Assembly (NCBI GenBank): GCA_004431415.1
Contig: QPMI01000175.1
Coordinates: 68,174-132,173 of the forward strand
Reading direction: 5' to 3'
From: Cyanophora paradoxa CCMP329
Taxonomy: Eukaryota; Plantae; Glaucophyta
Length of the DNA stretch: 64,000 nucleotides
In this document: piece by piece, positions 1-64,000 of the stretch
Position numbering within the stretch: the first letter of the stretch is position 1
Layout of the letters: each line of letters opens with the position of its first letter
Notes under the pieces: model-generated
Seen by the model: the letters and a program-made list of their open reading frames with translations, nothing else
Told to the model about the DNA's origin: nothing
The model's database searches: none
Program-made: the position numbers and the translations under genes

Positions 1-1019
1 CTCGCGGCCCGGCACATCTGCAATGCGTGCGGAAGGCTTTGTCTACATCTGAAATGCTTATCATATTGTTCCGCGCATGCGCCGCGGCGTTGGCGCACGG
101 AAAGATGTCCGGGTCTGTTCAGAATCGATTTTTTACCGTCGGCTGGGTTGTCGTGCTCTTCCGCGTCTTCAAAGCTTGTGGAAGGCTTCAAAAAAATGTG
201 AAATGAATATTGTAGCGATGCGCATGCGCGAGGATGCGAGCGCGCAAGAAAAGGTCTTCAGGTCTGTAGAGGATCGAATTTTCGGGGTCGGCTGGGTCCT
301 CGCGGCCCGGCGCATACGCAAAGCGTGCGGAAGGCTTCTTCTACATCTCAAATGCTTATGCTATTCTTCCGCGCATGTGCCGCGGCGCGGGCGCGCGGAA
401 AGATGTCCGGGGCTGTGCAGGATCGAATTTTTGCCACCGGGAGCCTTCCTGCGCTGTTCCGGCTCCGAAAAGCGGATCGCTGGAGTGCGCAGGTCCTGCT
501 ATGTCTATGCGCGCCCGTACGCATCGATTGCGCACGTCGCGGGACCGGCCGGAACCGGCCGGATCAAATTTTCGGCCGACTCTTCGCACTGGAGCGTCGA
601 GGGTGCCCGAAATCGAGCCTGCCGCGATGCGCTCGCGCTCGCGCGTCATTCTGTATCGTTCTGGGGCGTCCCTGGCGCGATTTCGTCGCGGGACCGGGCG
701 GGACCGGGTCCCACCTTCTGACTCGGACTGCATGTGTCGGAGGTTAAGTACCGGAATTGATCCAGAGGGAAATTCGATTTTCGCGCGACGCCCACGGGAG
801 AGCGGTCGTCTTAGGGGAGCCAGGACGCTAAAAATGGATGTAGAGGGGTCTGTGGGGGTTCGGGCAGCTGTGTAATGTCCATCAATCGCGTCTGTGTCGA
901 GGCAGAATTAATAATTCTGCCTCGAGGGAGTGTGACACGGAAATTATTTAGCAGGGGGGATCTTGAGTGGAAAAAAAGGTTAAAAAAGGAATTTCGGTCG
1001 GCGGTTTTTGGGTTTGAGA
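1..1019 (-). mobile_element. Non-autonomous element E1 (subfamily D; cut by window edge; lacks 16-nt 5' stub)
   Basis: Matches 9492-10510 (E8) at offset 9491. Ends ...gggtttgaga directly against the caagatcc 3' end of E2. Confidence 0.85.
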
Positions 1020-2390
1020 CAAGATCCGTGCTCCTGCGGAGCACTAAGTACGGCGAAGCCTCGCGGACGCCCTCGCGGCTGTCACAGTAGGAGGCCAGCT
1101 GGACCCGGCCCCGCCCAGCTGCATGGCCGGGTTTCGCCGGCTTGGCACCGGCCATGCGCTGGCCCGCTTTAGCCAGCTCGAGGGAGAGCTGGCTGGCCAG
1201 AGAGCAATGTAATGAGGAGAGGGAATATATAATTAACTAGGGGAGACCGGAGTTGAACCGGTAACGCTTGCTTTTAACTGGTGGAGCAGATTGAGAGGAG
1301 ATTAACTATATAATATTGTTGGGAGGGAGGCCGCCGGGCCTGGGAGGGCGAGGTTCTCGCGGCCAGGCGCATGCACAGAGCTTGGGAATCGCTTAAACAG
1401 AATCTAGAATGCATATAGCATCGATGTGCAGGGGTGCGGAGGCAAGGGCACACGGAAAGCTTTGCAGGCCTGGCCAGGATCGAATTTTCGGGGTCGGCTG
1501 GATTCTCGCGCCCTGTCGCATCTCTAGAGTTCGCGAAAAGCTTGACAAAGATCTCAAACTACTGTTGTAGGGATGCGCACGCGTGAGGATGCGAGGGCGC
1601 GCGGAAAGCTGTGCAGGTCCGTCCAGGATCGAATTTTCGGCGTCGGCTGGGTCCTCGCGGCCCGGCGCATTTAGAGACCGTGCGGAATGCTTTGTCTACA
1701 TCTCAAATGCTTATACTATTGCTCCGCGCATGCGCCGCGGCGTTGGCGCGCGGAAAGCTGTCCAGGTTTGTGCAGGATCGAATTTTTGATGTCCGGTACC
1801 TTCTTGCGCTATTCCGGCTCCGAAAAGCAGATTTCGGGGGTGCGCAGGCCCTGCTATGTCTATGCGCGCCAGTACGCATCGAATGCGCGCCTCGCGGAAC
1901 CGGCCGGAACCGGCCGGATCAAATTTTCGGCCTACTGTTCGGACTGGAGCGTTGACGGCGCCCGAAATCGAGCTTGCGTCGATGCGCTCGCCCTCGCCCG
2001 TCACTCTTTATCGTTCTGGGGCGTCCCTGGCGCGATTTCGTCGCGGGACCGGGCGGGACCGGGTCCCACCTTCTGACCTGGACTGCATTTGTCGGAGGTT
2101 AAGGACCGGATTTGATCCAGAGGGAAATTTGATATTCGCGCGACGCCCACGGGGGAGCGGTCGTCTTAGGGGAGCCAGGACGCTAAAAATGGATCTAGAG
2201 AGGTGTGTGGGGGTTAGGGTAGCTGAGTCATTAGCGGCAATCGTGACCGTGTCGAGGCAGAATTAATAATTCTGCCTCGAGGGAGTGCGACACGGAAATT
2301 ATTTATCAGGGGGGATCTCGAGTGGAAAAAAAGGTTAAAAAAGGAATTTATATCGGCGGTTTTTGGGTTTGAGAAAGAGGCTTCGCCTGA
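1020..2390 (-). mobile_element. Non-autonomous element E2 (subfamily A, complete, 1371 bp)
   Basis: 3' hairpin 1028-1044, 3' inverted repeat ggcgaagcctc 1052-1062, 5' stub aagaggcttcgcctga 2375-2390. Confidence 0.88.
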
Positions 2391-3570
2391 CAAGATCCGT
2401 GCTCCTGCGGAGCACTAAGTACGGCGAAGCCTCGCGGACGCCCTCGCGGCTGTCACAGTAGGCCTATAGGGCACTGGCCAGCGGCCTGGCCGATCGCGAA
2501 CAGCTTTCTGGTTGGAAGCTGGCCGGCTGACGGCCAGTCCAGCTACCGCTGGCCGGCTAGAGGAATATAACTAGAGGAATATTAATGTACTGAGGAAATA
2601 AAGGGAGGCCGGAGCAGGTTGAGATTAGAGGAGATGAATTATATATAATATTGTTGAGAGGGAGGCCCGGGAGGGGCAAGGTTCTCGCGGCCAGGCGCAT
2701 GCACAGAGCTTGCGAATCGCTTAAACAGAATCTTGAATGCATATAGCTATAGCATCGATGTGCGGGGCTGCGGAGCTCGAGGCGAGGGCGCGCGGAAAGA
2801 TGTGCAGGTCCATGCAGGATCGAATTTTCGGGGTCGGCTGGGTCCTCGCGGCCCGTCGCATACGCAAAGCGTGCGGAAGACTTTGCCTACATCTTAAATG
2901 CTTATGCTATCGTTCCGCGCATGCGCCGCGGCGTGGGCGCGCGGAAAGATGTCAGGGCGCGTGCAGGATCGAATTTTGGCCGTCGGGTACCTTCCTGCGC
3001 TGTTCCGGCTCCGAAAAGCGGATTTCGGGGTGCGCAGGCCCTGCTATGTCCATGCGCGCCAGTACGCATCGATTGCGCGCGTCGCGGGACCGGGCGGGAC
3101 CGGCTAGCGCTGGATCAAATTTTCGGCCGACTCTTCGCACTGGAGCGTCGACGGCGCTTGAAATCGAGCTTGCGGCGATGCGCTCGCCCTCGCGCGGCAT
3201 TCTGTATCGTTCTGGGGCGTCCCTGGCGCGATTTCGTCGCGGGACCGGGCGGGACCGGGTCCCACCTTCTGACTCGGACTGCATTTGTCGGAGGTTAAGT
3301 ACCGGAATTGATCCAGAGGGAAATTCGATTTTCGCGCGACGCCCACGGGCGAGCGGTCGTCTTAGGGGAGCCACGACGCTAAAAATGGATCTAGAGAGGT
3401 CTGTGGGGGTTAGGGTAGCTGAGTCATTAGCGGCAATCGCGTCCGTGTCGAGGCAGAATTAATAATTCGTCCTCGAGGGAGTGCGACGCGGAAATTATTT
3501 AGCAGGGGGGATCTTGAGTGGAAAAAAAGGTTAAAAAAGGAATTTATATCGGCGGTTTTTGGGTTTGAGA
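2391..3570 (-). mobile_element. Non-autonomous element E3 (subfamily B, no 5' stub)
   Basis: Starts caagatccgtgctcc and ends gggtttgaga. Near-identical to E5, E7 and E9. Confidence 0.88.
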
Positions 3571-4925
3571 CAAGATCCGTGCTCCTGCGGAGCACTAAGT
3601 ACGGCGAAGCCTCGCGGACGCCCTCGCGGCTGTCACAGTAGGAGGCCAGCTGGACCCGGCCCCGCCCAGCTGCATGGCCGGGTTTCGCCGGCTTGGCACC
3701 GGCCATGGGCTGGCCCGCTTTAGCCAGCTCGAGGGAGAGCTGGCTGGCCAGAGAGCAATGTAATGAGGAGAGGGAATATATAATTAACTAGGGGAGACCG
3801 GAGTTGAACCGGTAACGCTTGCTTTTAACTGGTGGAGCAGATTGAGAGGAGATTAACTATATAATATTGTTGGGAGGGAGGCCGCCGGGCCTGGGAGGGG
3901 CGAGGTTCTCGCGGCCAGGCGCATGCACAGAGCTTGGGAATCGCTTAAACAGAATCTAGAATGCATATAGCATCGATGTGCAGGGGTGCGGAGGCAAGGG
4001 CACACGGAAAGCTTTGCAGGCCTGGCCAGGATCGAATTTTCGGGGTCGGCTGGATTCTCGCGCCCTGTCGCATCTCTAGAGTTCGCGAAAAGCTTGACAA
4101 AGATCTCAAACTACTGTTGTAGGGATGCGCACGCGTGAGGATGCGAGGGCGCGCGGAAAGCTGTGCAGGTCCGTCCAGGATCGAATTTTCGGCGTCGGCT
4201 GGGTCCTCGCGGCCCGGCGCATTTAGAGACCGTGCGGAATGCTTTGTCTACATCTCAAATGCTTATGCTATCGTTCCGCGCATGCGCCGCGGCGTTGGCG
4301 CGCGGAAAGCTGTCCAGGTTTGTGCAGGATCGAATTTTTGATGTCCGGTACCTTCTTGCGCTATTCCGGCTCCGAAAAGCAGATTTCGGGGTGCGCAGGC
4401 CCTGCTATGTCTATGCGCGCCAGTACGCATCGAATGCGCGCCTCGCGGAACCGGCCGGAACCGGCCGGATCAAATTTTCGGCCTACTGTTCGGACTGGAG
4501 CGTTGACGGCGCCCGAAATCGAGCTTGCGTCGATGCGCTCGCCCTCGCCCGTCACTCTTTATCGTTCTGGGGCGTCCCTGGCGCGATTTCGTCGCGGGAC
4601 CGGGCGGGACCGGGTCCCACCTTCTGACCTGGACTGCATTTGTCGGAGGTTAAGGACCGGATTTGATCCAGAGGGAAATTTGATATTCGCGCGACGCCCA
4701 CGGGGGAGCGGTCGTCTTAGGGGAGCCAGGACGCTAAAAATGGATCTAGAGAGGTGTGTGGGGGTTAGGGTAGCTGAGTCATTAGCGGCAATCGTGACCG
4801 TGTCGAGGCAGAATTAATAATTCTGCCTCGAGGGAGTGCGACACGGAAATTATTTATCAGGGGGGATCTCGAGTGGAAAAAAAGGTTAAAAAAGGAATTT
4901 ATATCGGCGGTTTTTGGGTTTGAGA
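3571..4925 (-). mobile_element. Non-autonomous element E4 (subfamily A, no 5' stub; 1355 bp = E2 minus 16)
   Basis: Near-identical to E2 but exactly 16 nt shorter at the 5' end. Confidence 0.88.
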
Positions 4926-6103
4926 CAAGATCCGTGCTCCTGCGGAGCACTAAGTACGGCGAAGCCTCGCGGACGCCCTCGCGGCTGTCACAGTAGGCCT
5001 ATAGGGCACTGGCCAGCGGCCTGGCCGATCGCGAACAGCTTTCTGGTTGGAAGCTGGCCGGCTGACGGCCAGTCCAGCTACCGCTGGCCGGCTAGAGGAA
5101 TATAACTAGAGGAATATTAATGTACTGAGGAAATAAAGGGAGGCCGGAGCAGGTTGAGATTAGAGGAGATGAATTATATATAATATTGTTGAGAGGGAGG
5201 CCCGGGAGGGCAAGGTTCTCGCGGCCAGGCGCATGCACAGAGCTTGCGAATCGCTTAAACAGAATCTTGAATGCATATAGCTATAGCATCGATGTGCGGG
5301 GCTGCGGAGCTCGAGGCGAGGGCGCGCGGAAAGATGTGCAGGTCCATGCAGGATCGAATTTTCGGGGTCGGCTGGGTCCTCGCGGCCCGTCGCATACGCA
5401 AAGCGTGCGGAAGACTTTGCCTACATCTTAAATGCTTATGCTATCGTTCCGCGCATGCGCCGCGGCGTGGGCGCGCGGAAAGATGTCAGGGCGCGTGCAG
5501 GATCGAATTTTGGCCGTCGGGTACCTTCCTGCGCTGTTCCGGCTCCGAAAAGCGGATTTCGGGGGTGCGCAGGCCCTGCTATGTCCATGCGCGCCAGTAC
5601 GCATCGATTGCGCGCGTCGCGGGACCGGGCGGGACCGGCTAGCGCTGGATCAAATTTTCGGCCGACTCTTCGCACTGGAGCGTCGACGGCGCTTGAAATC
5701 GAGCTTGCGGCGATGCGCTCGCCCTCGCGCGGCATTCTGTATCGTTCTGGGGCGTCCCTGGCGCGATTTCGTCGCGGACCGGGCGGGACCGGGTCCCACC
5801 TTCTGACTCGGACTGCATTTGTCGGAGGTTAAGTACCGGAATTGATCCAGAGGGAAATTCGATTTTCGCGCGACGCCCACGGGCGAGCGGTCGTCTTAGG
5901 GAGCCACGACGCTAAAAATGGATCTAGAGAGGTCTGTGGGGGTTAGGGTAGCTGAGTCATTAGCGGCAATCGCGTCCGTGTCGAGGCAGAATTAATAATT
6001 CGTCCTCGAGGGAGTGCGACGCGGAAATTATTTAGCAGGGGGGATCTTGAGTGGAAAAAAAGGTTAAAAAAGGAATTTATATCGGCGGTTTTTGGGTTTG
6101 AGA
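4926..6103 (-). mobile_element. Non-autonomous element E5 (subfamily B, no 5' stub)
   Basis: Same termini as the other units and near-identical to E3. Confidence 0.88.
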
Positions 6104-7704
6104 CAAGATCCGTGCTCCTGCGGAGCACTAAGTACGGCGAAGCCTCGCGGACGCCCTCGCGGCTGTCACAGTAGGCCTATAGGGCACTCAGCGACTGGCC
6201 AGCGAACAGCTTTCTGGCTGGAAGCTGGCTAGCTGACGGCCAGTCCAGCAGCCCTGGCCGGCTAGAGGAATATTAATGTGCTGAGGAAATAAAGGGTGGA
6301 GCATATTGAGAGGAGATTAATTATATATAATATTGTTGGGAAGGAGGCCCGCGGCCGGGAGGGGCGAGGTTCTCGCGGCCAGGCGCATGCACAGAGCTTG
6401 CGCATCGCTTAAACAGAATCTCGAACGCATATAGCATCGATGTGCAGGGCTGCGGAGGCGAGGGCGCGCGGATGTGCAGGCGTGGCCAGGATCGAATTTT
6501 TGCGGCGGCTGGATTGCCGCGCCTTGTCGCGTCCGCAGAGCTTGCGAAAAGCTTTAAAAAGATCTCAAATGAATATTGTAGCGATGCGCATGCGCGAGGA
6601 TGCGAGGGCGCGCGGAAAGATGTACATGTTCAGGTCCGTCCAGGATCGAATTTTCGGGGTCGGCTGGGTCCTCGCGGCCCGGCACATCTGTAAACCGTGC
6701 GGAACGCTTGATCTACATCTTAGATGCTTATGCTATTGTTCCGCGCATGCGCCGCGGCGTGGGCGGGCGGAAAGCTGTCCGGGCCTGTTCAGGATCGAAT
6801 TTTTGCGTCGGCTGGGTTCTCGTGCCCTGTCGCGCCCGCAGAGCTCGCGAAAAGCTTTAAAAAGATCTCAACTGAATATAGTAGCGATGCCCGTGCGTGA
6901 GGATGCGAGGGCGCGCGGAAAGATGTGCAGGTCTGTCCAGGATCGAATTTTTGGGGTCGGCTGGGTCCCCGCGGCCCGGCACGTCCGTAAACCGTGCGGA
7001 ATGCTTTGTCTACATCTTAGATGCTTATGCTATTGTTCCGCGCATGCGCCGCGGCGTGGGCGCACGGAAAGATGTCCGGGCCTGTGCAAGATCGAATTTT
7101 TGATGTCCGGTACCTTCCTGCACTGTTCGGCCTCCGAAAAGCGGATTTCGGGGGTGCGCAGGCCCTGCTATGTCTATGCGCGCCAGTACGCATCGATTGC
7201 GCGCGTCGCGGGACCGGCCGGAACCGGCCGGATCAAAATTTCGGCCGACTGTTTGCACTGGAGCGTCGAGGGCGCCCGAAACCGAGCTTGCGGCGATGCG
7301 CTCGCCCTCGCGCGTCATTCTGTATCGTTCTGGGGCGTCCCTGGCGCGATTTCGTCGCGGGACCGGGCGGGACCGGGTCCCACCTTCTGACTCGGACTGC
7401 ATTTGTCGGAGGTTAAGTACCGGAATTGATCCAGAGGGAAATTCGATTTTCGCGCGACGCCCACGGGCGAGCGGTCGTCTTAGGGGAGCCAGGACGCTAA
7501 AAATGGATCTAGAGAGGTCTGTGGGGGTTAGGGTAGCTGAGTCATTAGCGGCCATCGCGTCCGTGTCGAGGCAGAATTAATAATTCTGCCTCGAGGGAGC
7601 GCGACGCGGAAATTATTTAGCAGGGGAGATCTCGAGTGGAAAAAAAGGTTAAAAAAGGAATTTATATCGGCGGTTTTTGGGTTTGAGAAAGAGGCTTCGC
7701 CTGA
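6104..7704 (-). mobile_element. Non-autonomous element E6 (subfamily C, complete)
   Basis: Same termini, with more internal ~120-bp subrepeats. Own stub at 7689-7704. Confidence 0.85.
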
Positions 7705-7752
7705 AAGAGGCTTCGCCTGAAAGAGGCTTCGCCTGAAAGAGGCTTCGCCTGA
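7689..7752 (-). repeat. 4 tandem copies of the 16-nt 5' terminal stub (aagaggcttcgcctga)
   Basis: Exact copies at 7689-7704, 7705-7720, 7721-7736 and 7737-7752. Confidence 0.97.
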
Positions 7753-8905
7753 GTACGGCGAAGCCTCGCGGACGCCCTCGCGGCTGTCACAGTAGGCCTA
7801 TAGGGCACTGGCCAGCGGCCTGGCCGATCGCGAACAGCTTTCTGGTTGGAAGCTGGCCGGCTGACGGCCAGTCCAGCTACCGCTGGCCGGCTAGAGGAAT
7901 ATAACTAGAGGAATATTAATGTACTGAGGAAATAAAGGGAGGCCGGAGCAGGTTGAGATTAGAGGAGATGAATTATATATAATATTGTTGAGAGGGAGGC
8001 CCGGGAGGGGCAAGGTTCTCGCGGCCAGGCGCATGCACAGAGCTTGCGAATCGCTTAAACAGAATCTTGAATGCATATAGCTATAGCATCGATGTGCGGG
8101 GCTGCGGAGCTCGAGGCGAGGGCGCGCGGAAAGATGTGCAGGTCCATGCAGGATCGAATTTTCGGGGTCGGCTGGGTCCTCGCGGCCCGTCGCATACGCA
8201 AAGCGTGCGGAAGACTTTGCCTACATCTTAAATGCTTATGCTATCGTTCCGCGCATGCGCCGCGGCGTGGGCGCGCGGAAAGATGTCAGGGCGCGTGCAG
8301 GATCGAATTTTGGCCGTCGGGTACCTTCCTGCGCTGTTCCGGCTCCGAAAAGCGGATTTCGGGGGTGCGCAGGCCCTGCTATGTCCATGCGCGCCAGTAC
8401 GCATCGATTGCGCGCGTCGCGGGACCGGGCGGGACCGGCTAGCGCTGGATCAAATTTTCGGCCGACTCTTCGCACTGGAGCGTCGACGGCGCTTGAAATC
8501 GAGCTTGCGGCGATGCGCTCGCCCTCGCGCGGCATTCTGTATCGTTCTGGGGCGTCCCTGGCGCGATTTCGTCGCGGGACCGGGCGGGACCGGGTCCCAC
8601 CTTCTGACTCGGACTGCATTTGTCGGAGGTTAAGTACCGGAATTGATCCAGAGGGAAATTCGATTTTCGCGCGACGCCCACGGGCGAGCGGTCGTCTTAG
8701 GGGAGCCACGACGCTAAAAATGGATCTAGAGAGGTCTGTGGGGGTTAGGGTAGCTGAGTCATTAGCGGCAATCGCGTCCGTGTCGAGGCAGAATTAATAA
8801 TTCGTCCTCGAGGGAGTGCGACGCGGAAATTATTTAGCGGGGGGGATCTTGAGTGGAAAAAAAGGTTAAAAAAGGAATTTATATCGGCGGTTTTTGGGTT
8901 TGAGA
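7753..8905 (-). mobile_element. Non-autonomous element E7 (subfamily B; lacks terminal 28 nt including the 3' hairpin; no 5' stub)
   Basis: Begins gtacggcgaagcctc directly after the stubs. caagatccgtgctcctgcggagcactaa is missing. Confidence 0.85.
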
Positions 8906-10526
8906 CAAGATCCGTGCTCCTGCGGAGCACTAAGTACGGCGAAGCCTCGCGGACGCCCTCGCGGCTGTCATAGTAGGCCTATGTATAGGGCACTCAGCGA
9001 CTGGCCAGCGGCCTGGCCGATCGCGAACAGCTTTCTGCAGCTGGCTGGAAGCTGGCTGGCTGACGGCCAGTCCAGCTAGCGCTGGCCGGCTAGAGGAATA
9101 TTAATTTACTGAGGAAATAAAGGCTAGGGTGGAGCAGATTGAGAAGAGATTAATTATAATATTGTTGGGAAGGAGGCCCGGGAGGGGCGAGGTTGTCGCG
9201 GCCAGGCGCATGCACAGAGCTTGCGAATCGCTTAAACAGAATCTCGCGATCGAATGCATATAGCATTGATGTGCGGGGCTGCGGAGGCGAGGGCGCGCGG
9301 AAAGACGTGCAGGTCCATGCAGGATCGAATTTTCGGGGTCGGCTGGATTCTCGCGCCCTGTCGCGTCCTCGGAGCTCGCGAAAAGCTTAACAAAGATCTC
9401 AAATTACTATTGTAGCGATGCGCACGCGCGAGGATGCGAGGGCGCGCGGAAAGCTGTGCAGGTCCGTCCAGGATCGAATTTTCGGCGTCGGCTCGCGGCC
9501 CGGCACATCTGCAATGCGTGCGGAAGGCTTTGTCTACATCTGAAATGCTTATCATATTGTTCCGCGCATGCGCCGCGGCGTTGGCGCACGGAAAGATGTC
9601 CGGGTCTGTTCAGAATCGATTTTTTACCGTCGGCTGGGTTGTCGTGCTCTTCCGCGTCTTCAAAGCTTGTGGAAGGCTTCAAAAAAATGTGAAATGAATA
9701 TTGTAGCGATGCGCATGCGCGAGGATGCGAGCGCGCAAGAAAAGGTCTTCAGGTCTGTAGAGGATCGAATTTTCGGGGTCGGCTGGGTCCTCGCGGCCCG
9801 GCGCATACGCAAAGCGTGCGGAAGGCTTCTTCTACATCTCAAATGCTTATGCTATTCTTCCGCGCATGTGCCGCGGCGCGGGCGCGCGGAAAGATGTCCG
9901 GGGCTGTGCAGGATCGAATTTTTGCCACCGGGAGCCTTCCTGCGCTGTTCCGGCTCCGAAAAGCGGATCGCTGGAGTGCGCAGGTCCTGCTATGTCTATG
10001 CGCGCCCGTACGCATCGATTGCGCACGTCGCGGGACCGGCCGGAACCGGCCGGATCAAATTTTCGGCCGACTCTTCGCACTGGAGCGTCGAGGGTGCCCG
10101 AAATCGAGCCTGCCGCGATGCGCTCGCGCTCGCGCGTCATTCTGTATCGTTCTGGGGCGTCCCTGGCGCGATTTCGTCGCGGGACCGGGCGGGACCGGGT
10201 CCCACCTTCTGACTCGGACTGCATGTGTCGGAGGTTAAGTACCGGAATTGATCCAGAGGGAAATTCGATTTTCGCGCGACGCCCACGGGAGAGCGGTCGT
10301 CTTAGGGGAGCCAGGACGCTAAAAATGGATGTAGAGGGGTCTGTGGGGGTTCGGGCAGCTGTGTAATGTCCATCAATCGCGTCTGTGTCGAGGCAGAATT
10401 AATAATTCTGCCTCGAGGGAGTGTGACACGGAAATTATTTAGCAGGGGGGATCTTGAGTGGAAAAAAAGGTTAAAAAAGGAATTTCGGTCGGCGGTTTTT
10501 GGGTTTGAGAAAGAGGCTTCGCCTGA
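8906..10526 (-). mobile_element. Non-autonomous element E8 (subfamily D, complete)
   Basis: Full 3' end at 8906 and own stub at 10511-10526. Confidence 0.87.
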
Positions 10527-10542
10527 AAGAGGCTTCGCCTGA
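10511..10542 (-). repeat. 2 tandem copies of the 16-nt 5' stub
   Basis: aagaggcttcgcctga x2. Confidence 0.97.
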
Positions 10543-11279
10543 TCGGCTGGGTCCTCGCGGCCCGTCGCATACGCAAAGCGTGCGGAAGACTTTGCCTACA
10601 TCTTAAATGCTTATGCTATCGTTCCGCGCATGCGCCGCGGCGTGGGCGCGCGGAAAGATGTCAGGGCGCGTGCAGGATCGAATTTTGGCCGTCGGGTACC
10701 TTCCTGCGCTGTTCCGGCTCCGAAAAGCGGATTTCGGGGGTGCGCAGGCCCTGCTATGTCCATGCGCGCCAGTACGCATCGATTGCGCGCGTCGCGGGAC
10801 CGGGCGGGACCGGCTAGCGCTGGATCAAATTTTCGGCCGACTCTTCGCACTGGAGCGTCGACGGCGCTTGAAATCGAGCTTGCGGCGATGCGCTCGCCCT
10901 CGCGCGGCATTCTGTATCGTTCTGGGGCGTCCCTGGCGCGATTTCGTCGCGGGACCGGGCGGACCGGGTCCCACCTTCTGACTCGGACTGCATTTGTCGG
11001 AGGTTAAGTACCGGAATTGATCCAGAGGGAAATTCGATTTTCGCGCGACGCCCACGGGCGAGCGGTCGTCTTAGGGGAGCCACGACGCTAAAAATGGATC
11101 TAGAGAGGTCTGTGGGGGTTAGGGTAGCTGAGTCATTAGCGGCAATCGCGTCCGTGTCGAGGCAGAATTAATAATTCGTCCTCGAGGGAGTGCGACGCGG
11201 AAATTATTTAGCAGGGGGGATCTTGAGTGGAAAAAAAGGTTAAAAAAGGAATTTATATCGGCGGTTTTTGGGTTTGAGA
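10543..11279 (-). mobile_element. Non-autonomous element E9 (subfamily B, 3'-truncated, no 5' stub)
   Basis: Starts mid-element at tcggctgggtcctcgcggcccgtcgc and matches the 5' ~740 bp of E3. Confidence 0.85.
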
Positions 11280-11639
11280 CAAGATCCGTGCTCCTGCGGA
11301 GCACTAAGTACGGCGAAGCCTCGCGGCCGCCATCGCGGCTGTCACAGCAGAGGGGCCGGCACTGCTGGGCGCCCGGAGAGTAGGCGGCCAGCTCCAGCCC
11401 CGGCCGGCTCATGCAACAGGGAAACGACGACTGCAGACGCACATATATAATTTGCTACGCATGCCGGGCTTGCGACATCTGCACTAACTGAGGGCTAGCA
11501 AACTTGAACGCGCGAGGGCATGGCTGAAAGCTATCTACAACATTCGCGCGCATGAGCAGGCAGCGAGCTCGAGGTTGTATACACGAGCAGGTCCCCTTCA
11601 TGGCGCAACTTGTGTAGGCAGGACGCAACGCCTGGACCA

Positions 11640-12260
11640 TGGTAGTCAGCCGAGGGTGGCGGGCGGGAGAGGAGGCTGGGAGGCTCACAGGGAAGAGGAC
11701 AGGGACGGGGGGATCATTGGCACAGGCAGAAAGCGGTCTGGTCGGAGGCCTGGAGGGGGGTGGACGTGCCAGGGACGCGGGCGGGCCGGGAGGTCGGCTG
11801 GGGGCGGGAGGCCTGGAGGGCGGCAGTGAGGTGAGGCGCGCGGGGGGCAGGGGCGTGCCGGGAGCCTCACGGGCAAAAAGACTCGATGGGGGTGCCAGCC
11901 GTTCGACTGACGAGCGCGGCGGCCTGCGCACAGACGGGCACATCGGCGGCGGGCGGGAGGGCAGGGCGCGCAGTCGAGCTCACGAGGCTGGGAACGACGG
12001 GAGGCCTGGAGGGCGCGGGAGAGGACGCCAGGCGGGCAAGGTGACGACGCTAGTGACGGCGGGAGGCCTGAAGGGCGCGAGTCAGCGGGGGGCGCGCGGG
12101 AGGCGGCCGGGGGCGGGGGCGGGCCGGGAGGCTCACGGGGAAAACGACCGGATGGAGGCGCCGGCCGGTTCGACTGACAGACGCGCCGGCCTGTGTAGAA
12201 CCGGGTAGACCGGCGGTGGGCGGGCGTGCTGACGCGGCTAGCGACGACTGGAGGGCTGGG
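11640..12260. repeat. Degenerate GC-rich minisatellite (~120-bp unit) in the 3' subterminal region of E10
   Basis: Recurring gggaggctcacgggg..aaacgac..gatggagg.gccggccg.ttcgactgac and gggaggcctggaggg motifs. The same family occurs at 23400-24730. Confidence 0.7.
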
Positions 12261-12521
12261 CGGAAACGGACAAGGAAAGCGCTGGAGAGTACTGCTGATC
12301 CGAGGTATGCAGATGCGTGTAGCTGGCCGAGCGAGCGAACGTATAGAAACACATGTAATTGGACGATATGCTACCTAGAAACGCGGACATGATCGACGGG
12401 CAGTCTGGCTGCACGTGCATGCAGGTCCCGTAGATGCACCGCGTTATTTCTTTCTGCACACAAAAATACGTCAGTGGGAGTTATGATCATAATGCATCTA
12501 GATGTGCATGATTTAACGCAC

Positions 12522-15500
12522 TCAACGCTTGCGTGCCGCCGCGGAAACGCGCTTCGGCATCGTGTCGACGAAGCGCTTGTTCTTGAACTCGACCTCCGCC
12601 TTTTCGAACTCGCGCTGGAACTGTTCGACTTGGCCCCAGTCGCCTGGCTCGCATTCCGTGGGGACTGCGTTGACGAGTCGCTGACCGTGCGGCGCGGTGC
12701 TGTCCTCGATCCAGCGCAGGTACTGGAGCTTGTGGCCCCACATTCTTGCGTGCGTTTTCGGATCGTCTTGCCGGAGCCGCGCAAATTCTGCGCTCTCGGC
12801 CTTCTGGTCCTTGATGGCGGCTTGCAGGTCGGGGTTGACGTTCTGAATCACGTGCAGCAGCTCGTACCGTTGCAGGAGCGAGGCGTTCGCGATGAAGAAG
12901 TGCGCTCCCTCGCGCGGGCGGCTGAGCATGACGTACAGCTGCTGTCGGTGTGTGTAGTCCCTGCTGTTCATGCCCCGCACGTCGGCGATGGCGCGCTTCA
13001 GGGTGTGGCCTTGAGCCTTGTAGACCGTCGTGCCGTAGGCGACGCGGAACGGCGGTCCTATCCTGACGTTGTGCGTGCCTCCTGCCCCACCAGCAATTTC
13101 ATCCTCGTGGTCTGCGCAACGTGACCGTAGTCAATCTCGAGAGGGAAGCGCATCTGCATTCACGATCGTGCTGACAAATGCAGCGGCTCACCAGCATTTC
13201 TGGGCTCGACGTTGATTTCGACGGCGTCGACGATTCGACCGTCGGGGAGCTGGCAGCGTTCCGTGATTGCACGCCGGCCGACGCGGTCGTCGTGGAAGTA
13301 GATGTAGTACGTCATGGGGGGCATGAGGTGCGGATGCGGGAGCTGCTCCACCTTCGCCTCTATGCTCTGTTTCTTCTGCCTCGTCACTGCCGCTGCGGCC
13401 CGTACAATGTTGTCCTTGCTGACCTTTGGCTTGCTCTTCTTCCGGTCCGAAGGTCCTGGCTCGGGTTCAGGTTCGGGTTCGGGTTCCGGCTCGGGCTTGG
13501 GGGCACGGTCCGCAGTGTCGAGCGCGTGCTGGACGAGATCCGGTGCAGCGTGTTCGAGCACGAGCGGCGTGTCCGGTGTGAACTCCGTCGCGTGCTGACT
13601 GATGTAGTCGGGAGTCTCCGTGTGGTCTCGCCATTTGTAACCGGCAAGCAGTCCGATGGCGCCGTTGACGAGGCCGTCGTCTGTGTCGCGGTTCTGTCTA
13701 AGCATGACCTTGATGCCCGCCGTCACCATGACCTTGTGGGGGATGCTTCCTTGTTCGTTCGTGCATGGGATCCTCTCGCCGTACGCGTCCACGCTCTCGC
13801 ACTTCTTGATGTGCTCGCGCGGATGCGTGTCCTTGGCGACGATCTTGAGGACAGGGTCGCGGTACTGCGCGTGGTGCCGTCGGATCATCGCGTCGTTGTG
13901 CTGCTCTGCGAGCTTGTTCGTGAGGAACATGTGGTACGCTTCGTCCCACGTGGGGTCTTGGTTCTTGGTGAGCGTGTTGTGGATGGCATTCTCGTTGTCG
14001 TCGCCGAGATCGTTGTTCAGGTCCAGGCAGTGGCGGAGAAGGTAGTGGTACACGTCGTCGACGTGGTCCGGATCCCCGTCTCGAAACCAGTTGAGGATTT
14101 GGCCGAGTTCTGGATCCGCCAGGTGCCGCATCGAGGACGGCAGGACGTGAGCCGTGAAGTAGCTGAGGAAAGTGTGCAGGTTCGGCGTGTGCCACTTGAC
14201 GTCATTCTGCATCGTGATGTCCTTCCGTGCCGGCAACAACGTCTCCCACAGCGACTGGGACTTGACCGGGGGGACCTGGGCCGCGTCCCCGTACGTAATG
14301 ATTGCCAAGCCTCCGAATGGGTAGCGCTGCATCACCGGCGTCCTGCCGTCGGGTCCGACCTGGTACTGCGGTAGAGGTGGCGGCGCCAACCCAGTCTCCG
14401 GGTCGCCGACGGCTTCACGTCCGCACATGGCGTCCTCCAGGGCCGTCTTGAACGAGTAGAAGATGTTCGTCCAGCAGGACATGATCTCGTCGATCTGCAG
14501 GACGTACGTTTTCTGCAGCTCGAGTCGCAGCTTGTCGATTGTGAAGCTGCTGTGCTTGATCTTGTCGCGCTTGCCGGAGAGAAACGATTGGAGGTGGAAG
14601 CGGGTGTGCATCGTGCCGCCACCCGCGTTGAAGCCCGCGGAGCCGAACGGTGCTGCTACGGTGCAACGGCCGTGAGGGAGGGCCTCCATTCCCGCATCAC
14701 CAACGTTGTACTGGTTTGCAGCGTGTTCGATGCAGCGGAGTAGGACGGTCTTTCCGCACCCCGCTCCTCCTGTGACGAAGAAGCGCGGCCCCGCAGGCAT
14801 GTACCAGTACTTGAGAATCTCCGGCACGTCTTGACCGCCCTCCGCATCGCGCCTGTATTGCATAGCCCTTGCCTTCAGCGCTTCCGCTTTGCGTCTGAGC
14901 TCGAAGTATTTCACCATCTTGTCGTAGATTTCGCGTTGCTCCGGCTTCAGGTCGTCGGGCGACAGGAGTGGAGCTCGGGATGACGGTGGAGCCGCCTGAA
15001 CGGACGGTCCGCCGGTGCCCGCTTCTGCGGAGGGTGGAATGACACCATGCGCTCGTAGGACTGCCTGTTCCGTTTCAACGGATGCAGGCTGAAACGACGG
15101 CGCTGGCAGTCCCGCTCCCAAGGCGCTCGCTGTGTTTCTGATGGTGCCGGGCTCCGCGTGTTCCGTCACGATTGCGCCCGTCGCCGTCATGTTCGGAATG
15201 TCGGTGATCCGGCCGATGATCTCTTCCATGCGCACACGGATGTTGTCACTTGCGGCTGACGCGTGGCGCGTGATTGTTGCCTTCCGTGCTTTTGTCATTG
15301 CGGCCGCAAGGATCGCGTCGGTGACCTCCGCACGAGCCGGCATGTCGAGCAGGTCCGTCCACTCGTTCCGGAAGGGGTGGTAGAAGAGTAGCGGCGCGTA
15401 CTTGGCGACTTGGCCGGAGTGGACGTTGAACGGCATCACAACTGGCATGGGTTGCCGTCGCATCCGCAGCTGTTTCTTGCCGCTGACGGTGTTGAAGCAC

Positions 15501-18500
15501 GGTGTGCACCTCTCCTCGTCCGGGATCACGAGCGGCGGCGTCTTCTGTAGCTGTCGCCGCTCTTCGTCCGACAGAGCGTCTTCACGCAGCCATCGCTGCC
15601 AGAGCGGGTCCAATACCCACGTCTTGGCCTGCCGTGCCTTCTCCTCGCGGTGCTCGCGTTCGATCTGGCGCTGAGGGTACTCCGGGGCGTCTGAGTCAGG
15701 ATGGTCGTCGTCGTCATCCTCGTCATCCTCCGGCTCGTCGCCACCGTGTTGCGAGTCGGTGTGATGCGGCTCGGTTCGTCCTGTCTCCAACGTGGCTGCT
15801 GCCAAGGGAGACATGTCGATCTTGTCGCCTGGAATCCCGTCTTTCTTGGCGACGACGGCAAACCATTGCAGAAACTTGTACAGCGGCATCACGTTCCAGA
15901 ACTGGTCGTCAGGCCTCTCCATGTACCAGTCGATGTCGTTGTTCACGAATATTTTCGTCTCGCCAGGATTGCGGTTGCGGATCGGTCGCATGAAGCCGCG
16001 CTGGTACGAACGTCTTGTCCGCTTGTCTGGAGGGATGCACGGAACGGTGCGGGCGTGAAACGACGAGTGCCAGATGGGGTAGTTGAGCATATGGAAAGCT
16101 GCCTCCGGCCGGCCGAGTTCGCGGTGGGAGAGCGACTTCCGAATCGCTTTCGCCATCGCGCTCCGTAGGCTGCCTCCCTTCTCGCCCGCCTTTGCGAGCG
16201 CAGCGTATATGCTCTCCAATGCCTGTGGTTCGACCTGCAGGCGTGAAATGAGCTTCAGTATGCTCTACATCCGGGCAGGGAAGCGTCGGTACGGCCGTAC
16301 CTTGAGTGCGTACTTGAACATGTACGCTCCCATCGCTTCGAAGTCCGCGACGAGATCGAAGAAGAGGTTGGAGTGCGCAATGCGGGACAGCCACTCGTTG
16401 AACAGCGCCACAAACAAGTCTTCTACTGTGCGTCGCATCGGCACCAGTAGCCTGTCGCCGCGTTGCGCGTTCTTGAGCTCTGGCGTCGACCTGTGCGTTT
16501 GTATTCGTCAGGAATTGTTGCGGGGGCACGTCATCGCAGAACTTGAGCACGCACATGAGTCTCGCGTATCGGGATGCGCGGCCTGGCAGTCCGAAGCGGC
16601 ACCACTTCCTCGCCCTCCACCAGGCGTTGTTCAGCTTCTTGACGAGGTCGGCAAGTTCCTGGGCGTCCTTGTCGGAAGCGCCGTGGATGGGCTGGCATCC
16701 TTCGAGCAACGGGTTCGTGTACTCCTGAGTCGGCTTGAACTGCGCTGCAGCGGCGAAGAGCTCTTCGTGACGCTTGCGCGTGGAAGATGAATAGTGCTGT
16801 GCCTGCTTGGCCTTCGTCATGCGGCACGTGCCGCTGTGTCGGTGAATGTTGAACGTGAGGATGACCTTCCGGAGAAACGCGGTCGCCCAATCATGACGAA
16901 GGGCATCGGGCACGTGAAGGTTGTCCTCGACGGCTGGGTCGTCGGGCTTCGGAGGTCGAGGGATCTCCGCCTTGACGATGCTGTCAAAGAATTCGAGGTA
17001 CTCTTTCATGTGCTGCTTCTCGCACGTGTCGTACATAGGCATGCCTTCGCACCAGCCGATGAGGTGCCCATGCAACGTCCGCCGCTGCTGCTCGCCGTGA
17101 CGGATGAAATGACCTGTCATCTTGTAACCGCCGAACATCGCCCTCGCGCCTTCGGAGTACATCAGCTTGATCAACGCGTTCCAGCGCCGCTGATAGTGAC
17201 GGACAACGATTCCGGACTCCGAGTTCAGGATCGCGTCCTTCTCGTTTGCGCTTAGCGCATCGATTGCGGCCTGGTTGTGGAACCTCTCGCGGTCGATGGC
17301 TCTGTACAGACTCGCGTCACCGTGATCGTTGAAGCTCATAGTGTACCATATCTGCGGCGGGCCGTACGTCTGTGCGGCAGCAATGAGCTGGCCGTGACCG
17401 GTCTCGAGATGCTGGTGCGATCCCGGCACCTGGAGATGGGCGCGTTACGAAATAATGTGCAAATTGTTGTCAAGGGTGTGCTGCGGCTTACCGCATTCAG
17501 CGTCGCGCGGACGAGGTGGCGCTTAACAAAGTCTACGGTAACGCTGGGGTCATCGACGGCGGTGGTGAGGTGGTCCATGACGTGCGCGGCCGTCACCGGG
17601 TGACCGGCCGCCTCCAACTTGTCGAGCTCGAGACTCTGAATTGCACAGTTGCTCTTCTGGTAAGCCTTGAGGTTGAGATAATCCGTCGCCTGGACGAAGA
17701 AGAATCCGATGTCGGCGACAAGGGCGCGTGCCTTGTCGGACAGCAGGAACCACTTGTTGTACTTGCTGATCGACAGCGGTACTTTGCGTTGATCGAGAGG
17801 GTCTGCAGGGTCGCCTATCCGTCCGTGCCGGCCTGCGTTCAGAAAGGGTCAATGTCCGTCTGCACGAAATCACAAATCGACGACGGTGCCGGTGCACGGT
17901 GCTCACCGTCTGGAAACGCAAATGGAAATGGGGCCGTGCAGTACTCTGCACCCTTGCTGAAATTTAAGTGGACGCGATCGAGGATCGGCAACGTGCGAGT
18001 ACGCTCGGCAACATCTTCGCCGAACGCTGTGGCAACGTCGACGAGCCTGTGGTGATACTCGGACTGCACGACTGCGGGCGTTGCCGGCTGTTGAGGCATG
18101 TCGAATCCGGTGGGGTCGCTGTACACTGCGGCCTCTGTATCGACGTCGTGCGCCGTAGCACGTGCAAGCTGCACGAACTCGTCGACGTCCTTGTTGTTGA
18201 TCTGCGCGAGCTTGTCGAGGTCCACGAGATCGGGAGGGGCGCGTCTGGGCGCGTCCTCGGCTTCGTCCTCGGATCCGGTTTCGCGTGTCGACCTTGCTGT
18301 TGACGCGTCACGTGTCGGCCCGACCTCCGGCTCTGCTGTTGGCAGAGGAGGACGTGCTGTCATTGCGAGCTTCAACGACGACTCCATGAACTGCTTCAAC
18401 ACGGGATCTCCTACGTCGGTCAACAGCCGACGGGCTCCGGAGCTGGCGATTTCGTATCCAACGTCGTCGTGGACTTCGGGTTCTTCCGAAGCTTCCGCCT

Positions 18501-20690
18501 CCTCGTCGCTGCAGCTGGTTGCTGACTCGGTTCCCGTCGCTGCGTGCGGAACTGCTGTCAGGTCCACCGACTCGCCGGTTCCGGGAACGTGAGGCTGGCG
18601 TCCACGTTTGCGGGCGACTCGCGGCGGTGCGGGCGTGCGGTCGCGCTGCTCTTCGTCAGACAGCTCCCCTTTCCAGTTCGCTGCGTCGGCAGTGGCCTTC
18701 TCCCAGTAGGCGTCGTCGAGCTTGTCGAATCCGCATTTCTGGTACCACTTGTTCCCGGCCGCGACGAGCAGCTTCATGACGCTTCTCACCTTCGAAGTGC
18801 TGAACTGCCAGAAGTTGGTGAACTTGCGGTCGTGTCCGGGCACCGTTGGCTTCTCCATGTTCACGTACATCATCGCGTCTCCCGGGGCGAGAGGCTTCAT
18901 CGATTCGACGAGCTCGGCGGGCTGCGAGTAAACCATGGTGACCTTCGGGTGCGCGGCCTGCTGCCGACCGATGCGCGTCGTTGCGATGTTGACGAACGAC
19001 ACGGCCGGACTGCATACGACAGCCTCTGGAAACGTGAGGCCTGCTGCCTCCCTGGCGAGGTCTTCCGACGGCGGTGTCGGGTGGATGCCGTTCTGTGCGG
19101 GGATGGTCAATGACCATACTGGAGAGCGGTAGAGACACACTCGGACCTCTTTCGAAAGCCCGCAGATATCGACACCTTGCTCTGCGCGGTGTCTGTGGCA
19201 CATTGCGCAGAGCAACGGTTTCCGCGGTTTCGACGTTCCGGTTTCCAGCTTGTGCATGTAATCCTCTGTCTCCTGAATGCGCCGTATCGCGGCGTCGTCG
19301 ATCCCGTGGGGCTTCAATATGTTGAGGTGCGCCTCGGGGTAGAGATCGTCGATGTAGTCCCGGACGCCGCAGCAATCGCATGGCACCATCGGCTGGTACA
19401 GAGCTGCAGAGAGCATTAATGGCGAAATGGACATAATCGAATTGAAATTAACGTACTGTACAGCATGTCGATGATAGCGTCCTTCAGCGCGTCAAGAAAT
19501 TGAGGAAATTTGGAACGCTTCTTTGCCACCGCTTCGACTATGTCTCGGAGGAGTTCGTTCGGGTGCTCGTAGTCGCTGATCCACGTCTTCACGCATTTGT
19601 GCTTGAACGCTAGTGTACGGTCCTTTTTGGCGAAACGGATGGCGGCTCGCCTGTCCCGGGCAGCGTCACTGTGTACTGGCTTGTCAATTTTTTCGCGCTG
19701 GGATTGACGTGCTCGACGGTTGTACTCTTGTGAACGTTGGTCATCTGTACGCTGTGCACGCGTGTGTGCGAATGCGTCTGCATGCCCTGACTCGTCAAGT
19801 GCATGCCGAGACGCGTACGTCCTTGCAGGGAAATGTTCCCGTCGTACAGCGGTGTGCTCGTAACAATTACACGGGTCAGTGTCTGCTATTGGCCGCAGGT
19901 CCGTTCCTCCATGCAGAAACGCGGGGTGTGGAGGGATAAAAACTGGAATGGTCCCGAGCCATTTGTGATCGGCCGGAAGAGGACGTGCAGGGCGTCCGGG
20001 AGGGACAGCTTGAATTGTAGCTGGAGAGAAACGAGCAGCATCTGTGAATTTCTCGTGCAGAGGAAGCGCTTCACGCCCGGAAGCATGTATTATGCACATC
20101 GACAAATCGTGAAGTGTAGCACGCACGGTTCGATCTCGAATCTGAAATTGTGAACCGACATGTGGCCAGTTCCGTTGGATGATAACTGCTGCAGCGGGGA
20201 CTTGCACGGCAGGCTGGCCAGATGGATATTCTTTGCGCGGCGGTAGCAAGTCGGACGGGAGATCCCATGGAATCGACGTGTGCAATGCTGATGTTGCTGT
20301 GAGCGTTGGCTTACACATGTGCACGTGTACGTCGACGACTGTGAACGTCTTTAACGCTGTCCGTCGAACGTGCCAGACTGCCGCAAAAGGCGCTCCATGG
20401 ACGACAGCAAGAGCCATGACAGTTGTACCTCCTGCTAGTCCGGGTAGTGTTGCACGGTGTGAGTACTTCAGTTGAGACGGTATATCGAGAAGGCTGAGAG
20501 TCTCAGTTATTGTCTGAGCCGATATCGCAGATGGAAGTGCGTGACGGAGTTTCTGGACGGGAATCGGCGTCAACGTGCCTGATTTTCGGTCAGTACTGCA
20601 ATACGACGTGTAACGAGGCATGAGAGAAATGACCTGGTTGCGATGACGACGATTCAATTGCATGGTGAAAACACAGCATGTCGGACGCAA
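12522..20690 (-). CDS. RepHel transposase (Cys/Zn-rich N-terminus, HUH Y2 Rep domain, PIF1/SF1B helicase). Inferred exons 20690-19457, 19403-17907, 17832-17492, 17429-16555, 16490-16301, 16234-13192, 13111-12522
   Basis: Rep motifs: FPFAFPDG, GPPQIWYTMSFND, GEQQRRTLHGHLIGW (HUH), HRHSGTC, CRFGLP, AYMFKYALK. Helicase motifs: TGGAGCGKT, IDEIMS, GDAAQVPPV, TVYKAQG, YVMLSR. Six GT-AG introns of 53-80 nt join the ORFs in frame (7770 nt). The true start is uncertain. Confidence 0.92.
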
Positions 20691-21404
20691 TGTAATATCC
20701 GTTTTTTAACGGAGCTAGGACGAGCGATTGCGTAAACAGTCGTGCTGTTGCAGCCGTTTGTCCGAACCAGCCCGTGACTGTTACGTGCATACTGTGTGCG
20801 TGTCCCTCATGGGCTGTAACCACTGCAACACGTGCCCATGCACGATCGAACCGTAATCGAGCGATGCGTTTCTCGATTGCCTGTAGGCCATTACGGTCGG
20901 CATGCCGAACACATGAATTATATCAAGAAAGGATGACCTGGATTCCAACAGCGTAGGAGCTCTTGTGCGATCTCTCATCATTGATCCACATGTGCACACT
21001 GCTGTCTCGATAACATCTGTATAATTGATGCGGTTGAGAGAGCAGGAGTTGATAGTACTGCTTCACGCATGCTGATGCTGTGGTATCAATTGCTTTGTGT
21101 GTCGCGAGTGGAGATCTCGAGAAATGCGAGATGGGGCTTGTTTCCGCATGCTCGCAATTTGTTGGAATTTCCAGTGCCATTTCAACATTGAGATCATTTC
21201 CGCAGAGATCGGCTGCAGTCGAATTCCATTTCCATTCGCGGCACACAGCATTGCCGACGATCCCTGGCGACGTATCATCATGCTTCTGTGTTGAATGTGA
21301 GAATGCATTAATGTCTAGGCGTATACGAGGTCCGGCGCACCGGCTCGCGCGGTGCTCGCGTTTGTGCCGCTTGACTGAAAGGTCCAACTACCATGCTCTC
21401 GGAA

Positions 21405-23310
21405 TCACTTGCATGTTCGCGGTTGACTGCGAAGTTTTAGAATCTTCTTGGAAAGTGTTTTACGGGTTGTGCACATTGTTTCTTTTGCCTGCTGCGTTGC
21501 ATAGTTGCAGCATGTGAGGTCGTATCTTGACGACGCAGTGAGATTGGATTTGACGTTGTAGCTCGTTGACGTTCTAAAACTATGCGAGAATGTCATTTGA
21601 TGACACACAATAACATTATAATTATGACTCGGAGCACCTGACAGGATTTCAGTTGGTTCAACGGGGTTTGAATCAGTTGTAGGTATGACACTTTCTGTAT
21701 GAGTGCGTTGACGTGGTGGTGACAGTGTTCGCGGACGACGTCTGCGATTTCCAGATGGCGTTTCTTCAAGAGATTCTGAATCTGATGAAGATTCTCCTGT
21801 AGAACTCTTCGAAGCATGTTCATGTGCCAATTCTTCTCGCATGGATTGAGGTGCGTGGCGGACAGTGTTACGTCGTTGTGCTGGTGGGTTCGAATCAGGG
21901 TTTGTTTCAAGACGTAAATTTATGTTGAAGTAGGCGCACTTGTATTTGTGGGATTAAGGACCATGTACACCATCAGCGATACAAATAGTATCGCGACGGC
22001 TGCTGGCAACGACCAGTGCAGCGATGCACGCTGGATATGCTCCACGTAAGGCGCATCGGTCGGTAGAGGCATTGCGAGAGTCCCATGATTGCCTGACAAA
22101 GTGAGTGTGATCCAGATGCCAGTAACCGATGGGCTGAATAAGAAGGCTGTTATGTACGCCACTGCGGTGCGCCACGATGGGGCGATTTTCAGAATTTTGT
22201 GAATTCACATCATGTGAAAAACGAAATCGTCACCCGTCGATATTTGAGCCCGAACACGTTGGACCCACGTATAGTAATATTCACGCCTCCGCGCGTTGTT
22301 AATTAATCTTCGCAGAGCTGGAAAAATGCGCATATTAATATTGGGTGTGTGATCGACGTGCCGGTTGTGTATACGCACCGGAGTAACCCCTTCTGTTTTT
22401 CGTGCGTGTCACAGCATACATATCCAATATCAGTGTCAATGCCAGTCCTAGATCTGTGTCGTTGGCAACGGAGAGCGTTCCTTTGTCGGACAAAGCAAAA
22501 GGAGAATTGCACTTGATACCCAATTTTGCGTTTTGCATGTATAGCATCACAGTAATTGCTGAAGCGATTGTCAATGCATTATATGGGCGCCACAGTGATA
22601 AAAGAAGATTTTCTTACTCGATATGAACATGATCACGCTTGTCGACAACGACGCATTCAGAGTAGTTAGGCAGTTCAGAAATACTGTGAGTGACGACGTG
22701 CACAACGGAATCACAGGTAATTCGGCATTGTCAGGAAGAGTCACATCACAGTCATGACGACAATCGTTATTGTCAAGGGGACATTCACGACATTTGCGTT
22801 TTTGTCCTGTAAACCAACAGAACATTCCTGCTCGAAATATGTTAGTATGTACGTTGCGTCGTTTACCATATGCAATGGGATTTACCAAGCAGTGCCAGTA
22901 ATGCGGTAATAAAATCGGCAATGCACAGAATGTGTACAGTCACAGTTGAGAGTAGTTCCGTCTCTCTCATTTCGGTTCTGGATCTTTCGAAGTCGGCACT
23001 GATGGTTCCGTGAGAGCGTGCCGGCACGACTGTCGACCCCCGCGCCTGGAGGGAGAGCAAGTTGGCAGATCTAGACATGGCTATATCTAAGACGGTATCT
23101 GCTCGTCGATCTCAGCAATGTGGGAAGCGATTTCAAATCTTGCTTACGTCCATGGTCGATGACAATTGTGGAACACAACGACAGTGCTCGGAACTGTTGT
23201 GCAACCATTAAGATGATGCATTTAAGTATGAACCGTTGACGTGTGCGTTTACGTCGGGATTTGAAGTGCTGCACTGCTGCGTAGACTCCTGGTTTGTTAA
23301 GAATTCGCAT
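21405..23310 (-). other. Lower-GC segment with a chain of short minus-strand ORFs; possible upstream RepHel exons or a second gene
   Basis: Consecutive or overlapping minus ORFs: 23310-23071, 23078-22863, 22921-22571, 22574-22335, 22162-21920, 21842-21405. No recognisable domain. Confidence 0.3.
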
Positions 23311-23399
23311 TTTTTAAAGAGGCGCTCTGCGCATGCACAGTGACTATTAGCCTGCGGACTCCGCGCGTGTACGGAAACGGACAATCTCAGGAGTCGAGA

Positions 23400-24730
23400 G
23401 TAACGGAAACTCACCGACGGGGCGGGACGACGACTCGATGCAGGCGCCGGCCGGTTCGACTGACGGGCGCGCCGGTCTGCGCAACGACGGCGAGATCAGC
23501 GGGGGGCGGGAGGGGTGGGCGGGCGGACCAGCTGACGAGACTACGGACAACAGAAGGCCTGGAGGGCGCCAGTCAGTTGGGGGCCTCTCGCGCGGGAAAA
23601 TGGGGCCTAACGTCCGGCCCGTCTGAAGCCTAGATGGGGCGATTTCCGACGTCGGCCGATGCCCCCCACATATTCAGCCCACCCCCCTTCCCAACATTCA
23701 TAGTTACCGTGTCCGTCTTGCCTGAGATGCTCCCGGAAGCCACAACGTTGCCGGTCACGTTGAGATCACCGCCGACGCTCGTGTTGCCGGCTGCCGTCAC
23801 TGTGAGGGCCGCCGGGGTCGGCGACAGGATGGCCGACTTGGGCGCGGCCCCACGTGCCCGATGGGAACCGTTGCGGGGGTCCGGACCGTGCAGCGAGAGA
23901 ACACGTCCAGCGAGCCTGTTGTGTTCGAGTGCGCCTCGCCCACCATCGTATCCGTAGCGGGGGGGCAGGGCGCGCGGGCGAGCTCACGAGGGTAGGAACG
24001 ACGGGAGGCCTGGAGGGTGCAAGTGAGCCGAGGGCACGGGGGCCGGGGGTAAGCAGGGATCGGATGCTCACGGGGAAAACGAATCGATGGAGGTGCCGGC
24101 CGCTTCGACTGACGAGCACGACGACCTGCACGCAGATGGGGAGATCAGCGGGGGGCGGGAGGGGAGGGCGCGCGGGCGAGCTGACGAGACTACGGACGAC
24201 GGCAGGCCTGCCAGGCTGGAGGGTGCCAGTCAGCCGAGGTCGCGGGGGCCGGAAGCGGGCCGGGAGGCTCACGAGCACGACGACCCGAAGGAGGCGCCAA
24301 CCGGTTCGAGCTGACGAGGCTAGGGACGACGAGACGGCCTGCACAGAGAGCACGACGACTTGATGTAAGTGCCGGCCGCTTCGACTGACGAGCGCAGCTC
24401 AGGGGCCGGGAGGGGAGGGCGCGCAGGCGAGCTAGGGTGCCGGGCATGAAGGAGGATTGCGCGGCTCACGGGGACGACGACTCGATGCAGGTGCCGGCCC
24501 GTTGGACTGACGAGCGTGCCGGCCTGCGGAGAGATTGGGAGGCCTGCGCAGAGATTGGAAGATCAGTTCGGACTGGGAGGCCAGCGCGCGGTGCGGAGCT
24601 GACGGCAGCTGGCTGCTGTGTCGGCGAGCAAACGATGATAGAAAGCACGAATGATCTGGACGCGCTCGTCAGCCCAGAGCGCCGGCCGGAAAGCTCACGG
24701 GGAGGTGTACTTGATGCAGGTGCTAGCCGT
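23400..24730. repeat. GC-rich minisatellite (same family as 11640-12260), interrupted at ~23590-23957; duplicated at ~28500-29830
   Basis: Repeated gacgactcgatgcagg.gccggcc.gttcgactgacg and gagatcagcggggggcgggagggg motifs. Confidence 0.75.
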
Positions 24731-25020
24731 TTCGACTGCAAAGCACGGGTGCCTGCGCAGAGACATGCGTTAACTTTCGTATCTTCCGCGTGTTGTACTA
24801 GCATATACTTCCTAGCTATAGCTACTTAACAGCCATTAGTCTCGCTTGTGCAAAGTATACGTAAATGACACGCGCACGCATACGTATACGTACGTATATG
24901 CTGACACGCGCTGACATGTTGACACAGATGTGCTTCCTTAGAGGCGGTACTTGCAATTGTTTACAGAATGATGTGCGTGCGTTAACGTCGACATGCCATG
25001 CTGCATACTTAGTTGGCACG

Positions 25021-25233
25021 GGCCGTACGTACATACATGCTGTCAGACACGCGTGAAGTACTATTAGGCTAGGCTGGCTTGCCAACCCGCATGGCCGGTA
25101 CGTACATGCATACTGTCAGACGCGCGTGAACTACTATTAGGCTAGGCTGGCTTGCCAGTCCCCACGGCCCGTACGTACATGCATGCTGTCAGACGCGCGT
25201 GAAGTACTACTAGTAGGCTAGGCCGGCTTGCCG
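25021..25233. repeat. 3 copies of a ~73-bp tandem repeat (duplicated at ~30121-30334)
   Basis: gtacgtacat.cat.ctgtcagac.cgcgtgaa.tacta..aggctaggc.ggcttgcc x3. Confidence 0.85.
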
Positions 25234-26102
25234 GCCGCGGTCCGGGCGCCAGGACCGGGCCATGACCGGTACTATGTTCAACGGTTGTACGGTAGCCGGT
25301 GCCTACAGGGCCTACCGTAGTACAGGGCTACTACAGGCTGGCCTACATGTACAGGGTCACGGGTGCAGCTGCGGTATAGCTACCAGACTAGTACCAGTCT
25401 AGCAATTGAAGACCGCCAGGCTAGCGCTAGCCTAGTAGCGCTTTCGACGGTCAAGGTACAAGTAACTTACTAAGTTAGTAGCGCGGTAGTCATAATGATA
25501 TAATAACTATTTTGCATTGTACAGTAGCTAGACCGAGTGTGCGAAACTGCAAGACTCGGAGCGACAAACTTTGACGACTACCTGACAGTACCTGTCATAA
25601 ATACATGCTCGGTCGAATCGTCAATGGCGCCGTTTCGATTGCGTGAGATCTTTTTTTTATTCAAGATCTCGATCGCGACGGATCCCGGATTTATTCAAGA
25701 TCTCGACGGATCCCGGATCTTCTGTCAATGAGTTCGCCGGATCTTTGTTTGTATTCAGGATCTCGCAAGATCGGACGTTAATAAAGATCTGTATACGCGC
25801 TGTCGCCCAGTGCAGGTACGGCAAAAATGGCTGGAAGCTGGCGCCGGCGGCCGCGGCCCGCGCCCAGGCCGGGCTAGCTAGCGCTGCACCCGCACTACCG
25901 TAGTAACCGTAGTACCGGTAGTACTGGCTTACTGGGCTATGGCCGGATTTGGCCGGCTTGGCCATGGGCTGGCCCGTTATACCCAGCTCGAGAGAGAGGT
26001 GGCTGGCCATAGAGGGACAGAGAATACATAATTAATTGGGGAAGGTGTTGGACCGGTAACACTTGCTTTTAACTGGTGGAGGAGATTGAGAGAAGATTAG
26101 TT

Positions 26103-26484
26103 TAAAATTAATATATTGTTGGGGGGGAGGCCCGGGAGGGGGGAGATGCTCGCAGCCAGGCGCATGCGCAGAGCTTGCGAATCGCTTAAACAGAACCTCG
26201 AATGCATATAGTATCAATATGCAGGGCTGCGGAGGCGAGGGCGCGCGGAAAGCTGTGCAGGCCCGTTCAGGATCGAATTTTCGCGTCGGCTGGTAAAATT
26301 AATATATTGTTGGGGGGGAGGCCCGGGAGGGGCGAGATTCTCGCAGCCAGGCGCATGCGCAGAGCTTGCGAATCGCTTAAACAGAACCTCGAATGCATAT
26401 AGTATCAATATGCAGGGCTGCGGAGGCGAGGGCGCGCGGAAAGCTGTGCAGGCCCGTTCAGGATCGAATTTTCGCGTCGGCTGG
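26103..26484. repeat. ~191-bp direct tandem duplication in the E10 5' region (also at ~31202-31582)
   Basis: taaaattaatatattgttggg...cgtcggctgg at 26103 and again at 26294. Confidence 0.9.
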
Positions 26485-29400
26485 TTCTCGTGCCCTGTCG
26501 CGCCCGCAGAGCTCGCGAAAACCTTTAAAAAGATCTTAAGTGAATACTGTAGCGATGGGCATGGGTGAGGATGCGAGGGCGCGCGGAAAGGTCTTCAGGT
26601 CCGTGAAGGATCGAATTTTCGGGTCGGCTGGATCCTCGCGGCCTGGCGCATTTAGAGACCGTGCGGAAGGCTTCTTCTACATCTCAAATGCTTATGTTAT
26701 CGTTCCGCGCATGCGCCGCGGCGTGGGCGGGCGGAAAGATCTCCGGGCCTGTCTAGGATCGAATTTTTGCCGTCGGTTGGGTTCTCGTGCTCTTTCGCGT
26801 CTTCGAAGTTTGTGGAAGGCTTTGATAAAATCTCAAATGAATATACCAGCGATGCGGCCTGCGTGAGGACGCGAGGGCGCGCGGAAAGTTGTTCAGGTTT
26901 GAAGAGGATTGAATTTTCGGGGTCGGCTGGGTCATCGCGACTGGGCGCATGTGCAAACCGTGTGGAGGGCTTCTTCTACATCTGAAATGCTTATGCTATT
27001 GTTCCGCGCATGCGCCGCGGCGCGGGCGCGCGGAAAGATGTCCGGGCCTGTCCAGGATCGAATTTTCGGGGTCGGCTGGGCCCTCGCGGCCCGGCACATC
27101 AGTAAAGCGTGCGAAACGCTTGCTCTACATCTCAGATGCTTATGCTATTGCTCCGCGCATGCGCCGCGGCGCGGGCGCGCGGAAAGATGTCCGGGCCCGT
27201 GCAGGATCGAATTTTTGTCATCGGGTACCTTCCTGCGCTGTTGCGGCTCCGAAAAGCGGATTTTGGGGGTGGGCAGGCCGTGCTATGTCTATGCGCGCCA
27301 GTACGCATGGATTGCGCGCGTTGCGGGACCGGCCGGAACCGGCCGGATCAAATTTTCGGCCGACTCTTCGTACTGGAGCGTCCGACGGTCGACGGCGCCC
27401 GAAATCGAGCTTGCGGCGATGCGAAAAATGCGCATATTAATATTGGGTGTGTGATCGACGTGCCGGTTGTGTATACGCACCGGAGTAACCCCTTCTGTTT
27501 TTCGTGCGTGTCACAGCATACATATCCAATATCAGTGTCAATGCCAGTCCTAGATCTGTGTCGTTGGCAACGGAGAGCGTTCCTTTGTCGGACAAAGCAA
27601 AAGGAGAATTGCACTTGATACCCAATTTTGCGTTTTGCATGTATAGCATCACAGTAATTGCTGAAGCGATTGTCAATGCATTATATGGGCGCCACAGTGA
27701 TAAAAGAAGATTTTCTTACTCGATATGAACATGATCACGCTTGTCGACAACGACGCATTCAGAGTAGTTAGGCAGTTCAGAAATACTGTGAGTGACGACG
27801 TGCACAACGGAATCACAGGTAATTCGGCATTGTCAGGAAGAGTCACATCACAGTCATGACGACAATCGTTATTGTCAAGGGGACATTCACGACATTTGCG
27901 TTTTTGTCCTGTAAACCAACAGAACATTCCTGCTCGAAATATGTTAGTATGTACGTTGCGTCGTTTACCATATGCAATGGGATTTACCAAGCAGTGCCAG
28001 TAATGCGGTAATAAAATCGGCAATGCACAGAATGTGTACAGTCACAGTTGAGAGTAGTTCCGTCTCTCTCATTTCGGTTCTGGATCTTTCGAAGTCGGCA
28101 CTGATGGTTCCGTGAGAGCGTGCCGGCACGACTGTCGACCCCCGCGCCTGGAGGGAGAGCAAGTTGGCAGATCTAGACATGGCTATATCTAAGACGGTAT
28201 CTGCTCGTCGATCTCAGCAATGTGGGAAGCGATTTCAAATCTTGCTTACGTCCATGGTCGATGACAATTGTGGAACACAACGACAGTGCTCGGAACTGTT
28301 GTGCAACCATTAAGATGATGCATTTAAGTATGAACCGTTGACGTGTGCGTTTACGTCGGGATTTGAAGTGCTGCACTGCTGCGTAGACTCCTGGTTTGTT
28401 AAGAATTCGCATTTTTTAAAGAGGCGCTCTGCGCATGCACAGTGACTATTAGCCTGCGGACTCCGCGCGTGTACGGAAACGGACAATCTCAGGAGTCGAG
28501 AGTAACGGAAACTCACCGACGGGGCGGGACGACGACTCGATGCAGGCGCCGGCCGGTTCGACTGACGGGCGCGCCGGTCTGCGCAACGACGGCGAGATCA
28601 GCGGGGGGCGGGAGGGGTGGGCGGGCGGACCAGCTGACGAGACTACGGACAACAGAAGGCCTGGAGGGCGCCAGTCAGTTGGGGGCCTCTCGCGCGGGAA
28701 AATGGGGCCTAACGTCCGGCCCGTCTGAAGCCTAGATGGGGCGATTTCCGACGTCGGCCGATGCCCCCCACATATTCAGCCCACCCCCCTTCCCAACATT
28801 CATAGTTACCGTGTCCGTCTTGCCTGAGATGCTCCCGGAAGCCACAACGTTGCCGGTCACGTTGAGATCACCGCCGACGCTCGTGTTGCCGGCTGCCGTC
28901 ACTGTGAGGGCCGCCGGGGTCGGCGACAGGATGGCCGACTTGGGCGCGGCCCCACGTGCCCGATGGGAACCGTTGCGGGGGTCCGGACCGTGCAGCGAGA
29001 GAACACGTCCAGCGAGCCTGTTGTGTTCGAGTGCGCCTCGCCCACCATCGTATCCGTAGCGGGGGGGCAGGGCGCGCGGGCGAGCTCACGAGGGTAGGAA
29101 CGACGGGAGGCCTGGAGGGTGCAAGTGAGCCGAGGGCACGGGGGCCGGGGGTAAGCAGGGATCGGATGCTCACGGGGAAAACGACTCGATGGAGGTGCCG
29201 GCCGCTTCGACTGACGAGCACGACGACCTGCACGCAGATGGGGAGATCAGCGGGGGGCGGGAGGGGAGGGCGCGCGGGCGAGCTGACGAGACTACGGACG
29301 ACGGCAGGCCTGCCAGGCTGGAGGGTGCCAGTCAGCCGAGGTCGCGGGGGCCGGAAGCGGGCCGGGAGGCTCACGAGCACGACGACCCGAAGGAGGCGCC

Positions 29401-32400
29401 AACCGGTTCGAGCTGACGAGGCTAGGGACGACGAGACGGCCTGCACAGAGAGCACGACGACTTGATGTAAGTGCCGGCCGCTTCGACTGACGAGCGCAGC
29501 TCAGGGGCCGGGAGGGGAGGGCGCGCAGGCGAGCTAGGGTGCCGGGCATGAAGGAGGATTGCGCGGCTCACGGGACGACGACTCGATGCAGGTGCCGGCC
29601 CGTTGGACTGACGAGCGTGCCGGCCTGCGGAGAGATTGGGAGGCCTGCGCAGAGATTGGAAGATCAGTTCGGACTGGGAGGCCAGCGCGCGGTGCGGAGC
29701 TGACGGCAGCTGGCTGCTGTGTCGGCGAGCAAACGATGATAGAAAGCACGAATGATCTGGACGCGCTCGTCAGCCCAGAGCGCCGGCCGGAAAGCTCACG
29801 GGGAGGTGTACTTGATGCAGGTGCTAGCCGTTTCGACTGCAAAGCACGGGTGCCTGCGCAGAGACATGCGTTAACTTTCGTATCTTCCGCGTGTTGTACT
29901 AGCATATACTTCCTAGCTATAGCTACTTAACAGCCATTAGTCTCGCTTGTGCAAAGTATACGTAAATGACACGCGCACGCATACGTATACGTACGTATAT
30001 GCTGACACGCGCTGACATGTTGACACAGATGTGCTTCCTTAGAGGCGGTACTTGCAATTGTTTACAGAATGATGTGCGTGCGTTAACGTCGACATGCCAT
30101 GCTGCATACTTAGTTGGCACGGGCCGTACGTACATACATGCTGTCAGACACGCGTGAAGTACTATTAGGCTAGGCTGGCTTGCCAACCCGCATGGCCGGT
30201 ACGTACATGCATACTGTCAGACGCGCGTGAACTACTATTAGGCTAGGCTGGCTTGCCAGTCCCCACGGCCCGTACGTACATGCATGCTGTCAGACGCGCG
30301 TGAAGTACTACTAGTAGGCTAGGCCGGCTTGCCGGCCGCGGTCCGGGCGCCAGGACCGGGCCATGACCGGTACTATGTTCAACGGTTGTACGGTAGCCGG
30401 TGCCTACAGGGCCTACCGTAGTACAGGGCTACTACAGGCTGGCCTACATGTACAGGGTCACGGGTGCAGCTGCGGTATAGCTACCAGACTAGTACCAGTC
30501 TAGCAATTGAAGACCGCCAGGCTAGCGCTAGCCTAGTAGCGCTTTCGACGGTCAAGGTACAAGTAACTTACTAAGTTAGTAGCGCGGTAGTCATAATGAT
30601 ATAATAACTATTTTGCATTGTACAGTAGCTAGACCGAGTGTGCGAAACTGCAAGACTCGGAGCGACAAACTTTGACGACTACCTGACAGTACCTGTCATA
30701 AATACATGCTCGGTCGAATCGTCAATGGCGCCGTTTCGATTGCGTGAGATCTTTTTTTATTCAAGATCTCGATCGCGACGGATCCCGGATTTATTCAAGA
30801 TCTCGACGGATCCCGGATCTTCTGTCAATGAGTTCGCCGGATCTTTGTTTGTATTCAGGATCTCGCAAGATCGGACGTTAATAAAGATCTGTATACGCGC
30901 TGTCGCCCAGTGCAGGTACGGCAAAAATGGCTGGAAGCTGGCGCCGGCGGCCGCGGCCCGCGCCCAGGCCGGGCTAGCTAGCGCTGCACCCGCACTACCG
31001 TAGTAACCGTAGTACCGGTAGTACTGGCTTACTGGGCTATGGCCGGATTTGGCCGGCTTGGCCATGGGCTGGCCCGTTATACCCAGCTCGAGAGAGAGGT
31101 GGCTGGCCATAGAGGGACAGAGAATACATAATTAATTGGGGAAGGTGTTGACCGGTAACACTTGCTTTTAACTGGTGGAGGAGATTGAGAGAAGATTAGT
31201 TTAAAATTAATATATTGTTGGGGGGAGGCCCGGGAGGGGGAGATGCTCGCAGCCAGGCGCATGCGCAGAGCTTGCGAATCGCTTAAACAGAACCTCGAAT
31301 GCATATAGTATCAATATGCAGGGCTGCGGAGGCGAGGGCGCGCGGAAAGCTGTGCAGGCCCGTTCAGGATCGAATTTTCGCGTCGGCTGGTAAAATTAAT
31401 ATATTGTTGGGGGGGAGGCCCGGGAGGGGCGAGATTCTCGCAGCCAGGCGCATGCGCAGAGCTTGCGAATCGCTTAAACAGAACCTCGAATGCATATAGT
31501 ATCAATATGCAGGGCTGCGGAGGCGAGGGCGCGCGGAAAGCTGTGCAGGCCCGTTCAGGATCGAATTTTCGCGTCGGCTGGGTTCTCGTGCCCTGTCGCG
31601 CCCGCAGAGCTCGCGAAAACCTTTAAAAAGATCTTAAGTGAATACTGTAGCGATGGGCATGGGTGAGGATGCGAGGGCGCGCGGAAAGGTCTTCAGGTCC
31701 GTGAAGGATCGAATTTTCGGGTCGGCTGGATCCTCGCGGCCTGGCGCATTTAGAGACCGTGCGGAAGGCTTCTTCTACATCTCAAATGCTTATGTTATCG
31801 TTCCGCGCATGCGCCGCGGCGTGGGCGGGCGGAAAGATCTCCGGGCCTGTCTAGGATCGAATTTTTGCCGTCGGTTGGGTTCTCGTGCTCTTTCGCGTCT
31901 TCGAAGTTTGTGGAAGGCTTTGATAAAATCTCAAATGAATATACCAGCGATGCGGCCTGCGTGAGGACGCGAGGGCGCGCGGAAAGTTGTTCAGGTTTGA
32001 AGAGGATTGAATTTTCGGGGTCGGCTGGGTCATCGCGACTGGGCGCATGTGCAAACCGTGTGGAGGGCTTCTTCTACATCTGAAATGCTTATGCTATTGT
32101 TCCGCGCATGCGCCGCGGCGCGGGCGCGCGGAAAGATGTCCGGGCCTGTCCAGGATCGAATTTTCGGGGTCGACTGGGCCCTCGCGGCCCGGCACATCAG
32201 TAAAGCGTGCGAAACGCTTGCTCTACATCTCAGATGCTTATGCTATTGCTCCGCGCATGCGCCGCGGCGCGGGCGCGCGGAAAGATGTCCGGGCCCGTGC
32301 AGGATCGAATTTTTGTCATCGGGTACCTTCCTGCGCTGTTGCGGCTCCGAAAAGCGGATTTTGGGGTGGGCAGGCCGTGCTATGTCTATGCGCGCCAGTA

Positions 32401-32783
32401 CGCATGGATTGCGCGCGTTGCGGGACCGGCCGGAACCGGCCGGATCAAATTTTCGGCCGACTCTTCGTACTGGAGCGTCCGACGGTCGACGGCGCCCGAA
32501 ATCGAGCTTGCGGCGATGCGCTCGCGCTCGTCCGTCATTCTGTATCGTTCTGGGCGTCCCTGGCGCAATTTCGTCGCGGGACCGGGCGGGCCGGGTCCCA
32601 CCTTCTGACTCGGACTGCATTTGTCGGAGGTTAAGTACCGGAATTGATCCAGAGGGAAATTCGATTTTCGCGGGACGCCCACGGGCGAGCGGTCGTCTTA
32701 GGGGAGCCAGGACGCTAAAAATGGATCTAGAGAGGTCTGTGGGGGTTCGGGTGGGTGTGTGACTAGCAGCAATCGCGCCCGTG

Positions 32784-32812
32784 TCGAGGCAGAATTAATA
32801 ATTCTGCCTCGA
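32784..32812. promoter_or_regulatory. 29-bp palindrome TCGAGGCAGAATTA-A-TAATTCTGCCTCGA near the 5' end of every element
   Basis: Perfect 14-bp arms, also at 897-925 and the equivalent position in all units. Subfamily B has a 2-nt swap in one arm. Confidence 0.6.
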
Positions 32813-32906
32813 GGGAGTGCGACATGGAAATTATTTAGCAGGGGGGATCTTGAGTGGAAAAAAAGGTTAAAAAAGGAATTTAGATCGTCGGTTTTTGGGT
32901 TTGAGA

Positions 32907-32970
32907 AAGAGGCTTCGCCGGAAAGAGGCTTCGCCTGAAAGAGGCTTCGCCTGAAAGAGGCTTCGCCTGA
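32907..32970 (-). repeat. 4 tandem 16-nt 5' stubs closing the array; the innermost is the variant aagaggcttcgccgga
   Basis: 32907-32922 (variant), 32923-32938, 32939-32954, 32955-32970, then unique flank ctttagacg. Confidence 0.97.
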
Positions 32971-33315
32971 CTTTAGACGTTTTAATTTGGCTAGTAACTT
33001 ACTAAGTTAACGTTAGTAAGAGTTCCGAACTTCGGAAGTTCAAGGCAAGGTGACGTCGACGTCACGGTACACTTGGTGACAATTGCAATTGCAATACCCC
33101 TGCCGGCGCTCTAGGAGCCTTGGCCCCTAACTTAGTAACGGCCACCGTCGGCCAGCCTACAGGCCCTACGTATACTGGCCCAGTGGCAGGCACTGGCCGC
33201 AGTGGCCTGGCAGCCACTGGCAGGCTACTGCAGGGCCAGTGCAGGCTACTGGTCCAGCGCCTCCGCTGCGCCTGTCCGAGACTCCGAGGGTCAGCGGCTC
33301 AGCGCCAGCTGGGCC

Positions 33316-33855
33316 CAGGGTTCGCCGCCCAAAAAATTTGGAAAAAGAATGCAAAAAGTTTTGCAAAAATTCATGATTTTCAGAAAAGTTTTGCAATTGG
33401 TCCCCGTTTCGGCCCTCCAAAATTTTTGGAAAAGTTTTGCACCCCACCCCCCCTCATCCTCCGAAATTTATCGTTTGCGGCGGCTACGACGACGTTAAAT
33501 GAAGATATAAACGACATAGAAGGCAATCTGAGGCTATTCTGAGCGTGGAAGGCGACTTATTGAGCTTTTGGCTCATGTTGGGGAGGGGGGTACTTGGCCT
33601 TGAAACACGAGCTCGAGCAGCTGCAGGCGGGTTTCATGCGCAGATAGCAGCTCTCGCAAGCCTGCGATCGATAAACATGAGTTAAACAATGTTTAAGACG
33701 TGTTTGAACGCGATTTGAAGCGCTTTAGACGACGGTTTCGATTCTTTCGGGGCAAAAATTTTCTAAAAATTTCGCAAAACTTTTACATACAAGGCAAAAA
33801 TTTTTGCAAAACTTTTTGGACCCTTGGGGGACCCCCAAAAATTTTCCCATCCCTG
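33316..33855. mobile_element. Non-autonomous hAT-like MITE (540 bp)
   Basis: CAGGG...CCCTG ends; 8-bp flanks gctgggcc (33308-33315) and gctgggcg (33856-33863), 7/8 identical. Subterminal aaaagttttgca motifs on the left and gcaaaactttt on the right. Confidence 0.72.
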
Positions 33856-35231
33856 GCTGGGCGGCTCCTGGGCCTGAGCTGGCCCTAGGCCTGGCTGGAC
33901 TCGGGAGCCTACGGGAGGCCCTCAGTGCCCCTCACTCAGTGTCGAGTCAGTAATATTAACTTGAATATCGATCGAAGATCATCGACTCGGCGAGCCGCGC
34001 CGGCCGGCGCCGCGGCGGATTCGGATCGCCCAACTTGCCAAGTTGCAACATGTACAGTTGCACTGCCAAATGCAAAGTTGCAAGTAGTCGACGGCGATCA
34101 TCGGAATCGATCGGATTCGACGCCCGCGGGCCGCGGGCCGCGGCCCAGCTCGGAGTCTCCGCCGCCCCGGGATCCGGACCCGGGCCGGGATTTGGATCCA
34201 AAGATCTAGAGCCGCGCAGCTTCGCGCTTCGCACGCGCCGCGCCGCACCGAATTTCTAGTTCGTAAAACCTCGTATACGTAGATAAGTCGACTCGGCGTC
34301 GAGTCGGCGGCGTCGCAGCACTCTTATATGTCACTGTGTATCGTACGCGTGCGGTGGCTATAGTACGGCTGCCGTCGCGCCGCGGCCCCGGCCCGGCGCA
34401 CACTGTGACACTGTGTGACAAGCGCCCGATCGAAGCTATCTCCAACTTCAATTGCAAGGCTGCAGCTGTCACAGTGTCCGACGATCTCTTTCGAAGCCCC
34501 GACCATAGGCTCTCGGCGTTTTGGCCTCCAAACCTGCAGCTGCAGCATGCGTGCACGTGGGCGCGTGGCGCAGCATGTCTGTGCGCGAGGCGCGTCTAGA
34601 TCTAGCAGGCGTCCAGAACAGGAGTCGCGATAGGTAGAAGTAGGCCTGCAGCTGGGGCCATGCATATGCGCGGTTGCGCCTATTTCTGCAGCCGCCCAGA
34701 AAAATACATCGACGTCCACTTCGGACAGCTTCGATCATGATCATGATTAGCTGACTGCGAGCTTGCAATTGGTGAAGCGGCTTCGTACGCGTACGCATAT
34801 GTGCGCACGGCCGCGGGTCGCGATTGACGTTCCTTGCAATTGCAATCGCAATTGTCACCATTCAACAACAGAATCCGGCCGCGGTGCGCGTTCGAATATT
34901 GGGTTCGAATAAATGAACTTGCGGGAGCCATATATGCCACGATGCACATATGCATCATGATCATGGCATGCATATGCCATGATGTGTCTCCTGCAGTCGA
35001 ATTCTAGTGTGACATGCATATGCCCAGCGCACCATCAAAACGTTAACTGTCTGAATCTTTCGCACAGTATTAATATTAATCACGCCGAGAGTCATGATCA
35101 TGATCGGCTCGCATACGTCTTATACGCTGTCGGTCCTTAAAAGCTTAAGCTTTAACGTGGGTTACGTTTTGCATGATTTCGCGCGGACCGGACTTCGCAA
35201 CGTTAGCCGGCGCCGGACTTTATGTGTTGAC

Positions 35232-38200
35232 ATGGCCCATGGGTTCCTGCGCAGGCTCGCTGTCAGGACGATGAGCGGAACCAGAGAGCCCGAAGATATC
35301 GATGTTCATGCATATGATCAAGTGCCCGCGACCGAAAGCACGGGTGCGGCTGGACCGTCCGCCGCCGCCATCGATATCGCCAACGCAAACGAGTACGGTA
35401 CGTCTCACCTTACGTCGGAGAATCCGAATTCGAAGCGTCTCGAACGCGGGCTGCCCCCTTGAGCTCGCCTGCATCTGCAGCAACCGCGGACGTCGACGTC
35501 GACCCCGCGCGCGCCGGCGTCGATCTCCGGCTCCTGCTTCACGATCAGAAGCCGCAGCAGCGCGGTCTAGATCTGCGGCCGCTTGGCGAAGGTCCGCTAC
35601 TTTCCTGCAACTTGGCATTTGCAACCGGGCTCCCTCCGGACCCATTTGCAAGCCGACGTGTTGCACGCGCAGGCCTAGGGCCCTTCGACGTCGGCGGCGT
35701 CCACCCCTCTTTCTTTTCGCCCCCTCTCGGCGAGCTGGGCGGGCCGTTCCACCGTCGCGAGGCGCCTCCGATGGCCCCGCTGGCCATGGCCCCTGCGGCT
35801 GCCCCCGAAACACCAACGAGCTCGAGAAAGGCGCCGGCCGCCGCCGGCGCCGCCGCTGCGGCCGGCGCCGCGGCGCATGCACAGCAGCACGCGGTCCCGT
35901 GGGCGCTGGGGGACCACGCCACCGCGCTGGGCTTGCAATTGGGCAGCGCCGGCGTCCGCCCCGCGGTCGGCCCCGCCTCGCCCCTGGATCTCGCGGTGGG
36001 ACATGGACACCCCGGGGCGCCTTCGGCCCCCGTTGGGCGACCTGGCCGCGGTAAACGCGCAGGCGCACCTCCATGCGCACGCACAGGCGGCGGCGGCCGC
36101 GGCTGCCGCCGCCGCTGCCGGCGTGCAGGTACCGCCGGCCCTCCTCTCGCTTCTCGCGGAGTGGGGTCGCGCCCACGGCCTGCCGCCGGCGGTCGCCGGG
36201 GCGCCCCATGGCCAGGGCCCGGCCGCGGGCCTGCAGTTGCTCCAAGGGTCTTTCTGGGGCGCCGCGCCCGCCCCCGCGCCCGGCGGCGTCTCCATCCCCG
36301 TGCCCATCCCCGTGCCCATCCCCGTCCCGGTCCCCGCGATCGCGACGCGGAGGTCCTCCTCGTGGCCGAGCATGGCGCTCTCGCTCCCCACCTCCGCCCT
36401 CTCCCCGACCGCCTCCAACTTCCGCAACCGGCCCCCCGACACCGGCCTCCTCCGCCCCCTCGTCGTCATCAAGACCGATTTCGAGCCCGTGCTCGAGCCG
36501 CCGCCGCCGCCGCCGCAGCAGCAGCAGCAGCAGCACGCCGCCCCCGGGCGCGGCTACGAGCGCCGCACGTCGGGGTCGCCGGGCTCTGGCTCGGGCGCCA
36601 CGACCACCGCCTCGTCCAGCCCGTACAGCCGCGGCGCCGGCGGCCGCCGCTCCGTCGGCGCCCGCTCGCCGCCCGCCGGCTCGGGCACCGGCGCCTCCTC
36701 CTCGTCGCGGGCCTCCCCGGGCCCCTCCCCCGTCCGCGCCACCTCCTTCGCGGCCCCTTCACTCCTGACTCAAAACTTGGACTCTTTCTGGGCAGATGAG
36801 CCTGCCGAGCTCGACGCAGAGCCTCGGGGGCACCAGCGCGCCGTCCAGATCGCCGCCGGCGCCGGAGCCGGCGCCGGGGCCGGGGCCGGGGGTGCCACCG
36901 GCCCTCGCCTCCCTCACCCGCGAGTCCCTCTTCCCTTACTACCACAGACCCATGGAAGAGGTGACCTTACCGGCGCCGCGACGCCGACCGCGAGCCATTT
37001 CTTTACATATGCATCTCTTTCTCTATCCCGTTTCTTTTAGAGCCACTCGCCGTAGATCTAGATTAAACTGCAGATAAATGGAGTGCCCCTTTCTCGCGCA
37101 TTGCGCCGCGCCTCTCTCGACCGCGAGCCCGTCCAATTTCTTTTGCAGGTGGCGAAAGAGATGGGGGTGTGCCGGACCATGCTGAAGAAGCAGTGCCGCG
37201 CCCTCGGGATCCTCCGCTGGCCCTCCCGAAAGGTGCCCCCGCCCCCGCTTCCTTTTTGGCCTCCTCCCCTCCTTTTGCCGAGGCGGGGGGGCCGCCCGCG
37301 CGATCGCCGCAGATCCAGAGCCTGCGGAGGTGGGACGAGCAGGCGCGGATCGTCCTGGAGAGCGGGCTCGCGGGGTTCGACCACCGCGAGATCGCGAGGC
37401 TGCGCGCCCAGCTCCGGTGCGGCCGCGCTGCTGCGCATGCTGTACATGTCGCGATGATCGCGGCGAGCGCCCCCGGCGGCCGTTCCCTCTAACACCGGTA
37501 CCCCGCCGCCCCTTCGCGTCCATCCCGCAGGAGCAAGATCGACGCCATGCGCTCGGACCCCGACGTCTGCAGTGCGCGCCTGTTGCTAGCGCTCTCCCGC
37601 CGCTTTCGCGGTGCTCATCTAGATCTCGCGATCGATCGCGACGGGCGCCGTCTCTGCAGTCCGGCAGGTGATCATCGGGATGCGGCGGCAGCTGAGCGAC
37701 CCGATCCGGTTGAAGACGGTCGACGTCGCGCACCCCCTCTGCGTCGAGGTGCGCCCCCTCGCCCTAGACCTGCTCCGAGCAAGCTCGCCTGGGGGCCATG
37801 GCCACTGGAGCTGAGGACTCTCCCCCCGGCCCGCCCCCCCTCGGCGCAGCTGGCGGCGCACCTGCGAAGCATCCGGCCGAACCAGAGCCAGCGGCGGCGG
37901 CAGCGCACCGACTCCACCGAGTCAGCCGTCTCCTCCGCCTGCGCCACCCCGCTGCCGGGCCCGAGGTGCGCTATTTTAGCGCAGCTGCAACCGGTACCAC
38001 ACAACAGCTGCGCCGCGCAACTGATCGACGGCGGCGCAGCGGGGTGGGCGGCGGGGGCGCCGACTTCGGCCCCGATCGCGACATGGACGTCGACTGGGAC
38101 GCGGTCGGGTACGGCGACTTCGACGGGGCGGAGGGGGCGGACGCGTTCGAGGACGGGGTACGGCGCTTCCAATGCCGGCCGGCGACGTTAGCTCCCGCGC

Positions 38201-38741
38201 TGAGGTGGGGTCGTTAACGTTTCTGCAGGACACTTTCGAGGGGGAGCCGGGGGAGGAGCGCGAGGGGCTCGGGTCCTCGGGCGGGCGGCTGGTGCGTCCG
38301 CGCCCCGGGCCCTTCGACTCGTCTGAGTTCCTTACGCTCGCGCCCCCGGCCCGCATGCGCATGCGCAGCGGCAGCGGCGCCGCTCCAGCGGGAGCGCCGC
38401 TCGCGGCTCGGGCACCGGTCCGAGCGCGCCCGCCTTCGAATTCCCCCGGCCCGGCCATCCCCGCTGATCATGCGCGGCCTGGCCATGGCCGTGGCCGGCG
38501 CGCAGAGGCGGACGGCGAAGTCGACGTGCCGCGCGCCGTGAATTCGAAGGCGGGGCCGCGCCCTGCGGCCGCCCCTCCGGACCCGCCGTGGGACCTGCAG
38601 GAAGAGCTCGAGGCGCCGCCCTCTGGTGCGACCCGGGGCCACGGCGGCCCCGCACGCGCACCCAAACACGCGCACGAATTCGATCGCGAACCGCAAGCAC
38701 GAGATCGATGCCCCTCTCGCGATCATCGCGATCAAGCTTAA
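35232..38741 (+). CDS. RWP-RK domain transcription factor (multi-exon; ends approximate)
   Basis: Spliced domain LTRESLFPYYHRPMEE / VAKEMGVCRTMLKKQCRALGILRWPSRK / IQSLRRW at ~36910-37340, with GT-AG introns and low-complexity Ala/Pro/Gln flanks. Confidence 0.85.
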
Positions 38742-39657
38742 GCGTGATCACGTCAGGCCCAGGGGCCGCGATCGCGACCCGCCGCCGCCGCCGAGCCGGC
38801 TGGGATCATCGGATATGATTTACGTCCTTCGAATTCCTTCCTTCATTTTATTCCGTTCTTTTCCCGTTCCTTCCTTTGTATAGCGCGATTATATTTGGTA
38901 CGAGTCGTTTTTAAAACTGCGAGTGGTTTTCTGTATACGTACGATAGTTCTAGTTGTAGATTTCAAGAGCGGTCGACGTCGACGTCTATTATCTTCACGC
39001 CTCCGAAGTACACGCTTGAGCTCCCTCCGTGTACATTCAATATTAATTTCCGGATTCGCTTGTTTTTCGCCCTCCCAATTGCAAGCAGAACAAGTTTTAT
39101 CAAGTCATATGCATTTAGTTTCGATCGATATCATTGCCGTGCAGCCCCAGACCGCACTTGAATATGGTGATTCAAGTATAGTGCTAACTTGCAGACCATA
39201 TGCATGATCTGTATACAATTCGCAAGAAAGTTTCATGGAGCCCTAGGCCTATATATAGGTAGGCCCTCCTGATCAATCTGCGCACTTCGAATTCTTTTGC
39301 TTGACGTCTATATTGAACCTCCAGTTATGATTACGTGTAGGTTTTAATTTCGTAAACGAGTACTGGTACCGGTACTACGGTAGACTGAATGATGCCGCCG
39401 TAGACAGTTCTTTGATCGGCTTTTCGCAACCATATAAATGCATCCGATCGTCACTGAGTGAGCTTCCAATTGCAAGCTTAAGCTAGTCGAATATTTCTCT
39501 ATTATTGCAGATACCAGTAAGAACTTCAGTTCGAACCCGAGCCAAGCGCCAAGACGTTGAATCGATTTTGCGATATACTCGAATTCACGATCGATTGGTG
39601 TTGCGATCTCAAGACTTATCGCTTATAATTACAAATTGGCTGCAGCGCTAGCTTTGT

Positions 39658-42600
39658 CTAATGATGATGATTCCTCGCAGGCGCTGCGCAGGCGCAGGGG
39701 CCGCTAGTCCTCGGGGCCCGCAAAGGCGGCCACGAACTCGAGGAGCCCGACGTCTGCGGAGGAGTCGACGTCGCGAGACGTCGGTGAGCTCGAGATGGAG
39801 GGCCGACGCGACATCGATATCGGTAGCGATCTAGCTCCGGATCCCGCGCGCGAGGCCGGGGCCGGGGCGGGGCCGAGCGTGCGCGCGGGGGGCCGGGGCG
39901 GACCCTCGAGGCCGAAGGGGAGGGGCCGGACGGCGAGCCCCCGGGGGGAGCCCGACTCGGACTTGGCGTCGCACTCCGCGCAGACGGCCGCGCAGCAGAC
40001 CGCCGCCTCGGGCGGCAGCAGCGCCCGCCAGAGGGCCCGCGCGGGGCGCCCGGCCGGGCGAGCCGCCGCACGGCCGCCGCCGCCCGCGCCTTGAGGCCCG
40101 GCAGCAGCACCGCCTCCGCCTGGGGCGAGGGAGGGAGAGGGTCGGCGGGGGCCGGGGTCCCCCCGCGCAGGGCCCGGCCGCCCCGGCCCCGGGGCCTCCG
40201 CGCACCAGCGGGACGACCGAGGCGATCGCCACGGCCTCCGCGAGGCACGGGCGGCCGCGGGCGAGGAGGACGGCCTGCGGGGCGCCCTCGAATCGAATCG
40301 CGGCGGGACGAGCAGGGCGGGCGGGCGGGCGGACGGCGTGGGCGGGGAGGCGGCCCCCCGGCGCGGGGCACGACCGAGGCGATCGCCACGGCCGCTGCGC
40401 CGCGATCGTCCGCGCCGCCGGCGGACTCCGGCTCCACGCGGTCCTACTCCGGATCCGGAGCCGTGAGCTCGAGGGCGCCCGGGCACGCGCAGGGCGCACG
40501 GTGTAGAGGTAGCGGAGGAGGACGCCGGCGGGGGCGCGGGTCCAGTTGCGGAGGGCGACGCGCCCCGTCGCCGCCTCCCGCGTGCCCCCGCGCAGCGCCG
40601 CCCGGAAGAACGCGCCCCGCGCCGCCAGCACCGCCTGGCGCGCGCGGCGTGAGAGGGACGCCGGCGGCGCCGAAGCAATGGGGACGCACGCGGTGCGCGG
40701 GGATCTCGGCGCCGTCGCCGGTGCAGACGAGCGTCGCGTCTGGACCCGCCGCGGGGGTGAGGCGGAGGAGGCCTGCGCAGGGCGGGGGCCGGGGCCGCGG
40801 GCGGGGCACCGAAGGGGAGCGGGGGCGGGGCGGAGAGCAGGCGGGCGAGGCCGGGGCCGGGGTCCGGACCCAGAGCCTCCCCAGAGCACCGGCAGCGGCC
40901 TGCGGACGTCACGTGGCGCCGGTCGGGGCGGGCGGCCGCGGGCGGGCGGGAGGGCGGGCGGGCGCACTCAGCCGGAGGAGGGCCTCGTGGGCCGCCTCGA
41001 GGGCGGGCGCATCTCCGTCTGCCCCCGACTCCGCGCGGCGCCCGTACAGGAGCGAGAGCGCCGCCTCGAGCTCCGCCGGAGAGAGGTCGACGGGGATGGC
41101 GGGGAGGGCGGCGGCGGCGCTGGCGGCGGCGGCGGCCGCCTCCGCGAGCGCCCCGGCGAGGCACGGGCAGCCGCGGGCGAGGAGGACGGCCTGCGGGGCG
41201 CCCTCGGATCGAATCGCGGCGGGACGAGCAGGGCGGGTGGGCGGGCGGACGGCGTGGGCGCGGGAGGCGGGCCCGCCGGCGCGGGGGACGAGGAGGAGGT
41301 CGGAGCCCTCGGCGCGGGCCGCCCACAGGTCCCCCGAGAGCGTGTCCGGGCCCTCCAGCGCCGGCCCTGCGGAACGCACGCGTTGGCGGGGCGGGAAGCT
41401 TAAGGGCGGGGCGGATGCGGATCCGGGTGCGGACCGAGGTCGTAGATGTGGCGGGAGTCGCGGGGGCGGCCGCGGGCGCAGCCGCCGAGGGCGAGGAGCG
41501 AGTTGCGGAGGAGGGCGACGGAGGCCCCGAAGAGGGCGGGCAGGCGCGGCGCCGGCGCCACCGGCGCCCACGCCATCGTCTCTGCCGGCGAGGTTGGATC
41601 GGAGGGGCGGCGCCATGGCCGCGGCCCCGGCCGTGGGATCAAATTCCAAGCTTAAGCGGGCGCGCGGGCACCGAGATCGAGCAGGAAGGCGTCGGGGGCG
41701 GGGCCGGCGCGGCCGTGCCCGCCCGCCACAAGCAGGCACGAGCCCACGACGGCCGCGTGGTGGTCGGCCCTGGGCGACGGCCCCGCCCCGCGCGTCTCCA
41801 CCTGCCGCCAGCGCGCCTCCTCTGCAGCGCGCGAGAGTAAGGAAGTAAGAGAGAAAGAAAGGAAGAGGGGGCGGGGAGGGGACCGGAGGCGAGGTCGAGG
41901 ACGAGGAGGTCGTCGAGGTAGACGCCGCGCTCCGCGAGGCCGCCGAAGACCAGCACGCAGTGCCCCAGGGCGACGGCGCTGTGCCCGCGCCGCCCCGCCG
42001 GCGCGTGCCCCCGCACCGCCGGCTCCATCCACTCGCTCCCGCCCTCCACGTCTGCCCGCCCGGTCCGACGCGCTGATCATGAGCCGGGCCAGCCCGGCCG
42101 GGCGGAGCCGTGGCGGCGGTAGCGACAGAAGCTGAAGCGCGGACCGACGTGGAGGCAGTGCACGTCGCAGAGGAGGGGCGGGGCGCCTGCCGCCGGAGGA
42201 CGCGGCCGCGGGGATGCGGCGGCCGCGGCCGCGGGGCCCTGGCCGGCGGCCGGCTCGGCCTCGAGCCTCGCCCCGCCGACCACCACCATGAGATCCCCGA
42301 CCATGACAGACGCGTGCCTGCCGCACGCGCTTCGAATTCAGCTCGGGCCCGACAAGGAAGGAGGATCCCGCGGCCGGCGGCACCGGCGCACCCCGCGCGA
42401 GGGCTCGGGGCGGAAAGGGAAGGAAGGCAAGGAAGCGCCTCGACAATCCAGCTGTCTGCGAACCCAAACAAGTGACGCCCAGCTCGAAAAGAAGGAAAGC
42501 CCGGTTGACGAGCGCGCGCTGCCGCAGTGCGAGGGCGGAGCAATATATATAGATATAGAGGTAAAACGCGCTGGGGAGCCTCGGGCACCGCAGTCGATGC

Positions 42601-43019
42601 GGAACACTGCCGTCGAGGAGCTGCCGCCAAAAACGAGAGCGCCGACGTGGCTGGAGACGACGGAGGCACCGCGCGACGCTGCGAGCGTCGCGGCGCGTAC
42701 GGCTGGCGCCTCTCCGCGCAGCTCGACGGTCTCGATATCGATCTCGTTGCCTGGAATCGAAACCATGCTAAAAGGCCCTCGAAGACAAAGGAATCGAACG
42801 CCGTACCTTTGACTCGCGCTAGGTCAACCGAGGCGGCAGAATTCGAGCCGCCGAGGAGCAGCATCCGATCGCGTGCTATGAGCGTCGCGCTCGCCGCGAA
42901 CGAGCGCGCCATTCTTCTTGAAACCGCACTTGAACTTGAAAGCGAACGAAGCCGGGGGATACTGCAATATCGCACAGCAGCCGGCGGCGGCGTGGTCGCC
43001 GCGCCCGCCGCCTCGCCAT
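39658..43019 (-). CDS. Kelch-repeat plus BTB/POZ domain protein (LZTR1-like architecture; multi-exon; ends approximate)
   Basis: Kelch repeats GHAPAGRRGHSAVALGHCVLVFGG and PSPRADHHAAVVGSCLLVAGG. BTB-like DATLVCTGDGAEIPAHR / AVLAARGAFFRAALRGGTRE...LLRYLYT. Confidence 0.8.
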
Positions 43020-43383
43020 GAAGATCGTCCTTAATGCGGGGCCGCCGAAGCCCGCCGCCGTGCCGGCGCCTCCCGCGCGGAGGGTGCGTTACCCGAAGCT
43101 CCACACGCCTGAGGTCGCTAGCTCCGGGCCGCCATGCATCGACCAAGAGCGTTTAGAGGCAAGCTAGAGCGTGCAATGTCACCCGCGCGGCCCACGCGAC
43201 CTTCTGGCCAACCCAATCGACAATTTTGACAAGAGGCGCCCAGCACGCTGCGTGCGGGGATCGGCGGGTTGCCAGTTGCCACGCAAGATCCCTAGTCTCA
43301 GCTTGGCTCCTCGTTCTCGGCGGCGGCTAGCGGCCTAACCGCGCGCAGTAGCCAGCGGCTGCGGTCATGCGCGCTGACCGCTG

Positions 43384-45693
43384 ATGCGCAGGCGCGGCCA
43401 GCGAGCGCCGGCGTCGCGGCAGGCCCTTCTTCCCCCAAGCCGGCAACGGCTGCGGAGGCGGCGAAGAAAGCGGACAGCGGGACGTTCAGGGGCGCGAGCC
43501 CTCGCAGCGCCTCCCCGGCGGCCGGCGTCGCGCCGGCGCCCCGCGCCCCGGCGTTCGTGCCCCTCCTGGAGCCGAAGAACAAGGGCTCCGTCAAGGCGAG
43601 CTTGGGGCGAGCTTGGGGGATGCCCCGAGCCGTCGCCCGCCCCGCGCCCCCGCATCGCGCCCCCTCTGATCGCGCCGCGCGCCCGCGCAGGTTCTCTTGA
43701 GCAACGGCGGGCTGGAGCGTGCGGAGATCAACAAGAGCCAGGCGAGAGGGGCCCGGCGCCGGCGCGGGCGGCGCGGACCCCCGCCGCGGGCCGCGGGCCG
43801 CGGGCAGCCGCTGCCGCAGTGCCGGACTGACGCCGCGCGCCCCGCCCCCCGCAGATCATCCAGGAGCTCCGGAAGCAGGTGAACCTGCGCAACATCGGAC
43901 AGTTCAAGCGCATCTTCATGGGCCTCTCCTGCGTGCGTCAGCGCCCCGTACCCCCGCGCTCGGCCCCCCCCCCCCCCCCCCCCCCCCCCCAACCCCCAAC
44001 CCCAAGTAAACCTCCGGTGCGCAGGGTACGGGGACGTGCCCGAAGGAAGACTTCATCGAAGCTCTGGTCCAGTTCGGAGTCAGCGATCGCGCTCTGGTGA
44101 ACCCGCCCGCTGGCGGGGGTATCCCCAATCGAGCTTACTGGGGGGTGCGAAGTGCTACCGGCTGTTCAAGCTCTTTGATACAAACGGGTCGGGGGACATC
44201 GATTTCGCCGAGGTGCGCGAGCCCCATCGATATCGCAATGTGCCCCCCCCCTCCCGACCCACGCGCTCAGTTCGAGCTCGGAATCGCGCGTACCCTCTGC
44301 GAGCCCTTGGACAGAGTGCTGTTCGGTAACTCTGCCGCCCCCCCGCCGCAAGCTCGCCCTTCCCGTCGAAGAGTGCCGTACCCCCAGAGTACTTCAACGA
44401 CAGGGGCTTGCCCAGCAGAGTCTCCGTGCAGGTGCACCGGGGGCCTTTCCCCTCGCCGGCGCCCTCTTTGCCGGTACCCCTCCTTCTGACGGGTACGCCC
44501 GCAGGAGATCTACAGGATGCTTCTCGACGGCTCCGCCCGCCGCGCCCGCCTCAACCGCGCCGATCTCGACCTTCCGAATGTGTGTACCCCTCGGAAATCC
44601 TGTACCCGTCTCGCTGAGCTCGGTGGTCCCCGCAGGGACAGGGGGCGGCCGGCCCCTCCCAGACGCCGGCGGCCACGCAGCGCGTCCGGATCGAGTCCTT
44701 CAACGGCGTACCCCCGCCCCCCTCGCGCCCCTCGTCCATGCTCCGGCTCCCCACCCAGCCCGCGGCCCAGCGGGCGCCGGGCCCCAAGCCCCTCCCGACG
44801 GCCCGCCCCCCGGCCATCAAGGGCCGCAGCCCGCTCGCGCGGCTCAGGATACGGGTTCGGATCCTCGAGGACCCCCCTTTCCTCCCCGAGCCGCTGACCC
44901 CGGGCGCAGGCCGCGTTCTGGGCGGTGTACGTGCTGAAGGCGTGCGGGGACCGGCAGGGCCGCCTCTCCCGCGACGCGATCGTCATCCGGGCCGTGCGCG
45001 CCGCCCCCGTACCCCCCGCCCCCCCCCCGACCCGCCCGTCGTCCTCACCGTGCCCCCCCGCGCAGGTGGGCGACCGCGTGCTCCGGTTCGTCTTCAAGAA
45101 GGGTATGGGGTGGGAGGTCGACGGCGTCCTGGGAGGGGTACACCCCTCCATTCAGCCCGCCAAACGTTCGCGAGGCTGAGTACCCCCCCCCCCTCCCCCA
45201 GGGCCAGTTGAAGATGGGGGCGGTGGAGGACGAAGAGGACGGCGCCGGGGCCGGCGGCGCGCCTTTCTTCCACGCGCCCCTCCAACTCACCCGCCGCCCC
45301 ATGAGCCTCCGCAAGCCCTCCTGGGGTACCCTCTCCTCGTTTGGCCCCGCCCCCCCCGTCGACCACTCGGCCCGCTCCGGCGGGGTACCCGTCTTCGCCC
45401 TCGCCCGGGGGGACGCCTCGCTCCCCCGGGCCGCCTCCTCCCCCCAGCTGCTGCCCCCCGGCCCCCTCTCCTCCTCCCCCTCTCCCCGGTCGCCGGCGGC
45501 GAGCGCGCGGCAGCCGGCCGCGCTGCGCTCCTCGCGCCTCGCCGCCTCCTCGCTCTCCCTCTCCCTCTCGGCCAGCTCCTCCTTCTCCGCCTCCGCCTCC
45601 GCCTCGCCCTCCCTCCAGGAGCTCTTCTCCGACTACTCCATCACCGGCGCCGACCCCCGCAGGCTCCTCCGCCAGCGCCGCCCCTACCTCTAG
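43384..45693 (+). CDS. EF-hand domain protein (multi-exon; start approximate)
   Basis: CYRLFKLFDTNGSGDIDFAE at ~44152-44212 is a canonical EF loop. The Ser-rich last exon ends at TAG 45693. Confidence 0.7.
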
Positions 45694-46109
45694 CCCTCGC
45701 CCCCCGCCCGCCCCTCCGGCCCCCCGCCTCCGGCCCCCCGCCTCGGCTCTACCTCCAGCCGCCGCCAGCCGCCCCTCCCGGGCCCTCCGCCGCCTCCGAT
45801 ACCAAGCCTCTGCGAATGCGTCTCGGGGCACAGCCCCTCGATCCCAAGGGCCTAACCCCATGAGACGCTCTGATATGGCTCTGTACCTGCATCTTTCCTT
45901 TTTTCCTGGTTAGTGCTTGATGGCTACGCCTGCTAGATTGCGAAGTTACAGGCTCACAGCTAGGTTTCTTTTTGATGTTGGTTGAGCAGTATTGTCACAA
46001 TTTGCTGCTTTCATTTAGCGGGAATAGCGAAAGACGCGTTCGAATTCAACTGGCAATTTCGCTTTTTGTGTTTCTCAGTACCAGCTGATCCACGATGCTA
46101 TTTGAAATT

Positions 46110-48158
46110 TCAGATACAAGGATTCGAGCCCGCTTCTGAGGCGATAGTTACGTCGACGTCCGGGCCTCCGCCTCGCCGCCCACCCCCGGCTCCAGCATCC
46201 ATCGGAAAGGCCGGTGGCGGCCGTACCCCGGCAGCGCCTTTACCTGCGCTGCGTTCGCGTGCGGCGGCGGAGGGCGCGGGCGCGGGGCGCGGGGCACGTG
46301 CCTCGTCGTCGTAGAGGGAGGAGCGGTGGGCGCGGATGAACGGGGGCGCCGGCGCCGCCCCCTCGCCGGCGCGGCCCAGGGCCCCGAGGAGCGACGCCAG
46401 ACGCATGTACGGCAGGTCTGCTCGCGCGCGCCGCGCACGCGTCAGCGGCGCGTCGCGGAAGGAAGCAAGGGGCGGGGCGGGGGCGGGGGCGGCACCGGCG
46501 AGGGAGAGGGCGGTGAGGCGGGGGCCCAGCGCCGCCGCCTCCTCCAGCACCGCCTGCGCCCCCGCGCCGCGGCCCGGGGCGAGAGTCAAGACGAGGCGCA
46601 GTCCGAACGAGCGGGGGAGAGCGGGGCGGGGCGCGCCTGGGCGTGCCCGAGGTACTCGCTGGCGACCAGGCCCTGCAGGGAGGAGTCAGGGGGAGGGCCG
46701 CGGGCCGCGGGACGGGGCGGGAGGAGGGGGCGCGGGGCGGGCGGGCGGGCCTGCTTGGAGAAGCGGAGCTGGGCGAGCTCGAGGGCGGGGCACTCCCGCC
46801 GCACCGCCTCGCTGCACCTGCCGCCCCGCACCCGCCCCCGCCCCCGTCGCCTCCGAGGTCGGGGAGGGGGAGGGGGGGATTGTAGGAGGGCGGGGGCCCG
46901 CGGGCCCGCCGAAGGTGATGGAGTCGAGGTCGAGGGCGCGCAGGTGGCGCCCCACACGCGGCAGCCACCGCCCCGCAAGCTCCTCCGCCCTCACCTGGCC
47001 CCGCGGCTCGCCGGGGTGGCGGGAAGAGAGGGGGGTACCGGTGCACGCCGCACCGAGGCGGCCATGACGCAGATCTCGTCGACGCCGGAGGCGGGGATCG
47101 AGGCCAGCACCGGCTGCGGGGGCACAGGCACCACTGAGCTGGGACATGGAAGGGGGGGGGTACGGGGCCAGCGGACCTCGTGGAGGTCGGGGGGGAGCTC
47201 GCCGATCTCGAGGCGGTGTACCCGGAGGCCGGCGCGGCGCGTCCACGGCAGCTCGCACCTGCCCCGCCCGCCCCGCCGTCAGTCGAGGCCGGGCCGGGCC
47301 GGGCCGGGCCAGGGGCGACGGGCGCGCGCGCGCGCCGACTGACCCGGCGTAGATGCGGGCGCTCCCGAGGGCGCGGAGGCGGGGGTACGCCGACAGCAAG
47401 CGCGCCAGCGGCTGCGGCTTCGCGACGAACTGCGGGAGCGCGGAGTAAGGCGCCGGCCTGGAACGGGCGAGTGCGCATGCGGCGGGGGCGCGCATCGCAG
47501 TGGAGCTCGACGAGGCAGGGTAGGGAGGGCGCCCCGGCGAGGAGGAGGGAGTGGGGCATGGCGACGGCCAGCGCCTCGATGCGGGGGCACAGGGCCGCCA
47601 CCGCCGCCGCCTCCTCCCGCCCCACGCCCATGTCCACCTCCGCCGCCTCTGCCCGCCCGCCCGCCCGCCCGCTCGGGCCGCGCGCGGCGGGGCGCGGGGC
47701 CGCGTCGCGCGCGGAAGGCGCGCACCCGTGAGGACGTCGAGCTCGCTGGCGAAGACGCGGTAGCGGAGGCGGCGGAGCTGCGGGCCGGCGGCCGCGAGGG
47801 CGGCGCGCAGGGCCTCCACGCGGGGCCCCCGCCCGTGCACGTAGCTCGTCACCAGCAGCGAGAGGTCGAGCTCCTCGAGCTCCGCGTGCCGCGGCGCCCG
47901 CAGCGCTCTGCAGAGCGCCTCGAGCGTCGTCGCCCGCGGGACCGTCTTCAGGGACGCCTCGCAGAAGGCGGGCAGCACGATCGCCGCCACGGTGCGGTTC
48001 TGAGGAAGCGAAGGGTCCTGCGCCAGGCCATGCCACGCCCGCGAGACGCGCGCCGCTTGGGCCAAGTCGGGCTTGTGAAGGAGCGCGAAGCAGCGCAGCC
48101 CGAGCTCCGTCGGCAGCTGCGCGAAGCCTGACGCCGCATCGCATTCGACTGAACTCAT
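46110..48158 (-). CDS. F-box / LRR-like protein (multi-exon; 3' end approximate)
   Basis: F-box FAQLPTELGLRCFALLHKPDLAQAARVSRAWHGLAQDPSL followed by LRR-like LEELDLS, LCPRIEALAV, LRALDLD. Confidence 0.82.
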
Positions 48159-48531
48159 CCGTTGGCGGCGCTCGCCTGGCGGCCTTGGGGCTAAGCGGGA
48201 CTTGCGTGTGAAGGGAATTCAAGGGATCCCAGGAACGCTGCCGGACCACGCTGGCGCTGCGCCCGCACGCAGTCTTAACGCAATTGACGCAGATGGCCCA
48301 GTGGCCCACGATTGCAGAGGCGCGCAGCTGCAACGTGATGGGGCCGGCTCGTGTGAAGGGTGCCCCTACCCCCCTCGCGATTGCTCCCCTCAAGCAATTT
48401 TGGTGCGGCGCCCGCAGCGCCACTAGGGCGGTCCCAGCTGCTCGCATCCGCTCAATAGCGCTACTGAAACAGCTCAACGACACCTGAAGCGCACAGCATC
48501 GCGTCTGAGTGAACTGGACTTCAGCGTCGCG

Positions 48532-51500
48532 ATGCTGGTCAAGGAGGACCAGCGCGCGCTCGCGGCGCCCCCGCCGCCGGCTGACGACATGGAGGAGCAC
48601 ACGGGGCTGCCGCCGGGCTGGAAGTACAACATAGACGCGGGCGGCGTCGTGTACTACGAAAACGAGTACAGCGGCGTCGTTTGCTACACGCACCCGCTGC
48701 TGCTGTACCTCAAGGAGGTGCAGAAGCGCGTCGAGGACGGCCGCGGCTACGCCGTCCGCGTCCCGCCGCCTTACTGGATGGACTTTTTCGACCCGCTGTC
48801 CCGCTCGACCTACTACCACAACTTCGTGACGGGCGAGAGCACTCAGGATGTCCCCGAAGGCGGTCCGCGCGCAGCTGCCGACCCGCCCCGCCCCGCCCCG
48901 CTTCTCGCGCCGGCCCCTCACCGTCGCTGCAGACTGGATCATGCACCAGGGCGAGCTCAGCTGGACGGAGCCGCCGCCAGACGGTGCGCGGGCCCCGCCG
49001 CGCCCGCCGCCCGCCGCCGCGCACGCCCGCCGACCGCGACGGCGGGGCAGCTGCGGAGCACCCGGCGCTGGAGGCGCCGGTGGCCAGCCACAGCGAGGTC
49101 ATGGCGGCGGCTGTGCGGATCCAGGCGGCGTACAGGGGCCACGCCGGCCGCCGCCGGGCCCGCGCCTTCCAGCGCGCCCTGCTCGAGGAGTCCGCCGCCT
49201 GCATCCAGTCCGCGTTCCGCGCCTACCTGTCCGCCCGTACCCCCCTGCCCCCCGCACCCCCTTGCACCGCCTGACGCCCCCCTCAGCACGCGGCAGGCGC
49301 TGCAGCAGTCCGGGGTCGTCTGCATACCCCCCCTCGTGCACGAGCTGAGGCGCCCGCCGAAGCCGCGGCGGGTCTTCAACATGCACGGGCACACCTTCCG
49401 GGGCCCCCTCGCCGAGCAGGCCCCGCCCCCGGCCCCCAAGAGGGGCCGAAAGAAGGGACCCGTACCCCCCGCGAAGGGCGCTCGCCGCCGGCCGCGCCGG
49501 AAGGCGCCCCCCGCCCCCTTCCCGGAGGGGTACGACCCGCGCTGGATGCTGCCCCACGAGTTCAAGGTGTACCGGCCCCTGCGGCTCCAAGCCGCGGCGA
49601 CCGCGTCCGTACCCCGCATCAAGCCGCCCGAGCCGCCCCAGGACCCCGACGTGCGCCGTACCCCCCTCCCCCCCTCCCCCGCGCCCCCGCCCCCCGGCTC
49701 ACCCTCCGCGCCCCCCCCGCAGTCGCCGTACCTGCAGCCGCCGGCGCCGGGCATCCAGCTCGCGCGCTCCCGCTCCGCCCTCCCCTCCGGCGCCGCCTAC
49801 GCAGCCTCCCAGCCGCCCCTGCCCCCCTACCTCGCCTTCCACGCCCACCACGGCATGCACCCCCACCCGTACCCCCCGCAGGCGGGCTTCGCCTACCCGC
49901 CGCAGCCCTACCCGCCCCTCGCGTACCCCTCCACCGCGCCCGCGCCCCCGGAGCAGTACCCCCCGGAGGAGCCGCCCCCGCACTCCCGGAAGGGGGTACC
50001 GGACGTCCCGGGCCCGTGGGAGGGGATCGAGGAGATCGTCGGCCGCGCGGAGGACGAGCTCAAGCAGCTCGTGCGCCTCTACTGGGACCTCCGCGTGCGC
50101 CGTGCCGCCCCGGATGGTCCCAGGAGCCGCCGCCGATGCGGTACCCCCCGCGCAGCCGTACCTGGGGAAGGAGGAACCGTTCCGGCTCTTCGAGATCCTG
50201 ACGGCGCCGCCGGCGCCGACGCCGCCCCCGGCGCCGTCCGCCCCGCAGCCGCCGAAGCGCAAGATCACAGTCTGGTGCCACCCCCTCTACCGCGACTCTT
50301 CCCGCGTCTGAAACCGGGGCTCGTCTGGCAGGCACCCGGCGGACCCGCGGCGCCACAACGGGACGGACATCGTGACCGTGCCCGGGACGGTCCGGCCGCG
50401 GCCGCCGGGCGAGGGCCCCGCTCCGCCGCCGGCGCCGGCGCCGGCGCGGAGCCCGCGGGGGGGGCGGGGGAGGGGGAGTCCGTGCTGGAGCGGATGCGGC
50501 GGTACCAGGCGGAGCAGGCGCAGTCCATCGCCCTCGCCAAGTCCTCACGCTCCTCCTGGCAGGCCCGCCCGCCCAGGCCCGCGCCCGCCCTCGCCGGGGC
50601 GAAGGCCCTGACGCGGCGCGCGCGGCGGGCGCAGGCGCCGCTGGTGCGGGAGCAGGCGCGGCGGGTGAAGGGCCCCGTGCTGGCGCCGGCGATGCGGCGC
50701 ATGCCGCTCGAGCAGCTCGATTGGCTCAAGGCGGAGGCGGAGCGCCAGGCGAGCGAGCCGGCGCCCGGGCCGCCTCCGCGCGGGGCGGGGCGGCGGGGAT
50801 GCGCTGGTGGAAGAGGGCCCTGACCCTTCCTTCCCCCGCAGGGCCGCCGCTTCGAGGACCTGGTGGCCGCCGTCGAGAGGGGCAGCCTCTCCCCCCCCAC
50901 CGTGCGGCCCCGTACCCCCCGGCCCCGGCAGCCCCGGGCCCCCTCCCCCTGAGCCCGCTCCCGCAGTCGCCCCGCATCTCCCCGCAGCGGTCGGCCCCTT
51001 CCCCGCCCCGGGTACGCCCGCTTTTCGGAAGCCTGTCACGTACCCCCGGCCCAACGGCGCGTGCGCAGTCCCCCGGGCGGTCCGTCGGCGCCGGGACCCG
51101 CCGGCCGCCGAGGCCGCCCGCGGCCCCCGCTGGAGGCCGGCCCGTCTCGGGCCCCCCGCCAGCGCCCCGGCCCCGCCCCGGCGGCCGCCCCCCGGCCCGG
51201 CGGCGGCCCCGCCCGCGCGGACCGCCTCGCCCTCGCTGGCGCCGCGCTTCGAGGTCGCCCCGCGCTCCGTGAACCTCCCCAGCGGCTCGGTCCAGGAGCC
51301 CATCCAGGTACCCCCCCCCCTCCGCCCCCGCCGGCCAGCGGCCGACGCCCTCGCGCGCGCGGCAGCTCTCGGTCTCGGGCTCGGCGCCGCGGCCCTTCTG
51401 GGGGCGCGAGCTCAACCCGGACGGCTTCCGCCTCAAGCTGGGGACGTGCGCGCCCCTCTACCCCCCCTCCCTCGCCTCTACCCCCCGCTGCTCTGACGGG

Positions 51501-52357
51501 GGGGCAGGCTGGCGGTGGCGCTGGCGCACGGCCCGGTGCCGGTGGATGCCTCGGGCCGCTTCGGGCCCGTCCCCGCCACCCTCCAGCCCGGCCAGGCCCT
51601 GCCCCCCGCCTCGTGCGCGCCCCGCCCTGCATGGGGGAGGAGAGGGAGGGCGCCCCCGCCGACGAGCCGCGGCGGGGCGGCGGCAGGTACACGCTCGCCT
51701 ACGAGGGGGTACACCGCGAGCCCGACGCGCTGGAGGTCACCCACGGCGCCCGCGAGCCGCCCCAGGCCCTCCCGGTACCCCCCACTCCCCTCTGCTCCCT
51801 CGCGCCAACCGCCCAACGAGGCCGCGCCCCGGCAGGTGCTGGTCCAGGAGGCGGAGGGGCCCGTGCGGGCGGCGTCGGCGTCGGCGTCGGCCCCCGGCAG
51901 CGACGGCGACGGCGGCTCGCGGCCGCCCTCCGTCCTCAGCGAGTCGCAGGCGAGCCGGCGCCCGCCCCGCCCGGCCCGCCCCGCCCCGCCGGGCCTGATG
52001 CAGGCGCCCGCCTCACGCAGGCGGGGGCGCGGGCGGCGGCGCACGAGGCGATCGACGCGGCGGCGCTGGGCCTCGACGGCGGCGGCGAGGGGCCGCGCCG
52101 CCCCTCGGGGGCCCCCTTCCTGGCCCCCTCGGCGCCGCCCCTCGCCGCCCGCCCGCCCTCGGGCTCGGCGCCCGCCCGCGGCCCTCCTCGCGCGCCTCGA
52201 GCCGCGGGCGGAGGCGGAGGGCGCGCCGCCCTCGCCCCGCGCCCCCTCGGCGGCCTCCGAGTCCGGCGCGGCGGCCGCCGAGGTCGCCGCCGTGGCGGCG
52301 GAGGCGGCGGCGGGAGCGGCTCTCGAGGGCCCGTCCGAGGCGGAGGGCGCCCCCTGA
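48532..52357 (+). CDS. WW-domain plus IQ-motif proline-rich protein (multi-exon)
   Basis: WW-like GLPPGWKYNIDAGGVVYYENEYSGVVCYTHP and PPPYWMDFFDPLSRSTYYHNFVTGEST. IQ motifs AAVRIQAAYRGHAGRR and AACIQSAFRAYL. Confidence 0.8.
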
Positions 52358-53150
52358 GCCGTCGGACGAGGAGAAGATATTCGTGGCCCCTGCCAGGGCC
52401 CTGCCTGCCTGGACCGATCGCCTTAGCGCTGTAGCTGCAGTAAGAAGCGCCCTTGCGCCTTGCCAGGGCTCGTGGGGGGCTCAGGGCTGGTTACATGTAC
52501 GTACAAATATGCCTGGGGTGCCACGGTGGGATCCGGACCGCAACCGTCGCCTTCGGCGGCTGGGCATGTGCGGCACTTCGGATTCAGGCGGGGCGCCGGC
52601 CGGGGCATGCGCGGCATCGATGTTCACATTCTTGTTAATTGTAATTCGATATCCTCAATTTCAAATTTTAAAATAAGCTGGTTGAAGGATCGATTCAGTA
52701 AGGAAATACTACCCCAGAATGATTACTTACACTGCGACAGTTATGAAACGTATGCGGCACGGACGACGCAATGAATGCTTCGTAAGCGAGGGCTGTGCTG
52801 CGGGATGATCGAAAATATGCACACTGGGATACCGAGTCCAGCTCACTGAACCTGGAAAAGATTGTGCATCCTACGTGCCAATGGAACGAGCCGTAGCTGT
52901 ATATACAAGGACTCTAAAAAAGAGAAAACAAGCTGACGAGGCCGCGGCCACCGAACAAAGACAAAGGGAGCCCGCGGCCGGTGGTTGGGGCGAGCGCGGC
53001 CGGACGCTCGGCACCGCATAAATAGAACCTCTAGGCTCTACCGGTCTCCGAAAGGCGAGGAGCGAGGCTTGGGATGCATGTACAAGGGAAAAGTTGGGAT
53101 GGCGCCGCGAAGAAGGGCCCGGGGGCGGGGGCGGCGGGGCCCCCGGGGGC

Positions 53151-54243
53151 TCAGCACTCGGCGGAGAAGGAGGCGGCCTCGCGGGCGAACGTGTTGGGGC
53201 GCTCGCGGCCGACGCTGGGGGAGAGGGAGCGGCCCGAGGCCTTGCGGAGGGCGGCGTTGGCGGCGGCGAAGCGGCGGAGGGCGATGGAGCTCGAGGAGCC
53301 GCCCTGCCACGAGCGCCGCGCGCGCCGCTGCGAGAGCATCACGTGGTCCTCCAGGGCCGCCTCGCCCTCGCCGGCCTCCCCCGTGCTGCCGCTGCGCTGC
53401 CGCCCCGGCGACTGCGCCCGCGGCGGCGGCATCGGCGTGATCGCCGCGCTCCGGATGCGGATGACGGCGCCGAGGACGGCCCCGAGGGGCACGTCGGGCC
53501 AGTCGCGGAGGAAGCGGACGGGGCGGCGCCCGCTCGAGTCGACGCCCGTGACCGCCTCGACCAGCGCGCCCAGGAACTCGGCCACCGAGCGCCCGTCCGT
53601 CGCCGGGTGCACGCCTGCGCGCCGGCCCGTCAGCGCGCCGGCCGCGCCGCCGCGGGGCGCGGCTGGCTCACATTTCTGGGCGAGGGACGACATGGAGCCG
53701 CAGAAGGCCTTGCGGTCGAGGTGGTCCTTGCCGCTTGCGTCGGCGGTCCAGTCCTTGTCGGCCGTCGCGGACGCCTCGTCGGCGTTGAAGGTCGTCCGCA
53801 GCGCGCGGAAGAGCGCCGCGTGCAGCCTGCAGTACGTGTCCTGCAGCCGCGTGGTGAGGAGGCCGTTCCATCGGGTCGGGACGGGGGCGGGGCCGCACCT
53901 TGGTCATTACGTTCTTCGTGGCGACTGCCTCCCAGAGCTGCCCGAGGAAGAACTCGGTGCTGTTCGGCTCCGCCTCCTCCATGGCGACATCCTCGTCCGA
54001 AGGGGGACTCGCGGGCGCTGGCTCCGCGGCGATGTCGTCCAGCTCGCCGGCCTCGCGCTTGCCGAACGAGCGCGGGGCGCGGGGCGCCTTCGGATGCGAG
54101 TCCCGCGGAGATGGAGGGGAAGGTGTGAGCCGCACGGGGACCGAGAGCGCCCCAGTCGGGCTCGCGGCCGGGGACGCCTGGCTCGGCTCAGCTGCAGGAT
54201 CCGAGGGGTTGAACGCGAGAATCTTCCGAAGTCTCAGCGGCAT
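53151..54243 (-). CDS. Hypothetical protein with a globular core (YCRLHAALFRAL...ADKDWTADASGKDHLDRKAF); multi-exon
   Basis: Protein-like exons joined by short GT-AG introns. No family assigned with certainty. Confidence 0.55.
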
Positions 54244-55771
54244 TGCTGCAAGTGCTGGGAAAGCAGCTGGGAGGTCGGTGTGGCGGCACGTGCAGATGTT
54301 CGATCGCGCAGTGAAGCCGCTGAAGCGCACGGGACCAACCTAGGCCTGGCGGAAGTCCTGGATGATGCGCCGCGGCGCAAACTTGCCAACTTGGCAAGCT
54401 TGAAGTTGGAACTTCGGAAAGATGCACTGGGCTAGCCCACAGTCACTACGGTAGTACAGTACTAGTGCTGCCTAGCAGTGCCTACTATAGGCTAGTACGG
54501 GACAGGTAACCGCTGAGCGGCGGTGACGCCGGTGCCACGGTGAGCGCGCCGCGCGACAGCGAAAACCGGCTCAGGGGCCAGGACGCTTCCAGGACGGCAA
54601 TCGCTTAACTTGGGGGGTAGGCGTACTTATTATGCAAGAACTAGTACTAGTTCTATATATATATCATAACTGCTATGTCGCTTTATTGCGATTCATAAAT
54701 GGAAGTTCTGAACTGTCAATTCGATTCAAATGCATTTAACAACGTTAACAGTTGAACGCGCGCTCCGGTCCGCGTTGCGTCATACTATTTAATAATAAAA
54801 TTAAAGCAGCAAAATCGATTCAGTGTCGGATTCACTGATCGATCCATCGATACAGTAATATGATTCGATATCGATCATCGGCCGCGGATATCGATATCGG
54901 AGGATGCGAATTGCGTCAGATATCTATATATGTCGATTGATTTCCCTGCGCAAACCGACCAATCGAGTTCTGCGCAGACCGACCAATCTTAAAAGCTTAC
55001 TCTGGATCTCGAATCGGTGGGATTCTCTGCCTAAGAAAGCGCTTGCGATTCGTCGGCACCGGAGTCGCAATATTAATAGCGCGCGCTTGTCGATCGCGAA
55101 ACGCGATCGGCCACCGACGGCCAGTGCCGACGGCCACTCGTGCATTGAACCGCCGCGACTCTTGAGTCTTGAGTCTTGACTCTCAAGCTAGAGTCTAGAT
55201 CGATCTTGCAATTGAGTCGTGGAAGTAACTTGGTACCCGGCAAAGGGCCGTCGACGTCATTCGGTTAATTCGAATTATAATTAATTATTCGAATATTCGA
55301 AACCGAACTCGGAATTCGAAGAATTCGAAGGCGGAGGCCTAGGGGCGTCACACACGGCGCCGGCGTGCCACGGACCACGGTGGGGGCCTACTGGCCCAGT
55401 GGGGGGGGGGCATGCGCATGCGCATGCATGCGCATATGCATATATATATGCATGAATCAGCATGCGCAGCATGATGCGCAGAGACGTAATTATTAATTAT
55501 AAGACGCCGGCGGAGGGACGTAAGACGCCGCGTATCAGGGACTAACGTGTGCAACCCCCCCCCCCGGTATACGTCAATTCAAACTCGGCGGCAAATTTTT
55601 GAACATGGCGGCACCGGCGGCACCCGCGGCGGGCTCCGTGCCCGCGGGAGAAATCGAACGTGTCGTGATCCACAGGAAGGGCAGCCCGGATGCGCCGCCT
55701 GTGCATTTCAAGCCGGACATGCTCAACGCCCGCCCCGTTGACGTTGTCCTGCGGCTGCTCAAGACGACTGT

Positions 55772-56012
55772 GTGGAGCTCGACGAGGCAGGGTAGGGAGG
55801 GCGCCCCGGCGAGGAGGAGGGAGTGGGGCATGGCGACGGCCAGCGCCTCGATGCGGGGGCACAGGGCCGCCACCGCCGCCGCCTCCTCCCGCCCCACGCC
55901 CATGTCCACCTCCGCCGCCTCTGCCCGCCCGCCCGCCCGCCCGCTCGGGCCGCGCGCGGCGGGGCGCGGGGCCGCGTCGCGCGCGGAAGGCGCGCACCCG
56001 TGAGGACGTCGA
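55772..56012 (+). repeat. 241-bp copy of F-box gene segment 47500-47740 (exon-intron-exon)
   Basis: No mismatches seen by eye from gtggagctcgacg to gaggacgtcga. Confidence 0.95.
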
Positions 56013-56013
56013 A

Positions 56014-56275
56014 GGCCCCCTCTCCTCCTCCCCCTCTCCCCGGTCGCCGGCGGCGAGCGCGCGGCAGCCGGCCGCGCTGCGCTCCTCGCGCCTCGCCGCC
56101 TCCTCGCTCTCCCTCTCCCTCTCGGCCAGCTCCTCCTTCTCCGCCTCCGCCTCCGCCTCGCCCTCCCTCCAGGAGCTCTTCTCCGACTACTCCATCACCG
56201 GCGCCGACCCCCGCAGGCTCCTCCGCCAGCGCCGCCCCTACCTCTAGCCCTCGCCCCCCGCCCGCCCCTCCGGCC
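56014..56275 (+). repeat. 262-bp copy of EF-hand gene 3' end 45460-45721
   Basis: No mismatches seen by eye from ggccccctctcctcc to cccctccggcc. Confidence 0.95.
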
Positions 56276-56324
56276 TCCCCCTCCGGCGCGGCGGTGCGGC
56301 ACGGGCGGCGTGGCGGCGCGGACC

Positions 56325-56718
56325 CGTAGAAGGTCGAGCGGTGGATGGACCTGCGCTTTTTCGCGAACTCGCCCAGGCGAACGTTGCGTCCCGTCGGATC
56401 CAGCTCCGCGAGGGCGTGCTGAATCCTAGACTTCGCCACAGTGATGCCCGCGGCCCTGAGCGCCCCGCGGATCGCGTCGTAGCCGTATCCGTCGCCGCAC
56501 AAAGTCGCCGCTTCTTCTACGACATCGTAAACTGCCTCCTTTGAGAGAGAGTAGTCCGTCGAGAGGTCGAGGTCGCTGAGCTTGTAGCGCAGGGCGCGCA
56601 TCGAAATCTGGATTTGGTGCTCCTCGTGCAGCAGAGCCACGATCTCCCTCGCCTTTCTCTTCTGAGCCACATACTCCTCCAGAATCTCCGGGTCGATGTA
56701 AATCTCGAAGCCGCTCAT
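56325..56718 (-). pseudogene. N-terminal (Clr5/HTH-like) part of an IS3EU/integrase-type transposase; DDE core missing
   Basis: IVALLHEEHQIQISMRALRYKL...GYGYDAIRGALRAAGITVAKSRIQHALAELDPTG..R..KRR resembles the region preceding the catalytic core of eukaryotic IS3-like transposases. Confidence 0.7.
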
Positions 56719-57493
56719 TGCGAGGCGAACCGCAATGAGCGCCCGCAGCTCCGTGCACTAGGCTATCGCTGTTTTGGCCGGCTGGGGCGGCTCTCCGGCG
56801 GTCTGCCGCCGGCTGTTCCCGCGGTCGAAAAATTCACTGCACCCCCCCTCCCTTGACGCTGTCGTCAAAACCGAGTGCTGGGCCGCGTCGGGCGCGCGCA
56901 GCATCTTCAGCGACCTAGCATCGCATCCGTGGTAGGTTTGAGCGCTGCCGGCATGCATCTGAGTGCCCGAGCTGGCGCCCGCACGCTCGACGGGCGCGCG
57001 TCCAGGGCAGCGCGCGCGCAGCCCGCCCGGCCACACGAACCACTTGTATGTATGATACAAAGACCTCTTACGCTACTAGCTCGCCGGCGCCGCGCCCCGG
57101 GCTCCTGTTCACTATGCCAGGATCGGCTGCCAGGGACTGCCTGCCTGGCCGCTGCCATGCCCGGTGCATGTGCCTACGTATTTGTTCCACCAAGGAGCGC
57201 CCCGCTCGCCGCCCCCTGCCTTGCACCATGACCATATACAACAATCCCTCCGGGAATTGAAGCAAATGCTCCTGGGGGGGGTGCACACCAAGGGCCCTGA
57301 CAGCCGCGCCGGCGCCTCGCCTTAATTATAATTATTTATATCAACGTGTTTGCAATATTAATTGCGCACGCAATTGCGCAGGTACCGGTGCACGTGCACT
57401 CGGATCTAGATCTAGATCGCGGTCGATAGAGCTCGAGATCGCTCGCTCAGCTGCAGCAGAGCAGCTATAGCTAGAGTCGCGCTTCAGCTGGGT

Positions 57494-60163
57494 CTAGAAG
57501 CAGAAGTACTGGTCCGCTCTGAAACCACGCCTCTGCACGCCAAAGACGTTCGGGGGCGGGGGCGGGGCGTCGACGTCGGTGGCCGCTCGGTTCATCGCAG
57601 CGCGGAGGGGCACCGTACCTGGAGGGCGGGTATGCAGGCGCCCTGGAGCATGGGCGGCGGGCCGCACATGAACACCAGCGCCTCCTCCGCCGGGCCCGGC
57701 AGGTGCTCCCTGCCCCCTCACGCAACCCGGCGTCAGAAGGGGAGGGGCGGAACGGGGGGAGGCCCAGGGGCCGAAGCTAGGGGCCGCCGGGCGGAGTATG
57801 AATGGGAAGGGCACCGGATCATGTCCTCCGTGACGAAGCCGACGCTGTAGGGCCATGCTCGCGACTCGGCCGGCTGCGCCCCGCCTGCGATCAGCCGGCG
57901 GGGCGGGGCCTTGCGGGCAGCCCGCAGCTGGCAGGGGCGGCACCCGGGCGCCGCAGTAGGGGCTCACGCTGAACGCCGGTGGCGCCGGCGCCTGCGGCCG
58001 CCCTCAAGCGTCAAACGAAAGGAGACTGGAGAAGGGGCGGGGCGGGGCGGGGCGGGCCCGGTCGACGGTGAGGTGGAGGCGGAGGCGGGCGGGGTGCGCG
58101 TGGGCGAGGGACTCCAGCTCCGCGCGCAGCAGCACCTCCTCCACGCTCTGCCCCCGGGCGAGGTCGGCAGGTCCGAGGAATGCGGGCCGGGAGGGGGGGA
58201 AGGTAGCGGGGCGGCACCTGGTTTGCGAAGAGCACGGAGACCTCGGTGGGGTCCGAGGGGTCCGCCAGCATCGCCCGCACCACCTGCCATCGCCCGTGCA
58301 GAGTCGGCAGCCGCGCGTCAGGGTCGGGGGCGGCCGGGGGGCCGGCACCTGGTAGACGGGCGTGATGCCGGAGCCGCCGGCGATCATCCCCACGCGCCGC
58401 GCCCGCCGCCGCACGCCTTTCACGTCGAACTCGCCTGCGCGGCCGCCGAGGCCGCGGCGTCGGGCCCCGCGGCGGCCCTGCGGCCCGGGGAGGGGCGCGC
58501 GCGCACCCCGCCCCCGGTAGATAATCGAGCCGAAGGGGCCCAGTACGTCCACGGTACCCCCCAAGGGTAGGCCCTCCAGGTGCTGGCGGCCACCTCGGTC
58601 CAGGACGGGGCGGGGGGGGGGGGGAGCTCGAGGGGTACGCGCGCCTGGGTGAAGGCTCCGCCCTCCGGGAACTTCGGGTGCTCGTTCGCAAAGTAGACCT
58701 TCGGGAGTACCGGGGTTGGATCGGGGGGGGGGGGGGTACGCGGGCGACGGCGGACCTTGACGACGAGGTCGAAGTACCCCCGGACCTCGTCGGCGGTGAC
58801 GGGCGTGTAGGCGCGCATGACGTGCCTGCGGCAGGGCGCGCTCGCTCAGCCCCCCGGGGGGTACGGGGTGCGGGAGAGCGCGCCGGCCGGCGACTTCAGC
58901 GGAGAGGAGGACGTGCTGCCCCACGGGGAGGCCCAGCACGTGCTCCCCGCTGGGCAGCCCGAAGCGGAGCCTGCCCGCGAGGGGGCCTCGGGCGGGGCGG
59001 GTCAGACGGGAGGCCGGCGCGGCGCACCGCCTCGTGTTGCGGGTCAGGTTCTCCCTCTCGAGGAGCCGAACCGCGACCTTGTGCCTGGGATCCAGCGTCA
59101 CGGGCGGGCCGCCCGACGCCTCGGCGGCAGCCGCTGCCGCCGCGGCCGGTGCGGCGCCGGCCGCTGGAGATGGTGAGACCCGCGGACGGCGGAAAAGGAT
59201 GGGGGAGGGGGACGGGCAGGGGCGGGGGTACCCCGAATCCAGCTCGGAGGCGAGACGCATCGGCTGTTGGGCACGAAGTCGCCGTCCACGTCGCCGATGT
59301 ACCTGCGGTTCCGGTACCCCAACTCGCCCGGGGGTACACGAGCAGACGCTGGGCGGGGCGGGGCGGCGGCGCGCCAGTCCGCAAGGGAGGCCTTGGTCTC
59401 GGGCTTGTGAATGGCTTCGAAGTCCTCCGTGGACTCGCCGCCTGCAGGCCGTCGCGGTGGGTACGGTGTAAGGCGCGGAGGCGGGGGTACTGGGGCACCG
59501 GCGTTGACGGTGATCGCCTCGCCGCCGGGGTGGTCCTTCACAAAGCCCGTGACGTCGTAGACCTTCCCCGGGGGTGAGCGCGGGGCGCGGGCGGAACGGG
59601 CGGCCGCCGCGGCGGGCTCGCCTTGCCGTGTATCACGAGCCAGAGATCCGTGGGGGAGTTGTGCTTGGCCACCTGGGCGGCGCACCCAGATCAGGCGAGC
59701 GCGAAGCGCGGCCCCGGTCTGCATCTGGGGTCGGGTTGAACGGCTCGCGCCTCTTCCAGGGTGAGCTTTCCAGCGGCTGCCGCAGCGAAACTCCGGCGCC
59801 AAACTGGCGCAAGGGGCGCGTACGCGTGCGGGCGCGGGGCGGTCTGCTGGGCGTGTCAGCGCCTCCAGCCGAGCACCTTCCGCTCGCGTCCGGACCGTAT
59901 GGATTAAGGAGATCGAGCACGCCCGAAGCTTAAGCTCGAGCCGGGCAGCTGCAGGCGACCCCGAGCCCTGAGAACCAGCGCTGGCGTCATCTCTCTCGCT
60001 CCGACGTGCCCGGCCGACGCGTACGCGTGCGCACCAGCGGTATGCTCTGCGCATGCGAGCTCCCGGCGAGCTGCCGAACAACTGAAACCGCGGCTGCCCG
60101 CCCGCCAAGCGGGCCGCTCGAACGCAGCGCCATGCGGGCGAGCAGCCTACCGTTCAGAGCCAT
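57494..60163 (-). CDS. Cytochrome b5 - NADH:cytochrome b5 reductase fusion (nitrate-reductase C-half-like; multi-exon) with a putative organellar presequence
   Basis: b5 domain [36 protein letters not shown]...[11 protein letters not shown] domain [26 protein letters not shown] domain [23 protein letters not shown]. Ends ...QYFCF*. Confidence 0.88.
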
Positions 60164-60748
60164 CGCTAGCGCTATATCAACGACACGACCCGCCGGCAGT
60201 CTGCCAGGCTGCAGCCGGAGCAACTGCTCGCTCGAGCTCGGAGCTGCCAGCCGCGGGCAACGCAGTACCCGGCCCGCGTCAGCATACGCGTCAAATTGCG
60301 AATGTTTACGAAATTAAACGTTATAATTAACGAGCATGCCGATCCCTATATATGGTACACCCGTGCCCGCACCGAAGCGAAGGGATCGGGTTTTCAAGAG
60401 GATCATGAATTCGAAATTCGGAAACATTTCAAGTTAAATTTCGAAGGACGCGCAGGCACGAAATTAGAAAGCCAAGTGAGCCAAGCAGAGTACTAATACT
60501 GTACTATGCGGCAGGCTCACGAGGAGTGGGACTAAACAATGAACTATACTAAATGAAATGGCGCTGGCATGCAGAGCCGGCGCCGACTTCTGTGCTACTG
60601 ATGACATGATACTTATGATCTCGTTGCTCTTTGAAACCCCACTGGAGCCCGGCCCCACCCCACCCCTTCCCCCATCCCATCCCCAGCCCACTAAATCTCG
60701 GGACGCGTCGCCGTCGCCCCGGGGCCAGCGCCGGCGGGGCCGTGCGCC

Positions 60749-63430
60749 TCAGTCGGCCTTGGCGAGGTCGGAGCCGCCGCCGCGGACGTGCCGCTCGGCG
60801 AGCGCGTCGAAGGCCGCCGCCAGCCGCGCCGGCCGCAGGCCCGCCGACGCGTCCCCGTGCCACGCCACCCGCACCTGCCGGCCCCGATCAGGGGGGCCGG
60901 GGGCGGCGGGTGCGCAGGCGCAAAGGGCGCCCACCTCCCCGTTGAGGCTCACGATGCACGCGCTGCGGGGGGTACGCGCGTCGGGCGGGGGCTGCGGGAG
61001 GGGTACGCGCGCGGGGACCTGGAGCCGCCCTCGCAGGGCTGCGGGGAGAGGGCCCAGAGCCCGACGACCTGCGCCGGCTTCGCCCCCCTGCGCCCCGCGC
61101 GTGAGAGGGGGTACGCAAGGCAGGGGAAGGGGGGAAAGGGGCGCACGGGGGGGCGGCGAGGAAGACGGGCCTCGAGGGTCCCTGAGCGGAGGAAACCGGC
61201 TCAGCTGGGCCGGGCCGGGCCTGGGGCCTGGGGGCGGGCGGGCCTGGCAGTTGGTGAGGATCATGGAGCGCTCGGAGAGGAAGAAGCGGTAGACCGCCGC
61301 CAGCACCCAGAGGGGGAGCACGCCCTGCCGCGGGGCACGAGGCGTTGGGGACGAGGGCGGGGTGGGAGGCGCGAGGGGCGGGCCCCGACGCACCAGGGTC
61401 GCCATCTGTGCGCGGCGGGGCGCGGCGGGGAAGAGAAAAGCGGGGCGGGGCGGCGGGTCAGCTCGAGGCCGGCGGCGGCGGCGGCGGCGGCCGAGGCGGA
61501 GGCGGGGAGCGAGGGGGGGCCGCACGATGCGCCAGTCCTGCGGCAGGCGCGGCGTCGGGCGCCGCGCGCGGTGCGGGCGGCAGTGCGCGGGGCGGGGCGC
61601 GGGGCGGGGCGGGGCGGACGACGAGGGGCTCGAGGGAGCGCTTGGCGCGGCGGAGCTGCGAGGCCACGCGCCCCACCCGCAGCGCCAGCAGCGGGTCGTG
61701 GCCCAGCTCTGCGCGCCCGGCGGTCAGGCGGGCGGGGCGGGGCGGGGCGGGGCGGGGCGCGGGCGGACCGGGGCCGGAGGGCTCGCCGACGGCGGCGGGG
61801 AGGCGGATGCGGAGGAAGCCGAGGGCGTTGCCGGCGCCGTGCGGGGGCGCCACCAGCCGCCGCACGTCCACCGGCACCTGCGCAGCGCCGCCCCGCCCCT
61901 CGTTCCCCCTCTTTTCTCCCGCGGGGGTCGCGTCGGGTCGCGGGCGGACCTGGCAGAGGGGCCGTTTGGCGCGGTCGCCCTTGCCGGGGGCCTCCGCCGC
62001 CAGCGCCGCCGCGACGAGGCCCGAGACGGCGTCGTTGACGGTGGGCGGGGCGCGCCCCGACCCGAGCCGCCCGTCCCGCGCCGCCGCCTTGATCGCCGAG
62101 AGGGGCACGGGCCGCGAGAGCTGCACGCTCCGCCCCGCCGAGGGCGCCCCCTCGAAGAACGGCGAGGCGCGCGGCTCGCAGAGCAGGCCGGCGCAGCGCC
62201 ACGCGTACGACACTGCGCGCCCGCTCCGTCGGAAGGGGAGGCGAGGGGGAGGGCGCGGGCCGGCGGACCGTGGGCGGCGATCCAGGCGAAGGGGTACGCC
62301 AAAGCGGAGAGGAGGCCACCGGCAGGGGGCGCCCCGCGCGGCTCCGGGGGGGCCGGGTGCACCGCCGAGTGCGCAGGCACCCGCCCCGCCTGCGGGGATC
62401 AGGATCAGGGCCCGGGGGTAGAAGAGTGGACGGGCGGGGGGGCGGGAGCGGGGGAGGGCTACGGAGTCAGGCCCGTGGGCGAGGGGGGCGGCGGCGGGGT
62501 GCGGGGGCGCGGGGGGCCAGCGGTCGAGGAGGCGGGCGGCGAGGGAGGCGAAGAGGCGGGGCCCGACGAGGACGAGGAGGAGCGCCGCGAAGAGCACCGC
62601 GGAGCTCAGCGTGAAGAACAGGCTGCGAGCCCGCCCCCTCAGAGGGGCCGAAGAAGGGCGCGTGGGGGGTGCGGATGCCTTTCGGGGCTGCTGTCGATGA
62701 CGGTGCCGGGGGCGGGAGCGGCGGCGCCGGGGCTGGCGGCGCGGCGGGGTCGGGGGCGGCGCCGCCGTCGGCGCGGCCGTCGAGCCCCAGGGTGGAGGAG
62801 AGGACGCCGAAGCCGCCCATGCCGTCCAGCAGCGCGTGCGACCAGAGGACGATGAGGGCGGCGCGCGGCGGCGCGCGCCCCTCCTTGCCCTCGCCCTCGC
62901 CCTCGGCGCCCCTGAAGGAGACGAGGTGCGCCTCCCACAGGGGCCGGTCCCGCGGCAGCCGCCGCGCGACGAGCTTCGCCGCGTGCGCGTGCAGCGCCTG
63001 CGCGGCCGTCGGCTCAGGCGCCGCGTCGCGGATAAGGGCGGCGCGGGTACCTCCGCCGCGGCCTCGGGTGAGCCTGCGCTGATCTGAATCTGCGTGAGGC
63101 GGTCCGCGACGGAGAAGCTTTCTAACTCGCGCATCGTTGCTCTCCCGAAAGCGGGGATCGGCTGCTCAAGGACCGAGCGAAACCTGCGTACGCGGCGCTC
63201 AGGATTTCTACGGGGCGCCGCGGTTGGGCTGGCGGCGGCTGGCGCGGGCGCCGGCTGGCGCACCCGAGGTGCGAGGCAGCTAATTGATTCAGAATAAACA
63301 GCGCGGTCTTGTGCGGCAGGTCCGTGTCGAGCTCGAGGACAGCGAGCACGTTCATCGGAGGACCGACCGTCTCGAGACCGAGCAGCATCGTGTCCATAGC
63401 CGATAGGACGAGCCGTTTAGTCGCTCCCAT
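60749..63430 (-). CDS. Wax-ester synthase / acyl-CoA:diacylglycerol acyltransferase (WS/DGAT family; multi-exon)
   Basis: N-terminus LSAMDTMLLGLETVGPPMNVLAVLEL, catalytic-type SHALLDGMG, TVNDAV, VPVDVR...GNALG. Confidence 0.8.
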
Positions 63431-63789
63431 CTTGTTGGTGGGGGTACGACTGTACTACACGTTTGTGGGGTACAGTCGTCGGAAAGTGGTTGCAGCAACG
63501 CCGATTGAGCCGCAGCGGCGCCCGGCAGATCGCCAGCAGAGACGCGCATAGCACCCGGCCGCGGGCCCGCGCAGGGACAGTGTGAAGGTCCTCGAGCGTT
63601 ACATTTTCTCCGAGCGGTGCATTGCGTGCAGACGGTGCGCGCATCCCCCGGACCGCTGCAGCATGGCATAGAAGCTATCGCTGCGTCTTCTGATCGTCCA
63701 CAACTGAGCGCGCACGCTGGAACAAAGCTTTAAGTCGCTGACCTGTCGACGGCACATGTACATGTACAGTTGCGGCTGCGGGAGGAGCG

Positions 63790-64000
63790 ATGATTCCATA
63801 CGAGAACAGGACGTATATGGACTATGTCCGCATGCTCTGCAAGGTGCTCAGCGCAATGACGGGAGCACGCGCGCGCGCTGCGACCGGGGGCGCGCAGATC
63901 CGGGGCAGCGTGTACCGCCACATCGCGCTGATCGGGCTGCTATACGCGGGCTGGGGCATCGGCATCAGCTTCATGGCGAAGCGCTTCGGCGATTCCGTCG
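63790..64000 (+). CDS. 5' part of a membrane protein, possibly bestrophin/UPF0187-like (partial)
   Basis: MIPYENRTYMDYVRMLCK / intron / IRGSVYRHIALIGLLYAGWGIGISFM: an MI.Y...RGSV motif followed by a hydrophobic helix. Confidence 0.45.
   Translation, partial: MIPYENRTYMDYVRMLCKVLSAMTGARARAATGGAQIRGSVYRHIALIGLLYAGWGIGISFMAKRFGDSV

Follow-up and report, generated by a model that had tools for sequence, protein, structure and literature searches.

A transposon carrying exact pieces of two neighboring genes in Cyanophora paradoxa: probable filling of a broken element by template switching

Introduction

Among the described systems closest to the element reported here are IS3EU and GingerRoot transposons, which Kojima 2023 treats as one lineage (PMC10045372). 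Both make TSDs of 6 bp (PMC10045372, PMC6839031). IS3EU termini are always TA..TA, and those of GingerRoot are mostly so, with occasional TG..CA (PMC10045372, PMC6839031). In fungi, the TIRs of IS3EU are longer than 30 bp (PMC12730594). GingerRoot elements that carry gene fragments are usually devoid of the DDE region (PMC6839031). For Styx, an active IS3EU element, the passages on its movement describe a donor copy that is restored while the element moves, which the authors credit to host repair (PMC10853768). Outside this lineage, Pack-TIRs in animals are typically single copy and have nearby donors; such single-copy cases mostly lie less than 15 kb from their parents, their median microhomology is 2 bp, and Tan et al. 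2021 consider a transposition-independent break to be their usual route of origin (PMC8277862). Gene-fragment capture is thus known, and both the phenomenon and the mechanism proposed below are already established. An earlier note on this locus, made from the letters of the DNA, had implied novelty; this cannot be upheld, given that capture has been reported for GingerRoot, which is of the same lineage as IS3EU (PMC6839031, PMC10045372).

Here we describe a TIR element from Cyanophora paradoxa whose interior is replaced by pieces of two genes found close by. "Window" refers throughout to the whole 64-kb stretch of DNA that was analyzed.

Results

Anatomy of the element

The element is 1,770 bp long (55533-57302), and both of its ends are intact. 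Its own features and flanks are as follows.

55527-55532, no strand: left TSD, GCCGCG; same hexamer at 57303-57308
55533-55561, plus strand: left TIR, begins TA; 22 of 29 positions agree with the reverse complement of 57274-57302
55533-55773, plus strand: left arm of the family element; last 2 nt (GT) common to donor 1
55605-55772, plus strand: first 56 codons of the second gene of the element, at its left end; 100% identity with the N-terminus of Cyanophora models P0019-P0023
56284-57302, minus strand: right arm of the family element; multi-copy family contigs match from 56284 rightwards
56284-56322, minus strand: first 39 nt of transposase intron 1, with GT at 56322-21 (RNA and family contigs); stops at the right deletion breakpoint
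56323-56718, minus strand: transposase exon 1, 132 codons; 100% identity to P0002 residues 1-132
57274-57302, minus strand: right TIR, ends CA; RNA contigs from diverged copies show other flanks past 57302
57303-57308, no strand: right TSD, GCCGCG; same hexamer at 55527-55532

The earlier note had described TIRs and TSD as intact. This holds for both: the 6-bp TSD is GCCGCG on both sides, and the TIRs are present at both ends as an imperfect pair (29 nt, 22 identical). Their core pattern occurs at two sites in the 64-kb window, which are the two element ends, compared with 0.03 sites expected. A nested insertion into another TIR element was considered and rejected, since the AT-rich motif close by has only three local occurrences.

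The note had also placed two convergent truncated ORFs in the element. The left one is a truncated plus-strand family ORF, whose first 56 codons match the family gene P0019/P0022, although it starts at 55605 and not at 55606; searches with the window ORF and with P0022 found no Pfam family for this gene. The minus-strand ORF from 56718, which the note rightly took for a transposase, is exon 1 of the family transposase (models P0002, P0017, P0018). It comprises the helix-turn-helix region only, with weak Pfam matches to Clr5 and HTH_21, and the catalytic core is absent.

Superfamily and parent family

Judged by sequence features, the family appears to fit IS3EU/GingerRoot by its integrase-type DDE transposase and 6-bp TSD; its ends are TA...CA. 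The superfamily is characterized by an IS3/integrase-type DDD/E transposase without an HHCC zinc finger. In the full-length family models P0002, P0016, and P0017, the Pfam integrase core (rva_4) scores 27-29 bits against a cut-off of 26, and the transposase N-terminus is HTH-like with one Cys only. The protein language-model neighbors all belong to eukaryotic rva_4 clusters, mainly from Basidiomycota and Chordata, and the distant kin P0007 and P0012 match the NCBIfam IS3 transposase model (E about 4e-5). P0017 itself has no match in NCBIfam, a PDB sequence search gave none either, and a word search with P0017 returned Cyanophora models only. The TSD found has the 6 bp of the superfamily and is GC-rich, which is the preference of GingerRoot. 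With TA...CA, the element combines one terminus of each type; the CA right end belongs to the family, being identical in a 59-nt multi-copy contig (depth 824) that stops exactly at 57302. The TIRs, at 29 nt, are shorter and less perfect than those of fungi.

We use X1 and X2, two independent DNA runs from 2024 in which single-copy contigs have a depth of 57-132. In both, a contig of 6,273 nt (depth approximately 465, or about 6 copies) matches 55555-55773; past 55773 it continues for about 6.05 kb that is unlike the window. On the other side, from 56284 to the right, the window is matched by family contigs of 2,514 and 3,053 nt (depth 449-510), whose sequence to the left of 56284, at least 2.06 kb, is unlike the window. 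Because the points at which the family contigs part from the window are exactly 55773 and 56284, the present copy lacks at least 8 kb of its parent, which is roughly 9 kb or longer. The earlier note had suggested mapping the deletion breakpoints on full-length members, and the family contigs locate them at these two positions. Between the arms of the element and the family contigs there are 0 substitutions.

The parent carries a small left-end gene and a convergent right-end integrase-type DDE transposase. RNA contigs with a depth of 420-500 span transposase exon 1 and are spliced from 56323 to sequence coding for KFFGWSVGFD, as in P0002, and those of the left gene continue past 55773 with the sequence predicted by the family models. 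A protein-to-contig search gave nothing for P0002, P0017, or the 319-amino acid ORF that spans all three joints. The P0003 contig L001 (975 nt) belongs to a different, related family and is not part of these results. In models P0020 and P0019, the left gene is joined directly to right-arm sequence, which suggests that there are further deletion derivatives in the family. These other apparent derivatives would point towards the excision-repair reading that is taken up in the Discussion.

Captured fragments and their joints

Between the two arms lie pieces of two genes located elsewhere in the window.

45460-45721, plus strand: donor 2, 3' end of a plus-strand gene; exact repeat of 56014-56275
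47500-47740, minus strand: donor 1, in the F-box gene; exact repeat of 55772-56012
55772-56012, plus strand: F-box gene DNA, 241-bp exact copy of 47500-47740 (15 nt from one exon, all 77 nt of the intron, and 149 nt from the exon after it)
55921-55997, minus strand: retained F-box intron copy (donor 47649-47725); spliced out in donor RNA contigs of X15 and X20
56013, no strand: single untemplated A between the two captured fragments; covered by a 61-nt contig (55983-56043) in X1 and X2
56014-56275, plus strand: 262 bp of second-gene DNA, identical to 45460-45721 (final 77 codons with the stop, 28 nt of 3' UTR)
56276-56283, plus strand: 8-nt insert TCCCCCTC, probably templated; a 10-mer together with the 2 preceding C

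Host fragments of 241 and 262 bp thus stand between the TIRs, and both parent genes are identified in the window. The copies differ from their donors at 0 positions over 503 bp. Both are direct repeats and so keep the genomic orientation, at donor-to-copy distances of 8,272 and 10,554 bp on the same strand orientation; in a repeat search the second grows to 266 nt when one mismatch is bridged. The donor 1 exon at 47727-48158 (minus strand) encodes an F-box-like domain (E 8.7e-10). Approximately 1.2 kb upstream of donor 2, on the same strand, there is an EF-hand motif that scores just under the Pfam threshold, and the motif and the donor 2 fragment may belong to one gene. A donor mRNA contig joins 47648 to 47726 (GT-AG, minus strand). 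The intron is spliced in the donor mRNA and kept in the copy, which places the capture at the DNA level. The earlier note had reported the two fragments with their donor coordinates, the one extra A that joins them, the kept orientation, and the retained intron; we arrive at the same donor coordinates and place the A at 56013 and the 77-nt intron at 55921-55997. Its reading that a TIR transposon took up pieces of neighboring genes in cis is supported; the element is non-autonomous, and its donors lie at 8.3 and 10.6 kb. The copied F-box segment is bracketed by a 10-nt inverted repeat.

Each of the three joints has a signature of microhomology or short insertion: a GT overlap marks joint 1, a single A was added at joint 2, and joint 3 has a CC overlap together with a probably templated insert of 8 nt. 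The 10-mer formed by CC and the insert occurs within the window only at 45473, 56027, and 56274. As junction microhomology the earlier note had pointed to cccctccggc, but this motif is present twice and was therefore not consumed in annealing. The microhomology at the joints consists of the 2-nt GT and CC overlaps, and 56276-83 plus 2 nt is an exact copy of 45473-82 (and 56027-36), probably a templated insertion.

Support from reads

The 61-nt contig over 55983-56043, which spans fragment, A, and fragment, has depths of 68 and 86 in X1 and X2. With the cargo joint at about single-copy depth and 0 differences in 503 bp, nothing suggests that the element has moved since the capture; it sits beside its donors, and a joint depth of 68-86 shows no amplification. 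The note's suggestion that the capture was caught before divergence or re-mobilization is consistent with these figures. Both flank-to-TIR joints are present in read contigs. The outer joints (55771/72 and 56275-84) are not among the contig pieces listed and are given by the long-read assembly alone, so that the concern about a chimeric assembly, raised in the same note, is answered for the central and flank joints and stays attached to the outer two. All 14 DNA runs contain 90-92% of the window's sampled words, and approximately 8% of these words are absent from every DNA run. At least one homopolymer in the window is in error (one extra C at 56841 in all read contigs), and homopolymer breaks at 55555-65, 56841, and 57275-82 can explain most of the missing words.

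Discussion

Origin of the element

We consider it quite likely that the element arose on the spot, when a break in a family member was repaired with serial template switches to nearby DNA. A full-length, young, and transcribed IS3EU/GingerRoot-like member would have stood at the site, flanked by the TSD GCCGCG, and a double-strand gap or break would have taken its interior from 55773 to 56284, and with it the left gene beyond codon 56 and the transposase beyond 39 nt of intron 1. Repair synthesis would then have failed to restore the element and switched template three times on the same chromosome. The first switch, primed on the 2-nt GT overlap, may have led to the F-box gene 8.3 kb away, of which 241 nt were copied; the second, once one untemplated A had been added, to the gene 10.6 kb away, where 262 nt of its 3' end were copied; and in the third, synthesis would have gone back on the 2-nt CC overlap and copied a further 8 nt of the same second-gene fragment before joining the right arm. 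The product would be a 1.77-kb non-autonomous element with intact ends. Formation at the present site is suggested by the proximity of the donors, both of which lie less than 15 kb away, and both the sequence in which the templates were used and the type of break are our reconstruction from the product.

The earlier note had attributed the locus to gap repair after excision. Template switching to cis donors fits the junctions, but the same outcome also follows from a break or stalled fork within the element. Between excision followed by abortive repair from the sister chromatid and a break or stalled fork that arose independently of the transposase, we lean slightly to excision, given a family that is active and apparently gives rise to further deletion derivatives. 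It is possible, though doubtful, that the locus is a natural footprint of post-excision double-strand-gap repair, that IS3EU/GingerRoot elements move by cut-and-paste with sister-chromatid refilling, and that the 10-nt inverted repeat marks a folded nascent strand that ended synthesis. If the locus is an excision footprint, the eukaryotic elements would be unlike bacterial IS3, which copies out without leaving a gap, and then pastes in.

Repair in place has to be weighed against a Pack-type mobilization, in which the capture occurred in a copy elsewhere near both genes and the finished 1.77-kb element then transposed here, making the TSD. The intact TIRs and TSD and the high representation of the transposase in RNA contigs are consistent with such a move, and in the passages on Styx (IS3EU) local reinsertion is described, with 44% of same-chromosome insertions no more than 150 kb from the parent (PMC10853768). 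We nevertheless find it improbable: the cargo joint is at about single-copy depth, no other family end occurs in the 64-kb window, and a position 8-10 kb from both donors requires an extra short hop, which is less parsimonious than formation in place. An assembly artefact, in which a real joint of F-box gene, A, and second gene was misplaced into a collapsed or mis-joined element copy, would account for the outer joints not being among the listed contig pieces, for the roughly 8% of sampled words absent from every DNA run, and for the error at 56841. However, two independent read sets confirm the central joint at single-copy depth, and read contigs cover both flank-to-TIR joints; the joint would require another genomic home and the locus another interior; and homopolymer breaks can cover most of the absent words. 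An artefact of this kind thus seems very unlikely.

Capture through RNA, or the reverse transfer by which the genes took sequence from the element, has a negligible chance of being correct, and we found no point in support of either. The 77-nt intron, missing from the donor mRNA, is kept in the copy, so this is no retrocopy; the family contigs, which are free of both fragments and diverge exactly at the breakpoints, refute the reverse transfer, and the donor fragments are collinear with spliced, transcribed genes, one of them with an F-box domain.

Significance of the locus

The value of the locus is that of a specimen: there is zero divergence, both donors lie on one 64-kb stretch, three template switches can be read, and the parent family is still transcribed. 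As genome sequence goes, it comes close to a capture caught in the act, and it gives studies of the movement of IS3EU/GingerRoot elements something concrete to start from. Its host belongs to the glaucophytes, and there has been little work on the transposons of that lineage. There is also a consequence for annotation. The published gene model tig00000743_g3882.t1 (EukProt EP00741_P003996) is chimeric: it fuses transposase exon 1 with one gene in antisense and with part of an F-box gene. Among the listed contig pieces, none from RNA crosses a joint, which leaves the annotated chimeric transcript unsupported, and the model should not be taken as a host protein without RNA evidence.

Comparison with known systems

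Internally deleted derivatives of Ac/Ds, P, and Mu, with filler from abortive gap repair, are reportedly the subject of work by Rubin and Levy in 1997 and Engels et al. in 1994. The Cyanophora element resembles them in keeping its ends and losing its middle, in its nearby filler, and in the microhomology or few added bases at its joints. Their filler is usually short or element-derived, whereas that of Cyanophora amounts to 504 bp from two genes.

Pack-MULE and Pack-CACTA elements are likewise non-autonomous TIR elements that merge pieces of more than one gene, introns included (PMC6379663, PMC8903248). They belong to other superfamilies with 9-bp or 3-bp TSDs, and many are multicopy and have been shown to move (PMC6379663, PMC8903248); the Cyanophora element, in contrast, shows no movement after the capture. 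Styx of Zymoseptoria tritici, as portrayed in the passages on it, shares the 6-bp TSD, TIRs, several genes, an integrase-type transposase, a recent burst, and the retention of the donor copy (PMC10853768). It differs in being fungal and in its well-conserved 36-bp TIRs, and those passages describe it without host-gene filler (PMC10853768).

The Pack-TIRs of Tan et al. 2021 are similar in being single copy, in having a cis donor within 15 kb (57% of their cases), in the 1-2-bp microhomology or short de novo insertions at the joints, and in the exchange of the TE interior for filler (PMC8277862). Their set is drawn from animals, their text does not include IS3EU, and they favor transposition-independent breaks in mostly inactive TEs (PMC8277862), whereas the Cyanophora family is transcribed and near-identical among copies.

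A further close likeness is to GingerRoot of Selaginella lepidophylla (Cerbin et al. 2019), with its integrase-related DDE, GC-rich 6-bp TSD, and TIRs with TA or TG termini (PMC6839031). The Cyanophora element is hosted by a glaucophyte alga, and its putative kinship with GingerRoot is drawn here from sequence features. GingerRoot parents measure approximately 8.6-8.9 kb, compared with at least 9 kb in Cyanophora, and 22 of the 77 GingerRoot elements contain host gene fragments, capture usually going with loss of the DDE region (PMC6839031). Identity between these fragments and their parents is 79-98%, they are older than elements that carry no cargo, and linkage to the donors is not emphasized (PMC6839031). 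The Cyanophora cargo is 100% identical, and both donors lie 8-10 kb away.

Structure of the element

The proteins of the window match EukProt EP00741 models of Cyanophora paradoxa exactly, and the element locus corresponds to model tig00000743_g3882.t1.

Features of the element (window coordinates)
55533-57302: element, 1,770 bp
Both ends: imperfect terminal inverted repeats (TIRs) of 29 nt, 22 positions identical; left end starts with TA, right end closes with CA
Outside both ends: target site duplication (TSD), the hexamer GCCGCG
55772-56012: fragment 1, 241 nt, identical to 47500-47740; direct repeat of donor 1
56013: extra base, a single untemplated A
56014-56275: fragment 2, 262 nt, identical to 45460-45721; direct repeat of donor 2
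56718-56242, minus strand: g3882 part 1, transposase exon 1 plus read-through
56186-55998, minus strand: g3882 part 2, antisense of donor-2 DNA
55918-55577, minus strand: g3882 part 3, F-box DNA plus antisense of the left gene

The 6-bp TSD and TIRs reported in the earlier note are both present (GCCGCG at each end; 22/29 matching inverted positions), and all its element coordinates hold except the start of the left ORF, given as 55606, where the ATG is at 55605. The TIR core pattern has no further occurrence within the 64-kb window (chance expectation 0.03). We place the right end at 57302 because a 59-nt contig (depth 824) stops exactly there, and RNA contigs of diverged family copies have different flanks beyond it. 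These RNA contigs (runs X15 and X20) carry 5-10 differences relative to the window, span the right arm from 56877 to 57302 and extend past 57302 into other flanks; therefore diverged family copies are also transcribed or read through.

The AT-rich 15-nt motif TTATAATTAATTATT lies around the insertion site at 55275-55289, 55488-55502 (inverted) and 57326-57340, and these three are its only occurrences in the window (0 expected). Palindromic GCATGC-type simple repeats lie nearby at 55410-55470. The right neighbour gene (57348-60108, minus strand) contains Cyt-b5, FAD_binding_6 and NAD_binding_1 pieces and resembles a cytochrome b5 reductase fusion. Its RNA contig, with introns at about 57533-57618 and 57709-57813, stops about 45 nt short of the element, which places the insertion just past the 3' end of this gene.

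The parent family

The minus-strand ORF from 56718 is transposase exon 1, with 100% identity to residues 1-132 of the transposase model P0002. Transposase RNA contigs (depth 420-500) depart from the window at 56323 into sequence coding the next residues of P0002; the right breakpoint is therefore 39 nt into transposase intron 1. Two full-length transposase models, P0017 (527 amino acids) and P0018 (499 amino acids), match the Pfam rva_4 integrase core with scores above its gathering cut-off and have a weak Clr5/HTH_21-like N-terminus. All language-model neighbours of the transposase are eukaryotic rva_4 clusters, and distant relatives sharing its N-terminus match the IS3 transposase model (E about 4e-5). 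The left ORF is the beginning of a second family gene (models P0019 to P0023), whose RNA contigs run beyond 55773 with the sequence these models predict. In another Cyanophora model, P0004 (tig00000215_g18610, 673 amino acids), residues 474-591 are 46% identical to the transposase N-terminal HTH region and follow a long N-terminal half that is unrelated; P0004 may represent another, related family of transposons, or a copy that was domesticated or fused.

We aligned contigs from two DNA runs to the window and compared their depths, single-copy flank contigs having depth 57-132. On the left, a 6,273-nt contig (depth about 465) shares 55555-55773 with the window, beyond which it has about 6.05 kb of unlike sequence. 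On the right, contigs of 2,514 and 3,053 nt (depth 449-510) match rightwards from 56284 and run leftwards for at least 2.06 kb more. Since family contigs run on beyond both 55773 and 56284, the parent element measures at least about 9.3 kb, assuming no overlap between left and right contigs; of this, at least 8 kb is absent here. The arms show 0 substitutions relative to the family contigs. Counting gene models gives about six loci per arm, consistent with the depth ratios; over the last 500 nt or so of the right arm (56767-57273), depth is roughly double that of the transposase exon. In P0020 (tig00020848_g14542) and P0019 (tig00000881_g5227), gene models on other contigs of the genome, the left gene is joined directly to right-arm sequence, after about residue 87 and about residue 144, respectively, with right-arm matches at 56512-56541 and 56972-57052. 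This suggests that both are further internal-deletion derivatives of the family.

The captured fragments and their joints

The two captures that the earlier note described, 241 and 262 bp joined by an extra A in genomic orientation, are exact repeats of their donors; for fragment 2, repeat-finding gives 266 nt by crossing one mismatch, and exact identity is the 262 nt first noted. An F-box-like domain (E 8.7e-10) is encoded by the upstream exon (47727-48158) of the minus-strand gene that contains donor 1. In two runs, RNA contigs splice 47648 to 47726, removing a 77-nt GT-AG intron, and extend both ways in the donor's own context. Fragment 1 consists of this entire intron flanked by 15 nt of one exon and 149 nt of the following one. 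Intron retention, as first noted, is thus confirmed, and the template was therefore DNA, not mRNA. Donor 2 is the 3' end of a plus-strand ORF: its last 77 codons with the stop codon, followed by 28 nt of 3' UTR. About 1.2 kb upstream, also on the plus strand, is an EF-hand motif that scores slightly under the Pfam threshold and may belong to the same gene.

Joint 1 (left arm/fragment 1) has GT common to the family sequence and donor 1, and joint 2 (fragment 1/fragment 2) has no overlap and one A without template. At joint 3 (fragment 2/right arm), 8 nt (56276-56283) come from neither partner. With the preceding CC they form a 10-mer whose only other occurrences in the window are at 45473 and at the copy of that site, 56027; we take the insert to be a short stretch templated by newly made fragment 2. 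The repeated motif cccctccggc, which the earlier note raised in connection with microhomology, belongs to this insertion and was not consumed in annealing.

At its native locus, donor 1 is bracketed by the arms of a perfect 10-nt inverted repeat (47503-47512 and 47735-47744), and the copy ends 6 nt into the right arm of this repeat; donor 2 is flanked by a 9-nt direct repeat (45458-45466 and 45717-45725). By local resampling, 0.3% of random segments equal the first bracket (P about 0.003) and 1.4% the second (P about 0.014), among four such comparisons in all. Such repeats may mark start or stop points of repair synthesis.

The published model g3882 (P0001, EP00741_P003996, 336 amino acids, 55577-56718) is a chimera of the three parts listed, with the F-box part spliced at the captured intron's own splice sites. 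No RNA contig crosses any of the three joints among the pieces listed.

The central joint is spanned in both DNA runs by a 61-nt contig (55983-56043; depth 68 and 86, about one genomic copy) that consists of exactly the 31-mers containing the extra A. Both flank-TIR junctions also lie inside contigs (54900-55561 and 57277-57900). For joints 1 and 3 support comes from the long-read assembly, since no piece among those listed covers them. Fourteen DNA runs from 2024, each from a separate study, contain 90-92% of the window's sampled words; homopolymer breaks at 55555-55565, 56841 and 57275-57282 may account for most of the 8% that is absent. The C-run that ends at 56841 is one C shorter in the window than in all read contigs, probably an assembly error, and the 11-C run adjoining the left TIR (55555-55565) differs by one C between contigs.

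Origin of the element

Gap repair with template hopping in a resident element explains every feature. A break or gap would arise inside a full-length copy, and repair synthesis would hop to nearby templates and fill the interior with donor DNA; the last join resembles alternative end joining. Formation at the present site is suggested by the nearness of both donors; an element already carrying its cargo could have come to lie within 10 kb of both only by moving a short distance locally once capture was complete. The part of the earlier proposal invoking repair from nearby cis templates is thus the likeliest account. Excision by the family transposase would be a natural trigger, because the family is young and transcribed, because P0020 and P0019 look like further deletion derivatives, and because the IS3EU element Styx moves with its donor copy restored (PMC10853768). 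A spontaneous break or stalled fork, the route preferred by Tan et al. for single-copy cases (PMC8277862), would yield the same product.

Comparison with known elements

IS3EU elements have 6-bp TSDs and TA..TA ends; GingerRoot elements, which group with IS3EU at 99% bootstrap, have GC-rich 6-bp TSDs and TA..TA or TG..CA ends (PMC10045372, PMC6839031). Judged by these published features, the Cyanophora family probably fits IS3EU/GingerRoot. Gene fragments occur in 22 of 77 GingerRoot elements, with the DDE region mostly lost (PMC6839031), and our element shows the pattern typical of animal single-copy Pack-TIRs, in which one copy has a donor at a distance of less than 15 kb, with microhomology of 2 bp and short insertions at the joints (PMC8277862). 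The element therefore belongs to a known kind, and nothing beyond its freshness, the linkage of its two donors and the lineage of its host makes it remarkable.
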